Part shown: positions 1-64,000 of the stretch, in pieces | How positions within the stretch are numbered: the first letter of the stretch is position 1 | How the letters are laid out: each line of letters opens with the position of its first letter | From: an uncultured PS1 clade bacterium | Lineage (GTDB): Bacteria > Pseudomonadota > Alphaproteobacteria > MED-G09 | Direction of reading: 5' to 3' | Length of the DNA: 64,000 bases | Assembly: GCA_902626605.1 (NCBI GenBank) | Contig: CACOFZ010000005.1 | Span: 9,373 to 73,372, forward strand | Made by a program: the position numbers and the translations under genes | The notes under the pieces: model-generated | Seen by the model: the letters and a program-made list of their open reading frames with translations, nothing else | Told to the model about the DNA's origin: nothing | The model's database searches: none

Positions 1-43
1 AAATAATTACAATAGCAATTTATTAGCCTTTAATTCTAGAGCT

Positions 44-88
44 CCTCCAAAAATTTAAAATTATTTTTTTAAATTTTATTTTTGGAGG
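44..88 (+). promoter_or_regulatory. Interrupted hairpin whose 3' arm contains the GGAGG Shine-Dalgarno of the downstream TonB-dependent receptor; possible translational control element
   Basis: CCTCCAAAAAT (44-54) is the exact reverse complement of ATTTTTGGAGG (78-88). Inner pair AAAATT (57-62) / AATTTT (72-77), 9-nt loop 63-71. Confidence 0.45.
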
Positions 89-2472
89 TTAAATTGAAAA
101 ATTTAATTATAGCACTTTTACTGCTGGGTGCTCTATCAATGCACAGTAATAATTTATATTCTAATGAAGCTGAGACTAATCAAGCTGATGAAATTATCGT
201 TACATCATCTTATATTGACCCTAGTTTATCAGACCTTGACGACCCAATTCATATATTAAGTGGTGATGATCCTATTTTTGATACAACTTTAAGTTTAGGT
301 GAGTCTCTGGATAATCTTTTGGGAATTCAATCATCAGACTTTGGATCAGCCGTTGGTCATCCAATAATTCGAGGTCTTTCAGGAAGTAGGGTCAGAATAA
401 TGAATAATGGTAAAACCTTGAGGGATGTATCCACTGTTGGCAATGATCATATGAACGAGACAGATTTAAATGATATTCAACAAATTGAAATAGTGAGAGG
501 TCCATCTTCCTTATTATATTCAAGCGGTACCGTTGGTGGAATCGTTAATATAATTGATAACACAATCGCAAGACAGGATTTTGATGAAGCTAGATTAAAT
601 ATTGGTTTAGAGTCTCAATCTGTAAATGATGGGGAAGCTGGTAGTTTTTCTTTTCAGAACAACATTGGCGGCTTTAATGTTAGTCTAGCTTACAAGGATT
701 CTGAATTTGATAATTATGATATTCCAAATGGAGCAATTATTCATAGTGAAAAAGAACACCATGACGAAGATGAACACCATGACGAAGACGAACACCATGA
801 CGAGGATGAACATCATGATGAAGAAAATCTAGGATACCTAGAAAATTCTGATTTTGAGTCTAAATCTCAAAGATTTGGTATATCAAAAACTGGCGACTGG
901 GGACATTTTGGCGTTTCTTATAAAAATTCTGAGAGTCTTTTCGGAGTTCCTTTTCATGGTGACGGACATGGTCATGAAGGACATGGAATGCATGAAAAAG
1001 ATGAGCATCACGATGAAGACGAACATCACGAAGAAGATGAGCATCACGATGAAGACGAGCATCACGATGAAGATGAGCATGAGGGAGAAAGAATTTTTTC
1101 CAATACAGATTCTGATGTATTTGATATTGAAGGCTCATTCAATGTTAATGCCTCATGGTTAAAAAATATCAACTACTTCTTCAGGGCTTCAGATTATTTA
1201 CATACCGAGCAACATGCTGAAGAGGAAGGTCATCACGATGAAGACAAACATCACGATGAAGGTGATCATCATGATGAGGGTAGCCATGATGAGCATGGAC
1301 ATGAAGAAGGACCAACAAATTTTGAAAATAAATCTAAAGAGATAGGTTTTATATTTGACTTAACTAACAATATAGTTGAGCAAAAATTATCAATTAACTA
1401 TGTTGAGGAAGAGATATCAATAATTGGTGCTGAAGCATTCATGAGACCAACTGATAATGAGGAGTTTTCTATTGGTTATTACCTTTGTAAAGAATTTGGA
1501 TTATTTGATCTTGATATAGGTATTAGGTATGACGATATTTCTCGTAAAGGTTCGCTTGCCCATCATGAAGACGAACATCACGAAGAAGATGAGCATCACG
1601 ATGAAGACGAACATCACGATGAGGATGAACATCATAATGAAGACGAGCATGAAGAGGAAATTGAATTCTTTAATAAAGATTTCAGCGAAACAAGTTTTGC
1701 AGTTAATTTTTCACGAGAATTTAACGATAATCTAACTTTAAGTCTTGGTCTAGCAAGAGTTGAAAGAGCGCCATCAGCAATAGAATTATTTATGAACGGA
1801 GCGCATCTTGTTACTGGACGATTTGAAGTTGGTAATACAAATATTGAATCTGAAACAGCTAATAATGTCGATTTAAATATTTATTATCAAAACAATAACT
1901 TTTCTTTCAGGGGTAATATTTTCTCTAATCAAATAGATAACTATATTTATCTTCAAGATGAAACGGAAGAGGAACATGAGGATCATGAAGAGCATGACGA
2001 TCATGGTGGTCTCATTTTAGCAAATTATTTACAAAGAGATGCTGAGCTTGAAGGTTATGAAATTGAAGTAAGTCAATTATTTAATTTTGATAGAGGAAAT
2101 CTTACTTTATCTTTGGGAAGAGACTCAGTAACAGGTGAATTTAAGAATGGAACAAATATTCCTAGAATTGTACCTGCTAGAAATATTTTAACTGTCTCTT
2201 ATTCAGAAGAAAATCTTGAAGTAAGATTAACTTATAAAGATGTTGAAGAGCAAAATGATATTGGAGAGGGTGAGACAATGACTCAAGCTTTTGAGATGCT
2301 TGATTTCTCATTAAGAAAATCTTTTGTTCTTAGCAATCAAAATAAAATAAGTTTATCATTATTTGGTAAGAATCTTCTTGATGAAGTTGCTAGAAATCAT
2401 TCTTCTTTTGTTAAGAATGAGGTACCTTTGCCAGGCAGAAATTTTGGTCTGAAAATAAACTATAAATTTTAA
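82..2472 (+). CDS. TonB-dependent outer-membrane receptor with five His/Asp/Glu-rich insertions (ZnuD-like metal receptor candidate)
   Basis: Signal peptide and plug-type motifs (IRGLSGSRVRIMNNG, IEIVRGPSSLLYSSG). C-terminal barrel ends in NYKF. HHDEDE-type clusters are present. GGAGG at 84-88 makes TTG at 94 a more likely start than TTG at 82. Confidence 0.9.
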   Translation: MEVKLKNLIIALLLLGALSMHSNNLYSNEAETNQADEIIVTSSYIDPSLSDLDDPIHILSGDDPIFDTTLSLGESLDNLLGIQSSDFGSAVGHPIIRGLSGSRVRIMNNGKTLRDVSTVGNDHMNETDLNDIQQIEIVRGPSSLLYSSGTVGGIVNIIDNTIARQDFDEARLNIGLESQSVNDGEAGSFSFQNNIGGFNVSLAYKDSEFDNYDIPNGAIIHSEKEHHDEDEHHDEDEHHDEDEHHDEENLGYLENSDFESKSQRFGISKTGDWGHFGVSYKNSESLFGVPFHGDGHGHEGHGMHEKDEHHDEDEHHEEDEHHDEDEHHDEDEHEGERIFSNTDSDVFDIEGSFNVNASWLKNINYFFRASDYLHTEQHAEEEGHHDEDKHHDEGDHHDEGSHDEHGHEEGPTNFENKSKEIGFIFDLTNNIVEQKLSINYVEEEISIIGAEAFMRPTDNEEFSIGYYLCKEFGLFDLDIGIRYDDISRKGSLAHHEDEHHEEDEHHDEDEHHDEDEHHNEDEHEEEIEFFNKDFSETSFAVNFSREFNDNLTLSLGLARVERAPSAIELFMNGAHLVTGRFEVGNTNIESETANNVDLNIYYQNNNFSFRGNIFSNQIDNYIYLQDETEEEHEDHEEHDDHGGLILANYLQRDAELEGYEIEVSQLFNFDRGNLTLSLGRDSVTGEFKNGTNIPRIVPARNILTVSYSEENLEVRLTYKDVEEQNDIGEGETMTQAFEMLDFSLRKSFVLSNQNKISLSLFGKNLLDEVARNHSSFVKNEVPLPGRNFGLKINYKF
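754..825 (+). repeat. In-frame 18-nt tandem repeat (4 units, GAACACCATGACGAAGAT-like) encoding EHHDED units
   Basis: Units at 754-771, 772-789, 790-807 and 808-825, read directly. Confidence 0.9.
1003..1083 (+). repeat. In-frame 18-nt tandem repeat (4.5 units, GAGCATCACGATGAAGAC-like) encoding EHHDED units
   Basis: Units at 1003, 1021, 1039 and 1057, plus a partial unit at 1075. Confidence 0.9.
1573..1644 (+). repeat. In-frame 18-nt tandem repeat (4 units) encoding EHH[ED]ED units
   Basis: Units at 1573, 1591, 1609 and 1627. Positions 1565-1610 are identical to 1013-1058. Confidence 0.9.
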
Positions 2473-2500
2473 ATAATAATTTAATTATTATGGTTGATAG

Positions 2501-2535
2501 TGCCCAGGATTAATTTTCTGGGCATTATTTTTTTT
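2501..2535 (+). terminator. Rho-independent terminator after the TonB-dependent receptor
   Basis: Stem TGCCCAG (2501-2507) / CTGGGCA (2518-2524), 10-nt loop, then TTATTTTTTTT. Confidence 0.7.
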
Positions 2536-2624
2536 AAGTTTTTTTATTAAATTATAATTTTTTGTAATACACTATCAATGCGAGGTATTTTCATTGATAA
2601 AGCTTATTTAAGTTTAAAAAAGAG

Positions 2625-3485
2625 TTAAACTAAGTTTATATCTGCAATTATTTCAACAGTGTAAGTTGTTGCTGTCCATAGACCTGTATCTGTGAAGGTC
2701 TCCTCAATACCTGATAATGTTAAAGTTCCACTGTTATCACTAGATTCGGGTGATACAAAGAAAATTTGAGTTCCATTGAAAGGGTTTGAGCTTACCTCAA
2801 CATTCTCAATAGAATCAAATTCCTGAGTTGTTAAATTTGAATTACCACCAACAATAACTAATGTAAGTTTGTCATTGGACTTATCAAATCCTTCTATAAT
2901 AACCTCATAACTACCCTCTGCAGATACACCATCTGTCCCTACCTCATATCGAAAATCTTCTGATAAGCTAGTAGCTTTTATTGTTGTATCTGATGAAACA
3001 TCAATATTTACAATTGTATATTCATTAGATGAAGTATCATTATTATTAATTTCTTCAGGTACTTCAAAATTATCATTAATTAAAAGATTAATTGTACCAT
3101 TTTGTGAACCTGAGGCAGGAGGTCCATCGGCAACCCCCATTCCCCTAACAAATTCAGAGTAAGTCCATTTTTGACCAATATCTCCAGTAGTTGAATTTCC
3201 GCTAGTCTCGTAAGTAAATTTATCTGCTCCATTAATAGTAATTTCTGAACCATTTGAAAGAGTTAGCCTAGTTGCATTTTTTGTGAATAATGAGCTCGCT
3301 ATAGTTAAACCATCTATAAGTTGGATTGTATTTGATCCCTCAGTATCAATAATTTGTATATTTGTATTACTATCTATAGCCTTAGAGATTATATAAATAT
3401 CATCACCACCTAAGCCCCGATATGTCATATCGTTTTCTGTTGGAATAATAAAATTTTTTCCAGAATTAAAATTTAAAGTAGCCAT
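2625..3485 (-). CDS. Hypothetical Thr/Ser/Asn-rich protein, possibly secreted without a signal peptide; one degenerate RTX-like GGDD motif
   Basis: Long ORF with no N-terminal signal peptide. Contains RGLGGDDIYII and a repetitive beta-rich composition. Confidence 0.5.
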   Translation of the reverse strand: MATLNFNSGKNFIIPTENDMTYRGLGGDDIYIISKAIDSNTNIQIIDTEGSNTIQLIDGLTIASSLFTKNATRLTLSNGSEITINGADKFTYETSGNSTTGDIGQKWTYSEFVRGMGVADGPPASGSQNGTINLLINDNFEVPEEINNNDTSSNEYTIVNIDVSSDTTIKATSLSEDFRYEVGTDGVSAEGSYEVIIEGFDKSNDKLTLVIVGGNSNLTTQEFDSIENVEVSSNPFNGTQIFFVSPESSDNSGTLTLSGIEETFTDTGLWTATTYTVEIIADINLV

Positions 3486-3548
3486 ATTTTTCTCTTTAAT
3501 TGTAATTACTTTTTATAATTTTTTTTTAATATGTCTATAGGTATAATT

Positions 3549-3947
3549 TTAATTATAGTTCTCTGTAGTTACAGTATATGTCCAGTAAAAAAAGACAAAT
3601 TGAAGCGCAAGTCTGAAATAAAGTATGTAAATTGGAATATCAGGAAATGCATTTGGTGTCATGGCCATATAAATATTTGCAGGATACACAGCAATTAATA
3701 GAGCAAATAATCCCCATCCAGCAATTTTACGAAATCGGTGAAAAAGAACACCAATTCCACCAATAATTTCAAAAAAACCACTTATGTAAACAGCTTCACT
3801 ATGAAGAGGGAAAGACGGAGGCATTATGGAAAGATAAAAATCTGGATTTATAAAATGATCTATACCAAAATAAATAAAAAAAATTACCAATCCTATTAAA
3901 ACAATCTTTCTTCTTATACCTACTGGTAATTTAAATAAATTCCCCAA
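3549..3947 (-). CDS. DoxX-like family membrane protein
   Basis: Four predicted TM helices. Pattern SGFFEIIGGIGVL ... AVYPANIYMA. Confidence 0.6.
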   Translation of the reverse strand: MGNLFKLPVGIRRKIVLIGLVIFFIYFGIDHFINPDFYLSIMPPSFPLHSEAVYISGFFEIIGGIGVLFHRFRKIAGWGLFALLIAVYPANIYMAMTPNAFPDIPIYILYFRLALQFVFFYWTYTVTTENYN

Positions 3948-4031
3948 ATAAATTCTCCCTGAAAATATATTACTTTTATTTAACTATCTTTCAATCAAGT
4001 TATTTAAATGTATAAGATATTATAAAATAAA

Positions 4032-4715
4032 ATGGAGACTAAAATGGATTTTGATGAAGTTATCATGGGTAGAAGAAGTATTCGTGGATTTAAACCAAAA
4101 GCAGTTTCTCAGGATATTCTTAAGGAAGTTTTCGAACTTGCATTGAGATCCCCTTCATCAATGAATACGCAGCCTTGGCATTTCCATGTAGTTACGGGCA
4201 ACGTTCTTGATAATATAAGAAGAGAAAATACAGAAAAGAATGTAGCAGGCGTTCCGCCCTCAAGAGAGATAAAATCACCATTAGGTTATGAGGGCCTACA
4301 TCGTGAAAGACAAATAGAAATTGCAATACAATTATTTAAAGAAATGGGTATAGAAAGAGATGATAAGAAAGCAAGAAACGATTGGGTTTTAAGAGGTTTC
4401 AGACAATTCGATGCACCAGTAGCAGTAATTGTAACATTTGATAGTTCGTTAAAAGATGATGATATATCTAAATTTGATTGTGGCGCCGTTGTAAATGGCC
4501 TAGTTAATGCTGGTTGGTCTAGGGGCTTAGGAGCTGTTATTAATAGTCAAGGAATAATGCAGTCTCCAGTTGTAAGAAAATATGCAAAAATTCCTGAAGA
4601 TGAAATCATAATGATTTGTGTAGCTATGGGTTATCCTGACTTTTCTTTTCCTGCGAATAGAGTTATTTCAAAAAGAAGAGCAGTTTCAGAAGTTGTTAAC
4701 TTTAAGGGTTTTTAA
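4032..4715 (+). CDS. Nitroreductase family protein
   Basis: RRSIRGF and SSMNTQPWHFHVV motifs. Confidence 0.85.
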   Translation: METKMDFDEVIMGRRSIRGFKPKAVSQDILKEVFELALRSPSSMNTQPWHFHVVTGNVLDNIRRENTEKNVAGVPPSREIKSPLGYEGLHRERQIEIAIQLFKEMGIERDDKKARNDWVLRGFRQFDAPVAVIVTFDSSLKDDDISKFDCGAVVNGLVNAGWSRGLGAVINSQGIMQSPVVRKYAKIPEDEIIMICVAMGYPDFSFPANRVISKRRAVSEVVNFKGF

Positions 4716-4822
4716 ATTTTTTAAATCATATATCATTAAATCTAATATACCTTAGAAGTATTTCGAGAGTATATATGTTTTAGAAGGCAAAGATTTTATA
4801 TGAATAGCTACAATGATATGAT

Positions 4823-6130
4823 TTGACTATGAAAGCAGGTTCTTTTTTTCCAAGTTTAAAATATTCTTCGCTCTTCGCAATGGCTGGAGACGATTGTTCA
4901 CTTTTTTTTGATCTTGAAAATCTTACTGAAAAGCAAAAAGAAGATCATCTAACAAATGTAGAGCTTACAGCAATGTTACAAATTGCACTTACATGTATTG
5001 GTAACTCGCATGATCATTTAGCAGTTTATGATGCTTATAAAAGCCCTGAATGGAATAGAATTCTTTTGCGTTATCATGATTTTTATAAACGCCTTGTTGA
5101 CCAGGTAATACCTTTGGAAAACTATAGTTATCATCCTAAGTTTAATTTTTATGATTCTGTTGCTAAATACGTAAATCAAAATAAAGGTTTTGTAGATGTT
5201 GTAAATTTATATATGACAAGTGGATCAAATGCTGTGATACACAAAAACGAGGAATTACTAAGGATCAATAGAAATGTAAATTCAAAGAAACATTTTGCTG
5301 AGAACGCACCCAGTTTTGGAATTCCTACCCCAGATACGATGGTTGTTAACAAATCAGAACTTGAAAGTAAAAAAGTAAGTGATTTCTTCTTAAAGTATAA
5401 CAACAAAATAATTTTAAAACTTCTAGGTTTAGCTGGATCAAGAAATGTAGCTGCTGTAAATAGTGTTAGAGAGGCAAGCCTTTATGTAGATGAGTATGAT
5501 GATAGGATGATAATCTTACTTCAAGAAAAACTTGATTTAGAAAATTTTACAGAAATGACTGTTGATCTATGCATAAGTGATGAAGATATAAAAATCGCTA
5601 ATACAAGAAAGATTCTTTTTGCGGATGGTCTTTGGGTTGGAAATCTTATATCAGAGTCGGTTAAAGTATCTCCTGAGCATAAAGAAATATTAATTAAGGT
5701 TGGAGAGTATGCTCGTTATCATGGCTATGTTAGTCCTGAAGGGAGTAATTGTGGAATAGATTTTTTTATAGGAAAAAATGGAGAGATCTCGATTACTGAA
5801 ATAAATGCTCGCTGGACTGGGGGACTATTTCCAGCTGAAATTTTAGCTCAAATAAATAATAAAAGAGATGCAATACCTTTCTTTGACATAGTGCCTATAG
5901 AAAAAAAAGATTTATATGTTGATTTTATTGATAAATATTTAGTTGGAGAATTCGAAGGCGACTTTGCCATATTACCAATTGGTTTTGGTTGTTTTCCAGT
6001 TCCTATAGAGGGAAGGGATTACTTTTATACTTGGCAAGCAGCGATTGGTGATCTAAACGCTTTCAAACAAAAGAAAAATAGTGAATTGGGTAATGATGTT
6101 ATGCCTACATCCGATAAAATAGTGCTTTAA
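4823..6130 (+). CDS. ATP-grasp domain protein (PGM1-like peptide ligase type, with an N-terminal pre-ATP-grasp region)
   Basis: C-terminal half carries ATP-grasp features (ILKLLGLAGSRNV, ITEINARWTGG). The ATG at 4829 is a more likely start than TTG at 4823. Confidence 0.6.
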   Translation: MTMKAGSFFPSLKYSSLFAMAGDDCSLFFDLENLTEKQKEDHLTNVELTAMLQIALTCIGNSHDHLAVYDAYKSPEWNRILLRYHDFYKRLVDQVIPLENYSYHPKFNFYDSVAKYVNQNKGFVDVVNLYMTSGSNAVIHKNEELLRINRNVNSKKHFAENAPSFGIPTPDTMVVNKSELESKKVSDFFLKYNNKIILKLLGLAGSRNVAAVNSVREASLYVDEYDDRMIILLQEKLDLENFTEMTVDLCISDEDIKIANTRKILFADGLWVGNLISESVKVSPEHKEILIKVGEYARYHGYVSPEGSNCGIDFFIGKNGEISITEINARWTGGLFPAEILAQINNKRDAIPFFDIVPIEKKDLYVDFIDKYLVGEFEGDFAILPIGFGCFPVPIEGRDYFYTWQAAIGDLNAFKQKKNSELGNDVMPTSDKIVL

Positions 6131-6158
6131 AGAAAATACGGAAATACTTAATGATATG

Positions 6159-6230
6159 TTAGATAATTCTTTTCAATAAAAAAGAGATTAAAATAATTAC
6201 TATAGTTAAAAATAATAGTATATTTTTCAT
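6159..6230 (-). CDS. Possible 23-aa hydrophobic mini-ORF (MKNILLFLTIVIILISFLLKRII)
   Basis: My own translation; below the ORF-track cutoff. AAGGGA lies upstream of the ATG. Confidence 0.2.
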   Translation of the reverse strand: MKNILLFLTIVIILISFLLKRII

Positions 6231-6238
6231 CCCTTAAG

Positions 6239-6403
6239 TCATTTTTTTTCGATTAGCGACTTTTCAATTTTATCTAAGGTTTCCTCTAAACGGTCTTGGT
6301 GACTATCTAAAAGTAAAGACAATCTTATTATTAACCAGCTTAATAATATTACGGCAACTATTAGACACCAAGCGAATATATTATCAATTAATGATGCTTC
6401 CAT
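6239..6403 (-). CDS. Possible 54-aa single-TM protein (MEASLIDNIFAWCLIVAVILLSWLIIRL...)
   Basis: My own translation; not in the ORF track. AGGAGAG lies 5-6 nt upstream of the ATG at 6403. Confidence 0.4.
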   Translation of the reverse strand: MEASLIDNIFAWCLIVAVILLSWLIIRLSLLLDSHQDRLEETLDKIEKSLIEKK

Positions 6404-6444
6404 TATTCTCTCCTTTTTAAATTAGATTACTTTAGTAAATAGTG

Positions 6445-6488
6445 TTTGCAAATTTGATATTAAAATTTTTAAAAAAAAATTTGCAAAT
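6445..6488 (+). promoter_or_regulatory. Duplicated TTTGCAAAT motif upstream of the ferritin-like gene (candidate operator)
   Basis: TTTGCAAAT at 6445-6453 and 6480-6488. Each copy sits within a palindromic TTTGCAAA / ATTTGCAAAT context. Confidence 0.3.
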
Positions 6489-6543
6489 AAATTGCATTAG
6501 CACACAGTCTTATTTTTTTTTGTTATATGTTCTTTTATAATAA

Positions 6544-6993
6544 ATGGAGAACATTGTGAAAAATTTAAATGAAAATAAAGTATGTGAAATATTAAATGAA
6601 ATTATGGAATATGAGTTAGCAGGTGTAGTTAGGTATACTCACTCATCTCTTATGGTTTCAGGTCCCAACAGAATTCCAATTGTTAAATTTCTTCAAGCCC
6701 AAGCCAAAGAGTCTCTCTCGCATGCTCAGCAGGCAGGTGAATTAATTACTGGTTTAGACGGGCATCCAAGTCAAAAAATAGCAAAGATAAAAGAAAGCAA
6801 TAGGCATTCTATTCAAGATATATTAAATGAAAGCTTAGAGCATGAAATTCATGCATTAAATCTCTATAAGAAATTATTAGATTTTGTTGAAAATTGTTCA
6901 GTTTATCTTGAAGAGTTCACAAGGGGTATGATTGGTCAAGAAGAGCAACACAGTCTTGAATTGAAAAAAATGCTTAAAGATTTTTCAAATTAA
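6544..6993 (+). CDS. Ferritin-like (bacterioferritin/Dps-like) protein
   Basis: Four-helix-bundle ferritin-like pattern (EYELAGVVRY, ESLEHEIHA, GQEEQHSLELKKML). GTG at 6556 behind GGAG is an alternative start. Confidence 0.7.
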   Translation: MENIVKNLNENKVCEILNEIMEYELAGVVRYTHSSLMVSGPNRIPIVKFLQAQAKESLSHAQQAGELITGLDGHPSQKIAKIKESNRHSIQDILNESLEHEIHALNLYKKLLDFVENCSVYLEEFTRGMIGQEEQHSLELKKMLKDFSN

Positions 6994-7016
6994 TTTTAAT
7001 GCATTAATATTCAAAT

Positions 7017-7763
7017 ATGGTCAATGAAAGTTTTAGAAAGCTTATTGAGGATAGCTCTTACATAGTTGTCTTTACCGGGGCAGGTATATCAACTGAGTCT
7101 GGAATTCCAGATTTTAGAAGCCCAACTGGAATTTGGAAAAAATATCAGCCAATTGAATTTAATGATTTTTTATCCTCTGAGGATATAAGAGCTGAGGCCT
7201 GGAGAAGAAAATTTGAAATCGATAAGAATATTTCAAAGGCAAAACCGAATATTGGCCATCTTGCCATTGCTAAGTTAGTAGATGATAAAAAAGTAAAAAA
7301 AATAATCACTCAGAATATTGACAATTTGCATCAAGAATCCGGTATCCCGGATGATTTAGTTGTTGAGCTTCATGGAAATACAACTTATGCCAAATGTTTA
7401 GACTGTGAAAAAAAATATGACTTAGCTGTTATTATGAAAAATTTTGAAAAAACAAATAAGCCTCCTTATTGTGATATGTGCTCAGGTATTGTAAAAGCGG
7501 CTACCATATCTTTTGGCCAAGCAATGCCAGAAAAAGAAATGATAATTTCACAAGAATCATCTCTCTCTTGCGACTTATTTATTGCTATTGGTTCATCATT
7601 GCAGGTATATCCGGCGGCAGGCTTTCCTATAATAGCGAAAAAAAATGGAGCAAAATTAATAATCATAAATAGAGAGAAAACTGATTTAGATAGCTATGCT
7701 GATTTGGTTATTAATGAAGAAATAGGAGGTTTTTTATCAGAAAATATAAATTTTATAAATTAA
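7017..7763 (+). CDS. cobB: NAD-dependent protein deacylase (Sir2/CobB family)
   Basis: GAGISTESGIPDFRS, QNIDNLH, HG and a CxxC...CxxC zinc ribbon. Confidence 0.9.
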   Translation: MVNESFRKLIEDSSYIVVFTGAGISTESGIPDFRSPTGIWKKYQPIEFNDFLSSEDIRAEAWRRKFEIDKNISKAKPNIGHLAIAKLVDDKKVKKIITQNIDNLHQESGIPDDLVVELHGNTTYAKCLDCEKKYDLAVIMKNFEKTNKPPYCDMCSGIVKAATISFGQAMPEKEMIISQESSLSCDLFIAIGSSLQVYPAAGFPIIAKKNGAKLIIINREKTDLDSYADLVINEEIGGFLSENINFIN

Positions 7764-8355
7764 AGTCTTCATTTGTATCAAAATCTTTTGTTACTCCCTC
7801 TGAGAGATTAACTTTAATATAACTATATTTTTTATCCAAAATTAATTTTTTTAATCCTTTATCATTTGATAATTTACTTATATCTCTAATTAAATCTTCA
7901 TAAATTTCTTTTGGTAATAAAATTGGATTACCTAATTTTCCTTTATTTTCGGGTATACATATTATCTTTTGATCATTTTTGTTAAATATCTCCAATAACT
8001 TATTTATATCCTCAGAAGTCACAAATGGCATATCTGCAAGAGATATAAGTATTCCTGTGGTCTTACTGCTAATATTTTCGTTAATTTTAAGTATTGAGGA
8101 TAGCATTCCACTTTTAAAATCATTATTTTCTATTATAGAAATTTTTTGTTGATCTATGTGTTTTAAAATAATATCTTTTTGATGACCTAAAATTAAATTG
8201 ATATTATTGATTTTACTTTCAATATGATTATTAAGTGTATGATTTAAAATAGTTTTATTATCTATTTTTTTTAGTAATTTATTCTCGTTTCCCATACGTT
8301 TCGACATTCCAGCCGCGAGAATAAAACAATCAATTCTATTTATCGATTTTTCCAA
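7753..8355 (-). CDS. MobA-like NTP transferase (molybdenum cofactor cytidylyltransferase, MocA-like)
   Basis: N-terminal ILAAGMSKRMG motif; lies in the cox/xdh accessory context. Confidence 0.75.
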   Translation of the reverse strand: MEKSINRIDCFILAAGMSKRMGNENKLLKKIDNKTILNHTLNNHIESKINNINLILGHQKDIILKHIDQQKISIIENNDFKSGMLSSILKINENISSKTTGILISLADMPFVTSEDINKLLEIFNKNDQKIICIPENKGKLGNPILLPKEIYEDLIRDISKLSNDKGLKKLILDKKYSYIKVNLSEGVTKDFDTNEDFNL

Positions 8356-9062
8356 TTTTTTCTAAGCTCTTCAATACTATCTTTTTGATTCCTTAAAGAA
8401 GAAATTATTTCTGCCATAATTGAAATTGCTATTTCTTGCGGTGTCTGAGCATTTATAGGCAGTCCTATTGGCCCATTTATCCTTCTAAGCACTTCAAGAT
8501 CAAAACCATCTTTAACAAACCTATCAATTCTTTTTTTGTGAGTTTTTTTGCTTCCAAGTGCTCCAATATAAAAACATTTACTATTTAGACTATTTTTTAA
8601 AGCAATATCATCTAAATTTGGTTCATGGGTTAATGTTACTACAGCTGTTCTTTCATCTAAATTAATTTCATTAAATGCATCTTCAGGCCAAGCACATATT
8701 ACTTTATTATTGGGAAATCTCTCTTTTGCAGCAAATGCCTCTCTTGGATCAATAATTGTTACTTCAAAATCAGAATTTTCTGCAAGTATCGATAATGATT
8801 GAGCCACATGAACTGCGCCAACTATTATTAGCTTTGCAGGAGGATTAAATGGGTTAAAAATCCATTCTTTATCATCAATTTCTTCTAAAATTAATCTATC
8901 TTCATTAATTGCTTTTCTAATAAATTTTGAAAATTGATGTTTATTAATATCTTTATTTTCCACTAAAATAGTTTCATTTACATCAGCTTGTGAAACTAAA
9001 CAAAATGATTTTTTTTTATTTTTATTCGCTATAATTTTTTCTAGAAGAGCTTTATCCATCAC
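8340..9062 (-). CDS. XdhC family maturation protein, Rossmann-like C-terminal part
   Basis: LIIVGAVHVAQSL Rossmann motif. Start is GTG 9062 or ATG 9059; the ATG overlaps the upstream stop by 8 nt. Confidence 0.8.
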   Translation of the reverse strand: MMDKALLEKIIANKNKKKSFCLVSQADVNETILVENKDINKHQFSKFIRKAINEDRLILEEIDDKEWIFNPFNPPAKLIIVGAVHVAQSLSILAENSDFEVTIIDPREAFAAKERFPNNKVICAWPEDAFNEINLDERTAVVTLTHEPNLDDIALKNSLNSKCFYIGALGSKKTHKKRIDRFVKDGFDLEVLRRINGPIGLPINAQTPQEIAISIMAEIISSLRNQKDSIEELRKNWKNR

Positions 9063-9378
9063 TTTTCATTGTATCGATTCTAATTTTGATATCACCTCCG
9101 CAAGCAAGACCTACTTCCCAAGCAGTATCATTTGTAATACCATACTGCAAAAGCCTTACGGAGGAGGGTGTATTGATAATTTCGATAGCATTTTCGACTA
9201 CATCACCCTCTACACAACCTCCTGATACTGATCCAACCATTAGACCATCATCTCTAATAGCTAACTGAGATCCAGCTTTTCTTGGAGCTGAACCCCAAGT
9301 TTTAACAACTGTGGCAATAGCAACATTATGGCCTTGTTTTAGCCATTCTAGTGCATTTTCAATAGGATCATTATTCAT
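9052..9378 (-). CDS. XdhC/CoxI N-terminal domain protein
   Basis: VVKTWGSAPRKAGS and SGGCVE motifs. I prefer ATG at 9378 (MNNDP...), which overlaps the CoxM stop as ATGAATAA. The track start at 9444 would overlap coxM by 74 nt. Confidence 0.8.
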   Translation of the reverse strand: MNNDPIENALEWLKQGHNVAIATVVKTWGSAPRKAGSQLAIRDDGLMVGSVSGGCVEGDVVENAIEIINTPSSVRLLQYGITNDTAWEVGLACGGDIKIRIDTMKSDG

Positions 9379-10171
9379 TAATACCTTCAAAAGCTCTAAT
9401 AGCCATAATGTTTGCGAGGTTTGCTCTGTATTCTGAGCTCCCATGGATATCTGACATTATACCCTCAGGTGAAAGTTTAATATTTTCTACACTTGATTTT
9501 GACCAATTATTTGATAGAGATTCTTCCATCTCAGACCATCTAAATACACCGTTTTCACTTGCTCCAGTTACAGCAACTCTTATATCGGTTTCATTTTTTG
9601 AAATAAAAACTCCTGCCATTGCATACCTTGAAGCAGGATTAGGAAACTTCATATAAAATGAGTCCTTGATTATTGGAAATGAAATTGATACTACGATTTC
9701 ATCCTCATCTAAAGCAGTTTCAAAAAGACTAATAAAAAATTCGTCTGCCATTAATTCTCTTTTACTGGTTTTAATTTTAGCACCAAGTCCTAAACAAGCT
9801 GCAGGATAATCTGCCGTTGGATCATTGTTAGATATTGCTCCACCAATTGTTCCCATATTTCTTACATGAGGATCACCTATACCTTCTGCTAACATCGATA
9901 AAGATGGAATTTTTTCTTTTATAAGATCTGAAGAAGATACGGTAAAATGATTAGTAGTTGAGCCAATTATGATATTATTTGACTCTTCTCTAATGAAATT
10001 CAGTTCTTCAATATTTCTAATATCTATTAATTTTTCCGGGGATGCTAACCTTTGTTTCATAGTGGGAATAAGCGTCATTCCTCCTGCTAAAATTTTAGAA
10101 TCAGGATTAGCAGTTAATTCATTTACTGCCTCTTGAATAGTTTCTACTTTTTTATAATTGAATTGATACAT
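9371..10171 (-). CDS. FAD-binding medium subunit of the xanthine dehydrogenase / CO dehydrogenase family (CoxM-like)
   Basis: ILAGGMTLIP and GTIGGAISNNDP motifs. Confidence 0.9.
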   Translation of the reverse strand: MYQFNYKKVETIQEAVNELTANPDSKILAGGMTLIPTMKQRLASPEKLIDIRNIEELNFIREESNNIIIGSTTNHFTVSSSDLIKEKIPSLSMLAEGIGDPHVRNMGTIGGAISNNDPTADYPAACLGLGAKIKTSKRELMADEFFISLFETALDEDEIVVSISFPIIKDSFYMKFPNPASRYAMAGVFISKNETDIRVAVTGASENGVFRWSEMEESLSNNWSKSSVENIKLSPEGIMSDIHGSSEYRANLANIMAIRAFEGINE

Positions 10172-10189
10172 ATCTATCTATTTTTCTAA

Positions 10190-10651
10190 TTACATTTTTT
10201 CTGAAGCAGCCAATATGGATTTAACAATATTTTGATATCCAGTGCACCTGCATAAATTACCTTCAAGCTCTTCTCTCACGGTTTTTTCATTTAGAATAGA
10301 GTTTCTATTAATTATATCTACAGCTGCCATTATCATACCCGGAGTACAAAAACCACACTGTAAACCATGATTTTCTCTAAAAGCTTCTTGAACAGGATGA
10401 AGATTTTCACCATCTGCAAGACCCTCAATTGTTGTTATTTTTGAATTGTTGGCTTGTACTGCTAACATAGAGCAACTTTTGACAGCTTTTCCGTCAACAT
10501 GAACTACGCAGGCACCGCATTGACTAGTATCACATCCAACATGAGTTCCTGTAAGACTTAAATCATCTCTTATGAAATGAACCAATAATTGACGTTCTTC
10601 CACATCATGTGAAACTTTATTTCCATTTATTTCTAATTCTACTAAAGACAT
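10190..10651 (-). CDS. (2Fe-2S)-binding small subunit of the xanthine dehydrogenase / CO dehydrogenase family (CoxS-like)
   Basis: [12 protein letters not shown] and [10 protein letters not shown] ... CRCTGY cysteine motifs. Confidence 0.92.
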
Positions 10652-10678
10652 CTTTTCCCTATTAAAGTAATAATAATA

Positions 10679-11251
10679 TTATATTTGACCTAAAAAGTAC
10701 CAGAAAACAATACTTAAAATTACTAGAATTATTATAGAAGTAATCCATTTTGAAGGAGTTATTCCATTGTTATCATCATCACTGATTTCCTTCGTCGATT
10801 CAGCACTTTTATTTTCTGATAAAATTTCGTTAAATTTACCAAAAAATTCATCTGCTAGTTTATTTGCTGCTGTGTCTATTAGTCTTTGACCAATTTGAGC
10901 TAATTTACCCCCAACACTAGCATTTACAGAATATAATAATTTTGTTCCATCCTCATGATCATGTAGTTGAACTTCAGCCTGACCTTTTGCAAAACCGGCT
11001 GCACCTCCAGTACCTTCTCCAGTTAATTTGTAGCTATTTGGAGAATCAATTTCTGATAATTTAATCTTGCCATTAAATTTAGCACTTATTGGCCCTATTT
11101 TTGTTTTTACAGTAGCTGTAAGATTTTCGTCATCTATTTTTTCAACACTTTGAGCACCAGGTATGGCCTTAAGAAGTTGATCTGGATCATTTAATGCTTC
11201 CCAAACCTTTTGCCTAGAAGTAAAAATAATTTTCTCACCTTTCATTTCCAT
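10679..11251 (-). CDS. CoxG-like SRPBCC protein with a C-terminal TM anchor
   Basis: MEMKGE N-terminus typical of CoxG, SRPBCC-length core, hydrophobic C-terminal helix WITSIIILVILSIVFWYFL. Confidence 0.8.
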   Translation of the reverse strand: MEMKGEKIIFTSRQKVWEALNDPDQLLKAIPGAQSVEKIDDENLTATVKTKIGPISAKFNGKIKLSEIDSPNSYKLTGEGTGGAAGFAKGQAEVQLHDHEDGTKLLYSVNASVGGKLAQIGQRLIDTAANKLADEFFGKFNEILSENKSAESTKEISDDDNNGITPSKWITSIIILVILSIVFWYFLGQI

Positions 11252-11367
11252 AGGAAATACTCCTTAATTAAATAGTTAATATATGGTGTTATACAATTTA
11301 TCGGTTTAATAAGGAAAGAGAAAATTATAAACTTAATAAAATGTTTAAACTTTTTTGAGAAATTTAT

Positions 11368-11811
11368 ATGTCTGAAAATAAAACTATTCCCGAAGGTTAT
11401 ATTATTAACGAGAGAAGAGGACCATATACAAATCATAATGGCCCATTTTATATAAAAGAAGAAAGTAATAAATGGATTCATGGAGCATTTATTTTAGATA
11501 GACATTGTAATGCTGCTAATATTGCGCACGGGGGAATGTTAATGGCCTTCGCAGACGGTGTTTTAGGTCATACAGTCTATTATGCAACAAAAAGAGCGGG
11601 TGTTACTATAAAATTTAATTCAGAGTTTTTATCTGCTGCAAGACAGGGGGAATGGCTTGAGGGGTATGGAAATGTTTCCCATGTAAAAGGAGATTATGTT
11701 TACTGTGATACGATGCTTAAAGTATCGACACGAAATGTTTTAAGTGTTACATCGATTTTTAAATTAAGGAAAACTGAGTCCTTAAAAAAAATAATTACAA
11801 AAAAACGTTAA
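11368..11811 (+). CDS. PaaI-family hotdog-fold thioesterase
   Basis: AHGGMLMAFADGVLG motif. Confidence 0.75.
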   Translation: MSENKTIPEGYIINERRGPYTNHNGPFYIKEESNKWIHGAFILDRHCNAANIAHGGMLMAFADGVLGHTVYYATKRAGVTIKFNSEFLSAARQGEWLEGYGNVSHVKGDYVYCDTMLKVSTRNVLSVTSIFKLRKTESLKKIITKKR

Positions 11812-11836
11812 AGGTTTATATAATATTAAAATGTAT

Positions 11837-11913
<77 letters not shown>

Positions 11914-11931
11914 CCTCTTTAGGAGATAAAA

Positions 11932-12210
11932 ATGAAGTATGATAATATGGCTGATTTAAGACTTGAGCTTAATAAAATTGACTCATCGCTATTATCTTTA
12001 TTTAAAGATCGTTTTGACTTGATACATGAAGCTTCAATCATAAAAAAAAATACAAATGAAATTAGAGATTATGATAGAATTGAAGAGGTTATTTCAGGTA
12101 TTAGGGCGCAATCTGAAGAACTGGGCTTAGATCCAAATTCTATGGAATACTTATGGAGATTTCTTATTGAGTTGTCTATTAAATATGAAATTGACCATTT
12201 TGATGATTAA
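11932..12210 (+). CDS. Chorismate mutase (small AroQ type)
   Basis: 92 aa. LRLELNKIDSSLLSLFKDRFDL fits the AroQ helix-1 pattern. Confidence 0.7.
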   Translation: MKYDNMADLRLELNKIDSSLLSLFKDRFDLIHEASIIKKNTNEIRDYDRIEEVISGIRAQSEELGLDPNSMEYLWRFLIELSIKYEIDHFDD

Positions 12211-12230
12211 AAATTCTAAGAAAAACATCT

Positions 12231-13481
12231 ATGAAAAAAGCTAGTGACTACAACTTAACAGATCCAAAAATTATGGAAGATCCTTATGAATTTTATACTG
12301 CAATTCATAATGATGATGCCAGGGCTGTTTATGTTGAAGGCGTTGGTTATTGGATAGGTCGTATGGATGATATAAAAGAAATAACTAAAAATACTTCAGT
12401 TTTTTCTAATAGTTATTTTTCAGAGGGTGGACCTTTGCCAACAGGGGTTAGCGGTGAACCGCTTGAGGATGATGTAAAAGAAATATTTGATGATGGACCA
12501 AAGGTTGTTAATGCATTATGGACAACCGATCCACCAAAACATACAATTCATAGAAAATTAGTTAACAAAGCTTTTACTGGTAGGTGGGTTCGCTCAATGG
12601 AGCCAAGAATAAGAGATATTGCCAATGGTTTAATTGATACTTTTATTGATACAAAAAAAACCGATTTTATTAAAGATTATGCCGTTTATGTTCCAATGAT
12701 TGTAATTGCTGAAGCCCTTGGTATGTCTCGTGAGGATGCGGGACAATTTAAAATTTGGTCTGATGATATTCTCTCAGGAAACTTAGATGTTCTTGATCAT
12801 AGCGCTCGTTTAAGGGTTGCAAAATCTTTTGTGGAAGCAAACAAACATTTTGAATCTACCGTTGAAAAAAGAAGAGAAGATCCAAAGGATGATTTAATTA
12901 CATCTTTAGCTACTGCTAAAGTTGAAGGAAAATCATTGGATATTTCAGAAGTTCTTCCAATAGTGAATACACTAATGCTTGCAGGTAATGAAACTACTAC
13001 TAACCTGATAGGTAATGCTATGGGTTTATTAATTAAGTCACCAGATTTAATGGCTACGCTAAGAAATGATTACTCTTTAATACCCTTGTTTATAAATGAA
13101 GTTATGCGCTATGACGCACCTGTTCAGTGTTTGTATAGAGTCGTTACAGAAGATACTTTTATTGGTGAAGTAAAAATTCCTGAGGGATCGAATATAATGC
13201 TTGGATGGGGTACTGCCGGAAGAGATCCAAAATATTTTGATAATCCAAATAAATTTGATCTTTATAGGCATAATGCTGATAAGAATGTTGGCTTTGGTTT
13301 TGGACCGCATATTTGTGTTGGTCTTGGCCTAGCAAAAACCGAAACAAGAATTGCTTTTGAAACTATTTTTGATAGATTGAAAGATATTAAATTAGATGAA
13401 AAAGCGGATTTGAGTCATATTCCCACTTTTGCGACTAGAGGGTATCAAAAACTTAATCTTATATTTGATTCTAATAATTAA
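12231..13481 (+). CDS. Cytochrome P450
   Basis: AGNETT I-helix, EVMRY (ExxR) and the heme loop FGFGPHICVGLGLA. Confidence 0.92.
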   Translation: MKKASDYNLTDPKIMEDPYEFYTAIHNDDARAVYVEGVGYWIGRMDDIKEITKNTSVFSNSYFSEGGPLPTGVSGEPLEDDVKEIFDDGPKVVNALWTTDPPKHTIHRKLVNKAFTGRWVRSMEPRIRDIANGLIDTFIDTKKTDFIKDYAVYVPMIVIAEALGMSREDAGQFKIWSDDILSGNLDVLDHSARLRVAKSFVEANKHFESTVEKRREDPKDDLITSLATAKVEGKSLDISEVLPIVNTLMLAGNETTTNLIGNAMGLLIKSPDLMATLRNDYSLIPLFINEVMRYDAPVQCLYRVVTEDTFIGEVKIPEGSNIMLGWGTAGRDPKYFDNPNKFDLYRHNADKNVGFGFGPHICVGLGLAKTETRIAFETIFDRLKDIKLDEKADLSHIPTFATRGYQKLNLIFDSNN

Positions 13482-13509
13482 ATTTTAAAAAAAGGGGCGG
13501 GGTTATTTT

Positions 13510-15222
13510 ATGAGAGAGATTTCAGATCTAATAATTCGTAACGGTAAAATTATTGATGGATCAGGTGGTCCAGAAATTTTGTCTGATATTTTGATAAAAG
13601 ATGGAAAAATTGAAAAAATAGGAAAACTCAATCCATCAGTCAAAGCAAAGAAAGAGATTGATGCAAATGGTTTTATTGTAACTCCTGGTTTTGTAGATAT
13701 TCATACCCATTATGATGGGCAAGCAACATGGGATAATTATTTATCACCATCATCATGGCATGGAGTAACAACAGCTTTAATGGGTAACTGCGGTGTTGGC
13801 TTTGCTCCAGTTCATGATCATGATCATGATAGGCTTATCAGTCTAATGGAAGGTGTTGAGGATATTCCTGATGTTGTTTTGACAGAGGGTTTAAAATGGA
13901 ATTGGAATTCATTTTCTGACTATCTTAATATTCTTGATAATAAGGGTTTTGATATGGATATTGGCGCTCAAATTCCTCATGGTGCGCTTCGCCTATATGT
14001 TATGGGTCAAAGAGGTGCTGATAGAGAACCTGCTACAGAAGAAGATATTAAAAAAATGGCAGAACTTAGTGCTGAAGCTGTAGAGTCTGGTGCAATTGGC
14101 TTTACAACATCAAGAACAGTTTTTCATAAAACATCGAAAGGTGAATTAGTTCCAAGTTTTGATGCTGCTGGAAATGAATTAATTCAAATAGCTAAAGAAA
14201 TAGGTAAAACTGGTAAAGGTGTTTTGCAATTAGTTTCTGATTTTTTGGGTGGATATGAAGAATTTAAGATGCTTGAAAAAATGGTAGAGGCTTCTGGTTG
14301 TCCAATTTCTATAACACTTGCTCAAACAGATGGAACTAAATATGATTACAAAGATTTACTAGGTTGGATAGAAGATGCTGCAAGTAGAGGGCTTCCTGTA
14401 AGGGCTCAAGCATGTGGAAGACCAATTGGCCTAATGCTTGGCTTAAATCTTACCTTAAATCCCTTCTCTGGACACCCCTCATATACAGAAATAGCTGACC
14501 TTTCTCTCGAGAAGAGGGTTTCAGTAATGAGAAATGAAGATTTCAAGAAAAAAATTCTAAGTGAGGAGTGTTCTTCAAGCAATGGATTGGTTAAATCAAT
14601 AATCAGAAATATTGATAATATATATATCCTTGATAAAATTCCAGATTATGAGCCACATAAGGAAACCAGTTTAGGCTCAAAGGCAAAAAAACTTAATAGA
14701 GATATTACCGATTATATATATGATGTTTTATTAGAGGATGATGGAAATAGCCTTTTATATTATCCTATTGGAAATTATTTAGATTATTCTCTTGAAGCAA
14801 GTCTAGAAATGATAAGCAGTGATCATACATTATTGGGCCTAGGTGATGGAGGTGCGCATTGCTCAACTATTTGTGATGCTAGTTTTACTACTCATATGCT
14901 TACTTTTTGGGGAAGAGATAGGACTAGAGGTAAGAAATTAGATTTACCATGGATTATTAAATCTTATTCAAGGGATAACGCTTTAGCTATTGGTCTTGAT
15001 GACAGAGGTTTGATTAAGGAAGGAATGAAAGCAGATATAAATATTATCGATTTTGATAATTTAACTCTTTATTCACCTGAAATTCGATATGACCTCCCAG
15101 CCGGTGGTAAAAGACTTGTTCAAAGGGTTGATGGCTATAAATATACAATTGTGTCAGGTAAGGTTACTTATAAAGACGGGGTTTCAACCGGAGAACTTCC
15201 AGGAAAATTAATAAGGAGTTAA
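13510..15222 (+). CDS. N-acyl-D-amino-acid deacylase (D-aminoacylase) family amidohydrolase
   Basis: GFVDIHTHYDG metal motif, about 570 aa, family-typical C-terminus DINIIDFD. Confidence 0.8.
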   Translation: MREISDLIIRNGKIIDGSGGPEILSDILIKDGKIEKIGKLNPSVKAKKEIDANGFIVTPGFVDIHTHYDGQATWDNYLSPSSWHGVTTALMGNCGVGFAPVHDHDHDRLISLMEGVEDIPDVVLTEGLKWNWNSFSDYLNILDNKGFDMDIGAQIPHGALRLYVMGQRGADREPATEEDIKKMAELSAEAVESGAIGFTTSRTVFHKTSKGELVPSFDAAGNELIQIAKEIGKTGKGVLQLVSDFLGGYEEFKMLEKMVEASGCPISITLAQTDGTKYDYKDLLGWIEDAASRGLPVRAQACGRPIGLMLGLNLTLNPFSGHPSYTEIADLSLEKRVSVMRNEDFKKKILSEECSSSNGLVKSIIRNIDNIYILDKIPDYEPHKETSLGSKAKKLNRDITDYIYDVLLEDDGNSLLYYPIGNYLDYSLEASLEMISSDHTLLGLGDGGAHCSTICDASFTTHMLTFWGRDRTRGKKLDLPWIIKSYSRDNALAIGLDDRGLIKEGMKADINIIDFDNLTLYSPEIRYDLPAGGKRLVQRVDGYKYTIVSGKVTYKDGVSTGELPGKLIRS

Positions 15223-15225
15223 TTA

Positions 15226-15765
15226 ATGATAATAGAAAAAAATCCTATTTTTCAACAAGCCTATTTTGTTAATAGTATTGATCATTCTGCAAAAAAATGG
15301 AGTGATCTATATGGGGCAGGTCCTTTTGTTTTTACTCATCACCATAAAACTGACAAATTTGAATATAGAAATACATCCGATGAGGCAGATGTTTCATATG
15401 CTTTTGGTTACCTTGGAGATACAATGATCCAGTTTATAGAACAACATGACGAAACACCGTCTATATACAGGGACATGTTTAAAAAAGGTCAGGAAGGCTT
15501 TCATCATATTGGCATTCTAGTATCTGACTTTGAAGAGGAGTTAAATAGATTTTTAGATATGGGTTTTGATCTGGCTTGCCGACTTTGGGCTGATGGGGTT
15601 GATGCTGCTTATATTGATACAAGATCTGTAAATGGTGTTTTCACTGAAATTCATGGGGATCCAAACCACATACTAGGAGAATTCTCAAGATGGAGAAGGG
15701 CACACGAAAAATATAAAGTTGGCGAAACCTATAAACTTGAAAGAAAAACTAAATGGGATAATTAG
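15226..15765 (+). CDS. VOC (glyoxalase/bleomycin resistance/dioxygenase) family protein
   Basis: FHHIGILVSDFEE motif. Confidence 0.65.
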   Translation: MIIEKNPIFQQAYFVNSIDHSAKKWSDLYGAGPFVFTHHHKTDKFEYRNTSDEADVSYAFGYLGDTMIQFIEQHDETPSIYRDMFKKGQEGFHHIGILVSDFEEELNRFLDMGFDLACRLWADGVDAAYIDTRSVNGVFTEIHGDPNHILGEFSRWRRAHEKYKVGETYKLERKTKWDN

Positions 15766-15771
15766 AGGATT

Positions 15772-16347
15772 TTAATCATTTATTTTATTTTTTAAGGCAT
15801 AAATTCTATCTTGCCCCCAAAATATCTCGCCTTTATATACAAATGTTGGTACACCAAAAACTTTATATTCTCTCATTATTTTAGTATACGATTTCAATCT
15901 GTTATCAAAATCGTTATCATTCATGGCTGATAGCGCTATATTCTCATCAAAGCCAATTTTCTTACAAATCTCTGAAATAATTTCAGTGTGGCCTAAATCA
16001 TTGTTTTGATGCCATCTTTGATAAAATGCTTCCATCATAAAATCATTTCCCAACCCATTGTCTTTGGCTGAAAGCCAAGCAGAATGAACTTTTGGCCAAT
16101 TTGCCTCTTTTGACAAAATATCACCAACATTTTCAATTCCAATTTCTTTAAACAACCTATCGCAATCTAAATATAGGTAAGATCTTTTATATTCATTTCC
16201 AGAAGCTTTTACAAAAAATTCAACGATTTCTTTTGGCATGTAGCATAGAGGGTAAAATTCCATATCTATATTTTCTTCAATTGCTTTTTTTACACCTAAA
16301 TAAGCATATGGACTTCTGAAATTAAAAAAACATTTTACTTTTTCCAA
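15772..16347 (-). CDS. 2-hydroxychromene-2-carboxylate isomerase / DsbA-like family protein
   Basis: FFNFRSPYAYLG N-terminus and GVPTFVYKGEIFWGQDR C-terminus. Confidence 0.75.
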   Translation of the reverse strand: MEKVKCFFNFRSPYAYLGVKKAIEENIDMEFYPLCYMPKEIVEFFVKASGNEYKRSYLYLDCDRLFKEIGIENVGDILSKEANWPKVHSAWLSAKDNGLGNDFMMEAFYQRWHQNNDLGHTEIISEICKKIGFDENIALSAMNDNDFDNRLKSYTKIMREYKVFGVPTFVYKGEIFWGQDRIYALKNKIND

Positions 16348-16391
16348 AAATATCTCCTACATTAATTAATATATATAAAATATTGATAATA

Positions 16392-16838
16392 TTATATTTT
16401 ATCTAAGTATATTAATACTTCTTGATTGATTTTTTTGAATTGAAATACTGCATCATTCCATTTTGGTGGACCAAACCTAACTTTAGCATTTCCTGAAAAA
16501 CCAACAGGCTCTCTGGGTATTCCCAGAAAGTTTCCAGAAAGGACTCCATTACCATCAAGATCTTGAAATCCTGCGATTGCATATTCACCAAAAGGTAAGT
16601 CGAATATTGCCGTTGCTTTTTTGTTATTAATTTTGATAACAGTTCCAGTTAAAACTATATCTGCATTAGGTTTTTCGTTCACTTTAGCTTTACCAAAATT
16701 ATCTTTTTTGTCATATATACCAAGCATTACGTAACCATCATCATATTTGCTTTCAATATTTATAATTAATTTTTCAGAATATACATTGTTGAAAGAAAAT
16801 AAAATTATAATTATGAAGAGGGATAAACTTTTAAACAT
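16392..16838 (-). CDS. DUF2141-like exported protein
   Basis: Signal peptide; DLDGNGVLSGNFLGIPREPVGFSGNA motif. Confidence 0.6.
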   Translation of the reverse strand: MFKSLSLFIIIILFSFNNVYSEKLIINIESKYDDGYVMLGIYDKKDNFGKAKVNEKPNADIVLTGTVIKINNKKATAIFDLPFGEYAIAGFQDLDGNGVLSGNFLGIPREPVGFSGNAKVRFGPPKWNDAVFQFKKINQEVLIYLDKI

Positions 16839-16842
16839 AAAA

Positions 16843-17331
16843 TTATTCTACCATAATACTCTTGGCTATTTTAACAGCTTCTTCAGCACATTTTTTATCA
16901 AAACCACCGCTTGCGCCAGAAACCCCAACACCACCAACATGCGTTCCATCTTTTAAAATAATTGGGACACCACCTTTTAGCAAAACAACAGTTGGCAGTG
17001 TTAGTAGACCTTGATTTGGGTTGTCATTTGAAAATGCCATATCTCTTAATTCGTCGGTTGAGTATGGTAATCCTGCTGTAGTTTTTCCTTTAAGCCTTGA
17101 GATTTCTTCTGAAGCTGGGTAAGTTCCATCCATTGATGCATAATACTTAAGTGAACCAGGAGATTCATAAATTGCTATATTAATTTTCTTATTATCTCCT
17201 TTTGCTAAATTAAGGCAAGATTCTGCCATTTTTTTAGCAACTTCAAGAGTTATAATAGGTTTTTTAATAATTTCAGCGCTTAAGTTTGAAACAAAAAGAA
17301 CTGCTACAAAGAAAAATAAAATTCTTTTCAT
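16843..17331 (-). CDS. GlcG/HbpS-like (DUF336) heme-binding protein, exported
   Basis: Signal peptide; GGVPI...G..VGGVGVSGASGGFDKKCAE motif. Confidence 0.75.
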   Translation of the reverse strand: MKRILFFFVAVLFVSNLSAEIIKKPIITLEVAKKMAESCLNLAKGDNKKINIAIYESPGSLKYYASMDGTYPASEEISRLKGKTTAGLPYSTDELRDMAFSNDNPNQGLLTLPTVVLLKGGVPIILKDGTHVGGVGVSGASGGFDKKCAEEAVKIAKSIMVE

Positions 17332-17413
17332 TTAAATCTCCTAAGTTTTCATTTTTATGTATAATATGAACTATATTACTAATATCACAACAATAAAAAT
17401 GATAGAGGTTTAA

Positions 17414-18853
17414 ATGAATATTCAAACGGTTGCCACAAAGATTCTTTTAAAATTACCACAGCCTTTTTTAAATAAGCTAATAAAATCAATTCCAAAAAGT
17501 AATAAAGATTTAAATAATATAGAAAAACCATGGCACTTAAAAGGTAATTGGGCACCGGTTGTTGAAGAAATTGAAATCCAGGATTTAGAGACGATTGGAG
17601 AAATTCCAAAAGAAATCAATGGAAAATATATTAGAAATGGAATGAATCCAGTTTCTGGTTATAGTGATCATTGGTTTTTTGGTAACGGGATGCTTCATAG
17701 TATTGAAATCAAGGATGGTAAAGCATCTTATAAGAATAAATATGTAAAAACTCCTTACTATGAGCAAGATATGGGAATGATGGAAGGCTCATTTGATCTG
17801 AGAGCTTCTCCTGCAAATACTCATGTAATTAGGCATGCAAATAAAATTTTGACATTAGAGGAAGCACATTTTCCATGGATTGTTGATGATAATTTAGAGA
17901 CTATTGGGTCTCACGACTTTAATGGTAAGCTTAATGGACCAATGACAGCACATCCAAGAGTTTGTCCTGAAACCAATGAATTATTATTCTTTGGTTATCA
18001 AATGATGAAAAAACCATATTTAACTTATCATAGGGTAAATTCAGACGGTGAACTTGTTCAATCTGAGGAGATAGATATACCAAGACCAGTTATGATGCAT
18101 GACTGGAACATTACAAGAAATTATGTAATTTTTATGGACCTTCCTTTAGTTTTTGACTTAGATCAGGCTGTCAGTGGTGCTGACCCATTCGGTTTTAGGC
18201 CTGAATGTGGAGCAAGATTAGGCGTTATGCCGAGAAATGGATCTAATAAAGACATAAAATGGATTAATATAAACCCATGTTTCGTTTTTCACCCTATGAA
18301 TGCTTACGAAGAGGATAATAAAATTATTCTTCATGTATGTAGACAAAATAAAGCTATGGTTGGCGGAATGGATGAAATATATAGTGGAAAAGATACAATT
18401 GGTAAACTTTGGAAATGGACAATTGATCTTGACCAAGAAACCTGTGAAGAAGAACAAGTTGATAATAAGGCCTGTGACTTTGCAAGAGTTGACGATAGAT
18501 TGATAGGTTTAAAGGCTAAAAACGGATACGCGATGGCTATTGATGATAATGCCAAAACATTAACATTTGGACAATTTTTATATAAATTTAATTTAGAAAA
18601 TAACGAAAGAATTGACCATAATTTAGGCCATAACGTATACGGGGGTGAACCTGTATTTGTTCCTAAAGAACATGATTCAAGTGAAGATGATGGATGGATT
18701 ATGGCTATTGTTTTTGACGGCAATATTAATAAATCAAAGTTAATTATTGTTGATGTTGAAAATTTTGATAAAAAACCAATATGTGAGGTTATATTACCTC
18801 AAAGAGTCCCTTTTGGAGCGCATGGCAGTTGGCTGTCGAATTATAAACTATGA
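17414..18853 (+). CDS. Carotenoid cleavage oxygenase family protein
   Basis: GNWAPV..E, GEIPKEINGKYIRNG, and conserved His positions (HDW, FHPMNAYEE, AHGSW). Confidence 0.9.
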   Translation: MNIQTVATKILLKLPQPFLNKLIKSIPKSNKDLNNIEKPWHLKGNWAPVVEEIEIQDLETIGEIPKEINGKYIRNGMNPVSGYSDHWFFGNGMLHSIEIKDGKASYKNKYVKTPYYEQDMGMMEGSFDLRASPANTHVIRHANKILTLEEAHFPWIVDDNLETIGSHDFNGKLNGPMTAHPRVCPETNELLFFGYQMMKKPYLTYHRVNSDGELVQSEEIDIPRPVMMHDWNITRNYVIFMDLPLVFDLDQAVSGADPFGFRPECGARLGVMPRNGSNKDIKWININPCFVFHPMNAYEEDNKIILHVCRQNKAMVGGMDEIYSGKDTIGKLWKWTIDLDQETCEEEQVDNKACDFARVDDRLIGLKAKNGYAMAIDDNAKTLTFGQFLYKFNLENNERIDHNLGHNVYGGEPVFVPKEHDSSEDDGWIMAIVFDGNINKSKLIIVDVENFDKKPICEVILPQRVPFGAHGSWLSNYKL

Positions 18854-19155
18854 AGGCAAAAATTTATCAACCGTCAAAATCTGTAACTCAATCAGGTAAA
18901 GCTAAAAGTTCTACTTGGATTTTGGAATATTCTAGATCTTCAAAAACCTCAGTAGATCCTGTAATGAAATGGACTTCTTCTCGGGATACACAACAACAAG
19001 TTAAGATTAAATTTAAAACCAAGGAATTGGCAGTAGCTTTTGCTGAAAAAAATTCAATTGATTATTTAATTAGAGAACCAAAAAAACAAAAAATTAAACC
19101 AAAGTCATATTCCGATAATTTTTCACATGACAAAAAAACCCCCTGGACTCATTAG
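18850..19155 (+). CDS. ETC complex I subunit conserved-region protein (NDUFS4 homologue, alphaproteobacterial type)
   Basis: AKIYQPSKSVTQSG, DPVMKWTSS and IKPKSYSDNF motifs. ATGA overlap with the upstream stop. Confidence 0.85.
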   Translation: MKAKIYQPSKSVTQSGKAKSSTWILEYSRSSKTSVDPVMKWTSSRDTQQQVKIKFKTKELAVAFAEKNSIDYLIREPKKQKIKPKSYSDNFSHDKKTPWTH

Positions 19156-19166
19156 GTATAAATATT

Positions 19167-19724
19167 ATGGATGCAATCGAAGCAATTTTATCAAGAAAAT
19201 CCTCTCCAAGACAACAAGAGCCAGGGCCTAATGAGAAGGAATTAGAGTTAATATATAAGTCGGCTCTTCGAGCACCTGATCATGGCGCACTAAAACCTTG
19301 GAAATTTATAAACGTCTCTGGTGATGGCAGAAAAAAATTAGCAGAAGCCGCTCTTAAAGCAATAGAAATATCTGATCCAGATAAAGCTATAAATAATAAA
19401 GACAAAATTTTAAACGCACCTTACAGAGCCCCTTTAATTATAGTTGTTATTGCATCTGTTAATAAAGAGTCGAGAATCCCTGAAGTTGAACAAATATTAT
19501 CTGCTGGAGCAGCTGCACAGAATATTCTTATTGCATGTCATTCTCTAGGATATTCAGCAATCTGGAGAACAGGATTTCTCTCTTTTAATGAGGAGGTTTC
19601 TCTTTCTTTTGGTTTAAATAAAAACGATATAATTATTGGATACTTGTACATTGGCTCAACCGAAAAAAAAATTGAAGCTCCAGAAGTTTCTAATATAAAT
19701 GATTTTGTTCAAAAATGGTCTTAA
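19167..19724 (+). CDS. Nitroreductase family protein (YdjA-like)
   Basis: RKSSPRQ, APDHGALKPWKF and AAQNILIA motifs. Confidence 0.85.
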   Translation: MDAIEAILSRKSSPRQQEPGPNEKELELIYKSALRAPDHGALKPWKFINVSGDGRKKLAEAALKAIEISDPDKAINNKDKILNAPYRAPLIIVVIASVNKESRIPEVEQILSAGAAAQNILIACHSLGYSAIWRTGFLSFNEEVSLSFGLNKNDIIIGYLYIGSTEKKIEAPEVSNINDFVQKWS

Positions 19725-19735
19725 TAGAGGTAGCT

Positions 19736-20248
19736 ATGATAAATTTCTCATTTTCAAAAAAAATTTCTTTTTTAATCTTAATATTTATAACCTTCTTAAT
19801 TCCTTTAAATCTAAAGGGAATGCATCATGAAAGAGAGCTTGATAAAATGAAAATTTTTGAGCTTTACGAAGATTGGGATATTGCCGTTGAAGCAAGTGAT
19901 ATTGATGGATATGTAAATTCTTTGGATGAAAATGTAATTCTCATCCCGCCTGATGGACCAACAATAACTGGAAGAGATAGTTATAGAAATTTTTTAGGAC
20001 CTGTCTTTGAGGTAGCCACCTACAAACTTGAACAAAAAACACCGAGGGATATTAAGTTCTATGGAGATTTTGCTACTGTGGAATATAATATAGTAGTCTA
20101 TATAAATTTCTTGGGAGATGAAAAAAGTGTTCCCTCAGAGGGAGCATTACAGGATTCTGTATCTGACAGTATTTATTTCGACTTACTAAAGCGTCAAGAA
20201 GATGGCTCTTGGAAATGCCTCATTCATACTTGGAGACAAATTAATTAA
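19736..20248 (+). CDS. Exported SnoaL/DUF4440-like (NTF2 fold) protein
   Basis: Signal/TM peptide from the ATG at 19736 (GAGG 5 nt upstream), then an NTF2-like core. The track start at 19715 would overlap the upstream gene. Confidence 0.55.
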   Translation: MINFSFSKKISFLILIFITFLIPLNLKGMHHERELDKMKIFELYEDWDIAVEASDIDGYVNSLDENVILIPPDGPTITGRDSYRNFLGPVFEVATYKLEQKTPRDIKFYGDFATVEYNIVVYINFLGDEKSVPSEGALQDSVSDSIYFDLLKRQEDGSWKCLIHTWRQIN

Positions 20249-20822
20249 TATTTATATCTGTAGGTTCCTCAGAGGGAAGAAAAATTGATTTATTTTCATC
20301 ATCATTCCAAATTACTAATACTTCATTTAGATGTTCCAAGTATATTATTTTAGTTTTATTAAAAAAAGACCACAATGTTTGCTGATATGAATTTATTTTT
20401 TCTTCAATTTCCTCCTCTTTAATGTCAGCTATATTTTCTTCAATATCAATTTTTAATTTTAATCTATAATCTAGATATTCATTTAATATTTGATTTGCTT
20501 CTATACTATCTTTTCCAAAATCATGGATCATTTTATCATGTTTTTGAGATAACAATACTAAACTATCTACTGTTTCAAGATAGCTTCTAGGATTTTTCTT
20601 TATTAAATCACTTGAGATAGTCTCTTCAAAAAAGCGATAATACTCCTCAAGTATTATATTTGTAACTTCATTCATTTTTAGTTTTGTTTTTAATTTTTCG
20701 GTGCATTTTTTTTTCAAAATATTTAGATCGTATAGATCATGTGTCCAATAATAGATCTTCATAGCCTTAATAAACTGAAGAAATTCTTGGTCAATTAAGT
20801 ATTCTGATAAATTTTTATCCAT
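20241..20822 (-). CDS. Hypothetical protein
   Basis: Long uninterrupted ORF in a gene-dense context; no motif recognised. Confidence 0.5.
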   Translation of the reverse strand: MDKNLSEYLIDQEFLQFIKAMKIYYWTHDLYDLNILKKKCTEKLKTKLKMNEVTNIILEEYYRFFEETISSDLIKKNPRSYLETVDSLVLLSQKHDKMIHDFGKDSIEANQILNEYLDYRLKLKIDIEENIADIKEEEIEEKINSYQQTLWSFFNKTKIIYLEHLNEVLVIWNDDENKSIFLPSEEPTDININ

Positions 20823-20902
20823 TTTATTTCTTCTTCATTAAATTATTAATTATATAATAATATTATATTTGCATAATTTTACGGATTTAATAATATAAAA
20901 TC

Positions 20903-22354
20903 ATGAATAAAATTAATCATACTTTAAATATTGATATTAAGGCTTTAGATAGTCAATTTATTGGTTCAAAATGGATAAAATCTAAAAAAAATGATTTCCC
21001 AGTTATCTCACCATCAACAGAACAAATAATAGCGCATGTAAGTTTACCCACCATTGAAGATGCTGATTATGCTATTGATACTGCAAGAAAAACTTTTGAC
21101 AATGGCTCTTGGTCAAAATTACCAATAAAAGACCGAATTGAGGTATGCGAGAGATTGTGTAATTCAATGGAAAGTCGATTGCCGGAATTAAATAAAGCTT
21201 GGGTTTTAGAGTCAGGACCTACAATTTCACATGCAGAAATAATTAATGATCAAGTTGGTGTAGCAGTCTGGCGTCAAATGCTAAAATCTGCAAAAAATAT
21301 AAACTGGGAGGAACAAAGAGACGATGCTCTATTATTCAGAGAGCCTATCGGAACAGTCTTATCAATTATGACATTTAATGGTCCAATAGTTCTAATGGGA
21401 ATGAAAATTATACCTGCTTTATTGGCAGGGTGTACAGTTATTGGTAAACACGCACCAGAGTCACAATTAACATCAAGATTAATATCCGAAGCTATTGAAG
21501 AAGCAGAACTACCACCAGGTGTTTTAACTTTATTAGCGGCAGATACAGAAGTAACTCAGTATTTAGTTTCTCATCCTTCTATAGACATGGTATCTCTCAC
21601 TGGAGGAACCTCTATTGGAATTGAGGTTGTTAAACAAACAGCAGATCGCTTGGCAAGAACTGCTCTGGAGTTAGGAGGAAAATCTCCTGCTATTATTTTG
21701 GAGGATGCTGATCTAGAAAATACTCTGGAAACTCTAGTACCTGGTAGCACGGCATTTATGGGTCAAGTATGCGTTAATTTATCAAGAATTTTAGTTCCAA
21801 AGAGCAGGGAAAATGAAATATTAGAAGTTCTTGCTTCAAAATATAGCTCCTTTGAAATTGGCGACCCTTTATTAGCAAGCTCTCAACAGGGGCCTATTTC
21901 TGTATATAGAGGTCTTGAGAGAACTGAACAATATGTATCCTCAGCTAAGCAAGAGGGTGCCTCTATAGTTACTGGAGGAAAAAAACCATCTAAATTTGAA
22001 AAAGGCTGGTGGTATGAGCCAACATTAATATCAAATACCAATAATTCTATGAGAGTTGTTAAAGAAGAGATATTTGGTCCTGTTACATCTGTTATGACAT
22101 ACACTGATTATAATGAAGCAATAAAACTTGCAAATGATTCAGAATTTGGTTTGGCAGCATCTATTTATGGCAAAGATGAAGATCTAATGATGAATATGGC
22201 AAAACAAATTCAGTCAGGAAGTGTAGCAATTAATACTGCAGGTATATCATTCATGCAACCATTTGGTGGTTACAAAAAATCCGGCTGGGGCAAAGAATGT
22301 GGCGATGAAGGAATACTTGAATTTACTCAATTAAAACAAGTAATTAAAGGTTAA
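20903..22354 (+). CDS. Aldehyde dehydrogenase family protein
   Basis: LELGGKSP, EEIFGPV and MGQVCVNLSR (catalytic Cys region). Confidence 0.92.
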   Translation: MNKINHTLNIDIKALDSQFIGSKWIKSKKNDFPVISPSTEQIIAHVSLPTIEDADYAIDTARKTFDNGSWSKLPIKDRIEVCERLCNSMESRLPELNKAWVLESGPTISHAEIINDQVGVAVWRQMLKSAKNINWEEQRDDALLFREPIGTVLSIMTFNGPIVLMGMKIIPALLAGCTVIGKHAPESQLTSRLISEAIEEAELPPGVLTLLAADTEVTQYLVSHPSIDMVSLTGGTSIGIEVVKQTADRLARTALELGGKSPAIILEDADLENTLETLVPGSTAFMGQVCVNLSRILVPKSRENEILEVLASKYSSFEIGDPLLASSQQGPISVYRGLERTEQYVSSAKQEGASIVTGGKKPSKFEKGWWYEPTLISNTNNSMRVVKEEIFGPVTSVMTYTDYNEAIKLANDSEFGLAASIYGKDEDLMMNMAKQIQSGSVAINTAGISFMQPFGGYKKSGWGKECGDEGILEFTQLKQVIKG

Positions 22355-22409
22355 AATTAAATTAATTTTTTATTTAAACCATATATTTCTTAATAATAAA
22401 ATATAAAAC

Positions 22410-23156
22410 ATGAAAGCAATTTTTTTTAAACCGAATAATTTAAAATTTATTCTAAAAATTTTTTTTCAAAATCTTTTGGACAAGATTTTAAAAAGAGATG
22501 AAATCTCTCAATCTGTAAAAAATTATATTTTTAAAAATGCTAAACAGAATGATCCAGAGAGTATTTTAAGGGCCATGGATGATTTCGCAAAAAATAATAG
22601 GTTTTTAATGAATATTGGTGATGAAAAAGGTCTGTTGCTAACAGAAGAATTAAAAAAACTTGGGAGAAATATTTTAATTCTTGAATTAGGATGTTTCTGC
22701 GGTTATTCGGCAATCTTAATGGCTAGGAACTTAGGTAATGCAGGAAAGGTTGTTTCTTTAGAGGTAAATAGAACTTATGCAAAGAATGCCTTAGAAATTA
22801 TTAATTTCGCTGGACTTAGAGATAAAATTACAATTATTGAGGGATCCTCTGATAAAATTATAAGTACTTTAAGGTACAAATTTGATTTAGTTTTGTTAGA
22901 TCATTGGAAAAACCTTTATAAAAGGGATCTAATAGCAATTGAAAAAAGAGGTCTTTTGAAAAATGGTTCTATTATTTTTGCCGATAATGTTGGCAAGTTA
23001 ATTTCGGCTCTTGTTGGTAAAAGAGGTGAATCTGATAATTATTTAGATTATGTAAGAAATAATAAAAAATACAAAAATAAAAATATTAAAACTTTTCTGG
23101 AATATTCAAAGGCTGAGGATGAGGTTGAAATATCAACTTATTCTCTAGACTATTAA
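22410..23156 (+). CDS. Catechol O-methyltransferase-like class I SAM methyltransferase (animal COMT-like)
   Basis: MNIGDEKG ... ILELGCFCGYSAILMAR parallels my recollection of human COMT, [8 protein letters not shown] ... [17 protein letters not shown]. Confidence 0.75.
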   Translation: MKAIFFKPNNLKFILKIFFQNLLDKILKRDEISQSVKNYIFKNAKQNDPESILRAMDDFAKNNRFLMNIGDEKGLLLTEELKKLGRNILILELGCFCGYSAILMARNLGNAGKVVSLEVNRTYAKNALEIINFAGLRDKITIIEGSSDKIISTLRYKFDLVLLDHWKNLYKRDLIAIEKRGLLKNGSIIFADNVGKLISALVGKRGESDNYLDYVRNNKKYKNKNIKTFLEYSKAEDEVEISTYSLDY

Positions 23157-23202
23157 AACATTTAGACTATAAAAAAATTAGAAACAAATTTGGAGTTATT
23201 TT

Positions 23203-23394
23203 ATGAATAAATATATTTTATTTGGTTTATTGTTATCAGTCCTTTTATTTACTAATCAGGTTTCCGCCCATTGTGGTGATGCTGAAGCTCACGCAGCAGC
23301 TTCTAAAGAACATATTGATAAGGATAATAAAGAACATAATAATAATGAAAAAGAAGGTAATAACAATAAAAATAACATGAGTAATAGATATTAA
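23203..23394 (+). CDS. Small exported His/Asn/Lys-rich protein (63 aa)
   Basis: Clear signal peptide ending VSA, then HCGDAEAHAAASKEH. GGAG lies upstream of the ATG. Confidence 0.55.
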   Translation: MNKYILFGLLLSVLLFTNQVSAHCGDAEAHAAASKEHIDKDNKEHNNNEKEGNNNKNNMSNRY

Positions 23395-23460
23395 TTTAAT
23401 TTTTATTAGATTTAATATTTAAACTTTTACTCATATTATTTTTGTTTTAATTTAAGGTGT

Positions 23461-23537
23461 GGTCCCGTAGCTCAGCTGGATAGAGCAACGGATTTCTAAT
23501 CCGTAGGTCAGAGGTTCGAATCCTCTCGGGATCACCA
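23461..23537 (+). tRNA. tRNA-Arg (anticodon TCT)
   Basis: Acceptor GGTCCCG/CGGGATC, D-arm AGCTCAGCTGGATAGAGC, anticodon loop TTTCTAA, T-arm AGAGGTTCGAATCCTCT, encoded CCA. Confidence 0.93.
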
Positions 23538-23615
23538 TTATTTTTTTAACTGTCAAATTTTCAAATTAAACCTTGTAAGTTTTACTTAACCATTATTTAC
23601 TGAATTAGTTTTTTT

Positions 23616-24368
23616 ATGGAGTTATCTATGAGTTGTATTGAAGGAAAGGTTATTTTAATTACCGGAGCAAGTTCAGGTTTTGGAATGGTCACTGCTAAAA
23701 AATGTGTTGAACATGGTGCTAAAGTTGTTTTAGGCGCTAGAAGAGAAGATAGATTATCTGAGTTATGCAATTCATTAGGTAATGAAAATGCAATTTTTAA
23801 AGTTACAGATGTTACAAATAAGCAAAATGTTAACGATTTAGCAAAATACGGGATTGATACATTTGGTCAGATAGACTCATTAGTAAACAATGCTGGAATT
23901 ATGCCTTTATCTTTTATTGAACAAGGTAGAACTGATGAATGGGATAGTATGATCGATGTAAATATTAAGGGGGTCTTATATGCTATTGACTCTGTTTATA
24001 CTCACATGATGGAAAGAGGAAGCGGTCAAATTATTAATATTTCATCTGTAGCAGGAAAAAGACTTATTCCGGGAAGCGCTGTTTACTCTGGAACAAAATT
24101 CGCTGTTGGTGCTATTTCGGAGGGATTAAGAATAGAAAGCGACGGGAAACTTCAAGTCACATGCATTTTCCCTGGAGCTTTTGAAACAGAGTTAGGAGCA
24201 TCTATAAAAGATGAGGCAATGCTTGAATATTTAGCCACTCAAGCACAGTATGTAAATTTAGCTCAGCCAGCGGAAATAATCGCAGATGCAATTTTATATG
24301 CTTTAGAGCAGAAACCTGGTGTTGCTGCAAATGAGATTGTACTAAGACCAACTGCTCAGGACTTTTAG
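23616..24368 (+). CDS. SDR family oxidoreductase
   Basis: TGASSGFG, NNAG and YSGTKFA motifs. The ATG at 23628 behind GGAG is the more likely start. Confidence 0.9.
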   Translation: MELSMSCIEGKVILITGASSGFGMVTAKKCVEHGAKVVLGARREDRLSELCNSLGNENAIFKVTDVTNKQNVNDLAKYGIDTFGQIDSLVNNAGIMPLSFIEQGRTDEWDSMIDVNIKGVLYAIDSVYTHMMERGSGQIINISSVAGKRLIPGSAVYSGTKFAVGAISEGLRIESDGKLQVTCIFPGAFETELGASIKDEAMLEYLATQAQYVNLAQPAEIIADAILYALEQKPGVAANEIVLRPTAQDF

Positions 24369-24468
24369 ATAGTTTATGTTTTTTTTAAAATTATTTTTAG
24401 GATCAATTATTTGGTTGTTGGTTAGTTATTTGATATGGATTTTAATTATATAAATTTTTGAGGTTATT

Positions 24469-24924
24469 ATGCATTTAAAAATACCACCCCCTCTAGTTGC
24501 TTTAATTGGTATATTACTAATTTTTTTATCTAAAGATTATGTTCTAATTCTTTATTTACATCCACACCTTCAGAATACTCTATCAATATTATTTTTAATT
24601 ATTGGTTTTGTTATAATTTTCTTAGCAACAAAAGAGTTTAAAAAATCTGAAACAACAGTAAATCCAATGAAACCAGAAACATCAACGAGCTTAGTTACTT
24701 CAGGAATATTTAAATATACCCGAAATCCAATGTACCTTGGTTTAGCTTTTATTCTTTTAGCCTCATGTTTTTATTTTAGTTCATTGCTTGGAATTATTAT
24801 TTATGTTCCACTTTTTATTTTATATATAACTGTTTTTCAAATTATTCCCGAGGAGGAGTCGATGAAAAGTTTATTTAATGATGAATATTTGGACTATTGC
24901 TCAAAGGTTCGGCGTTGGATTTAA
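24469..24924 (+). CDS. Isoprenylcysteine carboxyl methyltransferase (ICMT) family membrane protein
   Basis: GIFKYTRNPMYLG motif; multi-TM. Confidence 0.75.
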   Translation: MHLKIPPPLVALIGILLIFLSKDYVLILYLHPHLQNTLSILFLIIGFVIIFLATKEFKKSETTVNPMKPETSTSLVTSGIFKYTRNPMYLGLAFILLASCFYFSSLLGIIIYVPLFILYITVFQIIPEEESMKSLFNDEYLDYCSKVRRWI

Positions 24925-24930
24925 CTCTAT

Positions 24931-25080
24931 ATGAAAATAGAAAGAAAAAAGAAAAATAAAAAATTAATTGAAATGAATGGTCATATTACTTGCTACAACT
25001 GTAAATATATGAACCCAATTAAAAGCCTAAAAAGAAACTTATGTATTAAATGTGATAGATCTCTTCCATTTATTTATTAA
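24931..25080 (+). CDS. Small zinc-ribbon protein (49 aa, CxxC...CxxC)
   Basis: My own translation: MKIERKKKNKKLIEMNGHITCYNCKYMNPIKSLKRNLCIKCDRSLPFIY. Not in the ORF track. Confidence 0.4.
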   Translation: MKIERKKKNKKLIEMNGHITCYNCKYMNPIKSLKRNLCIKCDRSLPFIY

Positions 25081-25081
25081 A

Positions 25082-25240
25082 TTATCTTGCGTTTAATTTT
25101 CTTATAACCTCCTTCTTTTCTTTATTAGAAAATTTTATCCAGTTTCTTATCTCATTTGGGTTTCTTTTACAGCCAGCACAAAGTGTTTCATTATCAATTT
25201 TATGAAGAGCGCAAATACCAATACAAGGTGAGTTAATCAT
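25082..25240 (-). CDS. DUF1289-like small Cys-rich protein (52 aa)
   Basis: My own translation: MINSPCIGICALHKIDNETLCAGCKRNPNEIRNW... matches the SPCxGxC...CxGCxR..xEI..W pattern. Confidence 0.6.
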   Translation of the reverse strand: MINSPCIGICALHKIDNETLCAGCKRNPNEIRNWIKFSNKEKKEVIRKLNAR

Positions 25241-25462
25241 TTATATTTCTTTTTTATAAAAACCTTCTAATTCATAAATATTTTACTTGCATTAATATAT
25301 TATTTCTATGATTAAGTAACAATGTTTAGAATTATAACTTTATTTATGTTTCCAGTCATCACAGTGCTATTGCTATTGTTATACTTAAAATGCTTTTTAT
25401 AAAAAACTATCTATTATCGCAACAAAGATATAAAAAATTCTCAAAAAATTAATTCAAACCAT

Positions 25463-27277
25463 ATGAAACAAAAAATTAGAAATATTGCTATTATCGCTCA
25501 TGTTGACCATGGAAAAACTACATTAATAGACTCTATGATGAAGCAAAGTGGTTTATTTAGAGATAATCAACAAGTTAACGAAAGAGTAATGGATACAGGC
25601 GATCTTGAAAAAGAACGCGGCATTACAATTTTAGCTAAGCCTACCTCTATAACATGGGAGGATATTAGGATTAATATTATTGATACACCAGGTCATGCAG
25701 ATTTTGGTGGAGAGGTAGAGAGGGTTTTGGGTATGGCTGATGGAGTTATTTTGCTTGTTGACTCCGCAGAAGGCCCTATGCCTCAAACAAAGTTTGTATT
25801 AGGAAAAGCTCTTCAACTGGGATTAAGACCAATTGTTATTGTTAATAAGATTGATAGACAAGACAAAAGACCTGATGAGGTTGTAAATGAAATATTTGAT
25901 TTATTTGTTTCATTGGATGCAAATGATGAGCAACTTGACTTTCCAATTTTATATGCCTCTGGAAGATCTGGATGGTGTGTAGCTGATTTAAATGATGAGT
26001 CAAATGATCTCAAACCTTTAATGAGTTTGATAATTGACCATGTTCCAGAACCAAAAGTTGATGAAGAAAAAGATTTTGCAATGCTTGCTACCTTACTTGA
26101 TTATGACCCTTACTTGGGAAGATGTTTAACTGGTAAAATAATTTCAGGAACAGCTAAGATTAATAACACAGTAAAGGTAATTGATCTAAATTCAAATTTA
26201 GTTGAAAACGGTCGTCTAACAAAACTTTTTAAATTTGAAGGAACAAAGAAAGTTCCAGTTAATCAAGTTTTTTGCGGTGATATCATTTGTATAGCTGGCT
26301 TAACAAAAGCATCTGTTTCAGATACAATATGTAACATCAACGTTACAACCCCTTTAAAATCTTCGCCAATAGATCCACCTACAATGTCTGTAACAATTAC
26401 CATTAATGACTCTCCCTTTGCTGGAAGAGATGGAAAAAAAGTTACTTCCACTGTTATCAGAGAGAGGCTGATTGCAGAATCTGAAACAAATGTTGCAATT
26501 TCCTTTTCTGAAGCTGAAGGAAAAGAATCTTTTGAAATTGGAGGAAGGGGTGAGCTTCAATTGGGAGTTTTAATTGAAACAATGAGAAGAGAGGATTTTG
26601 AGCTTACTGTTTCAAGGCCAAAAGTTTTATATAAAATAAGTTCTGAAAACGAGAAGTTAGAGCCCATTGAAGAAGTAACAATTGATGTTGATGAAGAATA
26701 TTCCAGTTCCGTTCTTGATAATATGAACAGAAGAAAGGGTGATATGGTTGATATGCGTTCATCAGGCAAAGGTAAAACTAGAATTATTTTTCATGCACCT
26801 TCTAGGGCTTTGATTGGTTTTCAGAATAAATTTTTAACTATTACCAAGGGAACGGGTGTGATTAATAGAGTTTTTTATAAGTATGGGCCCTATAAAGGTG
26901 ATATAGATGGAAGAAGAAATGGCGTTTTAATCTCTACTGAAACTGGTTCAGCTGTTGCTTATGCGTTATTTAATCTTCAGGATCGAGGTATAATGTTTTT
27001 AGGCCCTCAAACGGAAGTTTATGAAGGAATGATTGTTGGAGAACATAATCGTGATAATGACTTAGGTATAAATGTTTTAAAAGGAAAGAAGCATTCTAAT
27101 GTCAGGTCAGCTGGAGCAGATGAGGCGGTTATTCTTGTTCCTCATCAAAAAATGTCACTTGAACAAATGATGGCTTATATTGAAGATGACGAATTATTGG
27201 AGGTAACGCCAAATAATCTGAGACTCAGGAAAAAGTATTTAGACCCAAATAAAAGAAAAAAAATGAGTAAAGTTTAG
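25463..27277 (+). CDS. typA: Translational GTPase TypA/BipA
   Basis: IRNIAIIAHVDHGKTTL, DTPGHADFGGEVER and NKIDR motifs; 604 aa. Confidence 0.97.
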   Translation: MKQKIRNIAIIAHVDHGKTTLIDSMMKQSGLFRDNQQVNERVMDTGDLEKERGITILAKPTSITWEDIRINIIDTPGHADFGGEVERVLGMADGVILLVDSAEGPMPQTKFVLGKALQLGLRPIVIVNKIDRQDKRPDEVVNEIFDLFVSLDANDEQLDFPILYASGRSGWCVADLNDESNDLKPLMSLIIDHVPEPKVDEEKDFAMLATLLDYDPYLGRCLTGKIISGTAKINNTVKVIDLNSNLVENGRLTKLFKFEGTKKVPVNQVFCGDIICIAGLTKASVSDTICNINVTTPLKSSPIDPPTMSVTITINDSPFAGRDGKKVTSTVIRERLIAESETNVAISFSEAEGKESFEIGGRGELQLGVLIETMRREDFELTVSRPKVLYKISSENEKLEPIEEVTIDVDEEYSSSVLDNMNRRKGDMVDMRSSGKGKTRIIFHAPSRALIGFQNKFLTITKGTGVINRVFYKYGPYKGDIDGRRNGVLISTETGSAVAYALFNLQDRGIMFLGPQTEVYEGMIVGEHNRDNDLGINVLKGKKHSNVRSAGADEAVILVPHQKMSLEQMMAYIEDDELLEVTPNNLRLRKKYLDPNKRKKMSKV

Positions 27278-27284
27278 TTATTAG

Positions 27285-27422
27285 ATGATGAATAAAAAAA
27301 ATTTACCAACAAAAATTTGTAGGGTATGTAAAAAAGATTTTTCTTGGAGAAAGAAATGGAAATCTTGTTGGGATCAAGTTTTATATTGCTCAGAGAGATG
27401 TAGAAGAAATAAAAATAAATGA
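27285..27422 (+). CDS. DUF2256-like small zinc-binding protein (45 aa)
   Basis: My own translation: KICRVCKKDFSWRKKWKSCWDQVLYCSERCRR. Not in the ORF track. ATGA overlap with the next gene. Confidence 0.6.
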   Translation: MMNKKNLPTKICRVCKKDFSWRKKWKSCWDQVLYCSERCRRNKNK

Positions 27423-27847
27423 ACAAAAAAAATTTAGCTTATATCTTAATTTGCCTAGGGAGTATTCCTTTTATCTTTTTTGCATTTCTAAGAATGTTAT
27501 CTTATGAGAAATTTTTTCACTTGGATGTTAATTATATCATAGCAATATATAGCTTATCAATAATTTCATTTATTTGCGGAAGTCACTGGGGTATATTTTT
27601 AACGAATAATACACTTAAAATTAATTTATTTTTTTTAAGTAATTTTCTTACAATTTCCAGTTTTGTTGGAATTTTGTTTTTAATAATAAATTATTTTTTC
27701 TTGTTACAAATATTAATATTAATAATTCTTTTGTTAATTGATTTTTATATTTATCGGCAAAGTGTTACGCAAAAAAATTATTTTTATTTTAGAATTCTTA
27801 TAACAACACTTGTTGTAGGGTGTTTAATTATTCCTGTTATTATTTAG
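27419..27847 (+). CDS. DUF3429-like integral membrane protein
   Basis: Four TM segments; LGSIPF and CGSHWG motifs. Confidence 0.5.
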   Translation: MNKKNLAYILICLGSIPFIFFAFLRMLSYEKFFHLDVNYIIAIYSLSIISFICGSHWGIFLTNNTLKINLFFLSNFLTISSFVGILFLIINYFFLLQILILIILLLIDFYIYRQSVTQKNYFYFRILITTLVVGCLIIPVII

Positions 27848-28256
27848 ACCTGATTTTTTTAAGAATACCGCTAAATGTTGAAATTACTTTGTTTTGATTA
27901 TTAAAAATTTTACCCTTTACAAAAATCATGGACTTAGTTTCTTGTGTAATTTCACCATCACCATAAATTATTTCATCGTTAACGGAGGAGTTTAAAAATT
28001 CAGTTGAACACGATACTGTAACAAATGTTTGTCCTTTTATCGCATCAAGACATATTACAAACATTGTATAATCTATAAAAGACATAATCATGCCACCATG
28101 AAGACTTCCCATGGAGTTAAGATGGTGATCTTCGCATTCAAAAGCAGAAATATAATTGTTTTCATTTTTTTTGTAAAAAAAGGGACCAACAAAATCTTCA
28201 AATGGTTCTGTTTCATACCATTTTTCAAAGTTTTTTAGATCTTTATTTATATTCAT
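27840..28256 (-). CDS. PaaI-family hotdog-fold thioesterase
   Basis: SLHGGMIMSFIDYTM motif. Confidence 0.7.
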   Translation of the reverse strand: MNINKDLKNFEKWYETEPFEDFVGPFFYKKNENNYISAFECEDHHLNSMGSLHGGMIMSFIDYTMFVICLDAIKGQTFVTVSCSTEFLNSSVNDEIIYGDGEITQETKSMIFVKGKIFNNQNKVISTFSGILKKIRSK

Positions 28257-28274
28257 GACTTAAACTATCAGAAA

Positions 28275-28511
28275 ATGATATTCTTTGAAATATTTAGAAA
28301 ACTATTTTATTGTTATTTTATGAAAAATAAAAGTAATGATTGGAAATCAATAATTAAAAATCCAGGTGTAATAAAAACATCATTTGGTTCTATATCTTTG
28401 CTACCTCCTGTACAAAATACTAAAAAGGATTTTATTCATCCACCAGTGAAAATATCTTCAGTAGGTAAGGCCAAGTATCAACAATATTCCAAAGGAGAGA
28501 GAGATGAGTAA
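28275..28511 (+). CDS. Hypothetical small protein (start uncertain)
   Basis: ORF overlaps the next gene by 8 nt (28504-28511); no motif recognised. Confidence 0.3.
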   Translation: MIFFEIFRKLFYCYFMKNKSNDWKSIIKNPGVIKTSFGSISLLPPVQNTKKDFIHPPVKISSVGKAKYQQYSKGERDE

Positions 28512-29013
28512 TGAAGAAAATTTAACATCTGAAGAAATTAAATCTTTAAGAAATTTAATTGCTATTGAAAAAATTAAAGAATTAAGGCTCAGATATTCTT
28601 ATCATATGGATGCAAGAGATCTTGATAAATTAATGGATGTTTTTGCTGAGGGTGCGGTTTGCGGTTATGGACCCTATGGAGACTGGGTTGGCAAAGAAGT
28701 AATTTATAATAATTATAAGGAAACTTTTAAAGACTCGTTAGATACACCATTTTTAAGCATGCATATAAATACAAATCATCTTATAAAAATAACTGGTCCT
28801 GAAACAGCTAAAGGAAGAGTTTATCTTCTTGATGGCTTAACTAAAAATATGGATGGTTCAGACTTAGAGCCAGGTTCTAGTAATTTTCTCTGGTTTGCTC
28901 TTTATGATGAAGAATATGTTAAGATTGATGACGAATGGAAAATAAAAAATATGAACTTAGAATTTTTCTGGCCCGAGCGCCATGTCTCAAGTGATTTTTC
29001 GATAGATTTCTAG
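28504..29013 (+). CDS. SnoaL-like (NTF2 superfamily, SnoaL_4 type) protein
   Basis: IKELRLRYSYHMDARDLDKLMDVFAE pattern. Confidence 0.7.
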   Translation: MSNEENLTSEEIKSLRNLIAIEKIKELRLRYSYHMDARDLDKLMDVFAEGAVCGYGPYGDWVGKEVIYNNYKETFKDSLDTPFLSMHINTNHLIKITGPETAKGRVYLLDGLTKNMDGSDLEPGSSNFLWFALYDEEYVKIDDEWKIKNMNLEFFWPERHVSSDFSIDF

Positions 29014-29021
29014 GATAAGCA

Positions 29022-29606
29022 ATGCTTAAAAAAATTATAACTTTTTCTTTTTTATTTTTTTTATCATCAAGTAATTTAAATGCAGCTGTTACAGTTTTAG
29101 GAAGCAGTGATGCTTATATTTGTTATAAACATGCGAAGTATGGGTCTACCACTCAATCATCTGTTCTTACTTGCTTAAATGCTATATCTGATATGACAAT
29201 TTCAAAAAAAGATATTGATGCTTCAAGAATTAATCTTGGGATTATCTACAACAATAAATCAAAACCAAGAATGGCATTAGAACAATTTGAAATTGCTTTC
29301 AAAAATAAAAATATGAGGGCTGAAATATTTTTGAATCAAGGTAATAGCTTATTATTATTGAAGGACTATAAAGGTGCGTTAGAGAAATATCAGGCATCTC
29401 TTGAGAACAACCTTGAGGATATTTCTGCTATTTATTTTAATAAAGGAATGGCCCATGAATACCTTGGAAATATAGATCAAGCAGTTAGCTTTTATAAAAA
29501 AGCAGTTACTCTAAATCCTTCTTTGATAGATTATTTTGAGAATAAAAGAAGAAAGCTTAAAGAGGCTGGTCTTTGGAATATAAATAATGAAAGAGAAAAA
29601 TCCTAA
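29022..29606 (+). CDS. Exported tetratricopeptide-repeat protein
   Basis: Signal peptide; TPR-like repeats (YFNKGMAHEYLGNIDQAVSFYKKAVTLNP). Confidence 0.7.
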   Translation: MLKKIITFSFLFFLSSSNLNAAVTVLGSSDAYICYKHAKYGSTTQSSVLTCLNAISDMTISKKDIDASRINLGIIYNNKSKPRMALEQFEIAFKNKNMRAEIFLNQGNSLLLLKDYKGALEKYQASLENNLEDISAIYFNKGMAHEYLGNIDQAVSFYKKAVTLNPSLIDYFENKRRKLKEAGLWNINNEREKS

Positions 29607-29821
29607 AAAACCTCGTGTTATTAGACAAAAACAAGCAACCTATCAAAGAGTTGTAAAAAATAAGAAAATTTATAATAGAAAGAAGGAAAAAATTTATGAT
29701 TAAATTTTTAGTAGGCTTCCTTCTTGGCATTTTTGCTAGTTTTTATATAACACCAGAATTGAAAAATTTAATTTCTGAATACTTTAATTTAATAATTTAT
29801 TATATTGAAAATTAATAATAT

Positions 29822-30565
29822 TTAATATTCAAAGCTAAATTTTATTCCATAAAACGAATTTGAATTATCGGTATCTGGTGGAGGTGATGAGTCATAAGTA
29901 TTTTCATAAGAAATTATAGAAGAGAATTTTTCAGTTATTTTTAACCTTAGGCCAGCGACAAAAAATGATCTCAACTCTGAAAAATCATCAATATCAGGTT
30001 GAATGTACAGAGTTGATTCAAGTGTTGCTGTATCAGATATCTTGAAATCATTTGTTATGTATGTGTTCAAACGAGAAGTTTTTCTTGTATCTGACAAAAT
30101 TCTCTCCTCATTTTCGTCAAATAATCCTAATCCTATTCTAAGCGATTTGTATGGACTCAACCTTATACCTCCTCCAAAAAGTTCTCTTCTTTTAATCTTT
30201 TGTAAAGGCTTCTCGTTAAGTTGGGAAAATATTTCCCAAGAAATTAGATTATTTACTCTTCTTACAGCTCTTAAATGTAAGAAAGTATTATTTGAGGTGA
30301 TTGTATCATCTTTTTCTTCTCTTTTATATGATAAAACAGCAAACCTCTGCCATTTTTCAGAGTTATAATCGACTCTCGTTTCAACTGAATAATTAGTTCT
30401 ATCAACTGTACCACTTGATCCATTAAGTCCTAAATTTGTTTGAAAGTGAAAACCTAATAAATTTTCTTTTCTAGCGGATTCCATATTTACAATTTGTGCA
30501 AATAAAAGATCATTTAAAAAAAAGAACGAAAAACATAAAAAAATAAAATTTTTAATATTTAACAT
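29822..30565 (-). CDS. Outer-membrane beta-barrel protein (DUF481/YdiY-like)
   Basis: Signal peptide, alternating beta pattern, C-terminal FSFEY. Confidence 0.5.
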   Translation of the reverse strand: MLNIKNFIFLCFSFFFLNDLLFAQIVNMESARKENLLGFHFQTNLGLNGSSGTVDRTNYSVETRVDYNSEKWQRFAVLSYKREEKDDTITSNNTFLHLRAVRRVNNLISWEIFSQLNEKPLQKIKRRELFGGGIRLSPYKSLRIGLGLFDENEERILSDTRKTSRLNTYITNDFKISDTATLESTLYIQPDIDDFSELRSFFVAGLRLKITEKFSSIISYENTYDSSPPPDTDNSNSFYGIKFSFEY

Positions 30566-31524
30566 TATTTATTTATACTCTCTTTAATATGTATATCTCT
30601 TTGTGGATAAGGAATTTCAATATTATTTTCTTTAAATTTTTCCCAAATTGAAAATAAAACTTCACTTTGAGGTCCGTAACGACCGTCTATCACATCATTA
30701 ATCCAAAATAATAATAAAAAATTTACTGAACTATCAGCAAATTCTCTCAAAAAACATAAAGGTTCTGGATTTTTAGAAGTTTTAGGGTGCTCATTAGCGG
30801 CCTCCAATATCAATTCTTGTGCTTTTTTAATATCACAATCGTATGAAACACCAATATTAATAGTTATTCTGGCTTTTTTATTGCTGTGTGTATAATTAAT
30901 AACCCTATTGCTAATAAGATCTTCATTAGGAACCATAACTTCTTTTCCGTCGTATGTTTCAATGAGGGATGCTCTTGATCCGGTATTCCTTATGAAGCCT
31001 AAGGTTCCGTCATTTAATTCAATTAAATCATCATTTTGAACTGTTTTTTCAAATAAAATAATTATTCCGCTGATAAAGTTAGAAGTGACCTTTTGAAGAC
31101 CAAAACCAATACCAATACCTAATGCACCACTAAAAACTGCTAAAGCGGTAAGGTCTATGCCTAAAAAATTCATTCCAATTTGAAATGCTATAAAATAAAT
31201 TAGGATTTGTAAGGCTTTTGTTATCAAATTTCTATTGTTAGAATTTATTCCAGGTATTTTTTTAACAAATTTTGCAGCAATATCTGATAGGATACCAGTT
31301 AGCCATAATAGAGTGGCTATAATTATAATTCCCTGAATTATAAAATAAGCAGAAAATTTAGCCTCACCAATGCTTATTGAAAGCTCATCAGCGTCTAAAA
31401 ATTGTTTAATAGGATCTAGGAAAGGTAAGAATTCAAAAGAAAAAAGAAATAACACGAAAGCAATTAAAAGAAATTTAGCTGATCCTGATTCAGGTTTTAA
31501 CAAATTTTTAAAAAAATTAGCCAT
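30565..31524 (-). CDS. Mechanosensitive ion channel (MscS family)
   Basis: TM3-like GALGIGIGFGLQKVTSNFISGIIILFEK, then a beta domain. Confidence 0.88.
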   Translation of the reverse strand: MANFFKNLLKPESGSAKFLLIAFVLFLFSFEFLPFLDPIKQFLDADELSISIGEAKFSAYFIIQGIIIIATLLWLTGILSDIAAKFVKKIPGINSNNRNLITKALQILIYFIAFQIGMNFLGIDLTALAVFSGALGIGIGFGLQKVTSNFISGIIILFEKTVQNDDLIELNDGTLGFIRNTGSRASLIETYDGKEVMVPNEDLISNRVINYTHSNKKARITINIGVSYDCDIKKAQELILEAANEHPKTSKNPEPLCFLREFADSSVNFLLLFWINDVIDGRYGPQSEVLFSIWEKFKENNIEIPYPQRDIHIKESINK

Positions 31525-31661
31525 TTAAAATCATTATCAGATTCGTTTCTTTATCTATAAATACAAAATTCATAATCTTAAGAAAAAAATAAATAAACGC
31601 TTTATTTTTTAATTTTGTAATGCATTAATAATTTTTCATTTTATTTATTTGGAGGTTAAAA

Positions 31662-32012
31662 ATGGCAACAGACATAATAATTACTGCAACTTTTGATGTG
31701 GATCCTGAACAAATTGACGATTTAATGAAAAGATGTAAACCTCTTATTGATGGAGCCCTAACTGAAGAGGGATGTCAGGATTACAGCTGGACATTAGATC
31801 CATATGTCCCAGGTAGGATTTGGGTTATGGAAAGATGGGAAAGTGAAGAGTCTTTAAAAAAGCATTTTGAAGATGATTGGTACAAAAATATGGGAGCAAC
31901 ACTTAACGAAGTTAAAGGCGGTCTATTAAGTGCTTTTTCTGCAAAATATAAAATCGCAAAAGAAGAGCCTGTGTACGATGAAACAGGCGTTCCTAGAGCC
32001 GATTTTTCATAA
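31662..32012 (+). CDS. ABM-like (dimeric alpha-beta barrel) monooxygenase family protein
   Basis: Size and ERWESEESLKKH pattern. Confidence 0.5.
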   Translation: MATDIIITATFDVDPEQIDDLMKRCKPLIDGALTEEGCQDYSWTLDPYVPGRIWVMERWESEESLKKHFEDDWYKNMGATLNEVKGGLLSAFSAKYKIAKEEPVYDETGVPRADFS

Positions 32013-32023
32013 GGAATTTAAAA

Positions 32024-32482
32024 ATGAGTGATAAAGAAGAAATTAGAAATTTAGTCGAAAAATATGCTGATGCTGTATGTCGTCGTGATGAGAAGGATTG
32101 GTCTTCAACTTGGGCTGATGATGCAGTATGGGATCTTGGAAGTATGCCTCCAGTAAAAGGAAAAAAAGAAATAGTTGCTTTATGGGTTCAAGCAATGTCG
32201 GGTTTTCCATTTGCAGGACAATTAATTCAAAATGGTACTGTAGAAGTCGATGGTGATAAAGCAACCGGAAGGTGGTATATTACAGAACATCTTCAGTTTG
32301 CAGAAAAAGATGAACAGGGTAATCCGACCGGCATGTTTAATATTGGTGTTTATCAGGATAAGTATATTAAAGAAAATGGTGAGTGGTTATTTTCTGAAAG
32401 ACATTATGGAGTTCTCTATAATGATGGTGGCTCAGGAAACATGACTGGGACAGTAAATTCTTATCCTGATTTAATTGATTAA
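32024..32482 (+). CDS. SnoaL-like (NTF2 superfamily) protein
   Basis: IRNLVEKYADAVCRRDEKDWSSTWADDAVW pattern. Confidence 0.7.
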   Translation: MSDKEEIRNLVEKYADAVCRRDEKDWSSTWADDAVWDLGSMPPVKGKKEIVALWVQAMSGFPFAGQLIQNGTVEVDGDKATGRWYITEHLQFAEKDEQGNPTGMFNIGVYQDKYIKENGEWLFSERHYGVLYNDGGSGNMTGTVNSYPDLID

Positions 32483-32483
32483 A

Positions 32484-33350
32484 TTAAAACTCTTTAAAAT
32501 CTTTACCAAGTGGAACATCCTTTGATCTCCATATAGGATTGATTTTATACGTTGTATTTCTAAGATAATCAGATAATTCAGTGTTAGATAAATTTTCATC
32601 AATATCTGAATAACTTATTGGATCACCAATAATAACTGGAACTTTTGTATTAATCCTTCTCCTCACTTCATGAAAAAGAAGAGAAGAGCGCAATGTTTCG
32701 CTTAAATGACTAGCAGTTTGGAATAAAAAACTATTTTGACCAGTAAAATGTAAAGGAAGAATTGTTGGTTTCGATCTTTTTATAAGCCTCGAAGTAAAAT
32801 TTCTCCAGCTAGGATCAAGAGCGGTTTTATTATAGAATCTTTTTGTTGTTGATACTGTACCTCCAGGAAAAACAACTATAGTTCCTCCTTCATCAAGAAT
32901 TTTTCTAGCTGTTTTTCTAGTTTCAAGATTTGTGATCATTGCTTGTTTGCTCTCACTAAAATCAATTGGTAGAAGAAAGTCTTTTGTTTCTGATGCTCTT
33001 AGAAGTAGAGAGTGAGTAAGAACTTTAAATTTCGATCTAATTTTACTTGTAAGCCAACAAATCACCAACCCATCAAGAACTCCAAAAGGATGGTTCGCTA
33101 CTATCATTAAAGGGCCTTCAGATGGAATTTTTTTTATTTTTTTCTCATCAAAATCAACATCTAGTTTTAATAAATCAACACACCCATCCCAGAAACTGTT
33201 CCATCTCTCAGGATTTTTTTGATATTCTCTATAAATGTTATAAAGGTATGGTTGACCGGAAACGAATTCAATAGACCTTATAAGTGCTTTTCTTGGCAAT
33301 GGATCATTAGGATCTGCGTAGCTAAAATATTTTGTATCAAGGTATTCCAT
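32484..33350 (-). CDS. Lysophospholipid acyltransferase family protein (aminolipid O-acyltransferase-like)
   Basis: ANHPFGVLDG and FPGGTVS acyltransferase blocks. Confidence 0.6.
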   Translation of the reverse strand: MEYLDTKYFSYADPNDPLPRKALIRSIEFVSGQPYLYNIYREYQKNPERWNSFWDGCVDLLKLDVDFDEKKIKKIPSEGPLMIVANHPFGVLDGLVICWLTSKIRSKFKVLTHSLLLRASETKDFLLPIDFSESKQAMITNLETRKTARKILDEGGTIVVFPGGTVSTTKRFYNKTALDPSWRNFTSRLIKRSKPTILPLHFTGQNSFLFQTASHLSETLRSSLLFHEVRRRINTKVPVIIGDPISYSDIDENLSNTELSDYLRNTTYKINPIWRSKDVPLGKDFKEF

Positions 33351-34133
33351 TTATAAGTCCCACGGATTTTTATTTGATCTTTCTTTTTTCTTATTAGAAG
33401 GCATATGCCGAAGAATAGTATCTTTGTCTAATTCATTCGATATATCCTTGGAAATATAAGGTTTATTATTATCTTGTGTAAAGATTTTTGTAGTATTTTT
33501 TTTAAAAATTGGAGTTAAAATTAACCCTGTTAAGAAACCTCCAATATGAGCAGAATAAGCCACACCTGATGATCCTTGGTCAAAAACATTCATAAATTGA
33601 AGACCTATCCATACACCAATAACTATAAAAGCAGGAATTTTAATAAGTTTTACAAATATAACAATCCATGCAAAAACATATATCTTTGCTTTTGGATGAA
33701 GAACCACATAAGAACCTAAAAGACCAGCTATTGCTCCGCTCGCTCCTATCATTGGTACGTTACTTTGTGGGTCAAGCAATATTTGAGCGATTACTGCTCC
33801 TATACCGCATAAAATATAAAAGATAATAAAATTAAACTTACCAAATTCATCCTCTATATTATCACCAAATATCCATAAATATATAAGATTACCTAATAGA
33901 TGCATTAAACTTCCATGAAGAAACATAGAGCTTAAGATTGAATACCAATATTGGAATAATTCATTTGTAAGCAAATAAGGAGTTGCTCCAAAAACTTTTA
34001 TTAATGAATAACCATCTTCAGAGGATAAACTAAATTGAAATAAGTAGATTAAACAACATAAAAAAATAATAAAATATGAGATAAAAGGTTTAGTTTCTGT
34101 AGGGTTATCATCTTTGAATGGAAAAAAAAACAT
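33351..34133 (-). CDS. Rhomboid family intramembrane serine protease
   Basis: HGSLMHLLGN, GASGAIAGLLG and AHIGGFLTG motifs. Confidence 0.9.
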   Translation of the reverse strand: MFFFPFKDDNPTETKPFISYFIIFLCCLIYLFQFSLSSEDGYSLIKVFGATPYLLTNELFQYWYSILSSMFLHGSLMHLLGNLIYLWIFGDNIEDEFGKFNFIIFYILCGIGAVIAQILLDPQSNVPMIGASGAIAGLLGSYVVLHPKAKIYVFAWIVIFVKLIKIPAFIVIGVWIGLQFMNVFDQGSSGVAYSAHIGGFLTGLILTPIFKKNTTKIFTQDNNKPYISKDISNELDKDTILRHMPSNKKKERSNKNPWDL

Positions 34134-34260
34134 TTTATATCAACTATTTATTTTAAAATTTTAACAAACTTTCAAAGTTACATAATGAAACAAGAGTTTA
34201 TTTCAAATTAGTATCAATTCATTGGATATTATACACTAATTTAAAAGGCGCCTTTCTACT

Positions 34261-35613
34261 ATGAGTAAAAAAAATATAGCTATAATACTTGCTGCTGGCA
34301 AGGGTTCTAGAATGAACTCTAATATTCCTAAGCCTTTGCATAAAATTGCTGGTAAAACTATAATTGAACATATTTTACATAATATAAATGACGCTGGTTA
34401 CGATGAGGCAATCATTGTTCTAAATAAAGAAAATGAAAGTTTCTTTAAGTTCTTAAAGAAGAATAATTCCTCTTTAACTTTTGCGTTTCAAGAAAATCAA
34501 TTAGGAACTGGTGATGCCGTTAAAGAGGGCGTTAGGGATATTGATCTTTCGTCTGTTGAAAATGTATTAGTTGTATTTGGTGATACACCTCTATTATCAT
34601 CAAAAACATTAAGAAATTTAATTAATATTAATGACAACAATGATATTACTGTCCTGGGGTTTGAAACAAGCAATCCAGGAAGATATGGAAGACTTTTGGT
34701 AAAAGATAACAAGCTTTTTAAAATAGTTGAGGCATTGGATGCTACTGAGGATGAGCAAAAAATAACATTATGTAATGGTGGGATAATGATTATAAAAGCT
34801 GATCGCATTAAAGGAAATCTTGATCTTTTAAAAAATAATAATGCAAAAAAAGAATTTATTCTATCTGATCTAATTGAAATTAATAATAATACTGGTGGTG
34901 TTTCATCCTATGTAGAGTGCGATCATGAAGAAACAATAGGTATTGATAGTAAAAAAGGCTTAAGTAAAGCTGAAAAAATTTATCAAAACAAACTTAGAGA
35001 TAAATTTATGGAGGCTGGTGTAACAATTTTAGACCCTGAGACAGTATTTTTCTCTCATGATACTAGGATTGGAAAAGATGTTGAGATAGGTTCCAATATT
35101 GTTTTTGGAGAAAATGTATTAATAAGAGATAATGTTGTAATAAAATCATTCTGTTCGATTGAAAATTCAATTATCAATGATGGAGTCTCTATAGGACCTT
35201 TTGCAAGGTTGAGAAATAATGCTGATATTGGTCAAGACTCAAAGATAGGAAATTTTGTAGAAGTTAAAAATTCCAAACTTGAGCAAGAAGTTAAGGTAAG
35301 CCATCTATCTTATATTGGTGATGCTGAAATTGATGAGTCTGTAAATATTGGAGCTGGAACAATTACTTGTAATTTTGATGGATTAAATAAACATAAAACA
35401 ACTATTGGTAAAAGAGCATTTATAGGCTCAAACTCATCTTTGATAGCGCCTATTAATATTGGTAATGATGCAAATGTTGCGGCAGGATCCTCTATTTCAA
35501 AAGATGTGGATTCTAACTCTCTAGCAATAACAAGAGCTCCAATAAGATTTATAAGTAATTGGTCTAAAAAATTAAAAAAAAATAATAAAAAGGAAGAGCA
35601 ATGTGTGGAATAA
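34261..35613 (+). CDS. glmU: Bifunctional UDP-N-acetylglucosamine pyrophosphorylase / GlcN-1-P acetyltransferase
   Basis: ILAAGKGSRM N-terminus, left-handed beta-helix hexapeptide C-terminus, adjacent to glmS. Confidence 0.95.
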   Translation: MSKKNIAIILAAGKGSRMNSNIPKPLHKIAGKTIIEHILHNINDAGYDEAIIVLNKENESFFKFLKKNNSSLTFAFQENQLGTGDAVKEGVRDIDLSSVENVLVVFGDTPLLSSKTLRNLININDNNDITVLGFETSNPGRYGRLLVKDNKLFKIVEALDATEDEQKITLCNGGIMIIKADRIKGNLDLLKNNNAKKEFILSDLIEINNNTGGVSSYVECDHEETIGIDSKKGLSKAEKIYQNKLRDKFMEAGVTILDPETVFFSHDTRIGKDVEIGSNIVFGENVLIRDNVVIKSFCSIENSIINDGVSIGPFARLRNNADIGQDSKIGNFVEVKNSKLEQEVKVSHLSYIGDAEIDESVNIGAGTITCNFDGLNKHKTTIGKRAFIGSNSSLIAPINIGNDANVAAGSSISKDVDSNSLAITRAPIRFISNWSKKLKKNNKKEEQCVE

Positions 35614-37430
35614 TCGGTTTAGTGAGTAAAAAAGAGGTTTCTTCTACCTTACTGGAAGGATTAAAGAGACTTGAGTACAGGGGTTATGACTCTTCAGGTA
35701 TAGCAACAATTAGTAATGAAAAAATAGAAAGAGTAAGATCAAAAGGTAATTTAAGTTTTTTGGAAGAAAAACTTTTAAATTCATCTTTACCAGGGAATAT
35801 AGGCATTGGTCATACTCGTTGGGCTACTCATGGTTCACCAGAAGAAAAAAATGCTCATCCTCACATTACTGATAAAGTTGCAGTTGTTCATAACGGTATT
35901 ATAGAAAATAATAATCAACTTAGAAATCAATTAATTGAGGCAGGTGTCGAATTCTCTAGTGATACCGATACAGAGGTAGTTTGTCATATTATTACTTCAT
36001 ACCTTAACACAGGATTAAGCGCTTATGACTCTATAAGGGCAACTATGAGTGATGTAAGGGGTACCTATGCATTTGGTGTTTTAATATTAAATGAACCTAA
36101 TAAATTATTTGCTGTTAGAGGGGGGAGTCCTCTTGCAATAGGTTCAGCCAACAATGAAAATTTTATTGGTTCGGATACTTATTCTTTAAGTGCTTATTCA
36201 GATAACATTACTTATTTAAAAGATGGTGATGTGGCTGAAATTGAAAATGATTCTTATCGTATATTTGATCATTCTAACTCTTTGGTTGAAAGAGAAAAGC
36301 AGAGTATTATTGAGAGTATTACCTTATCTGAAAAAGGTATTTTTAAACATTTTATGCTTAAAGAAATTCATGAACAACCAGAAGTTATTGCTAAGTCATT
36401 ATCAAATTATATTGATATGGATAATGGTGTTTTAAATATTCCAAATTTACCCCATGATCTTTCCACTATCACCAATGTTACATTAGTTGCTTGTGGAAGT
36501 TCTTATTATGCTGGTTTAATAGCCAGAGATTGGTTTGAGAAATTTACTAATATTAAGGTTGATGTTGAGATAGCTTCCGAGTTTAGATATCGAGAAGCCC
36601 CAATGGCTTCAAATGGATTAACAATTTTTATATCTCAATCTGGTGAAACCGCTGATACACTTGCGGCTTTAAAACATTGTAAGTATTTAGGCCAGAAGAC
36701 AATATCTATTGTTAATGTTGGTGATTCATCAATGTGCAGAAATTCAGATGCATCTCTTAAAATTTATGCTGGTCCTGAGATTGGAGTTGCTTCTACAAAG
36801 GCTTTTACTTGTCAGCTTGGTGTCTTAGCTTGTTTAGCAATAAAAATTGGTACTTCAAATGGATCTCTCTCAGAATATCAAGAAAAAGAATATGTTAAAT
36901 CTCTTCTATCTGTTCCTAGATTAATTTCTAATACTTTAGACAAAGAGGATGAAATTAAAAATTTAGCTCATGATCTTTCAAATATTACAACAACCTTATA
37001 CCTTGGAAGGGGGCAAATGTACCCCGTTGCTATGGAGGGTGCACTAAAATTAAAAGAAATTTCTTATGTTCATGCAGAGGGATATCCTGCTGGAGAAATG
37101 AAGCATGGACCTATTGCATTATTAGAAAAAGATTTACCAGTATTCATAATGTCTCCTAGTAATAATTTATATGAGAAGACAGTTTCAAATCTCAATGAAG
37201 TAATTGCTAGAGATGCATCCGTTATCCTTTTTACTGATAAAGAGGGATTAGATAATATTGGTTTATTAAAAAATAAAATCAAAGCTTTTGTTTTAGATAA
37301 AAGCGACATTATTTCTGCTCCTTTTATATACACTATTCCTAATCAATTAATTGCTTACTACATCGCTCTTTTGAAAGGGACTGATGTTGATCAGCCCAGA
37401 AATTTAGCTAAGTCTGTTACTGTGGAGTAA
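35601..37430 (+). CDS. glmS: Glutamine--fructose-6-phosphate aminotransferase
   Basis: MCGIIG N-terminus, two SIS domains, C-terminal DQPRNLAKSVTVE. Confidence 0.97.
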   Translation: MCGIIGLVSKKEVSSTLLEGLKRLEYRGYDSSGIATISNEKIERVRSKGNLSFLEEKLLNSSLPGNIGIGHTRWATHGSPEEKNAHPHITDKVAVVHNGIIENNNQLRNQLIEAGVEFSSDTDTEVVCHIITSYLNTGLSAYDSIRATMSDVRGTYAFGVLILNEPNKLFAVRGGSPLAIGSANNENFIGSDTYSLSAYSDNITYLKDGDVAEIENDSYRIFDHSNSLVEREKQSIIESITLSEKGIFKHFMLKEIHEQPEVIAKSLSNYIDMDNGVLNIPNLPHDLSTITNVTLVACGSSYYAGLIARDWFEKFTNIKVDVEIASEFRYREAPMASNGLTIFISQSGETADTLAALKHCKYLGQKTISIVNVGDSSMCRNSDASLKIYAGPEIGVASTKAFTCQLGVLACLAIKIGTSNGSLSEYQEKEYVKSLLSVPRLISNTLDKEDEIKNLAHDLSNITTTLYLGRGQMYPVAMEGALKLKEISYVHAEGYPAGEMKHGPIALLEKDLPVFIMSPSNNLYEKTVSNLNEVIARDASVILFTDKEGLDNIGLLKNKIKAFVLDKSDIISAPFIYTIPNQLIAYYIALLKGTDVDQPRNLAKSVTVE

Positions 37431-37439
37431 TTTAGAACA

Positions 37440-37826
37440 GTGAATAACAAAATAGATGATTGCATATTTTGTTCCATACCCAGAGACAGGATCATCTCAG
37501 AAAACGATCTTACATTCGCCATAAGAGATAACTATCCTGTTACGACGCTTCATTCTTTAATAATTCCAAAAAGACATGTTGCAGACTATTTTTCCTTAAC
37601 TAAAGATGAATTGCTCTCCTGCGATGCTTTGTTAAAAGAGATTAAAAACTCTATACAAGCCGAAGATGAGTCTGTGAAAGCTTTTAACGTTGGTATAAAT
37701 TCTGGGGAAACAGCGGGGCAGACAATATTTCATTGTCATATACATTTAATTCCCAGAAGGGTTGGTGATGTCAAGAATCCTAGGGGGGGGATAAGGCATC
37801 TCATACCAGGTAAGGGTGATTATTAG
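37440..37826 (+). CDS. HIT (histidine triad) family protein
   Basis: CIFC N-terminal motif, histidine triad HCHIHLIPRR, C-terminal PRGGIRHLIPGKG. GTG start 9 nt after the glmS stop. Confidence 0.85.
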   Translation: MNNKIDDCIFCSIPRDRIISENDLTFAIRDNYPVTTLHSLIIPKRHVADYFSLTKDELLSCDALLKEIKNSIQAEDESVKAFNVGINSGETAGQTIFHCHIHLIPRRVGDVKNPRGGIRHLIPGKGDY

Positions 37827-38828
37827 GTGACTGACTTCAAGGACGAAGATTATTGGCGATCAATAATTCTTTATGGGCTAAACCAAGCTACATACAAAAT
37901 TGCTCTAGGGAAAACTTTAGTTTCTCTCTCAGAAAAAAATATAAATCATGTTCCGTGGGATACGTTGTCACTAGAGTTCTTGGAACAGTATAAAAAAAGA
38001 TTAAATGTCGAAGAACCAATGCCTCAGCAAGCAAACCCTTCAAGAAGAACATTTATGGAAAGAGCAGTTAGGAAATTAGATCTAGGCACTACGGATATAG
38101 ACGAAACGATATTTAATGTAGGAAAAGAAGGCTTCAATGATGTAATAAGAAGATTCCATAACATAGCAAAATTTTCAGATTTTCAGGGCAAGTTCTACAC
38201 TTATGATTTTGGAAAATCAATAACGCTTACAGACAATCTCCATAATGTTGTTGAACAACACAACAAGGATATTTCTGCTGAGCTTGATTCAAGATGGGCT
38301 TTGTTAGAAGGGGCTTTTACAATAAAATCTGATAATTATGAGTTAGCAAATGATATTCTTGATACCTATGCGCTTAAGGGAGAAAGAAGAAAGGATTTAA
38401 CTCCCAATATTCCATTTTTACAGGGTTATCAGGGTAATAGTTGTTTTTACTGTGCTGAAAAGATTGAAGAAGGAGATTGCCATGTTGATCACGTATTGCC
38501 AAAAAAGGTGCTTCAACATAATCAAATATGGAATTTAGTATTAGCACACAGTTATTGTAATATGAGTAAATCTGATAAGGTTGTTGGAAACCACTTTATG
38601 GAAAAATTAATACAACGAAATGAGAACATCATGGGCAGCAATCATCCTTGGAAGCACAAAATATCATCAGATCTTGGAAGAACAAAAAAATTGAGAGCAT
38701 CGAATTTGCTGACACATTATGAGAACGTTAAAGTTGTGCTCGGTAAAAACTATTGGTTCGGGACAAGTTCGTATAACCCACAAAATGATGACTTTTATAA
38801 GAAATTGATCACAAGACTTAATAATTAA
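37827..38828 (+). CDS. HNH endonuclease with an unrecognised N-terminal domain of about 200 aa
   Basis: CFYCAEKIEEGDCHVDHVLPKKVLQHNQIWNLVLAHSYCNMSKSDK (CxxC, HxDH, N, CN..K). The GTG start directly abuts the HIT stop codon. Confidence 0.85.
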   Translation: MTDFKDEDYWRSIILYGLNQATYKIALGKTLVSLSEKNINHVPWDTLSLEFLEQYKKRLNVEEPMPQQANPSRRTFMERAVRKLDLGTTDIDETIFNVGKEGFNDVIRRFHNIAKFSDFQGKFYTYDFGKSITLTDNLHNVVEQHNKDISAELDSRWALLEGAFTIKSDNYELANDILDTYALKGERRKDLTPNIPFLQGYQGNSCFYCAEKIEEGDCHVDHVLPKKVLQHNQIWNLVLAHSYCNMSKSDKVVGNHFMEKLIQRNENIMGSNHPWKHKISSDLGRTKKLRASNLLTHYENVKVVLGKNYWFGTSSYNPQNDDFYKKLITRLNN

Positions 38829-38878
38829 TAATGAAGATAGCGATTGAACTGTTAGCAACCTTATTCACTTTTCTAAAA

Positions 38879-38920
38879 CACTCCGTTACGGTAGAGTAGT
38901 TTGTTATTTGTATTCGGTAA
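38879..38920 (+). repeat. Intergenic cassette-boundary element, copy 1 (core ACGGTAGAGTAG at 38888-38899)
   Basis: Shares the 11-nt core and flanking similarity (CACTCCGTTACGGTAGAGTAGTTT) with copies 2-4. Confidence 0.85.
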
Positions 38921-39029
38921 AACTTTTGAGGGAAATAATTTACTTGCAAGCACTAAAATAGGAATATCTAATGACTAATAGAATATGACTAATAATTTAT
39001 TTTGGGCTATCTTAAAAAAAGGATTAAAA

Positions 39030-39383
39030 ATGAAAAAATTTACTATTTTTGTGTCTGCAATATTCGTCTTTTATTTTTTTATAAATCAAACAAATGCTGA
39101 AATAACTAGTAAAGAATTATTGTTAGATGTTTTTGATGGATGCGTCAATTCAGAAGAAACTGACAAAGATATAGCTAATAATACTATATCTGCAGGAAAT
39201 TTAATTTCTTATTGCGGATGTACGGTAAAAGAAATATCAAAATCAATGACGACAAAAGAACTTGCATCTCTTGGTATTGAAGTCATGAAATCAAAAACCA
39301 AGGAACAAGAAGATGAAATATTTTATGCTAATAAAAAATTTACATCTGCTGTAACAGAATGTATTGAGGAAATGTATGATTAA
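39030..39383 (+). CDS. Small exported Cys-containing protein (cassette ORF 1)
   Basis: Signal peptide MKKFTIFVSAIFVFYFFINQTNA from the ATG at 39030 (AGGA upstream). The track start at 38985 is less likely. Confidence 0.6.
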   Translation: MKKFTIFVSAIFVFYFFINQTNAEITSKELLLDVFDGCVNSEETDKDIANNTISAGNLISYCGCTVKEISKSMTTKELASLGIEVMKSKTKEQEDEIFYANKKFTSAVTECIEEMYD

Positions 39384-39485
39384 CCCAATACGAATTATAA
39401 ACAACTCAGTAACGGTAGAGTAGTTTATAACCGTTACTCAGTAATTTTTCTTCTCAAATCCTAAATTTCGACTTATTATAATTAG
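39381..39485 (+). repeat. Intergenic cassette-boundary element, copy 2 (core at 39412-39423), about 105 nt, with a 9-bp hairpin
   Basis: Left block TAACCCAATACGAATTATAAACAACTC and right block TTTCTTCTCAAATCCTAAATTTCGACTTATTATAAT both recur in copy 4. Stem AGTAACGGT (39408-39416) / ACCGTTACT (39430-39438). Confidence 0.9.
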
Positions 39486-39842
39486 ATGAAAAAATTACTT
39501 TTTATATTTTTAATAGCTTTCTTTTCAACTCCATCATTACTAGGCTCTGATACTATATCTCATTCAAGCTGGTTAATTTCTCAGAGTAATGGACATGAAA
39601 CTACTTTTTTTTTTAATCTAGATGGAACTTGTTCTTATTTTCAAAACACCTCTCCATCAGGAAATGAAAAAGCTATCTTTGATGAATGCACATGGATTCA
39701 AAATGACAAGTTATTATTTTTTGAAACAACTAATCACTTTGCTATTTTTGTTGGATTTATAAAAGATAATAAAATTATTGGTTCATCCTTTTCAAATTAT
39801 TATGACTCACCTCATACTTTCGAAGGTATAAAAATAAATTGA
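39486..39842 (+). CDS. Small exported protein (cassette ORF 2)
   Basis: Signal peptide MKKLLFIFLIAFFSTPSLLG; no motif recognised. Confidence 0.6.
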   Translation: MKKLLFIFLIAFFSTPSLLGSDTISHSSWLISQSNGHETTFFFNLDGTCSYFQNTSPSGNEKAIFDECTWIQNDKLLFFETTNHFAIFVGFIKDNKIIGSSFSNYYDSPHTFEGIKIN

Positions 39843-39851
39843 ATGAAAAAA

Positions 39852-39885
39852 TTCGGTTACGGTAGAGTAATTTATAACCGTCATT
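39852..39885 (+). repeat. Intergenic cassette-boundary element, copy 3 (core ACGGTAGAGTAA at 39859-39870)
   Basis: TTCGGTTACGGTAGAGTAATTTATAACCGTCATT aligns with the centre of copy 2. Confidence 0.85.
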
Positions 39886-39935
39886 AACTTATAATTTATG
39901 CTATCAAAATTTAATTTTTAATTTATTTTAACCAG

Positions 39936-40307
39936 ATGAAAAAAATAATTGTTGAAGGGTTTGATATTTCAAAACAAAATCTAAAGGGAATGTCTCCTGA
40001 GGAGTATATAATCTTAATGAAATTTCAAAAATTTGCCTGCCCATTAAGCGGAAAAAAATTTGAATACTCTAAACATCAACAAAAATTTATAGATATTGAA
40101 GGAAGACTTACACGACAACAAGCTCCACCCGTTGATCACGATCATAATACTGGATATATTAGAGGAATTTTAAGTGAAAAATTGAATTTATTATTAGATC
40201 AGTGGGAAAAAAATACTTATGGATATCTATCAAAACCACCTCAATTATCGAGATACCAAAACAATCCTCCCGCCTTTCAATGTATTGGTAAAATTATGTA
40301 TAAATGA
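39936..40307 (+). CDS. Endonuclease VII-like (HNH-related) protein lacking most zinc-ligand cysteines (cassette ORF 3)
   Basis: PPVDHDHNTGYIRGIL matches the VDHDH.TG.(V/I)RG(L/I)L core of the recombination endonuclease VII family. The expected flanking CxxC pairs read CPLS and SEKL. Confidence 0.6.
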   Translation: MKKIIVEGFDISKQNLKGMSPEEYIILMKFQKFACPLSGKKFEYSKHQQKFIDIEGRLTRQQAPPVDHDHNTGYIRGILSEKLNLLLDQWEKNTYGYLSKPPQLSRYQNNPPAFQCIGKIMYK

Positions 40308-40334
40308 TATTAAATTATTTATAAGTAATTTGAT

Positions 40335-40437
40335 TAACCAAATACGAATCATAAGCAACTCCTAAACGGTAGAGTAAATAAATAAATTGATTAAAAAATT
40401 TCTATTCATATCCTAAATTTAGATTTATCATAATATA
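40335..40437 (+). repeat. Intergenic cassette-boundary element, copy 4 (core at 40366-40377), running into the KAS III start codon
   Basis: Left and right blocks align with copy 2; the centre (second hairpin arm) is not conserved. Confidence 0.9.
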
Positions 40438-41568
40438 ATGGAAAATATTGTAATTAGCGGTACTGGTGTTTTTACACCAAATGAATCTATAACGAACAAA
40501 GAACTTGTTAAATCATATAATACTTATGCTAAAAATTTTAATTTAGAATTTAAAAGTGAAATAGAGTCAGGCAAAACACTTGCCTTAGAACTATCAAATG
40601 AGGAATTTATTTTTAATGCCTCAGGTATTAAAAATAGATATGTAATGGATAAGAAGGGTATTCTTAATCCAAAGATAATGCATCCAATTTTAGATAAAAG
40701 AAGTAATGATGAGCCATCAATTCTTGCTGAAATGTCATTAAAAGCCTCTAAACAAGCTCTAGATGAAGCGGGCAAGACCCCTGAAGAAATTGATGCTGTT
40801 ATAACAGCGTGTTCAAACCTTGAAAGAGCATATCCTGCTATATCAATAGAGGTGCAAGATTTATTAGGTATTAAAGGATTTGCTTTTGATATGAATGTTG
40901 CATGCTCATCTGCTACATTTGCCATTCAAGCAGCAGCTGATATGATCCGATCAGGAAGCGCAAATACTATTTTAATAGTAGATCCAGAAATTTGTTCGGG
41001 CCATTTAGACTTTAAAGATCGTGACTGTCATTTTATTTTTGGTGACGTATGCACGGCGATGATTCTTGAGAAGAGGGATACAGCTAATTCAAATAATTGC
41101 TTTGAAATAATTTCGACCAAATGCATAACGCAATTTTCTAATAACATAAGAAATAATTTTGGTTTTCTTAATAATGCAAAAAAATCTTCTCCATTGGATA
41201 GAGATTTATTATTTATGCAGGAGGGTAGAAAGGTTTTTAAAGAGGTTGTTCCAATGGTAAGCCAATTAATAATTGACCATCTTAATGAAGAAAAAATTGA
41301 AATTGAGGAAATTAAGAGATTATGGCTTCATCAAGCAAATAAGAGTATGAATGATTTTATTGGAAAAAAAGTTTTAGGTCGGGTTCCAAAAGAAGATGAA
41401 CAGCCTAATATATTGCAAGATTATGCAAACACGTCTTCAGCAGGTTCCATAGTAGCTTTTTCTTTATATAGTCAGGATATGAAAAGCAATGAAGTAGGTG
41501 TTTTATGTTCTTTTGGAGCAGGATATTCAGCTGGAAGCATAATTCTTAAAAAATTGAAAAAAACGTAG
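40438..41568 (+). CDS. Beta-ketoacyl-ACP synthase III family protein (long FabH-like form)
   Basis: Cys-His-Asn triad contexts NVACSSATFAI, WLHQANKSMN and ANTSSAGSI. Confidence 0.88.
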   Translation: MENIVISGTGVFTPNESITNKELVKSYNTYAKNFNLEFKSEIESGKTLALELSNEEFIFNASGIKNRYVMDKKGILNPKIMHPILDKRSNDEPSILAEMSLKASKQALDEAGKTPEEIDAVITACSNLERAYPAISIEVQDLLGIKGFAFDMNVACSSATFAIQAAADMIRSGSANTILIVDPEICSGHLDFKDRDCHFIFGDVCTAMILEKRDTANSNNCFEIISTKCITQFSNNIRNNFGFLNNAKKSSPLDRDLLFMQEGRKVFKEVVPMVSQLIIDHLNEEKIEIEEIKRLWLHQANKSMNDFIGKKVLGRVPKEDEQPNILQDYANTSSAGSIVAFSLYSQDMKSNEVGVLCSFGAGYSAGSIILKKLKKT

Positions 41569-41632
41569 TTAAATAATTGATAAAATTAATATTACCTATA
41601 TTGTTAATAATAATTAATTAGAGGTAAAATTA

Positions 41633-42163
41633 ATGAAACTTAAAAATATAATTCTGTGTTTAATGTTATTTTTTACAACAAATTTAATTGCTGAAGATAA
41701 CTCGATTGGTGATGTAAATTTAGGCAAAACTGAACAAAGTAAAGCATTTATTCAAATGAAAAGGATGCTAGGCGAGTGGAACGGCAAGCTTTATCAAGAA
41801 TCTGGAGCTGTTGTAGAGACTTATTCAAAGTTCCGTCTCGTATCAAATGGAAATTCTATTGTCGAAACCCTAATTGAAGATGGAGTAGAAATGATGACTA
41901 CTTATTCTGATAAAGATGGAGAGTTAGTTATAAAACATTACTGCGCGCTAGGAACAGAGCCGATGTTCGTTGTTTCATCTTTAGATGAAAATTCTATTCA
42001 ACTCATGTCTGATCCATCACCAGGTTATCATCCAGACAAACACAATTTTGTTAAAACAATGGGGTGGACATTTACTGATAATGACGCCGTGAGAGTTGAT
42101 GCAACTTTACATATTGATGGTGAGTTACAGACTCAATACTCAATAATCGAACGAGTAAATTAA
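41633..42163 (+). CDS. Exported hypothetical protein
   Basis: Signal peptide ending NLIAEDN; no motif recognised. Confidence 0.55.
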   Translation: MKLKNIILCLMLFFTTNLIAEDNSIGDVNLGKTEQSKAFIQMKRMLGEWNGKLYQESGAVVETYSKFRLVSNGNSIVETLIEDGVEMMTTYSDKDGELVIKHYCALGTEPMFVVSSLDENSIQLMSDPSPGYHPDKHNFVKTMGWTFTDNDAVRVDATLHIDGELQTQYSIIERVN

Positions 42164-42222
42164 AAAAATAATTTTCTCGAGCAAATATTGTTTTTTTGGT
42201 TAATTAAATTTTATAAATTAGT

Positions 42223-43284
42223 ATGAGATTTTTATTTCTATTACTACTATTTTTTTCTTTTAATGTTTATGGCAATAGCCAAAACTATATTTTTGGTTGG
42301 ACACAATTAAACAATCCAGATCTTTTTTCTCCTAGAGGTGGGACATCAACTGGACCTGATGTTGATTTAGAAAAAGCCCCTAATCCTTTTTGGCTGAAGT
42401 TACAAAATACAAATTTAAATAAATTTGAGAGAGATAGACTGGCTATTCTGGCAATGCAGGGTGAATATAAAGTTAATTTTGATTTTATGGAGACTATGGG
42501 TTTTGTTGAAAATTATATTCCTCAAAAACCATATCAATCCTGGGGTACAGAATTTGTAACTGTTATTAAAGACGAAAATGATTTTATTAGTCTTCAGCAT
42601 ATTATGGTTATGTTTTTTGAGGAAGAGGATGGAAGTATTTCTGATCCTATTGTTGTAAAGCATTGGAGACAAGATTGGAAGTATGAGGATAAATCAATAA
42701 ATACTTATATTGGTGATGATACCTGGGAAAAAAATAGTATTCCTATGGATAAAAGAAAAGGAACATGGTCTCAGTTTGTTTATCAGGTTGATGACTCACC
42801 TAGATACGAGGGTTTTGGAAAATGGAAACATTTTTCAAACTCATCAATATGGTCAAGTTATGAAACGTCAAGACCTCTTCCTAGAAGAGAAAAGACAATA
42901 AGAAATGATTACGACTTTATAAGAGGCACTAATATTCACACTATTACTCCAAATGGATGGGTTCATGAGCAAAATAATAGTAAAGTAACTAAAAAGAATT
43001 TTATTTTAGCAAGAGAAATTGGTCTAGCAAGATATCAAAGAATTAAGAATTTTGATTGGTCAGCTGGAGAAATTTATTGGAAAAAGACTGAGGAATTTTG
43101 GCGAGAGGTCAGAGAAGTCTGGACTAGAGAAATTGAAAATTCAAAAAAGATTAAAGTTAGTCAAAATACTAATGATGATATTTTATTTATAAGATTATTT
43201 GAATTGGCTGAGGAATATAAGAATGGAAACCTTCAATCTTTGAGCAAGATAGATGCAATAATTAACGAACACATTTATAAGTGA
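42223..43284 (+). CDS. Exported hypothetical protein (Trp-rich)
   Basis: Signal peptide; long ORF; no motif recognised. Confidence 0.55.
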   Translation: MRFLFLLLLFFSFNVYGNSQNYIFGWTQLNNPDLFSPRGGTSTGPDVDLEKAPNPFWLKLQNTNLNKFERDRLAILAMQGEYKVNFDFMETMGFVENYIPQKPYQSWGTEFVTVIKDENDFISLQHIMVMFFEEEDGSISDPIVVKHWRQDWKYEDKSINTYIGDDTWEKNSIPMDKRKGTWSQFVYQVDDSPRYEGFGKWKHFSNSSIWSSYETSRPLPRREKTIRNDYDFIRGTNIHTITPNGWVHEQNNSKVTKKNFILAREIGLARYQRIKNFDWSAGEIYWKKTEEFWREVREVWTREIENSKKIKVSQNTNDDILFIRLFELAEEYKNGNLQSLSKIDAIINEHIYK

Positions 43285-43291
43285 TTTTTAT

Positions 43292-44356
43292 ATGAGGAAT
43301 ATGAAATTTTTAAAATTCTTTTTTATTTTCTTATTCGTTTTTTTTATTTTTTTATTTTTTTTATTTCAGTCTAATAATTTTCAAAACTCGATAGTAAAAT
43401 TAGGAATTAAAAATTTAGTCCTACCAAGTTCTATTTTTCCAGAATATGACGCACTATCAGCACTTGTATGTGGATCAAAATCACCTCTTGCTCATCCTAC
43501 AAGGGCCGAAACCTGTATTTTAATAAAAGCAGGGGACAAATATTTTATTTTTGATGTTGGCGATAAAAGCGTAAGTAATTTAATGAATTGGAGGATTCCA
43601 TTAGATAAGCTTGAGTATGTATTTATTTCTCATCTACATATTGATCATTATTCGGATATTGAAGATCTCCATATGTGGAGTTGGGTTGGCATGAATAGAG
43701 ATTCAAAGCTAATGGTTTATGGTCCAGATGGTATTAAAGAGGTTTTAGGAAAGATAGAGGATGCATCGCAAATTGATTATAGATACAGAAATGAGCACCA
43801 TGGGGACAATTTTGCTCCACTGGATATTGCAGGCTTTGATGCTAAAATTATTCAGGAATTTAATGTTCCTATTTATGATAAAGATCAAATTAAAATTTCA
43901 GCTTTTCCAGTCAATCATCATCCAATAGATCCTTCTCTAGGTTTTAAGATAGAGTATAAAAATAGAAGCATAGTCATTAGTGGTGATACTATTTATTCTG
44001 AAAATGTTTTAAAGGCGTCAAAAAATGTCGATGTTCTATTTCATGAGGCAATGTCAACGGAAATTTTAAATATGCTTTATGAAGTATTACCAACTGATAG
44101 TCTCAGTAGAGTTGGGATCAAAGACGTACAAAATTACCATACAGAGGCAATTGACGCTGCAAGGTTAGCAAAAAAAGCAAATGTTCAACATTTGATATTA
44201 TATCATCTTCTTCCAGCACCGAGAAATTACTTATTGGAAAATATTTTTGTCAGGGGTTTAAAAGAAGAATTTAAAAATTTTACATTATCGAATGATGGAA
44301 CTATTGTTTTTTTACCAACTAATTCGAAAGAAATAATAGTTAGAGAAATTAAATAA
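43292..44356 (+). CDS. MBL-fold metallo-hydrolase with an N-terminal TM/signal segment
   Basis: SHLHIDHYSD (HxHxDH) and a later LYHL motif. Confidence 0.8.
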   Translation: MRNMKFLKFFFIFLFVFFIFLFFLFQSNNFQNSIVKLGIKNLVLPSSIFPEYDALSALVCGSKSPLAHPTRAETCILIKAGDKYFIFDVGDKSVSNLMNWRIPLDKLEYVFISHLHIDHYSDIEDLHMWSWVGMNRDSKLMVYGPDGIKEVLGKIEDASQIDYRYRNEHHGDNFAPLDIAGFDAKIIQEFNVPIYDKDQIKISAFPVNHHPIDPSLGFKIEYKNRSIVISGDTIYSENVLKASKNVDVLFHEAMSTEILNMLYEVLPTDSLSRVGIKDVQNYHTEAIDAARLAKKANVQHLILYHLLPAPRNYLLENIFVRGLKEEFKNFTLSNDGTIVFLPTNSKEIIVREIK

Positions 44357-44977
44357 ATGGGAATTTATGAAAAATATATATTACCAAGGTTTTTAAATTG
44401 CGCCTGCTCTTCAAAACAAATTACTCATCAAAGAAAAAAAGTTACTCCATTAGCTGAAGGTAAAATTTTGGAAGTTGGAATTGGCTCAGGTTTAAATTTA
44501 CCATTCTATAATAAGTCAAAAATAACTGAACTTTGGGGAATTGATCCATCCAAAGAACTTAATATTATGGCTAAAAATGTTGCAAAGAGAGAGGAATTGA
44601 ACGTTAACTTTATAACCTCAAGTGCAGAAGAAATTCCTTTACCTGATAATTATTTTGATACTGTTTTGATCACTTATACAATGTGTACTATTCCTGAGGT
44701 AATAAAAGCAAATAATGAAATAAGAAGAGTTTTAAAGAGTGATGGAAAATTGATCTTTTGTGAACATGGACTATCACCTGATCAAAATATAAAAAAATGG
44801 CAAAATAGAATTAATAAGTTCTGGTCTAAAATTGCTGGCGGATGTAATATTAATAGAAATATTCCTGAGTTGATAAAAAAATCAGGATTTAGGGTGGTAG
44901 AAATAGAAGAAATGTATATTCCAAAAACACCAAAGATCGCAGGATATAATTACTGGGGATATGCTATTTCTAATTAA
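44357..44977 (+). CDS. Class I SAM-dependent methyltransferase
   Basis: ILEVGIGSGLN motif I. The start abuts the upstream stop. Confidence 0.85.
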   Translation: MGIYEKYILPRFLNCACSSKQITHQRKKVTPLAEGKILEVGIGSGLNLPFYNKSKITELWGIDPSKELNIMAKNVAKREELNVNFITSSAEEIPLPDNYFDTVLITYTMCTIPEVIKANNEIRRVLKSDGKLIFCEHGLSPDQNIKKWQNRINKFWSKIAGGCNINRNIPELIKKSGFRVVEIEEMYIPKTPKIAGYNYWGYAISN

Positions 44978-45034
44978 GAAGTTATAAAATTAATTAAAAA
45001 TTTGATTTAAACTAATTACTAGATATTATTATTT

Positions 45035-45442
45035 ATGGATTTTAAATTTACAAAAATTATTAAAGGCCTTCATTGGACTACAGTAACTAGCGAAAGAGTT
45101 CTTCTTGCAATCATAGGAATTGCAACTTGTATCGCTGCGGCTCAATATATTTTTTCAATGTTTCTTGCGAAAAATATAATGCTAGCTGATCTTTTTTTAC
45201 TTTTTATTTACGCTGAAATAATTGGAATGGTTGGAGCTTTCTACAGCACCAATAGAATACCAGTTACTTTACCAATAATTATCGCGATTACAGCTCTTTG
45301 TCGTTTGATAATAATGCAAAGTAAAGAAATGGATGCTTTAATGTTATTAGGAGAGGCTGGAGCTATTTTAATCCTTTCAGCTGCAGCATATATTATGAGT
45401 TTAAAAGATAAGTTAAGTCTTGAGAAAAAAAAAGATAATTAA
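45035..45442 (+). CDS. PsiE-like (phosphate-starvation-inducible E family) membrane protein
   Basis: Four TM segments; pattern YAEIIGMV...ITALCRLII resembles E. coli PsiE YFEFIALIV...ITAIVRLII. Confidence 0.5.
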   Translation: MDFKFTKIIKGLHWTTVTSERVLLAIIGIATCIAAAQYIFSMFLAKNIMLADLFLLFIYAEIIGMVGAFYSTNRIPVTLPIIIAITALCRLIIMQSKEMDALMLLGEAGAILILSAAAYIMSLKDKLSLEKKKDN

Positions 45443-45555
45443 GGTATCATTCTATAACTCACAGTAAATAAATAAAAATTTTCACATTAATTTTTTCTTG
45501 AGATAATTCTATTTGTATTTAATATTTAACTATTAAAAAACTTTTCAGGAAAAAA

Positions 45556-47040
45556 ATGAGCTACAAAATTTTAGACAAAACTAATAAATTTTTAAAAAAA
45601 AATCATAACCATATGATCAATGGAAATTGGCAAAACTCTTCCAATGATAGAATTTTGGATGTTATAAATCCTGCAACAAAAGAAGTTGTTTCAAAGGTTC
45701 AATTAGCTGGAAAAGATGAAGTGGATTTGGCATGTAAATCAGCTAGAGAGTCTTTCGATAAAGGTATTTGGAAAGATATGACCCCATCAAATAGGGGTAA
45801 AATATTATGGAAATGGGCAGATTTACTAGAGGAGAGGATCGATCAAATAATAGAGGTGGAAGTAATTGATAATGGAATGCCAGTTATAGTTGCCAAAACT
45901 TTTATTGGATGGGCTATTGATTGGATAAGATACTACTCCGGTATGGTTGATAAAGTAACTGGTGATAATTTTTCAAATGTTATAAGTGGTGATAATCAGA
46001 GATTTCATAGCTATACCTCTTATGAACCAGTTGGTGCCGTTGGAATAATAATTCCATGGAATGGACCTTTTGGTACATTCATTATTAAGGTAGCGCCTGC
46101 ATTAGCTGCAGGTTGTAGCTGTGTTGTAAAGCCTGCTGAAGACACCCCTTTAAACGCATTAATTATAGCCGAAACGGCAATAGAGGCCGGTATTCCGCCG
46201 GGCGTTTTAAATGTTATAATAGGCGACGGGAGTGCAGGTGAGCTTTTAGTCAAAAATTCTAATCTTGATAAGATTTCGTTTACAGGATCAACTGAAGTCG
46301 GCAAAAAAATTGTTAATCAATGCAGTAATGATTTAAAAAGGGTTACTCTTGAATTAGGAGGTAAATCACCATGCATAATTTTTAATGATGCAAATCTTGA
46401 TATAGCAATTCCTGGTGCTGCAATGGCAATTTTTAGTAATAGTGGTCAGGTTTGTTTTGCTGGCTCTCGTTTATTTATTCAAGAAGATATATATGATGAG
46501 GCTATCAGAGGAATTGCAGATTTTAGTAAAAATCTTAAAGTTGGAAATGGATTTGATGAGGATACTGTTCTTGGTCCTTTAATATCTAATTCACAACATA
46601 AAAAAGTTTCTGAATATGTTGATATTGGACTAAAAGAGGGTGCCGATATTATTTCTGGTGGATCTGTAGATGATGACAGTGGATTTTTTTTCAATCCAAC
46701 TGTTTTTGGAAAAGTTAACAAAGATATGCGAATTGCAAAAGAAGAAATTTTTGGACCTGTTTTAGCAGCTTGTTCATTCAGTTCTGTTGATGAAGTTGTT
46801 AATTTAGCAAATGATACTAGATATGGATTAGGTTCAGGTATTTTTTCTAATGATATAAATAAAGTTCATAATGTTGCTAATAGAATAAAAGCAGGAAATG
46901 TTTGGGTTAATCATTATGGAGGTATGCACCCGACCTTACCTTTTGGTGGTTATAAAGAATCTGGATGGGGAAGAGAATTAGGAATTGATGGTTTTAAAAC
47001 TTATTTAGAACAAAAAACAGTAAGCATAAAATTAGATTAA
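45556..47040 (+). CDS. Aldehyde dehydrogenase family protein
   Basis: LELGGKSP, SGQVCFAGSR, EEIFGPV and PFGGYKESG motifs. Confidence 0.93.
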   Translation: MSYKILDKTNKFLKKNHNHMINGNWQNSSNDRILDVINPATKEVVSKVQLAGKDEVDLACKSARESFDKGIWKDMTPSNRGKILWKWADLLEERIDQIIEVEVIDNGMPVIVAKTFIGWAIDWIRYYSGMVDKVTGDNFSNVISGDNQRFHSYTSYEPVGAVGIIIPWNGPFGTFIIKVAPALAAGCSCVVKPAEDTPLNALIIAETAIEAGIPPGVLNVIIGDGSAGELLVKNSNLDKISFTGSTEVGKKIVNQCSNDLKRVTLELGGKSPCIIFNDANLDIAIPGAAMAIFSNSGQVCFAGSRLFIQEDIYDEAIRGIADFSKNLKVGNGFDEDTVLGPLISNSQHKKVSEYVDIGLKEGADIISGGSVDDDSGFFFNPTVFGKVNKDMRIAKEEIFGPVLAACSFSSVDEVVNLANDTRYGLGSGIFSNDINKVHNVANRIKAGNVWVNHYGGMHPTLPFGGYKESGWGRELGIDGFKTYLEQKTVSIKLD

Positions 47041-47054
47041 TTCTCTATATTTAT

Positions 47055-48218
47055 ATGGATAAAATTATAAAAAAATTAGATTTAATGAGTAATGAAGAAT
47101 TGCATGATCCGTCAATATCAGCAAACAAATTACTAAATGGCGAAAGAGCTTTTTTTTATGATTTATATGATCCACCATTTTATATTTTATCTAGATATGA
47201 TGATATTAATAAAGCTCTTAGGGATCCTGATACTTTCCTAGAGGGGTATGGAAATGGACCTAATTTTATAAGTTCTAATGGAATTGTTTCAGATGGAGAT
47301 CATCATACTTTTATAAGACGAATTGTTCAGCCAAATTTTCTTATGGGATCAATTAGAAATTTAGAGACTAGACTCGAAGAAATAACTGATGATCTATTAA
47401 GCGATATAAATGATAGAGAGGTATGGGATATTCACGATGATTTATCATTTCCTTTGCCAGTTATTATTATTTGTGAAATTTTAGGAATACCAACTGATGA
47501 TATAAAAAAATTTAAAGGTTGGGCTGATGCAGCTGTTGCTCAAATGTGTAGTGAAGAGCCAGAAACTTTTGAAAAAGAACTTGATAAAATGAATGATTAT
47601 TTTTTATTATTAATTAATAAAAAAAGATCTATTCCCGAGGATGAATCATTAATTTCTAAGATAGCGAATTCCAAAATTAATGATAAATATCTAGCGGATG
47701 ATGAAGCAGTTCTTTTGATAAAGCAAATATTTGTTGCTGGTAACGAAACAACTACGTCATTAATTTCTAATTTAGTATGGAGAATGCTAAGCATTGATAA
47801 TCTTTGGGAGGATTTTGTAAATGATAGATTGGAAATTGATGGTCTTATAAGCGAAAGCTTAAGATATGACCCTCCATTATTAGGATTATTTAAAACAACT
47901 TCAAGAGACGTTACTTATGATAATGTAACAATTCCATCAAATACTAAAGTGATGATGCATTATGGTGCAGCTAATAGAGACAGTGAAATTTTCGATAATC
48001 CTAATAAGTTTGACTCTACAAGGGATGGAAAAAAAGTTATATCATTTAGCGTGGGTATACATATTTGTCTTGGAAGAGAATTAGCTAAATTAGAAACAAG
48101 AGTTGCCTTAAGAGCTCTTAGAAAAAAATTCCCTAATTTAAAATTAATTAATAATGGTCAAAGAGTAGGTCCATTTCTTTTTTGGGGTAGAAGTAAATTA
48201 CCAGTTTCACATAACTAA
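47055..48218 (+). CDS. Cytochrome P450
   Basis: AGNETTT, ESLRY and heme loop FSVGIHICLGRELA. Confidence 0.9.
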   Translation: MDKIIKKLDLMSNEELHDPSISANKLLNGERAFFYDLYDPPFYILSRYDDINKALRDPDTFLEGYGNGPNFISSNGIVSDGDHHTFIRRIVQPNFLMGSIRNLETRLEEITDDLLSDINDREVWDIHDDLSFPLPVIIICEILGIPTDDIKKFKGWADAAVAQMCSEEPETFEKELDKMNDYFLLLINKKRSIPEDESLISKIANSKINDKYLADDEAVLLIKQIFVAGNETTTSLISNLVWRMLSIDNLWEDFVNDRLEIDGLISESLRYDPPLLGLFKTTSRDVTYDNVTIPSNTKVMMHYGAANRDSEIFDNPNKFDSTRDGKKVISFSVGIHICLGRELAKLETRVALRALRKKFPNLKLINNGQRVGPFLFWGRSKLPVSHN

Positions 48219-48235
48219 TCTTTAGAAGGTATAAA

Positions 48236-48832
48236 ATGGAAATCTTCAAAAAACTAAATAATGATCATATAAATTTTATTCAAAAACAAAAAGTATTTTT
48301 TGTTGCTACGGCTGTTGCTGATGGAAGAATAAACCTTTCACCAAAAGGTTTAGATAGTCTTAGAGTTTTGGATAACAATAGGATTTTATGGCTAAATCTA
48401 ACCGGTAGTGGAAATGAAACTTCTGCGCACGTTCAAAAAAGCTCAAGAATGACTATTATGATGAATGCTTTTGAGGGAAAACCTCTTATTTTGAGAATTT
48501 ATGGTGAAGCTAAAGTAATTCATCATCTTGATAATGAATGGGCTGAATTGATAGATCTTTTTCCATATTCTGAGGGTTCTAGACAGATTTTTGATTTATC
48601 AATATCTTCAGTTCAAACATCTTGCGGATGGGCTGTTCCTGAATATAGGTTTATTAAAGAAAGAAATATTTTAGATAAATCCAATAAAGTTGCAGGAGAA
48701 AAAGGAATAAGAAAATACTGGAAGAAGGCAAACACACTTTCAATTGATGGAATTAAAACCAATATTATCGAAAAAAATATTGGTAAAAGTTTTCTAAGTT
48801 CTATTTCCTTTAATAAAAAAGAAAAAACCTAG
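48236..48832 (+). CDS. Pyridoxamine 5'-phosphate oxidase family protein
   Basis: FFVATAVADGRINLSPKG split-barrel pattern. Confidence 0.7.
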   Translation: MEIFKKLNNDHINFIQKQKVFFVATAVADGRINLSPKGLDSLRVLDNNRILWLNLTGSGNETSAHVQKSSRMTIMMNAFEGKPLILRIYGEAKVIHHLDNEWAELIDLFPYSEGSRQIFDLSISSVQTSCGWAVPEYRFIKERNILDKSNKVAGEKGIRKYWKKANTLSIDGIKTNIIEKNIGKSFLSSISFNKKEKT

Positions 48833-49240
48833 AATTAATAAGAAAAGTTGCTCACTAGCAAATAATACTGAACCTCTATCGCCTATAAAAATACTCCAAT
48901 TAGAATGGGCTATAAATAAGGCATTTATCATAATTATAAAAATAGTTAATCCAGATAATTTAGTAATTAAATTTGCTATGGTTGGTTTAATTTTAAATAA
49001 TAATCCGCCTAAAATTATACCTATTCCAGCTAAAATTTCACCCCAAGCCACCAAATAAGCAAGTATGTTTGCTAGCGGAACTCCTTTAGAGGCTAAAAAG
49101 TCGATAAAGCCCTGACTTATTGGAAGCTTTCCATAGCCATGAAGAATGAAAGAAACTCCTAATCCAAAGCGAACAATGAAGTCTCCAATTAATAAAAATG
49201 GTTCTGTTATTGAGTTAATTAAATTATTAATTTTTTCCAT
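48794..49240 (-). CDS. DoxX family membrane protein
   Basis: RFGLGVSFILHGYGKL motif; four TM segments. Confidence 0.7.
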   Translation of the reverse strand: MEKINNLINSITEPFLLIGDFIVRFGLGVSFILHGYGKLPISQGFIDFLASKGVPLANILAYLVAWGEILAGIGIILGGLLFKIKPTIANLITKLSGLTIFIIMINALFIAHSNWSIFIGDRGSVLFASEQLFLLILGFFFFIKGNRT

Positions 49241-49335
49241 TACAATTCCATAATAGTTTATTTAAAATCAAAACACATAATTTTACTAGAGTTTTTTCTA
49301 ATATCTTATTAATACTTTGATTGATAGAATAACCT

Positions 49336-49914
49336 ATGAAAAAAAGATGCTTATGGCCTGGTGATGACGATTTATATATTCGTTACCATGATGAAGAGTG
49401 GGGTGTTCCTGTTCATGAAGATAGAGTTTTATTTGAAAATCTCTGCTTAGAAGGACAACAAGCAGGTTTAAGTTGGATAACTGTACTTAAGAAGCGAGAT
49501 AATTACAGGAAAGCTTTCCATAATTTCAATATTAAAAAAGTATCTCTTATGAGTGATAATGATATTCTAGTTCTTTTATCTAATGATGGTTTAATTAAAA
49601 ATAAATTAAAGTTATTTTCAATAAGAAATAATGCAATCGCTTTTCAAATTATTCAAAAAAATTTTGGAAGTTTTAATAATTATATTTGGTCTCATAAAAC
49701 TGATAAAATTATTCAATTAAAAGATAAAAATACTTTAGATTTATCAACTAAATTATTGTTAAGTAATAGTATTTCTAAGGATCTAAAAAAATGGGGTTTT
49801 AAATTTATCGGACCCACAATTTGTTATGCTTACCTTCAGGCTATAGGTATTATAAATGACCATGAGACTGATTGTTTTCGTTACAATGAAATTAAAAGAC
49901 TATATAATGGCTAA
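49336..49914 (+). CDS. tag: DNA-3-methyladenine glycosylase I
   Basis: RCLWPGDDDLYIRYHDEEWGVP, QAGLSWITVLKKR and the C-terminal HxxxC zinc motif. Confidence 0.92.
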   Translation: MKKRCLWPGDDDLYIRYHDEEWGVPVHEDRVLFENLCLEGQQAGLSWITVLKKRDNYRKAFHNFNIKKVSLMSDNDILVLLSNDGLIKNKLKLFSIRNNAIAFQIIQKNFGSFNNYIWSHKTDKIIQLKDKNTLDLSTKLLLSNSISKDLKKWGFKFIGPTICYAYLQAIGIINDHETDCFRYNEIKRLYNG

Positions 49915-49934
49915 AAAACAATAAGGAGAATGAA

Positions 49935-50864
49935 TTGAGATTTTTTCTAACCATATTTTTAAGTATATTTATTCTTTCGTTGAACGCTGAAGAATGCGAG
50001 GTCTCAAATTGGGGTCCAGCTGATGAAATTGGAAATGCAAATTTAATAACTCCAAATTCGATTTTAAAAGCTTCAAAATTAATAAAAACAGGAAAAACTT
50101 ATAGTTTGGGTATAGTTATCGATGCTAATACACCTGCTTATCCGCCTAGATCACTATCTCTTCAAGTAGTTCAACCCGATCAACAATTTGGTAATCAGTC
50201 ATCGCCTAATTCTACCTATAATGACGATATTTTTCAGGGTTGGTTTGGAATTGGCTCTCAATTAGATGGTCTTGGGCATTTAGGCGGCCCTGATGGCACT
50301 TTTTACAATTGCAACAAAGGAAAGGACTTTGCAAAAATAAATGGGCTTACAAAACTTGGTATAGAGACTGTTCCCCCCATAGTTGCTAGAGGGATAATTT
50401 TAGATATGGCTAAACATTTTGGTGTTGAGTATTTAGAGGCTGGTCGATCTTTTTCAGTTGAAGATGTAAAAGCAGTTGAAAGGAAACAAGGTACGCCAAT
50501 TAAAAAAGGCGATGTTGTAATCTTTCATACTGGTTGGATAGATGCAAAATTAGATAAAGAGCCAGAGGTTTGGGGCTCTGGAGAGCCTGGTCAAAGTCCA
50601 GAAGTTGCAGAATATCTTGCTTCCAAGGAAGTAGTTGCAGTTGGAGCTGATAATTGGGGTTTAGATGTTATACCACCCAAAGATATGAATAAAGCATTTC
50701 AAGGGCATGTAATATTATTAAAAGAAAATGGTATTTATATTCTCGAGGCTATGAATACTGGACCGCTTGTAAAAGATAAAGCTCTTGAATTTCTTTTTGT
50801 ACTTGGTCATGCAAAGGTAAGAGGTGCTGTCCAAATGATAATCAACCCAATTGCAATTAAATAG
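49935..50864 (+). CDS. Cyclase family protein (kynurenine formamidase-like), exported
   Basis: TTG start, signal peptide, GSQLDGLGH and FHTGW patterns. Confidence 0.6.
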   Translation: MRFFLTIFLSIFILSLNAEECEVSNWGPADEIGNANLITPNSILKASKLIKTGKTYSLGIVIDANTPAYPPRSLSLQVVQPDQQFGNQSSPNSTYNDDIFQGWFGIGSQLDGLGHLGGPDGTFYNCNKGKDFAKINGLTKLGIETVPPIVARGIILDMAKHFGVEYLEAGRSFSVEDVKAVERKQGTPIKKGDVVIFHTGWIDAKLDKEPEVWGSGEPGQSPEVAEYLASKEVVAVGADNWGLDVIPPKDMNKAFQGHVILLKENGIYILEAMNTGPLVKDKALEFLFVLGHAKVRGAVQMIINPIAIK

Positions 50865-50866
50865 AG

Positions 50867-51838
50867 ATGAAAATACTAAAAAAACAAAATTCTTTCATTA
50901 TTGCATTATTTCTCTCTTTAGCTTTTTTCATAGTTTATTTAATCTTAGCTAAGTCAGGATTAATTATTACTTTAGAACCTAATTTATCAGTTGGTGATGT
51001 TTCTCGCTGGTGTGAAAGAGTTAGCCCCAGTATCTTCCGTGAACCTGTAAATGCTTTCAGCAACGTAGGTTTTATGATTACTGGGCTTATAATGTTTTGG
51101 ATTTTGTCTAAGGACAATACTAACAAAACACAATTAAATGATTTTACTGGTTTAACAAATATTTCAGTCTTATACGCTAGTGTAGTCATTTTTCTTGGTC
51201 CAGGATCTTTTTTAATGCATGGAACTCATTCTTATTGGGGTCAATGGATTGATAATGTAAGTATGGTTACTTATATCATTGTTCCTTGGTTATATAATTT
51301 AAAGGAATTAGGAAGATGGTCTACAAAAAGATTTTTCACAACCTATGTTCTAATAGTATTTCTATTCTCTCTGTTAAGTTGGTTTTTTGGAACAAATATG
51401 GGTATCAATCTTGATCTATTTGGAGTTTCAATAGCTTTATGGATTATATCAGAGTTTCTTTATAAATTTTGGGGAAGAATTAATAAATGGTACTCAGGTT
51501 TTATTGGCTTCTTGGTTGCAAGTATTTTTGGAATTTTTCCAACTGAAATTTTTGGAAACATTATTAATTATTGGTGGATAATACTTTTTTGGCTTCCTGC
51601 TTTATTATCAAATACTCCTCCAACAAAGTTAAGAACTTATAATCCGTGGTTTTTTCTAGGAATGGTGAGCTATATTGTTGCTTTTATAATTTGGCTTCAA
51701 GGATATCCCGATACAAGATTTTGTGACCCTGACTCAATAATTCAACCCCATGGTATTTGGCATTTAATTACAGCTTTTGCAACTTGGTGTTTCTTTAAAT
51801 TTTATAGAACAGAAAGAGTTATAGAATCTCAAAGTTAA
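50867..51838 (+). CDS. Ceramidase-like integral membrane protein
   Basis: Seven TM segments; NAFSN, HGTHSYWGQWIDNVSM and HGIWH motifs. Confidence 0.45.
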   Translation: MKILKKQNSFIIALFLSLAFFIVYLILAKSGLIITLEPNLSVGDVSRWCERVSPSIFREPVNAFSNVGFMITGLIMFWILSKDNTNKTQLNDFTGLTNISVLYASVVIFLGPGSFLMHGTHSYWGQWIDNVSMVTYIIVPWLYNLKELGRWSTKRFFTTYVLIVFLFSLLSWFFGTNMGINLDLFGVSIALWIISEFLYKFWGRINKWYSGFIGFLVASIFGIFPTEIFGNIINYWWIILFWLPALLSNTPPTKLRTYNPWFFLGMVSYIVAFIIWLQGYPDTRFCDPDSIIQPHGIWHLITAFATWCFFKFYRTERVIESQS

Positions 51839-52115
51839 AAGGATATCTATAAATCAAAAAAGCTCTGTTAACATTTGTATTTAATGGAAATTTTTTATCA
51901 CAAAACTCAGACTCAGTTTTTTTATTATCTGATGAAAAAGTAATAAATTTATCAGAGATATCTTTAATTCTTTTTACGATAAATTTTTTATCACCAGATG
52001 AAGCTACAACGACATTGTTTTTCTTTATTTTATTAATTTTTAGAGTTAGCAGATAATCGTTATGCTTTATAGTTGGAAGCATGCTAGTACCCTGAACTTT
52101 GAAAATTTTAAACAC
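51819..52115 (-). CDS. sodX: Nickel-SOD maturation protease (S26 signal-peptidase-like)
   Basis: GTSMLPT catalytic Ser motif and KRI Lys motif. GTG start overlaps the sodN stop by 8 nt. Confidence 0.85.
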   Translation of the reverse strand: MFKIFKVQGTSMLPTIKHNDYLLTLKINKIKKNNVVVASSGDKKFIVKRIKDISDKFITFSSDNKKTESEFCDKKFPLNTNVNRAFLIYRYPFNFEIL

Positions 52116-52581
52116 TATCTAATTTAGGTCTGGAAACGATAAGTTCAGGAGGGTAGGGGCAAACAACATTTTCAGTTTCAATACCTTTAGTTGACCAAAA
52201 AATTGTAGCAAATTCATTAACTTTTTTAACCAACTCCTCTGCATTTTCCCTAATAACATCTTGCTTACATTTAGAGGCTGTCATCATTATTTCATGAACT
52301 AATGTATGAACATTAGGATGAGCTTCAATTTGCGGGGCTTTAAAATAGTCGCCCCAAATTATATTAACTTCATTTTTAACAATTTTTGCTTGAGCTTCTT
52401 TCTCTATAACTAAACGAGATCTGTGAGCAATTGATTTAAGACTATTATCATTTTCATCAATTTCGTGAAGAAGATCAATTAACCTTACTACACTTAACGC
52501 TGCAACCTGAGATATCGCAGGGTCATATATTTTACATGGAATATCACAATGTGCCTCTGCTATTTGAAAATCTTTAAACAT
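52108..52581 (-). CDS. sodN: Nickel-containing superoxide dismutase precursor
   Basis: Propeptide MFKDFQIAEA, then the nickel hook HCDIPCKIYDP. Confidence 0.93.
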   Translation of the reverse strand: MFKDFQIAEAHCDIPCKIYDPAISQVAALSVVRLIDLLHEIDENDNSLKSIAHRSRLVIEKEAQAKIVKNEVNIIWGDYFKAPQIEAHPNVHTLVHEIMMTASKCKQDVIRENAEELVKKVNEFATIFWSTKGIETENVVCPYPPELIVSRPKLDSV

Positions 52582-52586
52582 ATAAA

Positions 52587-52787
52587 TTATCCTTTCTTTT
52601 CAATATTACTTAATGCATTTTTTGTTATTTTTTTTATGGCAAAAAACATACCAGTTAAAAATAAAATTGCTAAAATTGAAGAAAATATAGAATTTACTTC
52701 AGGATGAAAATAAGCATTTTCATGACCTGGATGGGCCATAACATTAATTGAGAATAATAAAATAAACGTAAAAATAGAAATTTTCAT
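52587..52787 (-). CDS. Small His-containing membrane-anchored protein (66 aa)
   Basis: Signal peptide ending VMA, then HPGHENAYFHPE, then one TM helix. Sits 5 nt upstream of sodN and 19 nt downstream of the TBDR. Confidence 0.6.
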   Translation of the reverse strand: MKISIFTFILLFSINVMAHPGHENAYFHPEVNSIFSSILAILFLTGMFFAIKKITKNALSNIEKKG

Positions 52788-52806
52788 AATTTTTAATACC
52801 TTTTAA

Positions 52807-55020
52807 TTAAAATAGATACTTAATTGAAGCACTTATTGTTCTTCCGGAATTTACATAAAGATCTAATTCAGGATCATTCTCTGCTTTTCCATTAACTGAT
52901 GCCCAGTCCCAATATTTTTTATCAGTAAGATTTCTGACTGCAAGATTTGCAAATACTTTTTCACTGATATTAAAATTGAAGAATAAGTCATAAGTGACCC
53001 TTCCCGGAAGCTCTAATAATTTATTACATCCTCCTCTTCCGCAAACAGGAGCTAAACCATCAATACTTTTTTCAGAGATATTTGCAATTCCCTTGATATT
53101 GAAGCCTCCATTATCAGAAACCCAGCTTAAACCTAAAATGGTTTGATCAGGATCAATTGATATTAGCTCTTCATTATTTTCCTCACCTTCTGTGTTTGTA
53201 TGACCCAAGTATAGTGAATAATTGTCATTTATTATGGCCTGTAATTCAAATTCAAAACCATCGATTGTAACGTCATTAAGATTTACATATTTATATAAAC
53301 TTATTCCTTGAGGTGACCTTCCAGTTAATCGAGTTTCAATGAAATCTTTATAGTCATTTTCAAAATAAACTAATGACCAGTTTAGTTTTGAGTTTCCTAA
53401 TGAATTATTTCCTCTAATACCTATTTCATATCCCTCACTTTCTTCGGCTTCGAGATCTGGATTTGGCATTACGCTGTATCGGAATGCAAAATTTGTAAAT
53501 GATATATTTGCACTCTCATAATCAGGACTTCTAAAACCTTCAGCGTACTGAGCAAATAGAGAAATATTGTTATTTAAATCATAAATAAATCCTAATTTGG
53601 ATGAAATGGAACTGTCATCTATATAAGAAAGCTCATTTCTAGCTACATTACTTCTGTTAAATAGCTCATCGACTGATGGCTTAAGTTCATATGAGTCATA
53701 TCTTGCCCCTATAACAATAGTTGCTTTTGGAGTTATTTCAATTCTATCAGAAAAATAAATACCCTGTCGTATAGTTTCTGTATCAGGAAATGTTTTATCA
53801 GGATAAGTGTGACCACCAATATTATAATTTAATTGTCTGGTCATTAAATTTGTTTCATACCTATACCTTGGTCTTTCAACTTCAATTGACTCATACTCAA
53901 ATCCATAAACAATTTGATGTTTAACACCTGAAGATTGAGCAATTTCTTTATAAAACTCAGAGGAAAATCCAAATATTTCCTGGTTAAATTGAAAATTTTG
54001 ATATTCAGAAAATGGTGTTGGTCTAGCTCGCATACCCATTGCAAAAACTAATTTCGATTTATTTGTTACTTGGTCTTGTTCAGTATTTTGAGCGAAAACT
54101 GTAATTCTTCCATTATCAAAAAACATATTTTGGTTATTGAAGCCCAGTTCAGCAGAAAATCTATGCCTTGATGACTCATCATTACCTAATGCTGAGGAGG
54201 TTTGAGTAGGTATAGGAAAGAAACTAAAACCTGTTTCAGTTTGAAGATCCCATTCATTTTCCCACTCTTGAATATCAATTGTAAAAGTTAAATCAATTGA
54301 TTCAGTAAGTAGAAATTTAATTTTTGATAAGATACTATTAGATTCACCATTCATTTCATTAGGTTCAGTTTTTACATAATCGTGAAGATTTCTTTCATTC
54401 ATATCTCTTCTTGTAATCTGAATAAGGCCTTCTATTTTATTTCCAACGAAGGCCGATAAGAAGCCATATTTTGTTCCATCATTTGCTTCATCATACGACG
54501 CTGTAGCTGAAAAGAATGGATTATTTAAATCAGCTAAATCAGATGCATCTTTTGTAGTAAAGGAAATTGCTCCAGCTAATCCATCAGAACCGTATAATGC
54601 TGAACTTGGTCCTTTTAATATTTCTACCTTTTTAACTAAATCTACATCAACTACATCTCTACCATATCCAACATAAGAGTCAGGAATTCTTACTCCATCA
54701 ATAATTACATTTACTCTTTTTCCGCCTAATCCTCTTATTCTAAATCCTTCATTGAATATTCTTCCATAGCCGTCACTCCTTGGAGCAGTAACACCAATTG
54801 TATTTTCTATTAAATCTACAATGTTATTAACAACCCTATTTTCAATATCATCGGATTTAATTAAAGATACTGATCCAATAACTTCACTCAGTGGAATAGG
54901 GGCTCTCGATGAAATTACTGTTATTTCCTCGATATCTTTACTCTCTTGTGCTATAGCAAAACTATTAAAAGCAAAAATAACTACTAAAAATCTTACAAAT
55001 GAATTGGTGTAATTTTTCAT
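52807..55020 (-). CDS. TonB-dependent receptor (heme or metal; substrate unresolved)
   Basis: Signal peptide, plug motifs (RIRGLGGKRVNVIIDG, VEILKGPSSALYGSDG), GFRSP / NPDLEAE blocks, C-terminal KYLF. Confidence 0.9.
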   Translation of the reverse strand: MKNYTNSFVRFLVVIFAFNSFAIAQESKDIEEITVISSRAPIPLSEVIGSVSLIKSDDIENRVVNNIVDLIENTIGVTAPRSDGYGRIFNEGFRIRGLGGKRVNVIIDGVRIPDSYVGYGRDVVDVDLVKKVEILKGPSSALYGSDGLAGAISFTTKDASDLADLNNPFFSATASYDEANDGTKYGFLSAFVGNKIEGLIQITRRDMNERNLHDYVKTEPNEMNGESNSILSKIKFLLTESIDLTFTIDIQEWENEWDLQTETGFSFFPIPTQTSSALGNDESSRHRFSAELGFNNQNMFFDNGRITVFAQNTEQDQVTNKSKLVFAMGMRARPTPFSEYQNFQFNQEIFGFSSEFYKEIAQSSGVKHQIVYGFEYESIEVERPRYRYETNLMTRQLNYNIGGHTYPDKTFPDTETIRQGIYFSDRIEITPKATIVIGARYDSYELKPSVDELFNRSNVARNELSYIDDSSISSKLGFIYDLNNNISLFAQYAEGFRSPDYESANISFTNFAFRYSVMPNPDLEAEESEGYEIGIRGNNSLGNSKLNWSLVYFENDYKDFIETRLTGRSPQGISLYKYVNLNDVTIDGFEFELQAIINDNYSLYLGHTNTEGEENNEELISIDPDQTILGLSWVSDNGGFNIKGIANISEKSIDGLAPVCGRGGCNKLLELPGRVTYDLFFNFNISEKVFANLAVRNLTDKKYWDWASVNGKAENDPELDLYVNSGRTISASIKYLF

Positions 55021-55043
55021 AATATAAATCCTTTTATTTTCAA

Positions 55044-55073
55044 TTGAGAATGAGAATCATTATCATTTACAAT
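55044..55073 (+). promoter_or_regulatory. Candidate sigma-70 promoter for hmuT, overlapped by the Fur box
   Basis: TTGAGA (55044-55049), 18-nt spacer, TACAAT (55068-55073), about 40 nt upstream of the ATG. Confidence 0.45.
55046..55064. promoter_or_regulatory. Fur box in the divergent TBDR / hmuT promoter region
   Basis: GAGAATGAGAATCATTATC matches the 19-bp consensus GATAATGATAATCATTATC at 17 of 19 positions. Confidence 0.75.
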
Positions 55074-55114
55074 TTTATATAATGTATTTATAACTAAGGT
55101 TCAAGGAATAAGTC

Positions 55115-55993
55115 ATGACAAAAAATTTTAGGTTAATATTAATCTTATTTTTTTTAATTTTTTTAAACCCCATTTATGTAAATTCATGTGATAGGGCCTA
55201 TAACCCTAGTAAAATTACAGTTGCTGGAGGTTCTATAACAGAAATTTTATATTTTTTAGAAGAACAGAGTAAAATAGTAGCTGTTGATCTAACATCAAAT
55301 TTTCCGGAAGAAACAAAAAAATTTCCTTCTATAGGCTATGTTAGAAATTTGTCAGCAGAGGGCGTTTTATCTCTTAAACCAACTCTTGTAATTGGTGAGG
55401 ATGATATGGGGCCACCTGATGTAGTAAATCAAATTAAAAAAACGGGTATTGATATTATAATTTTAAAGGAAGAACACTCCTCAGAGGGTATTATTGATAA
55501 GATTAAGTGTGTAGGAGAAATAATTGGTGAGAGAGAAAAAACTATTGATATAATTAATAATAAAATTATGCCAATTAAGATTGAGTTAGATAATTTATCT
55601 AAAAATTTAAAAAATCAAAATATTAAGGTAATGTTTATACTAACAATGGATAGTGGTTCACCAATCATCGGTGGTAAAGATACATCCGCCGATGGTTTTA
55701 TTAAAATGATTGGTGCAAGAAATGCTTTCGATAGTTTTGAGGGCTGGAAGCCTGTTGGAACTGAGTCAATAATTGATGCAGCACCCGATATAATTTTAAT
55801 TTCAAATCGTGGGGCTCACTCTTATAAAAATTTAGAAAACATGCATAATCACCCTACAGTAAAATATACACCTGCCGCAATAAATAGAAATATTATCGCT
55901 CTTGATGGTATGCAAATGCTCGGGTTTGGTCCTAGAACAATTGAAACAGCTCTGTACTTATCCAAAAAGTTTCAAATGATAGAAAACAATTAA
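55115..55993 (+). CDS. hmuT: Hemin ABC transporter periplasmic binding protein
   Basis: Signal peptide, class III PBP pattern (KPTLVIG, PDIILIS); operon with a FecCD permease and ATPase. Confidence 0.8.
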   Translation: MTKNFRLILILFFLIFLNPIYVNSCDRAYNPSKITVAGGSITEILYFLEEQSKIVAVDLTSNFPEETKKFPSIGYVRNLSAEGVLSLKPTLVIGEDDMGPPDVVNQIKKTGIDIIILKEEHSSEGIIDKIKCVGEIIGEREKTIDIINNKIMPIKIELDNLSKNLKNQNIKVMFILTMDSGSPIIGGKDTSADGFIKMIGARNAFDSFEGWKPVGTESIIDAAPDIILISNRGAHSYKNLENMHNHPTVKYTPAAINRNIIALDGMQMLGFGPRTIETALYLSKKFQMIENN

Positions 55994-55995
55994 TC

Positions 55996-57021
55996 ATGTT
56001 ATCAATCATTAATTTGAAATTTTTAAATAGCGCACAATCATTTATATTATTTTTTTTATTAATTCTTTTGTTGCTGGTTTTAATAGTATCATTTTCATTA
56101 GGTAGTTACAGCTTTCCTGTTTTATCAATTTTAATGGGCAATACATCAGCAATTGAAGCAACAATATTTACCGAAATTAGAGTACCAAGAGTTATTTTAG
56201 CAGCAATAGTTGGTGCAAGTCTGTCAGTTTCCGGAGCCTGCTTGCAGGGTTTATTTAGAAATCCTCTTGCTGACCCAGGTTTAATTGGAGTTTCAGCTGG
56301 AGCTGCTTTAGGCGCATCTACCATTATAGTTTTTGGTTCATCATTAACCTCTGCTTTTATTTTTTCTACTTTTCTATTGCCTCTATCTGCCTGTCTGGGT
56401 TCAGGATTAGTTATTTTAATGCTTTTTCTTTTAACTAGAGGTTTTGGTCACCAAGGTGTTACTTATATGCTATTAGTAGGTATTGCTGTAAATGCTATTG
56501 CATCTGTTGGAATTGGAATATTAACCTTTATAAGCTCAGATTCTGAATTGAGAAGTTTGACCTTTTGGACAATGGGAAGTTTTGGTGGCATAACCTGGTC
56601 TTTGTTGATACCAGCTCTAATAATAATTTTCATTTCTTTTTTGTTTTTATTACCTATTTTAAGAAATCTAGATATTCTTCAGCTAGGGGAGTCTGAGGCA
56701 AAAAGACTTGGTGTAAATGTAAAAAGCCTAAAATATAGAATTATATTTGCTTCAGCAGCATCTGTAGGAGCAAGCGTCTCCTTATCCGGTATGATTGGTT
56801 TTGTAGGATTAGTTGTACCTCACTTATTAAGACTTCTTTCAGGTGTAAACCATACTTATGTAGTTATAGGATCAGCTTTATTAGGATCTTCTCTAATGGT
56901 TTTCGCTGACTTATTATCAAGATTATTAATTCAACCAGCCGAATTACCTGTAGGCTTGATTACCAGTGCGATTGGTTCACCATTTTTCCTTTGGCTAATT
57001 TTTAGGATTAATAAAATATGA
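55996..57021 (+). CDS. hmuU: FecCD-family iron/hemin ABC permease
   Basis: RVPRVILAAIVGASLSVSGACLQGLFRNPLADPGLIGVSAGA motif. Confidence 0.9.
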   Translation: MLSIINLKFLNSAQSFILFFLLILLLLVLIVSFSLGSYSFPVLSILMGNTSAIEATIFTEIRVPRVILAAIVGASLSVSGACLQGLFRNPLADPGLIGVSAGAALGASTIIVFGSSLTSAFIFSTFLLPLSACLGSGLVILMLFLLTRGFGHQGVTYMLLVGIAVNAIASVGIGILTFISSDSELRSLTFWTMGSFGGITWSLLIPALIIIFISFLFLLPILRNLDILQLGESEAKRLGVNVKSLKYRIIFASAASVGASVSLSGMIGFVGLVVPHLLRLLSGVNHTYVVIGSALLGSSLMVFADLLSRLLIQPAELPVGLITSAIGSPFFLWLIFRINKI

Positions 57022-57797
57022 GTATTTATTCAAAAGATATTGCTCTATTTTATGATGAAAAAGAAATTTTAAAAGATATTTCAATTGAGATTAGGGAAGG
57101 GAAAATAACAACACTACTTGGTCCAAATGGGGCAGGAAAATCGTCATTTTTGAATATTATATCCGGAGATTTAGATTTTTATAATGGAGAGGTTTTATAC
57201 AATCAAAGAAATTTAAAAGAAATAAATATCCAAGAAAAAGCTTTTTTGAGAAGTGTTATGGCACAATCTCAGCCAATTGTTTTTGACTTTAGTGTCAAAG
57301 AAATTGTTGAAATGGGTTGGTTAGAAAAAGGTAATATAAAATATTCAGATAATTTTAAAACTGCTCTAAATGAGGTATTAATAGAGTGTGATATTGATTA
57401 TCTAAAAAACAGAAAATTTAATACTCTTTCAGGTGGCGAACAGCGAAGAGTGCATTTTGCTAGATCTTTACTTCAACTCTGGAGAGAATCTAACTCAGTT
57501 GATCCTTGTTATTTAATGCTTGATGAGCCAACATCAAATCTTGATTTATTTCATCAAATAAAAATGATGAATGCTATTAAAAAATTATCAACTGAAGGTA
57601 TTGGAATATTTATGATTTTACACGATCTGAATTTAGCTTTTAAGTATTCAGACTATATTGCTATTTTAAAAAATGGAAAAATTATTTCTTTCGGAGAGCC
57701 AAAATCAATTATTAATGACGATGTCCTCTCAAGTGCTTTCGGTGTAAAAATTCAAGTAAATAAAAAAGATGATAATATATTTATCAATTATGTGTAA
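57018..57797 (+). CDS. hmuV: Hemin ABC transporter ATP-binding protein
   Basis: Walker A GPNGAGKSS, signature LSGGEQRR, Walker B LMLDEPTS. Confidence 0.9.
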   Translation: MSIYSKDIALFYDEKEILKDISIEIREGKITTLLGPNGAGKSSFLNIISGDLDFYNGEVLYNQRNLKEINIQEKAFLRSVMAQSQPIVFDFSVKEIVEMGWLEKGNIKYSDNFKTALNEVLIECDIDYLKNRKFNTLSGGEQRRVHFARSLLQLWRESNSVDPCYLMLDEPTSNLDLFHQIKMMNAIKKLSTEGIGIFMILHDLNLAFKYSDYIAILKNGKIISFGEPKSIINDDVLSSAFGVKIQVNKKDDNIFINYV

Positions 57798-57802
57798 AAA
57801 AT

Positions 57803-58519
57803 ATGGTTAAAAAATACGAAAGTGAGGCTGTGACACTGATGCGAGCCAATAATGTTGCGGTATTATCAACATTATCAAAAAAATATAATAATTTTCCTTT
57901 TGGAAGTTTTATAACTTATGTCACTGGTCAAGATAGATCTATATATATTTACGCAAGTGATATTGCTGAACATACAAAAAATATTATTAAAAACTCAAAA
58001 TCCTGTCTTACAATTTTTAAATTAAAGGTTAATCAAGATAAACAAAATAGCTCTAGATTAAGTATAATGGGTGATTTTAAAAAAATTCAAAATCAAGAAG
58101 ATATAGAAAATTGCAAAATTCGATTTTTTAAATTTCTCCCTGAAAGCAAAACTTATTCTAATATGCATGATTTTAATTTCTATAAAATGAAGCCTAATAA
58201 AATTAGATGGATTGGTGGTTTTGGAGAAATTGCTTGGTTAAAGGACAAGTTTTGGACTAGTGATAATCCAGATTGGTCAGAAGATGAAGACTCAATTGTT
58301 AGTCATGTAAACAATGATCATAAAGATGTTATTATTGCAACGTTAAAAGGTGTACACGATATTTATGATAAAAATGTTGAAGTATTGAGTTTATCAATTG
58401 ATGGCTATTTTTTAAAAACTAAAAATAAAATTCTCTTTATACCTTTTGATAATCCTTGCATTAGTTCTAAACAGGTTAGAGATGAATTTATAAATCACGC
58501 TAAAAAATTTAAAATTTAA
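57803..58519 (+). CDS. HugZ-like heme utilisation protein (PNPOx-like split barrel plus DUF2470-like C-terminus)
   Basis: MRANNVAVLSTLS...FPFGSF N-terminal pattern; directly follows hmuV. Confidence 0.7.
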   Translation: MVKKYESEAVTLMRANNVAVLSTLSKKYNNFPFGSFITYVTGQDRSIYIYASDIAEHTKNIIKNSKSCLTIFKLKVNQDKQNSSRLSIMGDFKKIQNQEDIENCKIRFFKFLPESKTYSNMHDFNFYKMKPNKIRWIGGFGEIAWLKDKFWTSDNPDWSEDEDSIVSHVNNDHKDVIIATLKGVHDIYDKNVEVLSLSIDGYFLKTKNKILFIPFDNPCISSKQVRDEFINHAKKFKI

Positions 58520-58587
58520 AAAAAAACTTTCATTATTGTTAATAATTTGCTGTATATGTTTATATTCAAAACTAAGAGGGTATTTAA

Positions 58588-59286
58588 ATGAAAAAAATTC
58601 TTTTCGTCTTTATTCTTGTATTTTCAATTAATTTGTTAGCTGAAGATAACATCAAGCCTCAAGAAGGTGCCTTTACCTCATTGTATGTTTCAGCAACAGA
58701 TGTTGATAAATATGTTTCATTCTTAAGAGGTAATTCTGATGCTTTTAGAGCAATAGGATCTAGTGATGCAGGTGTCTGTATCACAAGATCGGGTAACCAG
58801 TATCCTGGTCAAATGATGATTTGGAATGCTTTTCCTTCTGTTGAGGCGGCTATGGTTGGTTCCTTAAAATATGATCCTTATAAAGCAAAGGGACCTATTT
58901 CTAAGCTAAGAAAAGTAAAACACTCAACCATATGGAAATCGCTTAAAAGCTTTAGATTAGATCCAGGACATGAGGTTGTAGGAAGATTTAAGGTAAAACA
59001 GGAAAATATAAATTCTTTTGTTCAAGCTATTGCATCTCTAGAAAAAGAAATACAAAGTAATGGTCATCCTGACTTCTTTAATGGCGTTTTTGTCTCAATT
59101 GCTGGAGGAACTGAATCCCAGACAATCAAAGTAAGAAGTATTACTAGCAGCGCTTCTGATCAAGGCAAAATTGCTGACGAATATTTTAGTGGAAAATATA
59201 AGTCTTTCAATGATGCTGTTGCATTAACTGAAGGATTTGTTGATGAACAAATTCAAATTTGCGAACAAATATATTTTACAAAATAA
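58588..59286 (+). CDS. Exported hypothetical protein
   Basis: Signal peptide ending NLLAEDN; no motif recognised. Confidence 0.55.
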   Translation: MKKILFVFILVFSINLLAEDNIKPQEGAFTSLYVSATDVDKYVSFLRGNSDAFRAIGSSDAGVCITRSGNQYPGQMMIWNAFPSVEAAMVGSLKYDPYKAKGPISKLRKVKHSTIWKSLKSFRLDPGHEVVGRFKVKQENINSFVQAIASLEKEIQSNGHPDFFNGVFVSIAGGTESQTIKVRSITSSASDQGKIADEYFSGKYKSFNDAVALTEGFVDEQIQICEQIYFTK

Positions 59287-59314
59287 TTAAACGTTATAAA
59301 TTAGAGAAAATAAA

Positions 59315-60769
59315 ATGAGTGATGTAGGAATTTCATCTATTGCGGGGTATTTACCCCGCTTAAGACTTTCAAAAAAAACTGTCGCACAAGCCAACTCTTG
59401 GATAGCACCAAACCTTATGGGTAAGGGAAAAGGAACAAGATCAATGGCAAATTGGGATGAAGATAGCGTTACCATGTCAGTTGAAGCTATTAGGAGAGTT
59501 CTTGGAAAAGAAGATGATAGATCGCATGTTGATAGTCTATTTTTTGCTTCCACTACTATGCCCTTTGTAGACAGATTAAATTCAGGAATTATAAGAGCTG
59601 CTCTAACATTGGAAGAGGAAACTGAGTGTATAGACATATCTTCTTCACTTAAATCAGGAACAACTGCACTTATTCAGGCTTTGGCTAAAGTGAAAAGTGG
59701 AAATAGTAATTACTCAATTGTTTCAGCTTCTGATAAAAGAAAAGCGAGATCTGCAAGCTCACAAGAACTTGATTTTGGTGATGGGGCCGTTGCTATTGCA
59801 GTTGATAATGAAAATCTAATAGCAAAATACATTAATAGTTCATCTTTAAGTATTGATTTTATTGATCATTTTAGACAACCCAATGAAGAATTTGATTACA
59901 ATTGGGAAGAAAGATGGATTAGAGATGAGGGATATTTAAAAATAGTACCAAAAGCCATAGAGGAGTTATTTTCCAAGGCTAATATCTCAGGATCTGATAT
60001 AGATCATTTTATTCTTCCTAGTGTTTTTCCAAGGGTTGATCAAATGATTGCAAAAAAATGTGGTATTAATCCAGAAAATGTAGTTGATAATCTTGCTTTA
60101 TCAACAGGTGATACTGGTTCTGCGCATTCTTTACTTATGTTTGCTAGTATTTTAGAAAAAGCAAACCCTGGAGAAAAAGTACTTTTAAGCAGTTTTGGTA
60201 ATGGTTCTGATGTAATTTTATTTGAAATAACTAATAATATAAAGAATTATAAACCTGAGCAAACTATTGAAAGTCTTTTAAATAATGGTGTTGAGGAAAA
60301 TAATTATATGAAATACCTAACTTTCAACGATCTTGTTAAATGGGAGAAAGGCATGAGAGGTGAGCAAGATCGTAAAACAGCTCTTACAACTTTATATCGT
60401 CATAACGATGCTATTATGGGCTTAGTTGGGGGTAAATGTACAAAAACAGGAACTATTCAATACCCTGCATCTCCAATATCAGTAAGTCCTAATAGTCCTG
60501 ATTTAAACACTCAAGAACCATATAAATTTGCAGAAAAGAAAGCTAAAATCTTATCATGGTCAGCAGATTATTTGTCTTTTTCAGTCAATCCGCCTAATCA
60601 CTATGGAGTGGTTGATTTTGAAGAGGGTGGAAGAATAATGGTTGATTTTACTGATGTTGAAAAAGGTGATATTGATTCTGGTATGGATGTAAAAATGGTT
60701 TTTAGAGTAAAAATTGTTGATGAAATTAGAGGTTTTACCAGATATTTTTGGAAAGCAATACCAGTTTAA
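59315..60769 (+). CDS. HMG-CoA synthase-like thiolase-fold domain fused to a zinc-ribbon/OB-fold (DUF35-like) domain
   Basis: The N-terminus aligns with archaeal HMGCS (IAGYLPRLRL, DEDSVTMSVEA, LKSGTTALIQ). The C-terminus carries GGKCTKTGTIQYP and an OB-fold-like tail. Confidence 0.7.
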   Translation: MSDVGISSIAGYLPRLRLSKKTVAQANSWIAPNLMGKGKGTRSMANWDEDSVTMSVEAIRRVLGKEDDRSHVDSLFFASTTMPFVDRLNSGIIRAALTLEEETECIDISSSLKSGTTALIQALAKVKSGNSNYSIVSASDKRKARSASSQELDFGDGAVAIAVDNENLIAKYINSSSLSIDFIDHFRQPNEEFDYNWEERWIRDEGYLKIVPKAIEELFSKANISGSDIDHFILPSVFPRVDQMIAKKCGINPENVVDNLALSTGDTGSAHSLLMFASILEKANPGEKVLLSSFGNGSDVILFEITNNIKNYKPEQTIESLLNNGVEENNYMKYLTFNDLVKWEKGMRGEQDRKTALTTLYRHNDAIMGLVGGKCTKTGTIQYPASPISVSPNSPDLNTQEPYKFAEKKAKILSWSADYLSFSVNPPNHYGVVDFEEGGRIMVDFTDVEKGDIDSGMDVKMVFRVKIVDEIRGFTRYFWKAIPV

Positions 60770-60819
60770 TTTTTATAGATTTTATAATATAGTTAATTTT
60801 TAAATATACGGAGATATTC

Positions 60820-62022
60820 ATGGCCACTGGAATTAGAGATAAAGTTGCAATACTTGGAATGGGGTGTTCAAAATTTGGTGAACGTTGGGATGCAAGTCCA
60901 GAAGACTTAATGGTTGAGTCTTATGTTGAGGCTATGGAAGATGCGGGTATTGAACCCAATCAATTAGATGCAGCTTGGTTTTCGCACCATATCGATGATA
61001 TTGGTGCTGGAAAAGGTGGTACTCCAATGTCAATTGCTTTAAGACTTCCTAATATTGCTGTTACTCGGGTAGAAAACTACTGTGCATCAGGCTCTGAAGC
61101 TTTCAGAGGAGCTGTTTATGCTGTAGCAGCTGGTGCAGCTGATATAGCAATTGCTGTTGGCATGGAAAAATTAAAGGATACTGGTTTTGGTGGTTTATCC
61201 CCAACAAATTATGGAACATTAACTCCTCAAATTGGACCATCTGGTTCAGCTCCTGGAAATTTTGCTCAATTAGCATCTGCCTATAGAGCAAAACACGGTG
61301 TTTCTGCAGAAGATTTAAAAAGGGCTATTGCTCATGTTTCAGTAAAAAGTCATGCAAATGGTGCAAAAAACCCGAAAGCTCACCTTCAAAAAGAAGTAAC
61401 TGAAGAACAAGTTCTTAATGCACCAATGATTGCTGAGCCTCTTGGTTTATTTGATTGTTGCGGAGTTTCTGATGGTGCCGCTGCCGCTATTGTGACAACA
61501 CCTGAAATCGCAAAAAGTTTAGGTAAAGATAACATTATATCTGTTAAAGCTCTTCAGTTAGCAGTATCTAATGGCCTTGAAAATCAACACAATAGCTGGG
61601 ACGGATCATATTTTCATACTGTAAGAGTTGCCGCAAAAAAAGCTTATGCAGAAGCTAATATTACCAAACCGCGTGAGCAAGTATCAATGATGGAGGTCCA
61701 TGATTGTTTTTCTGTTACTGAACTAGTCACAATGGAAGATTTATTTATTTCTGAAGAGGGGAATGCTGTAAAAGATGTTATGGACGGTTTTTATGATGCT
61801 GATGGAAAGGTTCCATGTCAGATTGATGGCGGTCTTAAATGTTTTGGTCACCCAATAGGTGCTTCAGGTTTAAGAATGCTTTATGAAATGTATTTACAAC
61901 TCCAAGGAAAAGCTGGCGAGAGACAATTAAGCAATCCTTCAATTGGGCTTACTCATAACTTAGGTGGCCAGCCTGCAAATAATGTTTGCTCCATTGCAAT
62001 AATTGGTGCTCTAGATAGTTAA
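60820..62022 (+). CDS. Thiolase domain protein (SCP-x / lipid-transfer type)
   Basis: VAILGMGCSKFGERW, ENYCASGSEAF (Cys nucleophile), HDCF and GHPIGASG motifs. Confidence 0.88.
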   Translation: MATGIRDKVAILGMGCSKFGERWDASPEDLMVESYVEAMEDAGIEPNQLDAAWFSHHIDDIGAGKGGTPMSIALRLPNIAVTRVENYCASGSEAFRGAVYAVAAGAADIAIAVGMEKLKDTGFGGLSPTNYGTLTPQIGPSGSAPGNFAQLASAYRAKHGVSAEDLKRAIAHVSVKSHANGAKNPKAHLQKEVTEEQVLNAPMIAEPLGLFDCCGVSDGAAAAIVTTPEIAKSLGKDNIISVKALQLAVSNGLENQHNSWDGSYFHTVRVAAKKAYAEANITKPREQVSMMEVHDCFSVTELVTMEDLFISEEGNAVKDVMDGFYDADGKVPCQIDGGLKCFGHPIGASGLRMLYEMYLQLQGKAGERQLSNPSIGLTHNLGGQPANNVCSIAIIGALDS

Positions 62023-62390
62023 TTATTTTTTTCAGCCAAATAGCCTGAATAATTTGGCTGATCAATACTTAGCTTTTCCATAGTTGTTTTATAAAGATGG
62101 TCAATTAAATTATTATCTTTAATATTGATTTCTTCATTATTAATTTTTTCACATAATATTCTATTTAATTCTATTAAATCACCGTCAATTTTTAATATTT
62201 CTTCAAGTCTTTTCTTTTCTTTAGAATTATTTTCATTTTCTAATCTTAATTGTCTTAAAATTATACCTAAAGAATTTTTTGCAACATGTGCATGGAATCG
62301 CTTCTGTCCTTTTAACTCACTAATTACATCATTTTCTATGTAATTTATTATAGAAATAATTAACTCTTCTTTAGATGGGGTATTATTCAT
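62019..62390 (-). CDS. DUF6285-like protein
   Basis: PSKEELIISIINYIENDV N-terminus; conserved position downstream of an APH-like kinase. Confidence 0.45.
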   Translation of the reverse strand: MNNTPSKEELIISIINYIENDVISELKGQKRFHAHVAKNSLGIILRQLRLENENNSKEKKRLEEILKIDGDLIELNRILCEKINNEEINIKDNNLIDHLYKTTMEKLSIDQPNYSGYLAEKNN

Positions 62391-63390
62391 GAATAAACTC
62401 CTTTGTTATTAACCTTAATAAATCAATTTCAGTTTCTGAGGATCTTCTCCCAATTGCAGCTCTATCAACACTTTTGTCGTAACCAGATTTATAGGCATCA
62501 TACATTTTCAAACACATAATACCCCATTTTAATGTTCCTAATACCTCCCAAAACTGTAAGGATTTTTTATCAATTTTAAATCCTGAGTTTTTTTCATAAG
62601 AATTATAAAAATCTTTTCTTTTACCAAAACCACCAACAGGATTATTTATTTTTCCAAATCTCCAACTATTTACACATATCCAAGCAAGATCTTCATGAGG
62701 ATCACCAAGATGTAAAAGTTCCCAATCTAATATTGATTTAACACCAGAGGTTTCAGACATAATTATATTTCCATTTCGAAAATCTCCATGTAACAAACAA
62801 GGCCTTTTATTAATTGGTATATTTTTTTCTAACCACTTAATGCTAAAATCAAAAACAGGAATACTTAGATTATAATTTTTATAAATTTCTTTATACTTTT
62901 CTAATTCATCAGATGCTTCCGATTTTTGTATGCTATTTAATTCTTGATAATTAATTGAATGTATCTTTGATAAATAAAAGCCACATTGTTCAGACAAATT
63001 TACATCTTTATTTTTAAGAAAATTTTCATCCACAATTTTATTACCAAGTGCTATTCCATCAATAAATTCCATAAAAAAACCCTCACCCAAATCACAGTCA
63101 GAGTCTGTCGAATACAAAATCCTAGGTACTGGCACTTCAGCCTTATAAGCAGCCATCATTACATCTGACTCTATTTTTAATGAAAGTGGAGGGTATTTAT
63201 TATCAGTATTCCTCATTCCTTGAAAATGTCTTCTTAATACAATTTTTTTTTCTTTTGATGAATTGTTATATTTTATTATCCAGGTTTCGTTGCTTGAACC
63301 TCCTGGCAATTTACCAATTTCAAAAATTGATTCAAATTTCATATCTTTTGATATTAAGAAATCTTTTATTTTTTTTTCTGTTTTATTCAC
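62383..63390 (-). CDS. Phosphotransferase (APH/ACAD10-like kinase) family protein
   Basis: LLHGDFRNGNIIM catalytic loop and ILDWELLHLGDPHEDLAW. Confidence 0.85.
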   Translation of the reverse strand: MNKTEKKIKDFLISKDMKFESIFEIGKLPGGSSNETWIIKYNNSSKEKKIVLRRHFQGMRNTDNKYPPLSLKIESDVMMAAYKAEVPVPRILYSTDSDCDLGEGFFMEFIDGIALGNKIVDENFLKNKDVNLSEQCGFYLSKIHSINYQELNSIQKSEASDELEKYKEIYKNYNLSIPVFDFSIKWLEKNIPINKRPCLLHGDFRNGNIIMSETSGVKSILDWELLHLGDPHEDLAWICVNSWRFGKINNPVGGFGKRKDFYNSYEKNSGFKIDKKSLQFWEVLGTLKWGIMCLKMYDAYKSGYDKSVDRAAIGRRSSETEIDLLRLITKEFIHE

Positions 63391-63444
63391 TTTTCCGTTT
63401 AATATTAGTTTTTTTCATAAGTTATTTTATGATACAAACTTATT

Positions 63445-64000
63445 ATGGCAAAGAACAAAGACAAAAATGTAAATTTAAAACCTGGTTTTTTTTCAAAACT
63501 AAGAACTTATTTCCTAACTGGTATTGTTGTTGCTGCTCCAATAACTGTTACTGGATGGGTAGCAATTTGGTTTGTGCAAGCAGTAGATGGGTGGTTTTCA
63601 CCATTCGCTCCAAAAGGTTACAATGATCTTCCTTTTAGCATACCTGGGCTTGGAATTATTTCTGCTTTTATTATTTTGACTATACTTGGCGCCCTAACAA
63701 CTAATTTCTTTGGAAGAACTATAATTGGGTATGGTGAAAGATTAGTTGATCGCCTGCCAATTATTAGAAATATATACGGCACTTTAAAACAAATATTTCA
63801 AACAATTGCCTCAAAATCCTCAAATAACTTTCAAAGAGTCGTAATGCTTGAATATCCTAAAGAGGGTTGCTGGGCTATTGCTTTTGTAACTACTGAAGCA
63901 AAAGGTGAAATTGCTAAAAAGCATGAAAATGAAATGCTTTGTGTTTTTCTTCCAACAACACCAAATCCAACATCTGGTTTTTTATTATTTGTTCCTAAAG
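63445..64000 (+). CDS. DUF502 family membrane protein (3' end runs off the window)
   Basis: My own translation: MAKNKDKNVNLKPGFFSKLRTYFLTGIVVAAPITVT...LPTTPNPTSGFLLFVPK. Not in the ORF track because the ORF is open at the window end. Confidence 0.8.
   Translation, partial: MAKNKDKNVNLKPGFFSKLRTYFLTGIVVAAPITVTGWVAIWFVQAVDGWFSPFAPKGYNDLPFSIPGLGIISAFIILTILGALTTNFFGRTIIGYGERLVDRLPIIRNIYGTLKQIFQTIASKSSNNFQRVVMLEYPKEGCWAIAFVTTEAKGEIAKKHENEMLCVFLPTTPNPTSGFLLFVPK

Follow-up and report, generated by a model that had tools for sequence, protein, structure and literature searches.

How the interval between glmS and a KAS III gene in a PS1/OCS116-clade alphaproteobacterium came to carry four copies of one short repeat, with small genes set between them, is the question raised by this locus. 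In the window (the whole 64-kb stretch of DNA analysed here) the 11-mer ACGGTAGAGTA occurs four times, always on the + strand (38888, 39412, 39859 and 40366; spacings of 524, 447 and 507 nt), against 0.15 occurrences expected, and none of 100 shuffled sequences reached four. This recount agrees with the first-pass annotation, which had also placed the motif nowhere else in the window; a synonymous variant, ACTGTGGAGTA, is however found at the end of glmS itself (37419-37429). The 11-mer corresponds to positions 7-17 of an 18-nt core, TCNGTNACNGTNGARTAR, which codes for S-V-T-V-E-stop, the 3' end of glmS, and the gene in the window ends in a synonymous version of this core (TCTGTTACTGTGGAGTAA, 37413-37430). 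All four repeats represent displaced copies of the terminal 18 bases of glmS, an essential gene; what has been duplicated is this 3' end, and not the region upstream of KAS III that had been proposed as the target.

Core copies 1-3 translate as S-V-T-V-E-stop with differences at synonymous sites only, and they also match the true glmS ends and post-stop sequence of the relatives L002-L005. A search with the degenerate pattern GTNACNGTNGARTAR, allowing at most one mismatch, gave five matches in the window (0.53 expected), four of them being the glmS end and copies 1-3 and the remaining one (5745) a near-match due to chance; copy 4 has degenerated too far to be recovered in this way. Among 25 displaced copies, positions 7-18 vary almost solely at third codon positions and positions 1-4 include non-synonymous changes. 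Moreover, C at position 3 is present in 18 of 23 displaced copies versus 6 of 27 real glmS ends (duplicate sites removed). Across the window and about 40 related loci the core was seen downstream of glmS only and on the + strand only, the near-match at 5745 being the exception in the window, and the suspicion that the motif might be a generic dispersed repeat is not borne out.

It seems extremely improbable that the repeat is no more than a terminator or regulatory hairpin which is conserved and has been copied from spacer to spacer, or that it was left behind by Tn7-like insertions at attTn7. Such an origin would suit the position downstream of glmS and the hairpin at copy 2, which is followed by a T-rich run, but a promoter and terminator scan of the locus gave nothing above shuffles, Rfam returned no known RNA family at the repeat, and the repeat comprises 15 in-frame coding nucleotides (five codons) plus the stop codon. 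Tn7 inserts about 23 bp past the stop codon with a 5-bp duplication and tnsABCD, whereas the units described here have an 18-nt core and a junction at a Thr codon within the coding sequence; neither the 5-bp duplication nor tnsABC, tnsD or Tn7-type ends were found between glmS and KAS III in the window and related loci. The location had been called the classical hot spot downstream of glmS. This is correct for the address, as both systems use the conserved C-terminal coding sequence of glmS as a safe broad-host-range site, but not for the Tn7 features or the place of the junction.

When the displaced cores are taken as boundaries, the interval between the glmS stop codon and KAS III consists of four cassettes (Table 1) and not three as first counted, since the HIT + HNH segment (37431-38881) directly behind glmS is also a cassette. 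The single ORFs reported for the three intervals between repeats were all recovered, and the third is indeed endonuclease VII-like. Core copy 1 is a hybrid site, to which cassette 1 supplies the left arm and cassette 2 the right arm. In L037 the cassette next to glmS encodes a homologue of c1 (89% at the amino acid level) and has the same 3' arm. The c3 protein is identical on contigs L089-L091. The c2 stop codon lies 10 nt ahead of the next core and no recognisable left arm was found for cassette 3; the c3 arms are weak in inverted-repeat scoring. Both c1 and c2 have hydrophobic N-termini, for which signal peptides are plausible.

Table 1. Features of the glmS-KAS III region (window positions).
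Feature	Position	Strand	Remarks
glmS, platform	35601..37430	+	Pfam SIS + GATase domains; GlmS 86-94% identical to PS1/OCS116 genomes
Resident attachment core (last 18 nt of glmS)	37413-37430	+	TCTGTTACTGTGGAGTAA, S V T V E stop
Probable exchange dinucleotide AC in resident core	37419-37420	+	Comparative mapping
Cassette 1, HIT + HNH endonuclease	37431..38881	+	Pfam HIT, HNH_4
HIT gene, cassette 1	37440-37826	+	
HNH endonuclease gene, cassette 1	37827-38828	+	
Beta-type inverted arms, cassette 1	37431-37448 and 38859-38881		24 nt, 88% complementary; TIR score 17
Displaced core copy 1	38882..38899	+	TCCGTTACGGTAGAGTAG
Cassette 2, c1	38900..39405	+	c1 ORF 39030-39383, putative secreted protein
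Alpha'-type arms, cassette 2	38900-38923 and 39377-39405		TIR score 16
Displaced core copy 2	39406-39423	+	Within 39406..39485
Alpha right arm after core copy 2	39424-39444	+	
srd 3'-end remnant after core copy 2	39445-39485	+	
Cassette 3, c2	39486..39852	+	c2 ORF 39486-39842, putative secreted protein; TIR score 8
Displaced core copy 3	39853-39870	+	TCGGTTACGGTAGAGTAA; alpha right arm 39871-39888
Cassette 4, c3, endonuclease VII-like	39889..40359	+	ORF 39936-40307; Pfam Endonuclease_7, E=1.4e-6
Alpha'-type left arm, cassette 4	40331-40359	+	
Displaced core copy 4 (oldest, degenerate)	40360-40377	+	TCCTAAACGGTAGAGTAA
srd 3' remnant / native KAS III upstream region	40394-40437	+	
KAS III (FabH-like), conserved distal border of hot spot	40438..41568	+	Pfam ACP_syn_III; synteny with L001-L006, L024 and others

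Copies 2 and 4 were described as similar over about 105 nt, in accordance with our repeat alignments (77 nt at 73% and 62 nt at 69%). The left block of this similarity is the upstream cassette's terminal inverted arm; its supposed start on the stop codon fits copy 2 only, as in copy 4 it begins 24 nt after the stop. The right block is a remnant of the 3' end of srd, a small gene located between glmS and KAS III in many relatives. The left block was also considered as a degenerate longer piece of glmS coding sequence, a reading rejected because the block matches the post-stop arm in reverse complement.

The order glmS...KAS III is kept in about 30 relatives, and the content in between ranges from 97 nt (L031) up to about 6 kb, with one to three or more extra cores, all on the + strand, bounding the cassettes; part of this evidence consists of metagenome assemblies, which repeats can mis-join. 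Five displaced cores are present at the SAR86 locus L007. Cassettes with esterase, DUF6632, GFA, NnrU and c1 recur among the relatives in differing positions and combinations. The contigs L089-L091 are 99% identical to the window without c1 and c2, the junction lying within the core, and L089 has an additional cassette upstream of HIT+HNH. Cassette number and content thus vary while the repeat persists, which supports the earlier proposal of repeated, integron-like, site-specific insertion of co-oriented cassettes with duplication of the target, and a local tandem duplication including the coding sequence is refuted as an explanation. In the second variable region, from KAS III to a methyltransferase, no repeat system was found.

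One cassette is shared by distantly related hosts. Positions 37382-38898 of the window, including HIT+HNH at the glmS end, are 86.8% identical to L083 over 1518 nt, whereas the two GlmS proteins are only 43.8% identical and the glmS of L083 has no nucleotide-level similarity to that of the window beyond the last ~50 nt. The HIT+HNH cassette is also found in L089 and in L087, a Pseudohongiellaceae gammaproteobacterium. Its presence in three distant lineages demonstrates transfer of cassettes across phyla. The conserved C-terminus of GlmS in the bacterial lineages compared may allow the same cassettes to enter unrelated bacteria.

These data also bear on the idea that no dedicated machinery exists, and that homologous or illegitimate recombination anchored in glmS and KAS III produced the repeated ends as by-products of unequal crossing-over. 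Some events could be read in this way: the c1+c2 difference between the window and L089 and the L083/L084 junction in cacTCC could both be simple recombination between short direct repeats, and real glmS ends, such as that of L050, show allele shuffling. However, a cassette with 87% identity occupies the same nucleotide position despite glmS similarity limited to the last ~50 nt, a homology so short and imperfect that it is a poor RecA substrate, and the cassette-specific inverted arms and constant exchange point are left unexplained. We regard recombination without dedicated machinery as quite unlikely.

HIT+HNH, a cassette seen in five contexts, was used to map the exchange point. In the upstream core the right part (TGTGGAGTAR) travels with the cassette, as does the left part (TCC[G/A]T[T/A]) in the downstream core, and the other core halves follow the context. 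Across all sites W6 is linked to the left arm and N9/N12 to the right arm, linkage statistics that do not represent independent events because many of the compared sites share ancestry. The dyad axis of the arms falls on A7|C8. This mapping places the exchange between core positions 6 and 9, probably at the invariant AC of the Thr codon (positions 7-8), with junctions within the glmS coding sequence, 10-11 nt ahead of the final stop-codon base. The L083/L084 presence/absence comparison is discordant, its junction lying left of core position 4 and not at AC.

The partition of the core weighs against non-autonomous transposons of a MITE- or casposon-like kind, in which a transposase or casposase would recognise the terminal inverted repeats and the 18-nt repeat would be a target-site duplication. 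A duplication would derive from the target, but half of each core moves with the cassette between hosts, and in two hosts 3-4 of the 18 positions differ between the cores flanking HIT+HNH, which are hence not copies of one target. It is true that every unit has terminal inverted repeats and a flanking direct repeat, that a recombinase is absent nearby, as for MITEs, and that casposons likewise target 3' ends of conserved genes, with duplications of 14-15 bp (PMC4046053). Nevertheless, no transposase, Cas1 or PolB was found, and we deem such transposons quite unlikely, although a version with a 2-bp 'AC duplication' is indistinguishable from a serine-recombinase crossover.

The two ends of a cassette pair with each other as inverted repeats, with a mean score of 12.5 for cognate ends compared with 8.65 for non-cognate (p=3e-6) and 6.9 for shuffled ends (p=1e-11). 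If two adjacent cassettes have arms of one family, the site between them folds into a ~55-nt palindrome, with energies of -13 to -16 kcal/mol and z-scores of -4 to -5. In the window itself the hairpin noted earlier at copy 2 exists (-8.2 kcal/mol, z=-2.0), and the other sites fold no better than shuffles. In sequence the arms fall into several unrelated families, a diversity not easily reconciled with one sequence-specific recombinase.

Two further explanations draw on these palindromes. In the first, an HUH/Y1 enzyme (IS200/IS605, relaxase or Rep type) would nick the arm hairpin 3' of TTAC/TAAC and insert single-stranded circular cassettes. Full sites are strong hairpins with GTWAC|N at the apex, the arms vary in sequence with complementarity kept, and exchange falls 3' of T(T/A)AC, a tetranucleotide also targeted by IS608. 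Against this route, which appears very unlikely, are the poor folding of the window sites other than copy 2, the fact that IS200/IS605 ends are not mutual inverted repeats, and the lack of any HUH or TnpA gene among those seen. In the second, the array would be the remnant of a chromosomal integron, a CALIN (a cluster of attC sites without integrase). Like integrons and CALINs, the glmS arrays possess one fixed point by a platform, small co-oriented and strain-variable cassettes, mostly of one or two genes and none with its own recombinase, and an imperfect palindrome at each cassette's 3' end. As the first-pass annotation had stated, however, the repeat is apparently not of the attC kind, the R''/R' consensus (RYYYAAC...GTTRRRY) being absent from 25 sites by inspection, and no intI was found near any array. 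Exchange maps to the apex of the palindrome, on the dyad axis, instead of to its base, and the place of the 'attI' is taken by the coding end of an essential gene, which the cassette must restore. A CALIN is consequently highly improbable.

No recombinase or transposase was found in any cassette or within 8-10 kb of the arrays in four lineages, so the suggested search for an enzyme gave no candidate there. The negative result covers Pfam, NCBIfam and PADLOC searches of window genes 37440-44356 and about 30 cassette genes of relatives, the remaining ORF translations of the window, read by eye, and the called genes around the arrays in L023-L027 and L083-L088. The only match of large-serine-recombinase type was srd, an 85-aa protein with a weak PF07508 hit (E=8e-7). 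Its identity as a decayed large serine recombinase is weakened by its relatives, almost all of which are small proteins; srd had no sequence match in PDB, and a model fold search was not significant (Bxb1 chains, E about 1.5-4). Three DNA patterns and two protein queries matched no cassette in viral contigs, plasmid BLAST returned solely an irrelevant HIT-motif match from Bacillus, and no circular or free cassette form was seen.

Taken together, we consider it likely that an array of four small recombinase-less mobile cassettes makes up the stretch between the glmS stop and KAS III, the cassettes having been inserted site-specifically as circles by a recombinase acting in trans. Each cassette would once have been a circle with one imperfectly palindromic att site (left arm, 18-nt core, right arm), whose core mimics the last 18 nt of glmS. 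The recombinase would act conservatively, swapping strands of the cassette core with those of the resident glmS end at the AC of the Thr codon or immediately beside it, and the cassette's own N-GTN-GAR-stop would complete glmS and leave the essential gene intact. After insertion, direct repeats of the core would flank the cassette, its ends would be mutual inverted repeats, and the former glmS end would be shifted downstream as a displaced copy. Repeated insertions, together with core x core recombination by which internal units are lost or gained, may then have generated strain-specific arrays. A serine recombinase with a 2-bp crossover would fit, as would a tyrosine recombinase with a single strand exchange resolved by replication.

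More tentatively, the arrays might represent a previously undescribed broad-host-range cassette system of bacterioplankton, in which an enzyme unlinked to the array, possibly a common host enzyme, inserts at the glmS end; a literature search found no paper on cassette arrays at the glmS 3' end, which is no proof of absence. If so, it would be an 'integron without an integrase', giving Alphaproteobacteria, Gammaproteobacteria and PVC-type bacteria a single safe site at which to share genes for defence and niche functions. Given the abundance of restriction-modification and nuclease genes in the cargo, the glmS-end site is probably an exchangeable defence slot. Classical mobile elements are few in streamlined marine bacteria such as PS1 and SAR86, yet their strains vary greatly in gene content, and the locus offers a concrete, sequence-defined route of gene entry, with an 18-nt address common to the unrelated lineages compared and cassettes with recognisable ends. 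If the enzyme needs just a short conserved target, it could serve as a gene-insertion tool for uncultured or genetically intractable bacteria.

Several known systems resemble these arrays in part. Staphylococcal SCC and SCCmec elements insert at the 3' end of rlmH (orfX) and are mobilised by large serine recombinases (CcrAB/CcrC) that some of the units encode. SCC and pseudo-SCC elements, like the glmS arrays, lie inside the 3' end of a housekeeping gene that is kept functional. SCC also shares target-end direct repeats, terminal inverted repeats, tandem arrays including recombinase-less units, and a cargo that includes restriction-modification genes. The units of the glmS arrays are far smaller (0.45-5 kb, 1-3 genes), their hosts are several phyla of marine plankton, and no large serine recombinase (Resolvase + Recombinase + zinc ribbon) was found on them. 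For the crossover dinucleotide on the dyad axis, a property of the SCC type, comparative mapping points to AC, with L083/L084 in disagreement. The CIMEs at the fda 3' end of Streptococcus thermophilus (ICESt1/ICESt3) are integrase-less and presumably moved in trans by the integrase of a related element. They share with the glmS cassettes the lack of an integrase, flanking att repeats from a housekeeping 3' end and tandem arrays, but the cassettes are much smaller, their host range crosses phyla, and no helper element was found. With regard to Xer-dependent integrative elements (IMEX) and pdif modules, which use a dif-like 28-bp site with XerC and XerD arms, no likeness to the E. coli-type dif consensus was apparent by eye, a consensus that may not be that of these lineages.

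Additive flexible genomic islands of marine bacteria are built of cassettes beside tRNA or tmRNA genes, with the tRNA 3' end repeated behind every cassette (PMC4898812, PMC10872708). Additive and tycheposon-type islands have in common with the glmS arrays a fixed hot spot, strain-specific cassette combinations, a target 3'-end repeat after each cassette and near-identical cassettes in divergent hosts. The differences are a protein-coding target, codon-level constraint on the repeats, inverted arms and no associated integrase. The glmS array agrees with the published definition of these islands (PMC4898812) in all but the usual tRNA/tmRNA target, and the window's two tRNA genes, at 11837 and 23461, are uninvolved in the array.

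The 11-mer ACGGTAGAGTA occurs four times in the window, always on the + strand, and a single ORF lies in each of the three intervals between the copies, the third being endonuclease VII-like by its match to Pfam Endonuclease_7. The motif is expected 0.15 times (dinucleotide-preserving shuffles; 0/100 reach four copies). A repeat search also recovers the likeness of copies 2 and 4 across ~105 nt, and the arrangement described in the first-pass annotation is therefore present in the sequence. The same search also links the copies to the glmS end, at 37410-37448; over 39 nt, this segment and copy 3 share 79% identity. Because the copies match the glmS end in frame (see table), the 11-mer is part of an 18-nt core, TCNGTNACNGTNGARTAR, in which it spans positions 7-17. 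When the pattern GTNACNGTNGARTAR is searched with at most one mismatch, the window gives five matches against 0.53 expected, namely the glmS end, copies 1-3 and a chance near-match at 5745. In the related loci L002-L005 the real glmS ends read TCNGTRACGGTAGAGTAG, then TTTATAACCGTTATTCGGTAAAAAC, and the window's displaced copies, downstream flank included, are the same as this real glmS-end sequence. Reading the copies as a terminator repeat is contradicted by at least one of the features tested. A near-match to the core, TATGTAACGGTGGAATAA, is conserved inside glmU at many PS1 loci, probably as a chance feature of the coding sequence.

GlmS shares 86-94% identity with proteins of single-cell genomes and MAGs that carry the labels OCS116, PS1 clade, Rhodobiaceae or MED-G09, and a metagenome scan contributed ~30 further loci. 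The comparative evidence comes largely from metagenome contigs and related sequences, and its counts do not represent independent events. The synteny of glmS and KAS III is kept everywhere among the compared loci, while the intervening DNA varies. Extra cores, always on the + strand, are found between the two genes in L023, L033, L037 (three), L038, L039, L042, L046, L047, L050, L051, L053, L054 and L077, and in a SAR86 single-cell genome (L007) the genome's own glmS end recurs in five displaced copies, all within 9 kb. Six PS1 metagenome contigs (L029, L032, L034, L040, L043 and L045) end in, just after or no more than a few hundred bases past the glmS end, consistent with assembly breakage at a repeat that is hypervariable at the population level.

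The anatomy of the cassettes was derived from a table of 53 sites. Every unit is bounded by the core as a direct repeat, and the stretches immediately following the upstream core and immediately preceding the downstream core are reverse complements of each other. These arms fall into the families alpha, alpha' and beta, and SAR86 and L077 have additional types. When cognate ends are aligned locally, the mean score is 12.5 (n=23), against 8.65 for non-cognate ends (p=3e-6 vs cognate) and 6.9 for shuffled ends (p=1e-11). Displaced sites are hybrid, with the left arm from the upstream cassette and the right arm from the downstream one. The 'left block' shared by copies 2 and 4 is real, but it had been taken for part of an intergenic element; given the arm complementarity at cassette ends, it is the inverted arm of the upstream cassette. 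Pairs of same-family arms are predicted to fold into a palindrome of ~55 nt (-13 to -16 kcal/mol, z -4 to -5); sites in the window, which are hybrid or decayed, fold weakly. In the SAR86 genome, the same >70-nt conserved sequence (tcttaacccaccc...cattctgcggggg...) follows three displaced cores, and a related motif flanks the type III restriction cassette of L077, a PS1-type contig. The arms of that cassette are of SAR86 type.

Features of the glmS-end arrays and of related loci (positions without a locus handle refer to the window)
Feature	Locus	Position	Sequence or remark
glmS end, in frame	window		TCT GTT ACT GTG GAG TAA (S V T V E stop)
Copy 1, in frame	window	11-mer at 38888	TCC GTT ACG GTA GAG TAG
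Copy 2, in frame	window	11-mer at 39412	TCA GTA ACG GTA GAG TAG
Copy 3, in frame	window	11-mer at 39859	TCG GTT ACG GTA GAG TAA
Copy 4, in frame	window	11-mer at 40366	TCC TAA ACG GTA GAG TAA (decayed)
Arm family alpha			tttataACCGTTATTCGGTAA
Arm family alpha'			tttataGTTCGTATTCGGTAA
Arm family beta			ttcagaACAGTGAATAA
HIT+HNH beta arms	window	37431-37448 and 38859-38881	24 nt, 88% complementary
c1 alpha' arms	window	38900-38923 and 39377-39405	
c2 arms	window		no left arm
c3 arms	window		weak
Core upstream of HIT+HNH	five contexts		context half TCTGTT / TCAGTG / TCCGTC / TCAGTC; fixed AC; cassette half TGTGGAGTAR, constant
Core downstream of HIT+HNH	five contexts		cassette half TCC[G/A]T[T/A], near-constant, 5' of AC; fixed AC; context half GGTAGAGTAG / GGTAGAGTAA / GGTGGAGTAA / TGTCGAGTAG / TGTGGAGTAA
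srd remnants	window	39445-39485 and 40394-40437	
srd	L002	11890-12090	
srd	L024	10001-10324	
srd	L023	10001-10258	
Conserved post-core sequence	L007	12971-13040, 15186-15255, 20489-20558	
173-aa cassette	L083	9057-9675	
Site lacking the 173-aa cassette	L084	9057-9074	
glmS-KAS III spacing	L031		97 nt
glmS-KAS III spacing	L002, L004, L024		about 310 nt
glmS-KAS III spacing	L006, L033		up to about 6 kb
HNH+HIT pair, non-glmS island	L097	8001-10490	
HNH+HIT pair, non-glmS island	L098	8001-9373	
c3 homologue in lpx operon	L092	3054-3425	
c3 homologue in lpx operon	L093	6001-6372	
Core near-match in glmU	L005	9169	
Core near-match in glmU	L006	2164	
Core near-match in glmU	L030	9169	also at other loci

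In displaced cores, variation within 7-18 is confined almost entirely to third codon positions, and non-synonymous changes are found at positions 1-4; C occupies position 3 in 18/23 displaced copies vs 6/27 real ends. The codon-level constraint at 7-18, and not at 1-4, therefore indicates that the right part of the core once worked as a glmS end and the left part did not. Across sites, W6 tracks the family of the left arm (A 7/0 for alpha-left; T 6/2 for beta-left). N9 and N12 track the right arm (alpha: G 14/15 and A 15/15; beta: T/C 13/15 and G 13/15) and show no linkage to the left one. The clearest case is the HIT+HNH cassette, compared in five contexts: the halves of its cores are split between cassette and context, and hence the comparison maps the exchange to the invariant AC, between positions 6 and 9. 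These AC bases are also where the inverted arms (...AAACNACTC / GAGTNGTTT...) have their dyad axis. An exchange point at AC inside the core rules out an 18-bp target-site duplication, and a transposon/duplication model is contradicted by at least one tested feature. One discordant pair was found: the 173-aa cassette of L083 is absent from L084-L086, and the L083/L084 junction lies left of core position 4, not at AC, which may reflect a plain deletion between repeats.

We suggest that a circular cassette with a single palindromic site would recombine, conservatively and site-specifically, with the resident glmS end. The observations fit such conservative recombination, from which we infer both the circle and the enzyme. 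A serine recombinase would be expected to give a crossover of this kind, restricted to the AC on the dyad axis and joining partners that differ at W6/N9. A tyrosine recombinase, with a single strand exchange resolved by replication in the style of integrons or CTX phage, would give a sharp junction too, and an HUH enzyme nicking the hairpin may be an alternative. No integrase, transposase, Cas1 or HUH gene was found in any cassette or in the 8-10 kb around the arrays examined, and none was seen when the window's ORF translations were read by eye (not a formal scan). An integron or CALIN reading is contradicted by at least one tested feature, as is a Tn7 reading.

The sole mobility-flavoured gene is srd, with a weak match to PF07508 (Pfam Recombinase). 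It encodes a conserved helix-turn-helix protein of 83-107 aa with 293 close homologues, and its relatives are nearly all small proteins. The predicted structure consists of three helices (85 aa, pLDDT 75.6) and gave no significant structural match. The gene lies between glmS and KAS III in L002, L024-L028, L036, L040, L051 and L023; in many PS1 genomes it immediately follows glmS, and alpha-type cassettes (L023, L051) have it as their first gene. Its frame stays open when extended backwards across arm and core. In the window srd persists only as two remnants; the 'right block' of copies 2 and 4 survives as a shared sequence, with its identity revised to a remnant of the srd 3' end.

Several cassettes occupy different positions in different arrays. 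For instance, in L037 c1 (89% aa) comes first after glmS, and in the window second, behind HIT+HNH, and cassette order varies among loci (esterase, DUF6632, GFA and NnrU recur). In L089-L091, three mutually independent contigs that share 99% identity with the window, HIT+HNH is directly followed by c3, without the 943 nt carrying c1 and c2. The core at this junction combines the left part of copy 1 with the right part of copy 3, and in L089 a different cassette precedes HIT+HNH. Window 37382-38898, which runs from the glmS end to the next core, is 86.8% identical to L083 over 1518 nt; the GlmS proteins of the two are only 43.8% identical. Among the genes of L083 are PSCyt2, PSD1 and DUF1501, typical of Planctomycetota and Verrucomicrobiota. 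A third HIT+HNH copy (83% aa) is situated between two cores in L087, a Pseudohongiellaceae gammaproteobacterium. Turnover by homologous recombination only is contradicted by at least one tested feature.

The cargo comprises restriction-modification and nuclease genes (Dcm and HaeII in L023; an Eco57I-like methylase and a PLD nuclease in L053; type III in L077; SRA-HNH in L033; HNH and a C5 methylase in L007; HIT+HNH in the window), small transporters or membrane proteins (SMR, MerC, DoxX, NnrU) and others (esterase, GFA, phosphatase). Outside the glmS context, the HNH+HIT pair occurs in reversed order (HNH then HIT) in Citrifermentans and Pontibacter (55-57% aa), in islands where resolvases, transposases and further nucleases are also present, pointing to a two-gene module of defence type. 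Homologues of c3 (70-75% identical) are wedged in the lpx operon of SAR11 (Pelagibacter), where start and stop codons overlap and glmS-type cores are absent; this looks like a free-standing selfish nuclease gene. Cargo genes therefore use other routes too.

Functionally, the glmS-end array belongs to the additive flexible genomic islands (PMC4898812, PMC10872708). In mechanism it comes closest to the SCC arrays at rlmH and to the cassette arrays of integrons. Unlike in additive islands, SCC and integron arrays, however, the target is a protein-coding end restored by the cassette, the cassettes are very small, the arrays have no linked recombinase and the same cassettes are found in distant phyla. 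The literature searched contained no description of glmS-3'-end cassette arrays.

A second variable region extends from KAS III to a SAM methyltransferase gene (41569-44356), and a search of it for direct or inverted repeat systems gave none. In the window its genes encode a 176-aa protein, DUF6607 and an MBL-fold protein; L005 has DUF6607 alone, and L001, L024 and L002 have other content. A TonB-dependent-receptor-like ORF at 82-2472 contains several long histidine/acidic repeats (HHDEDEHHDEDE...).
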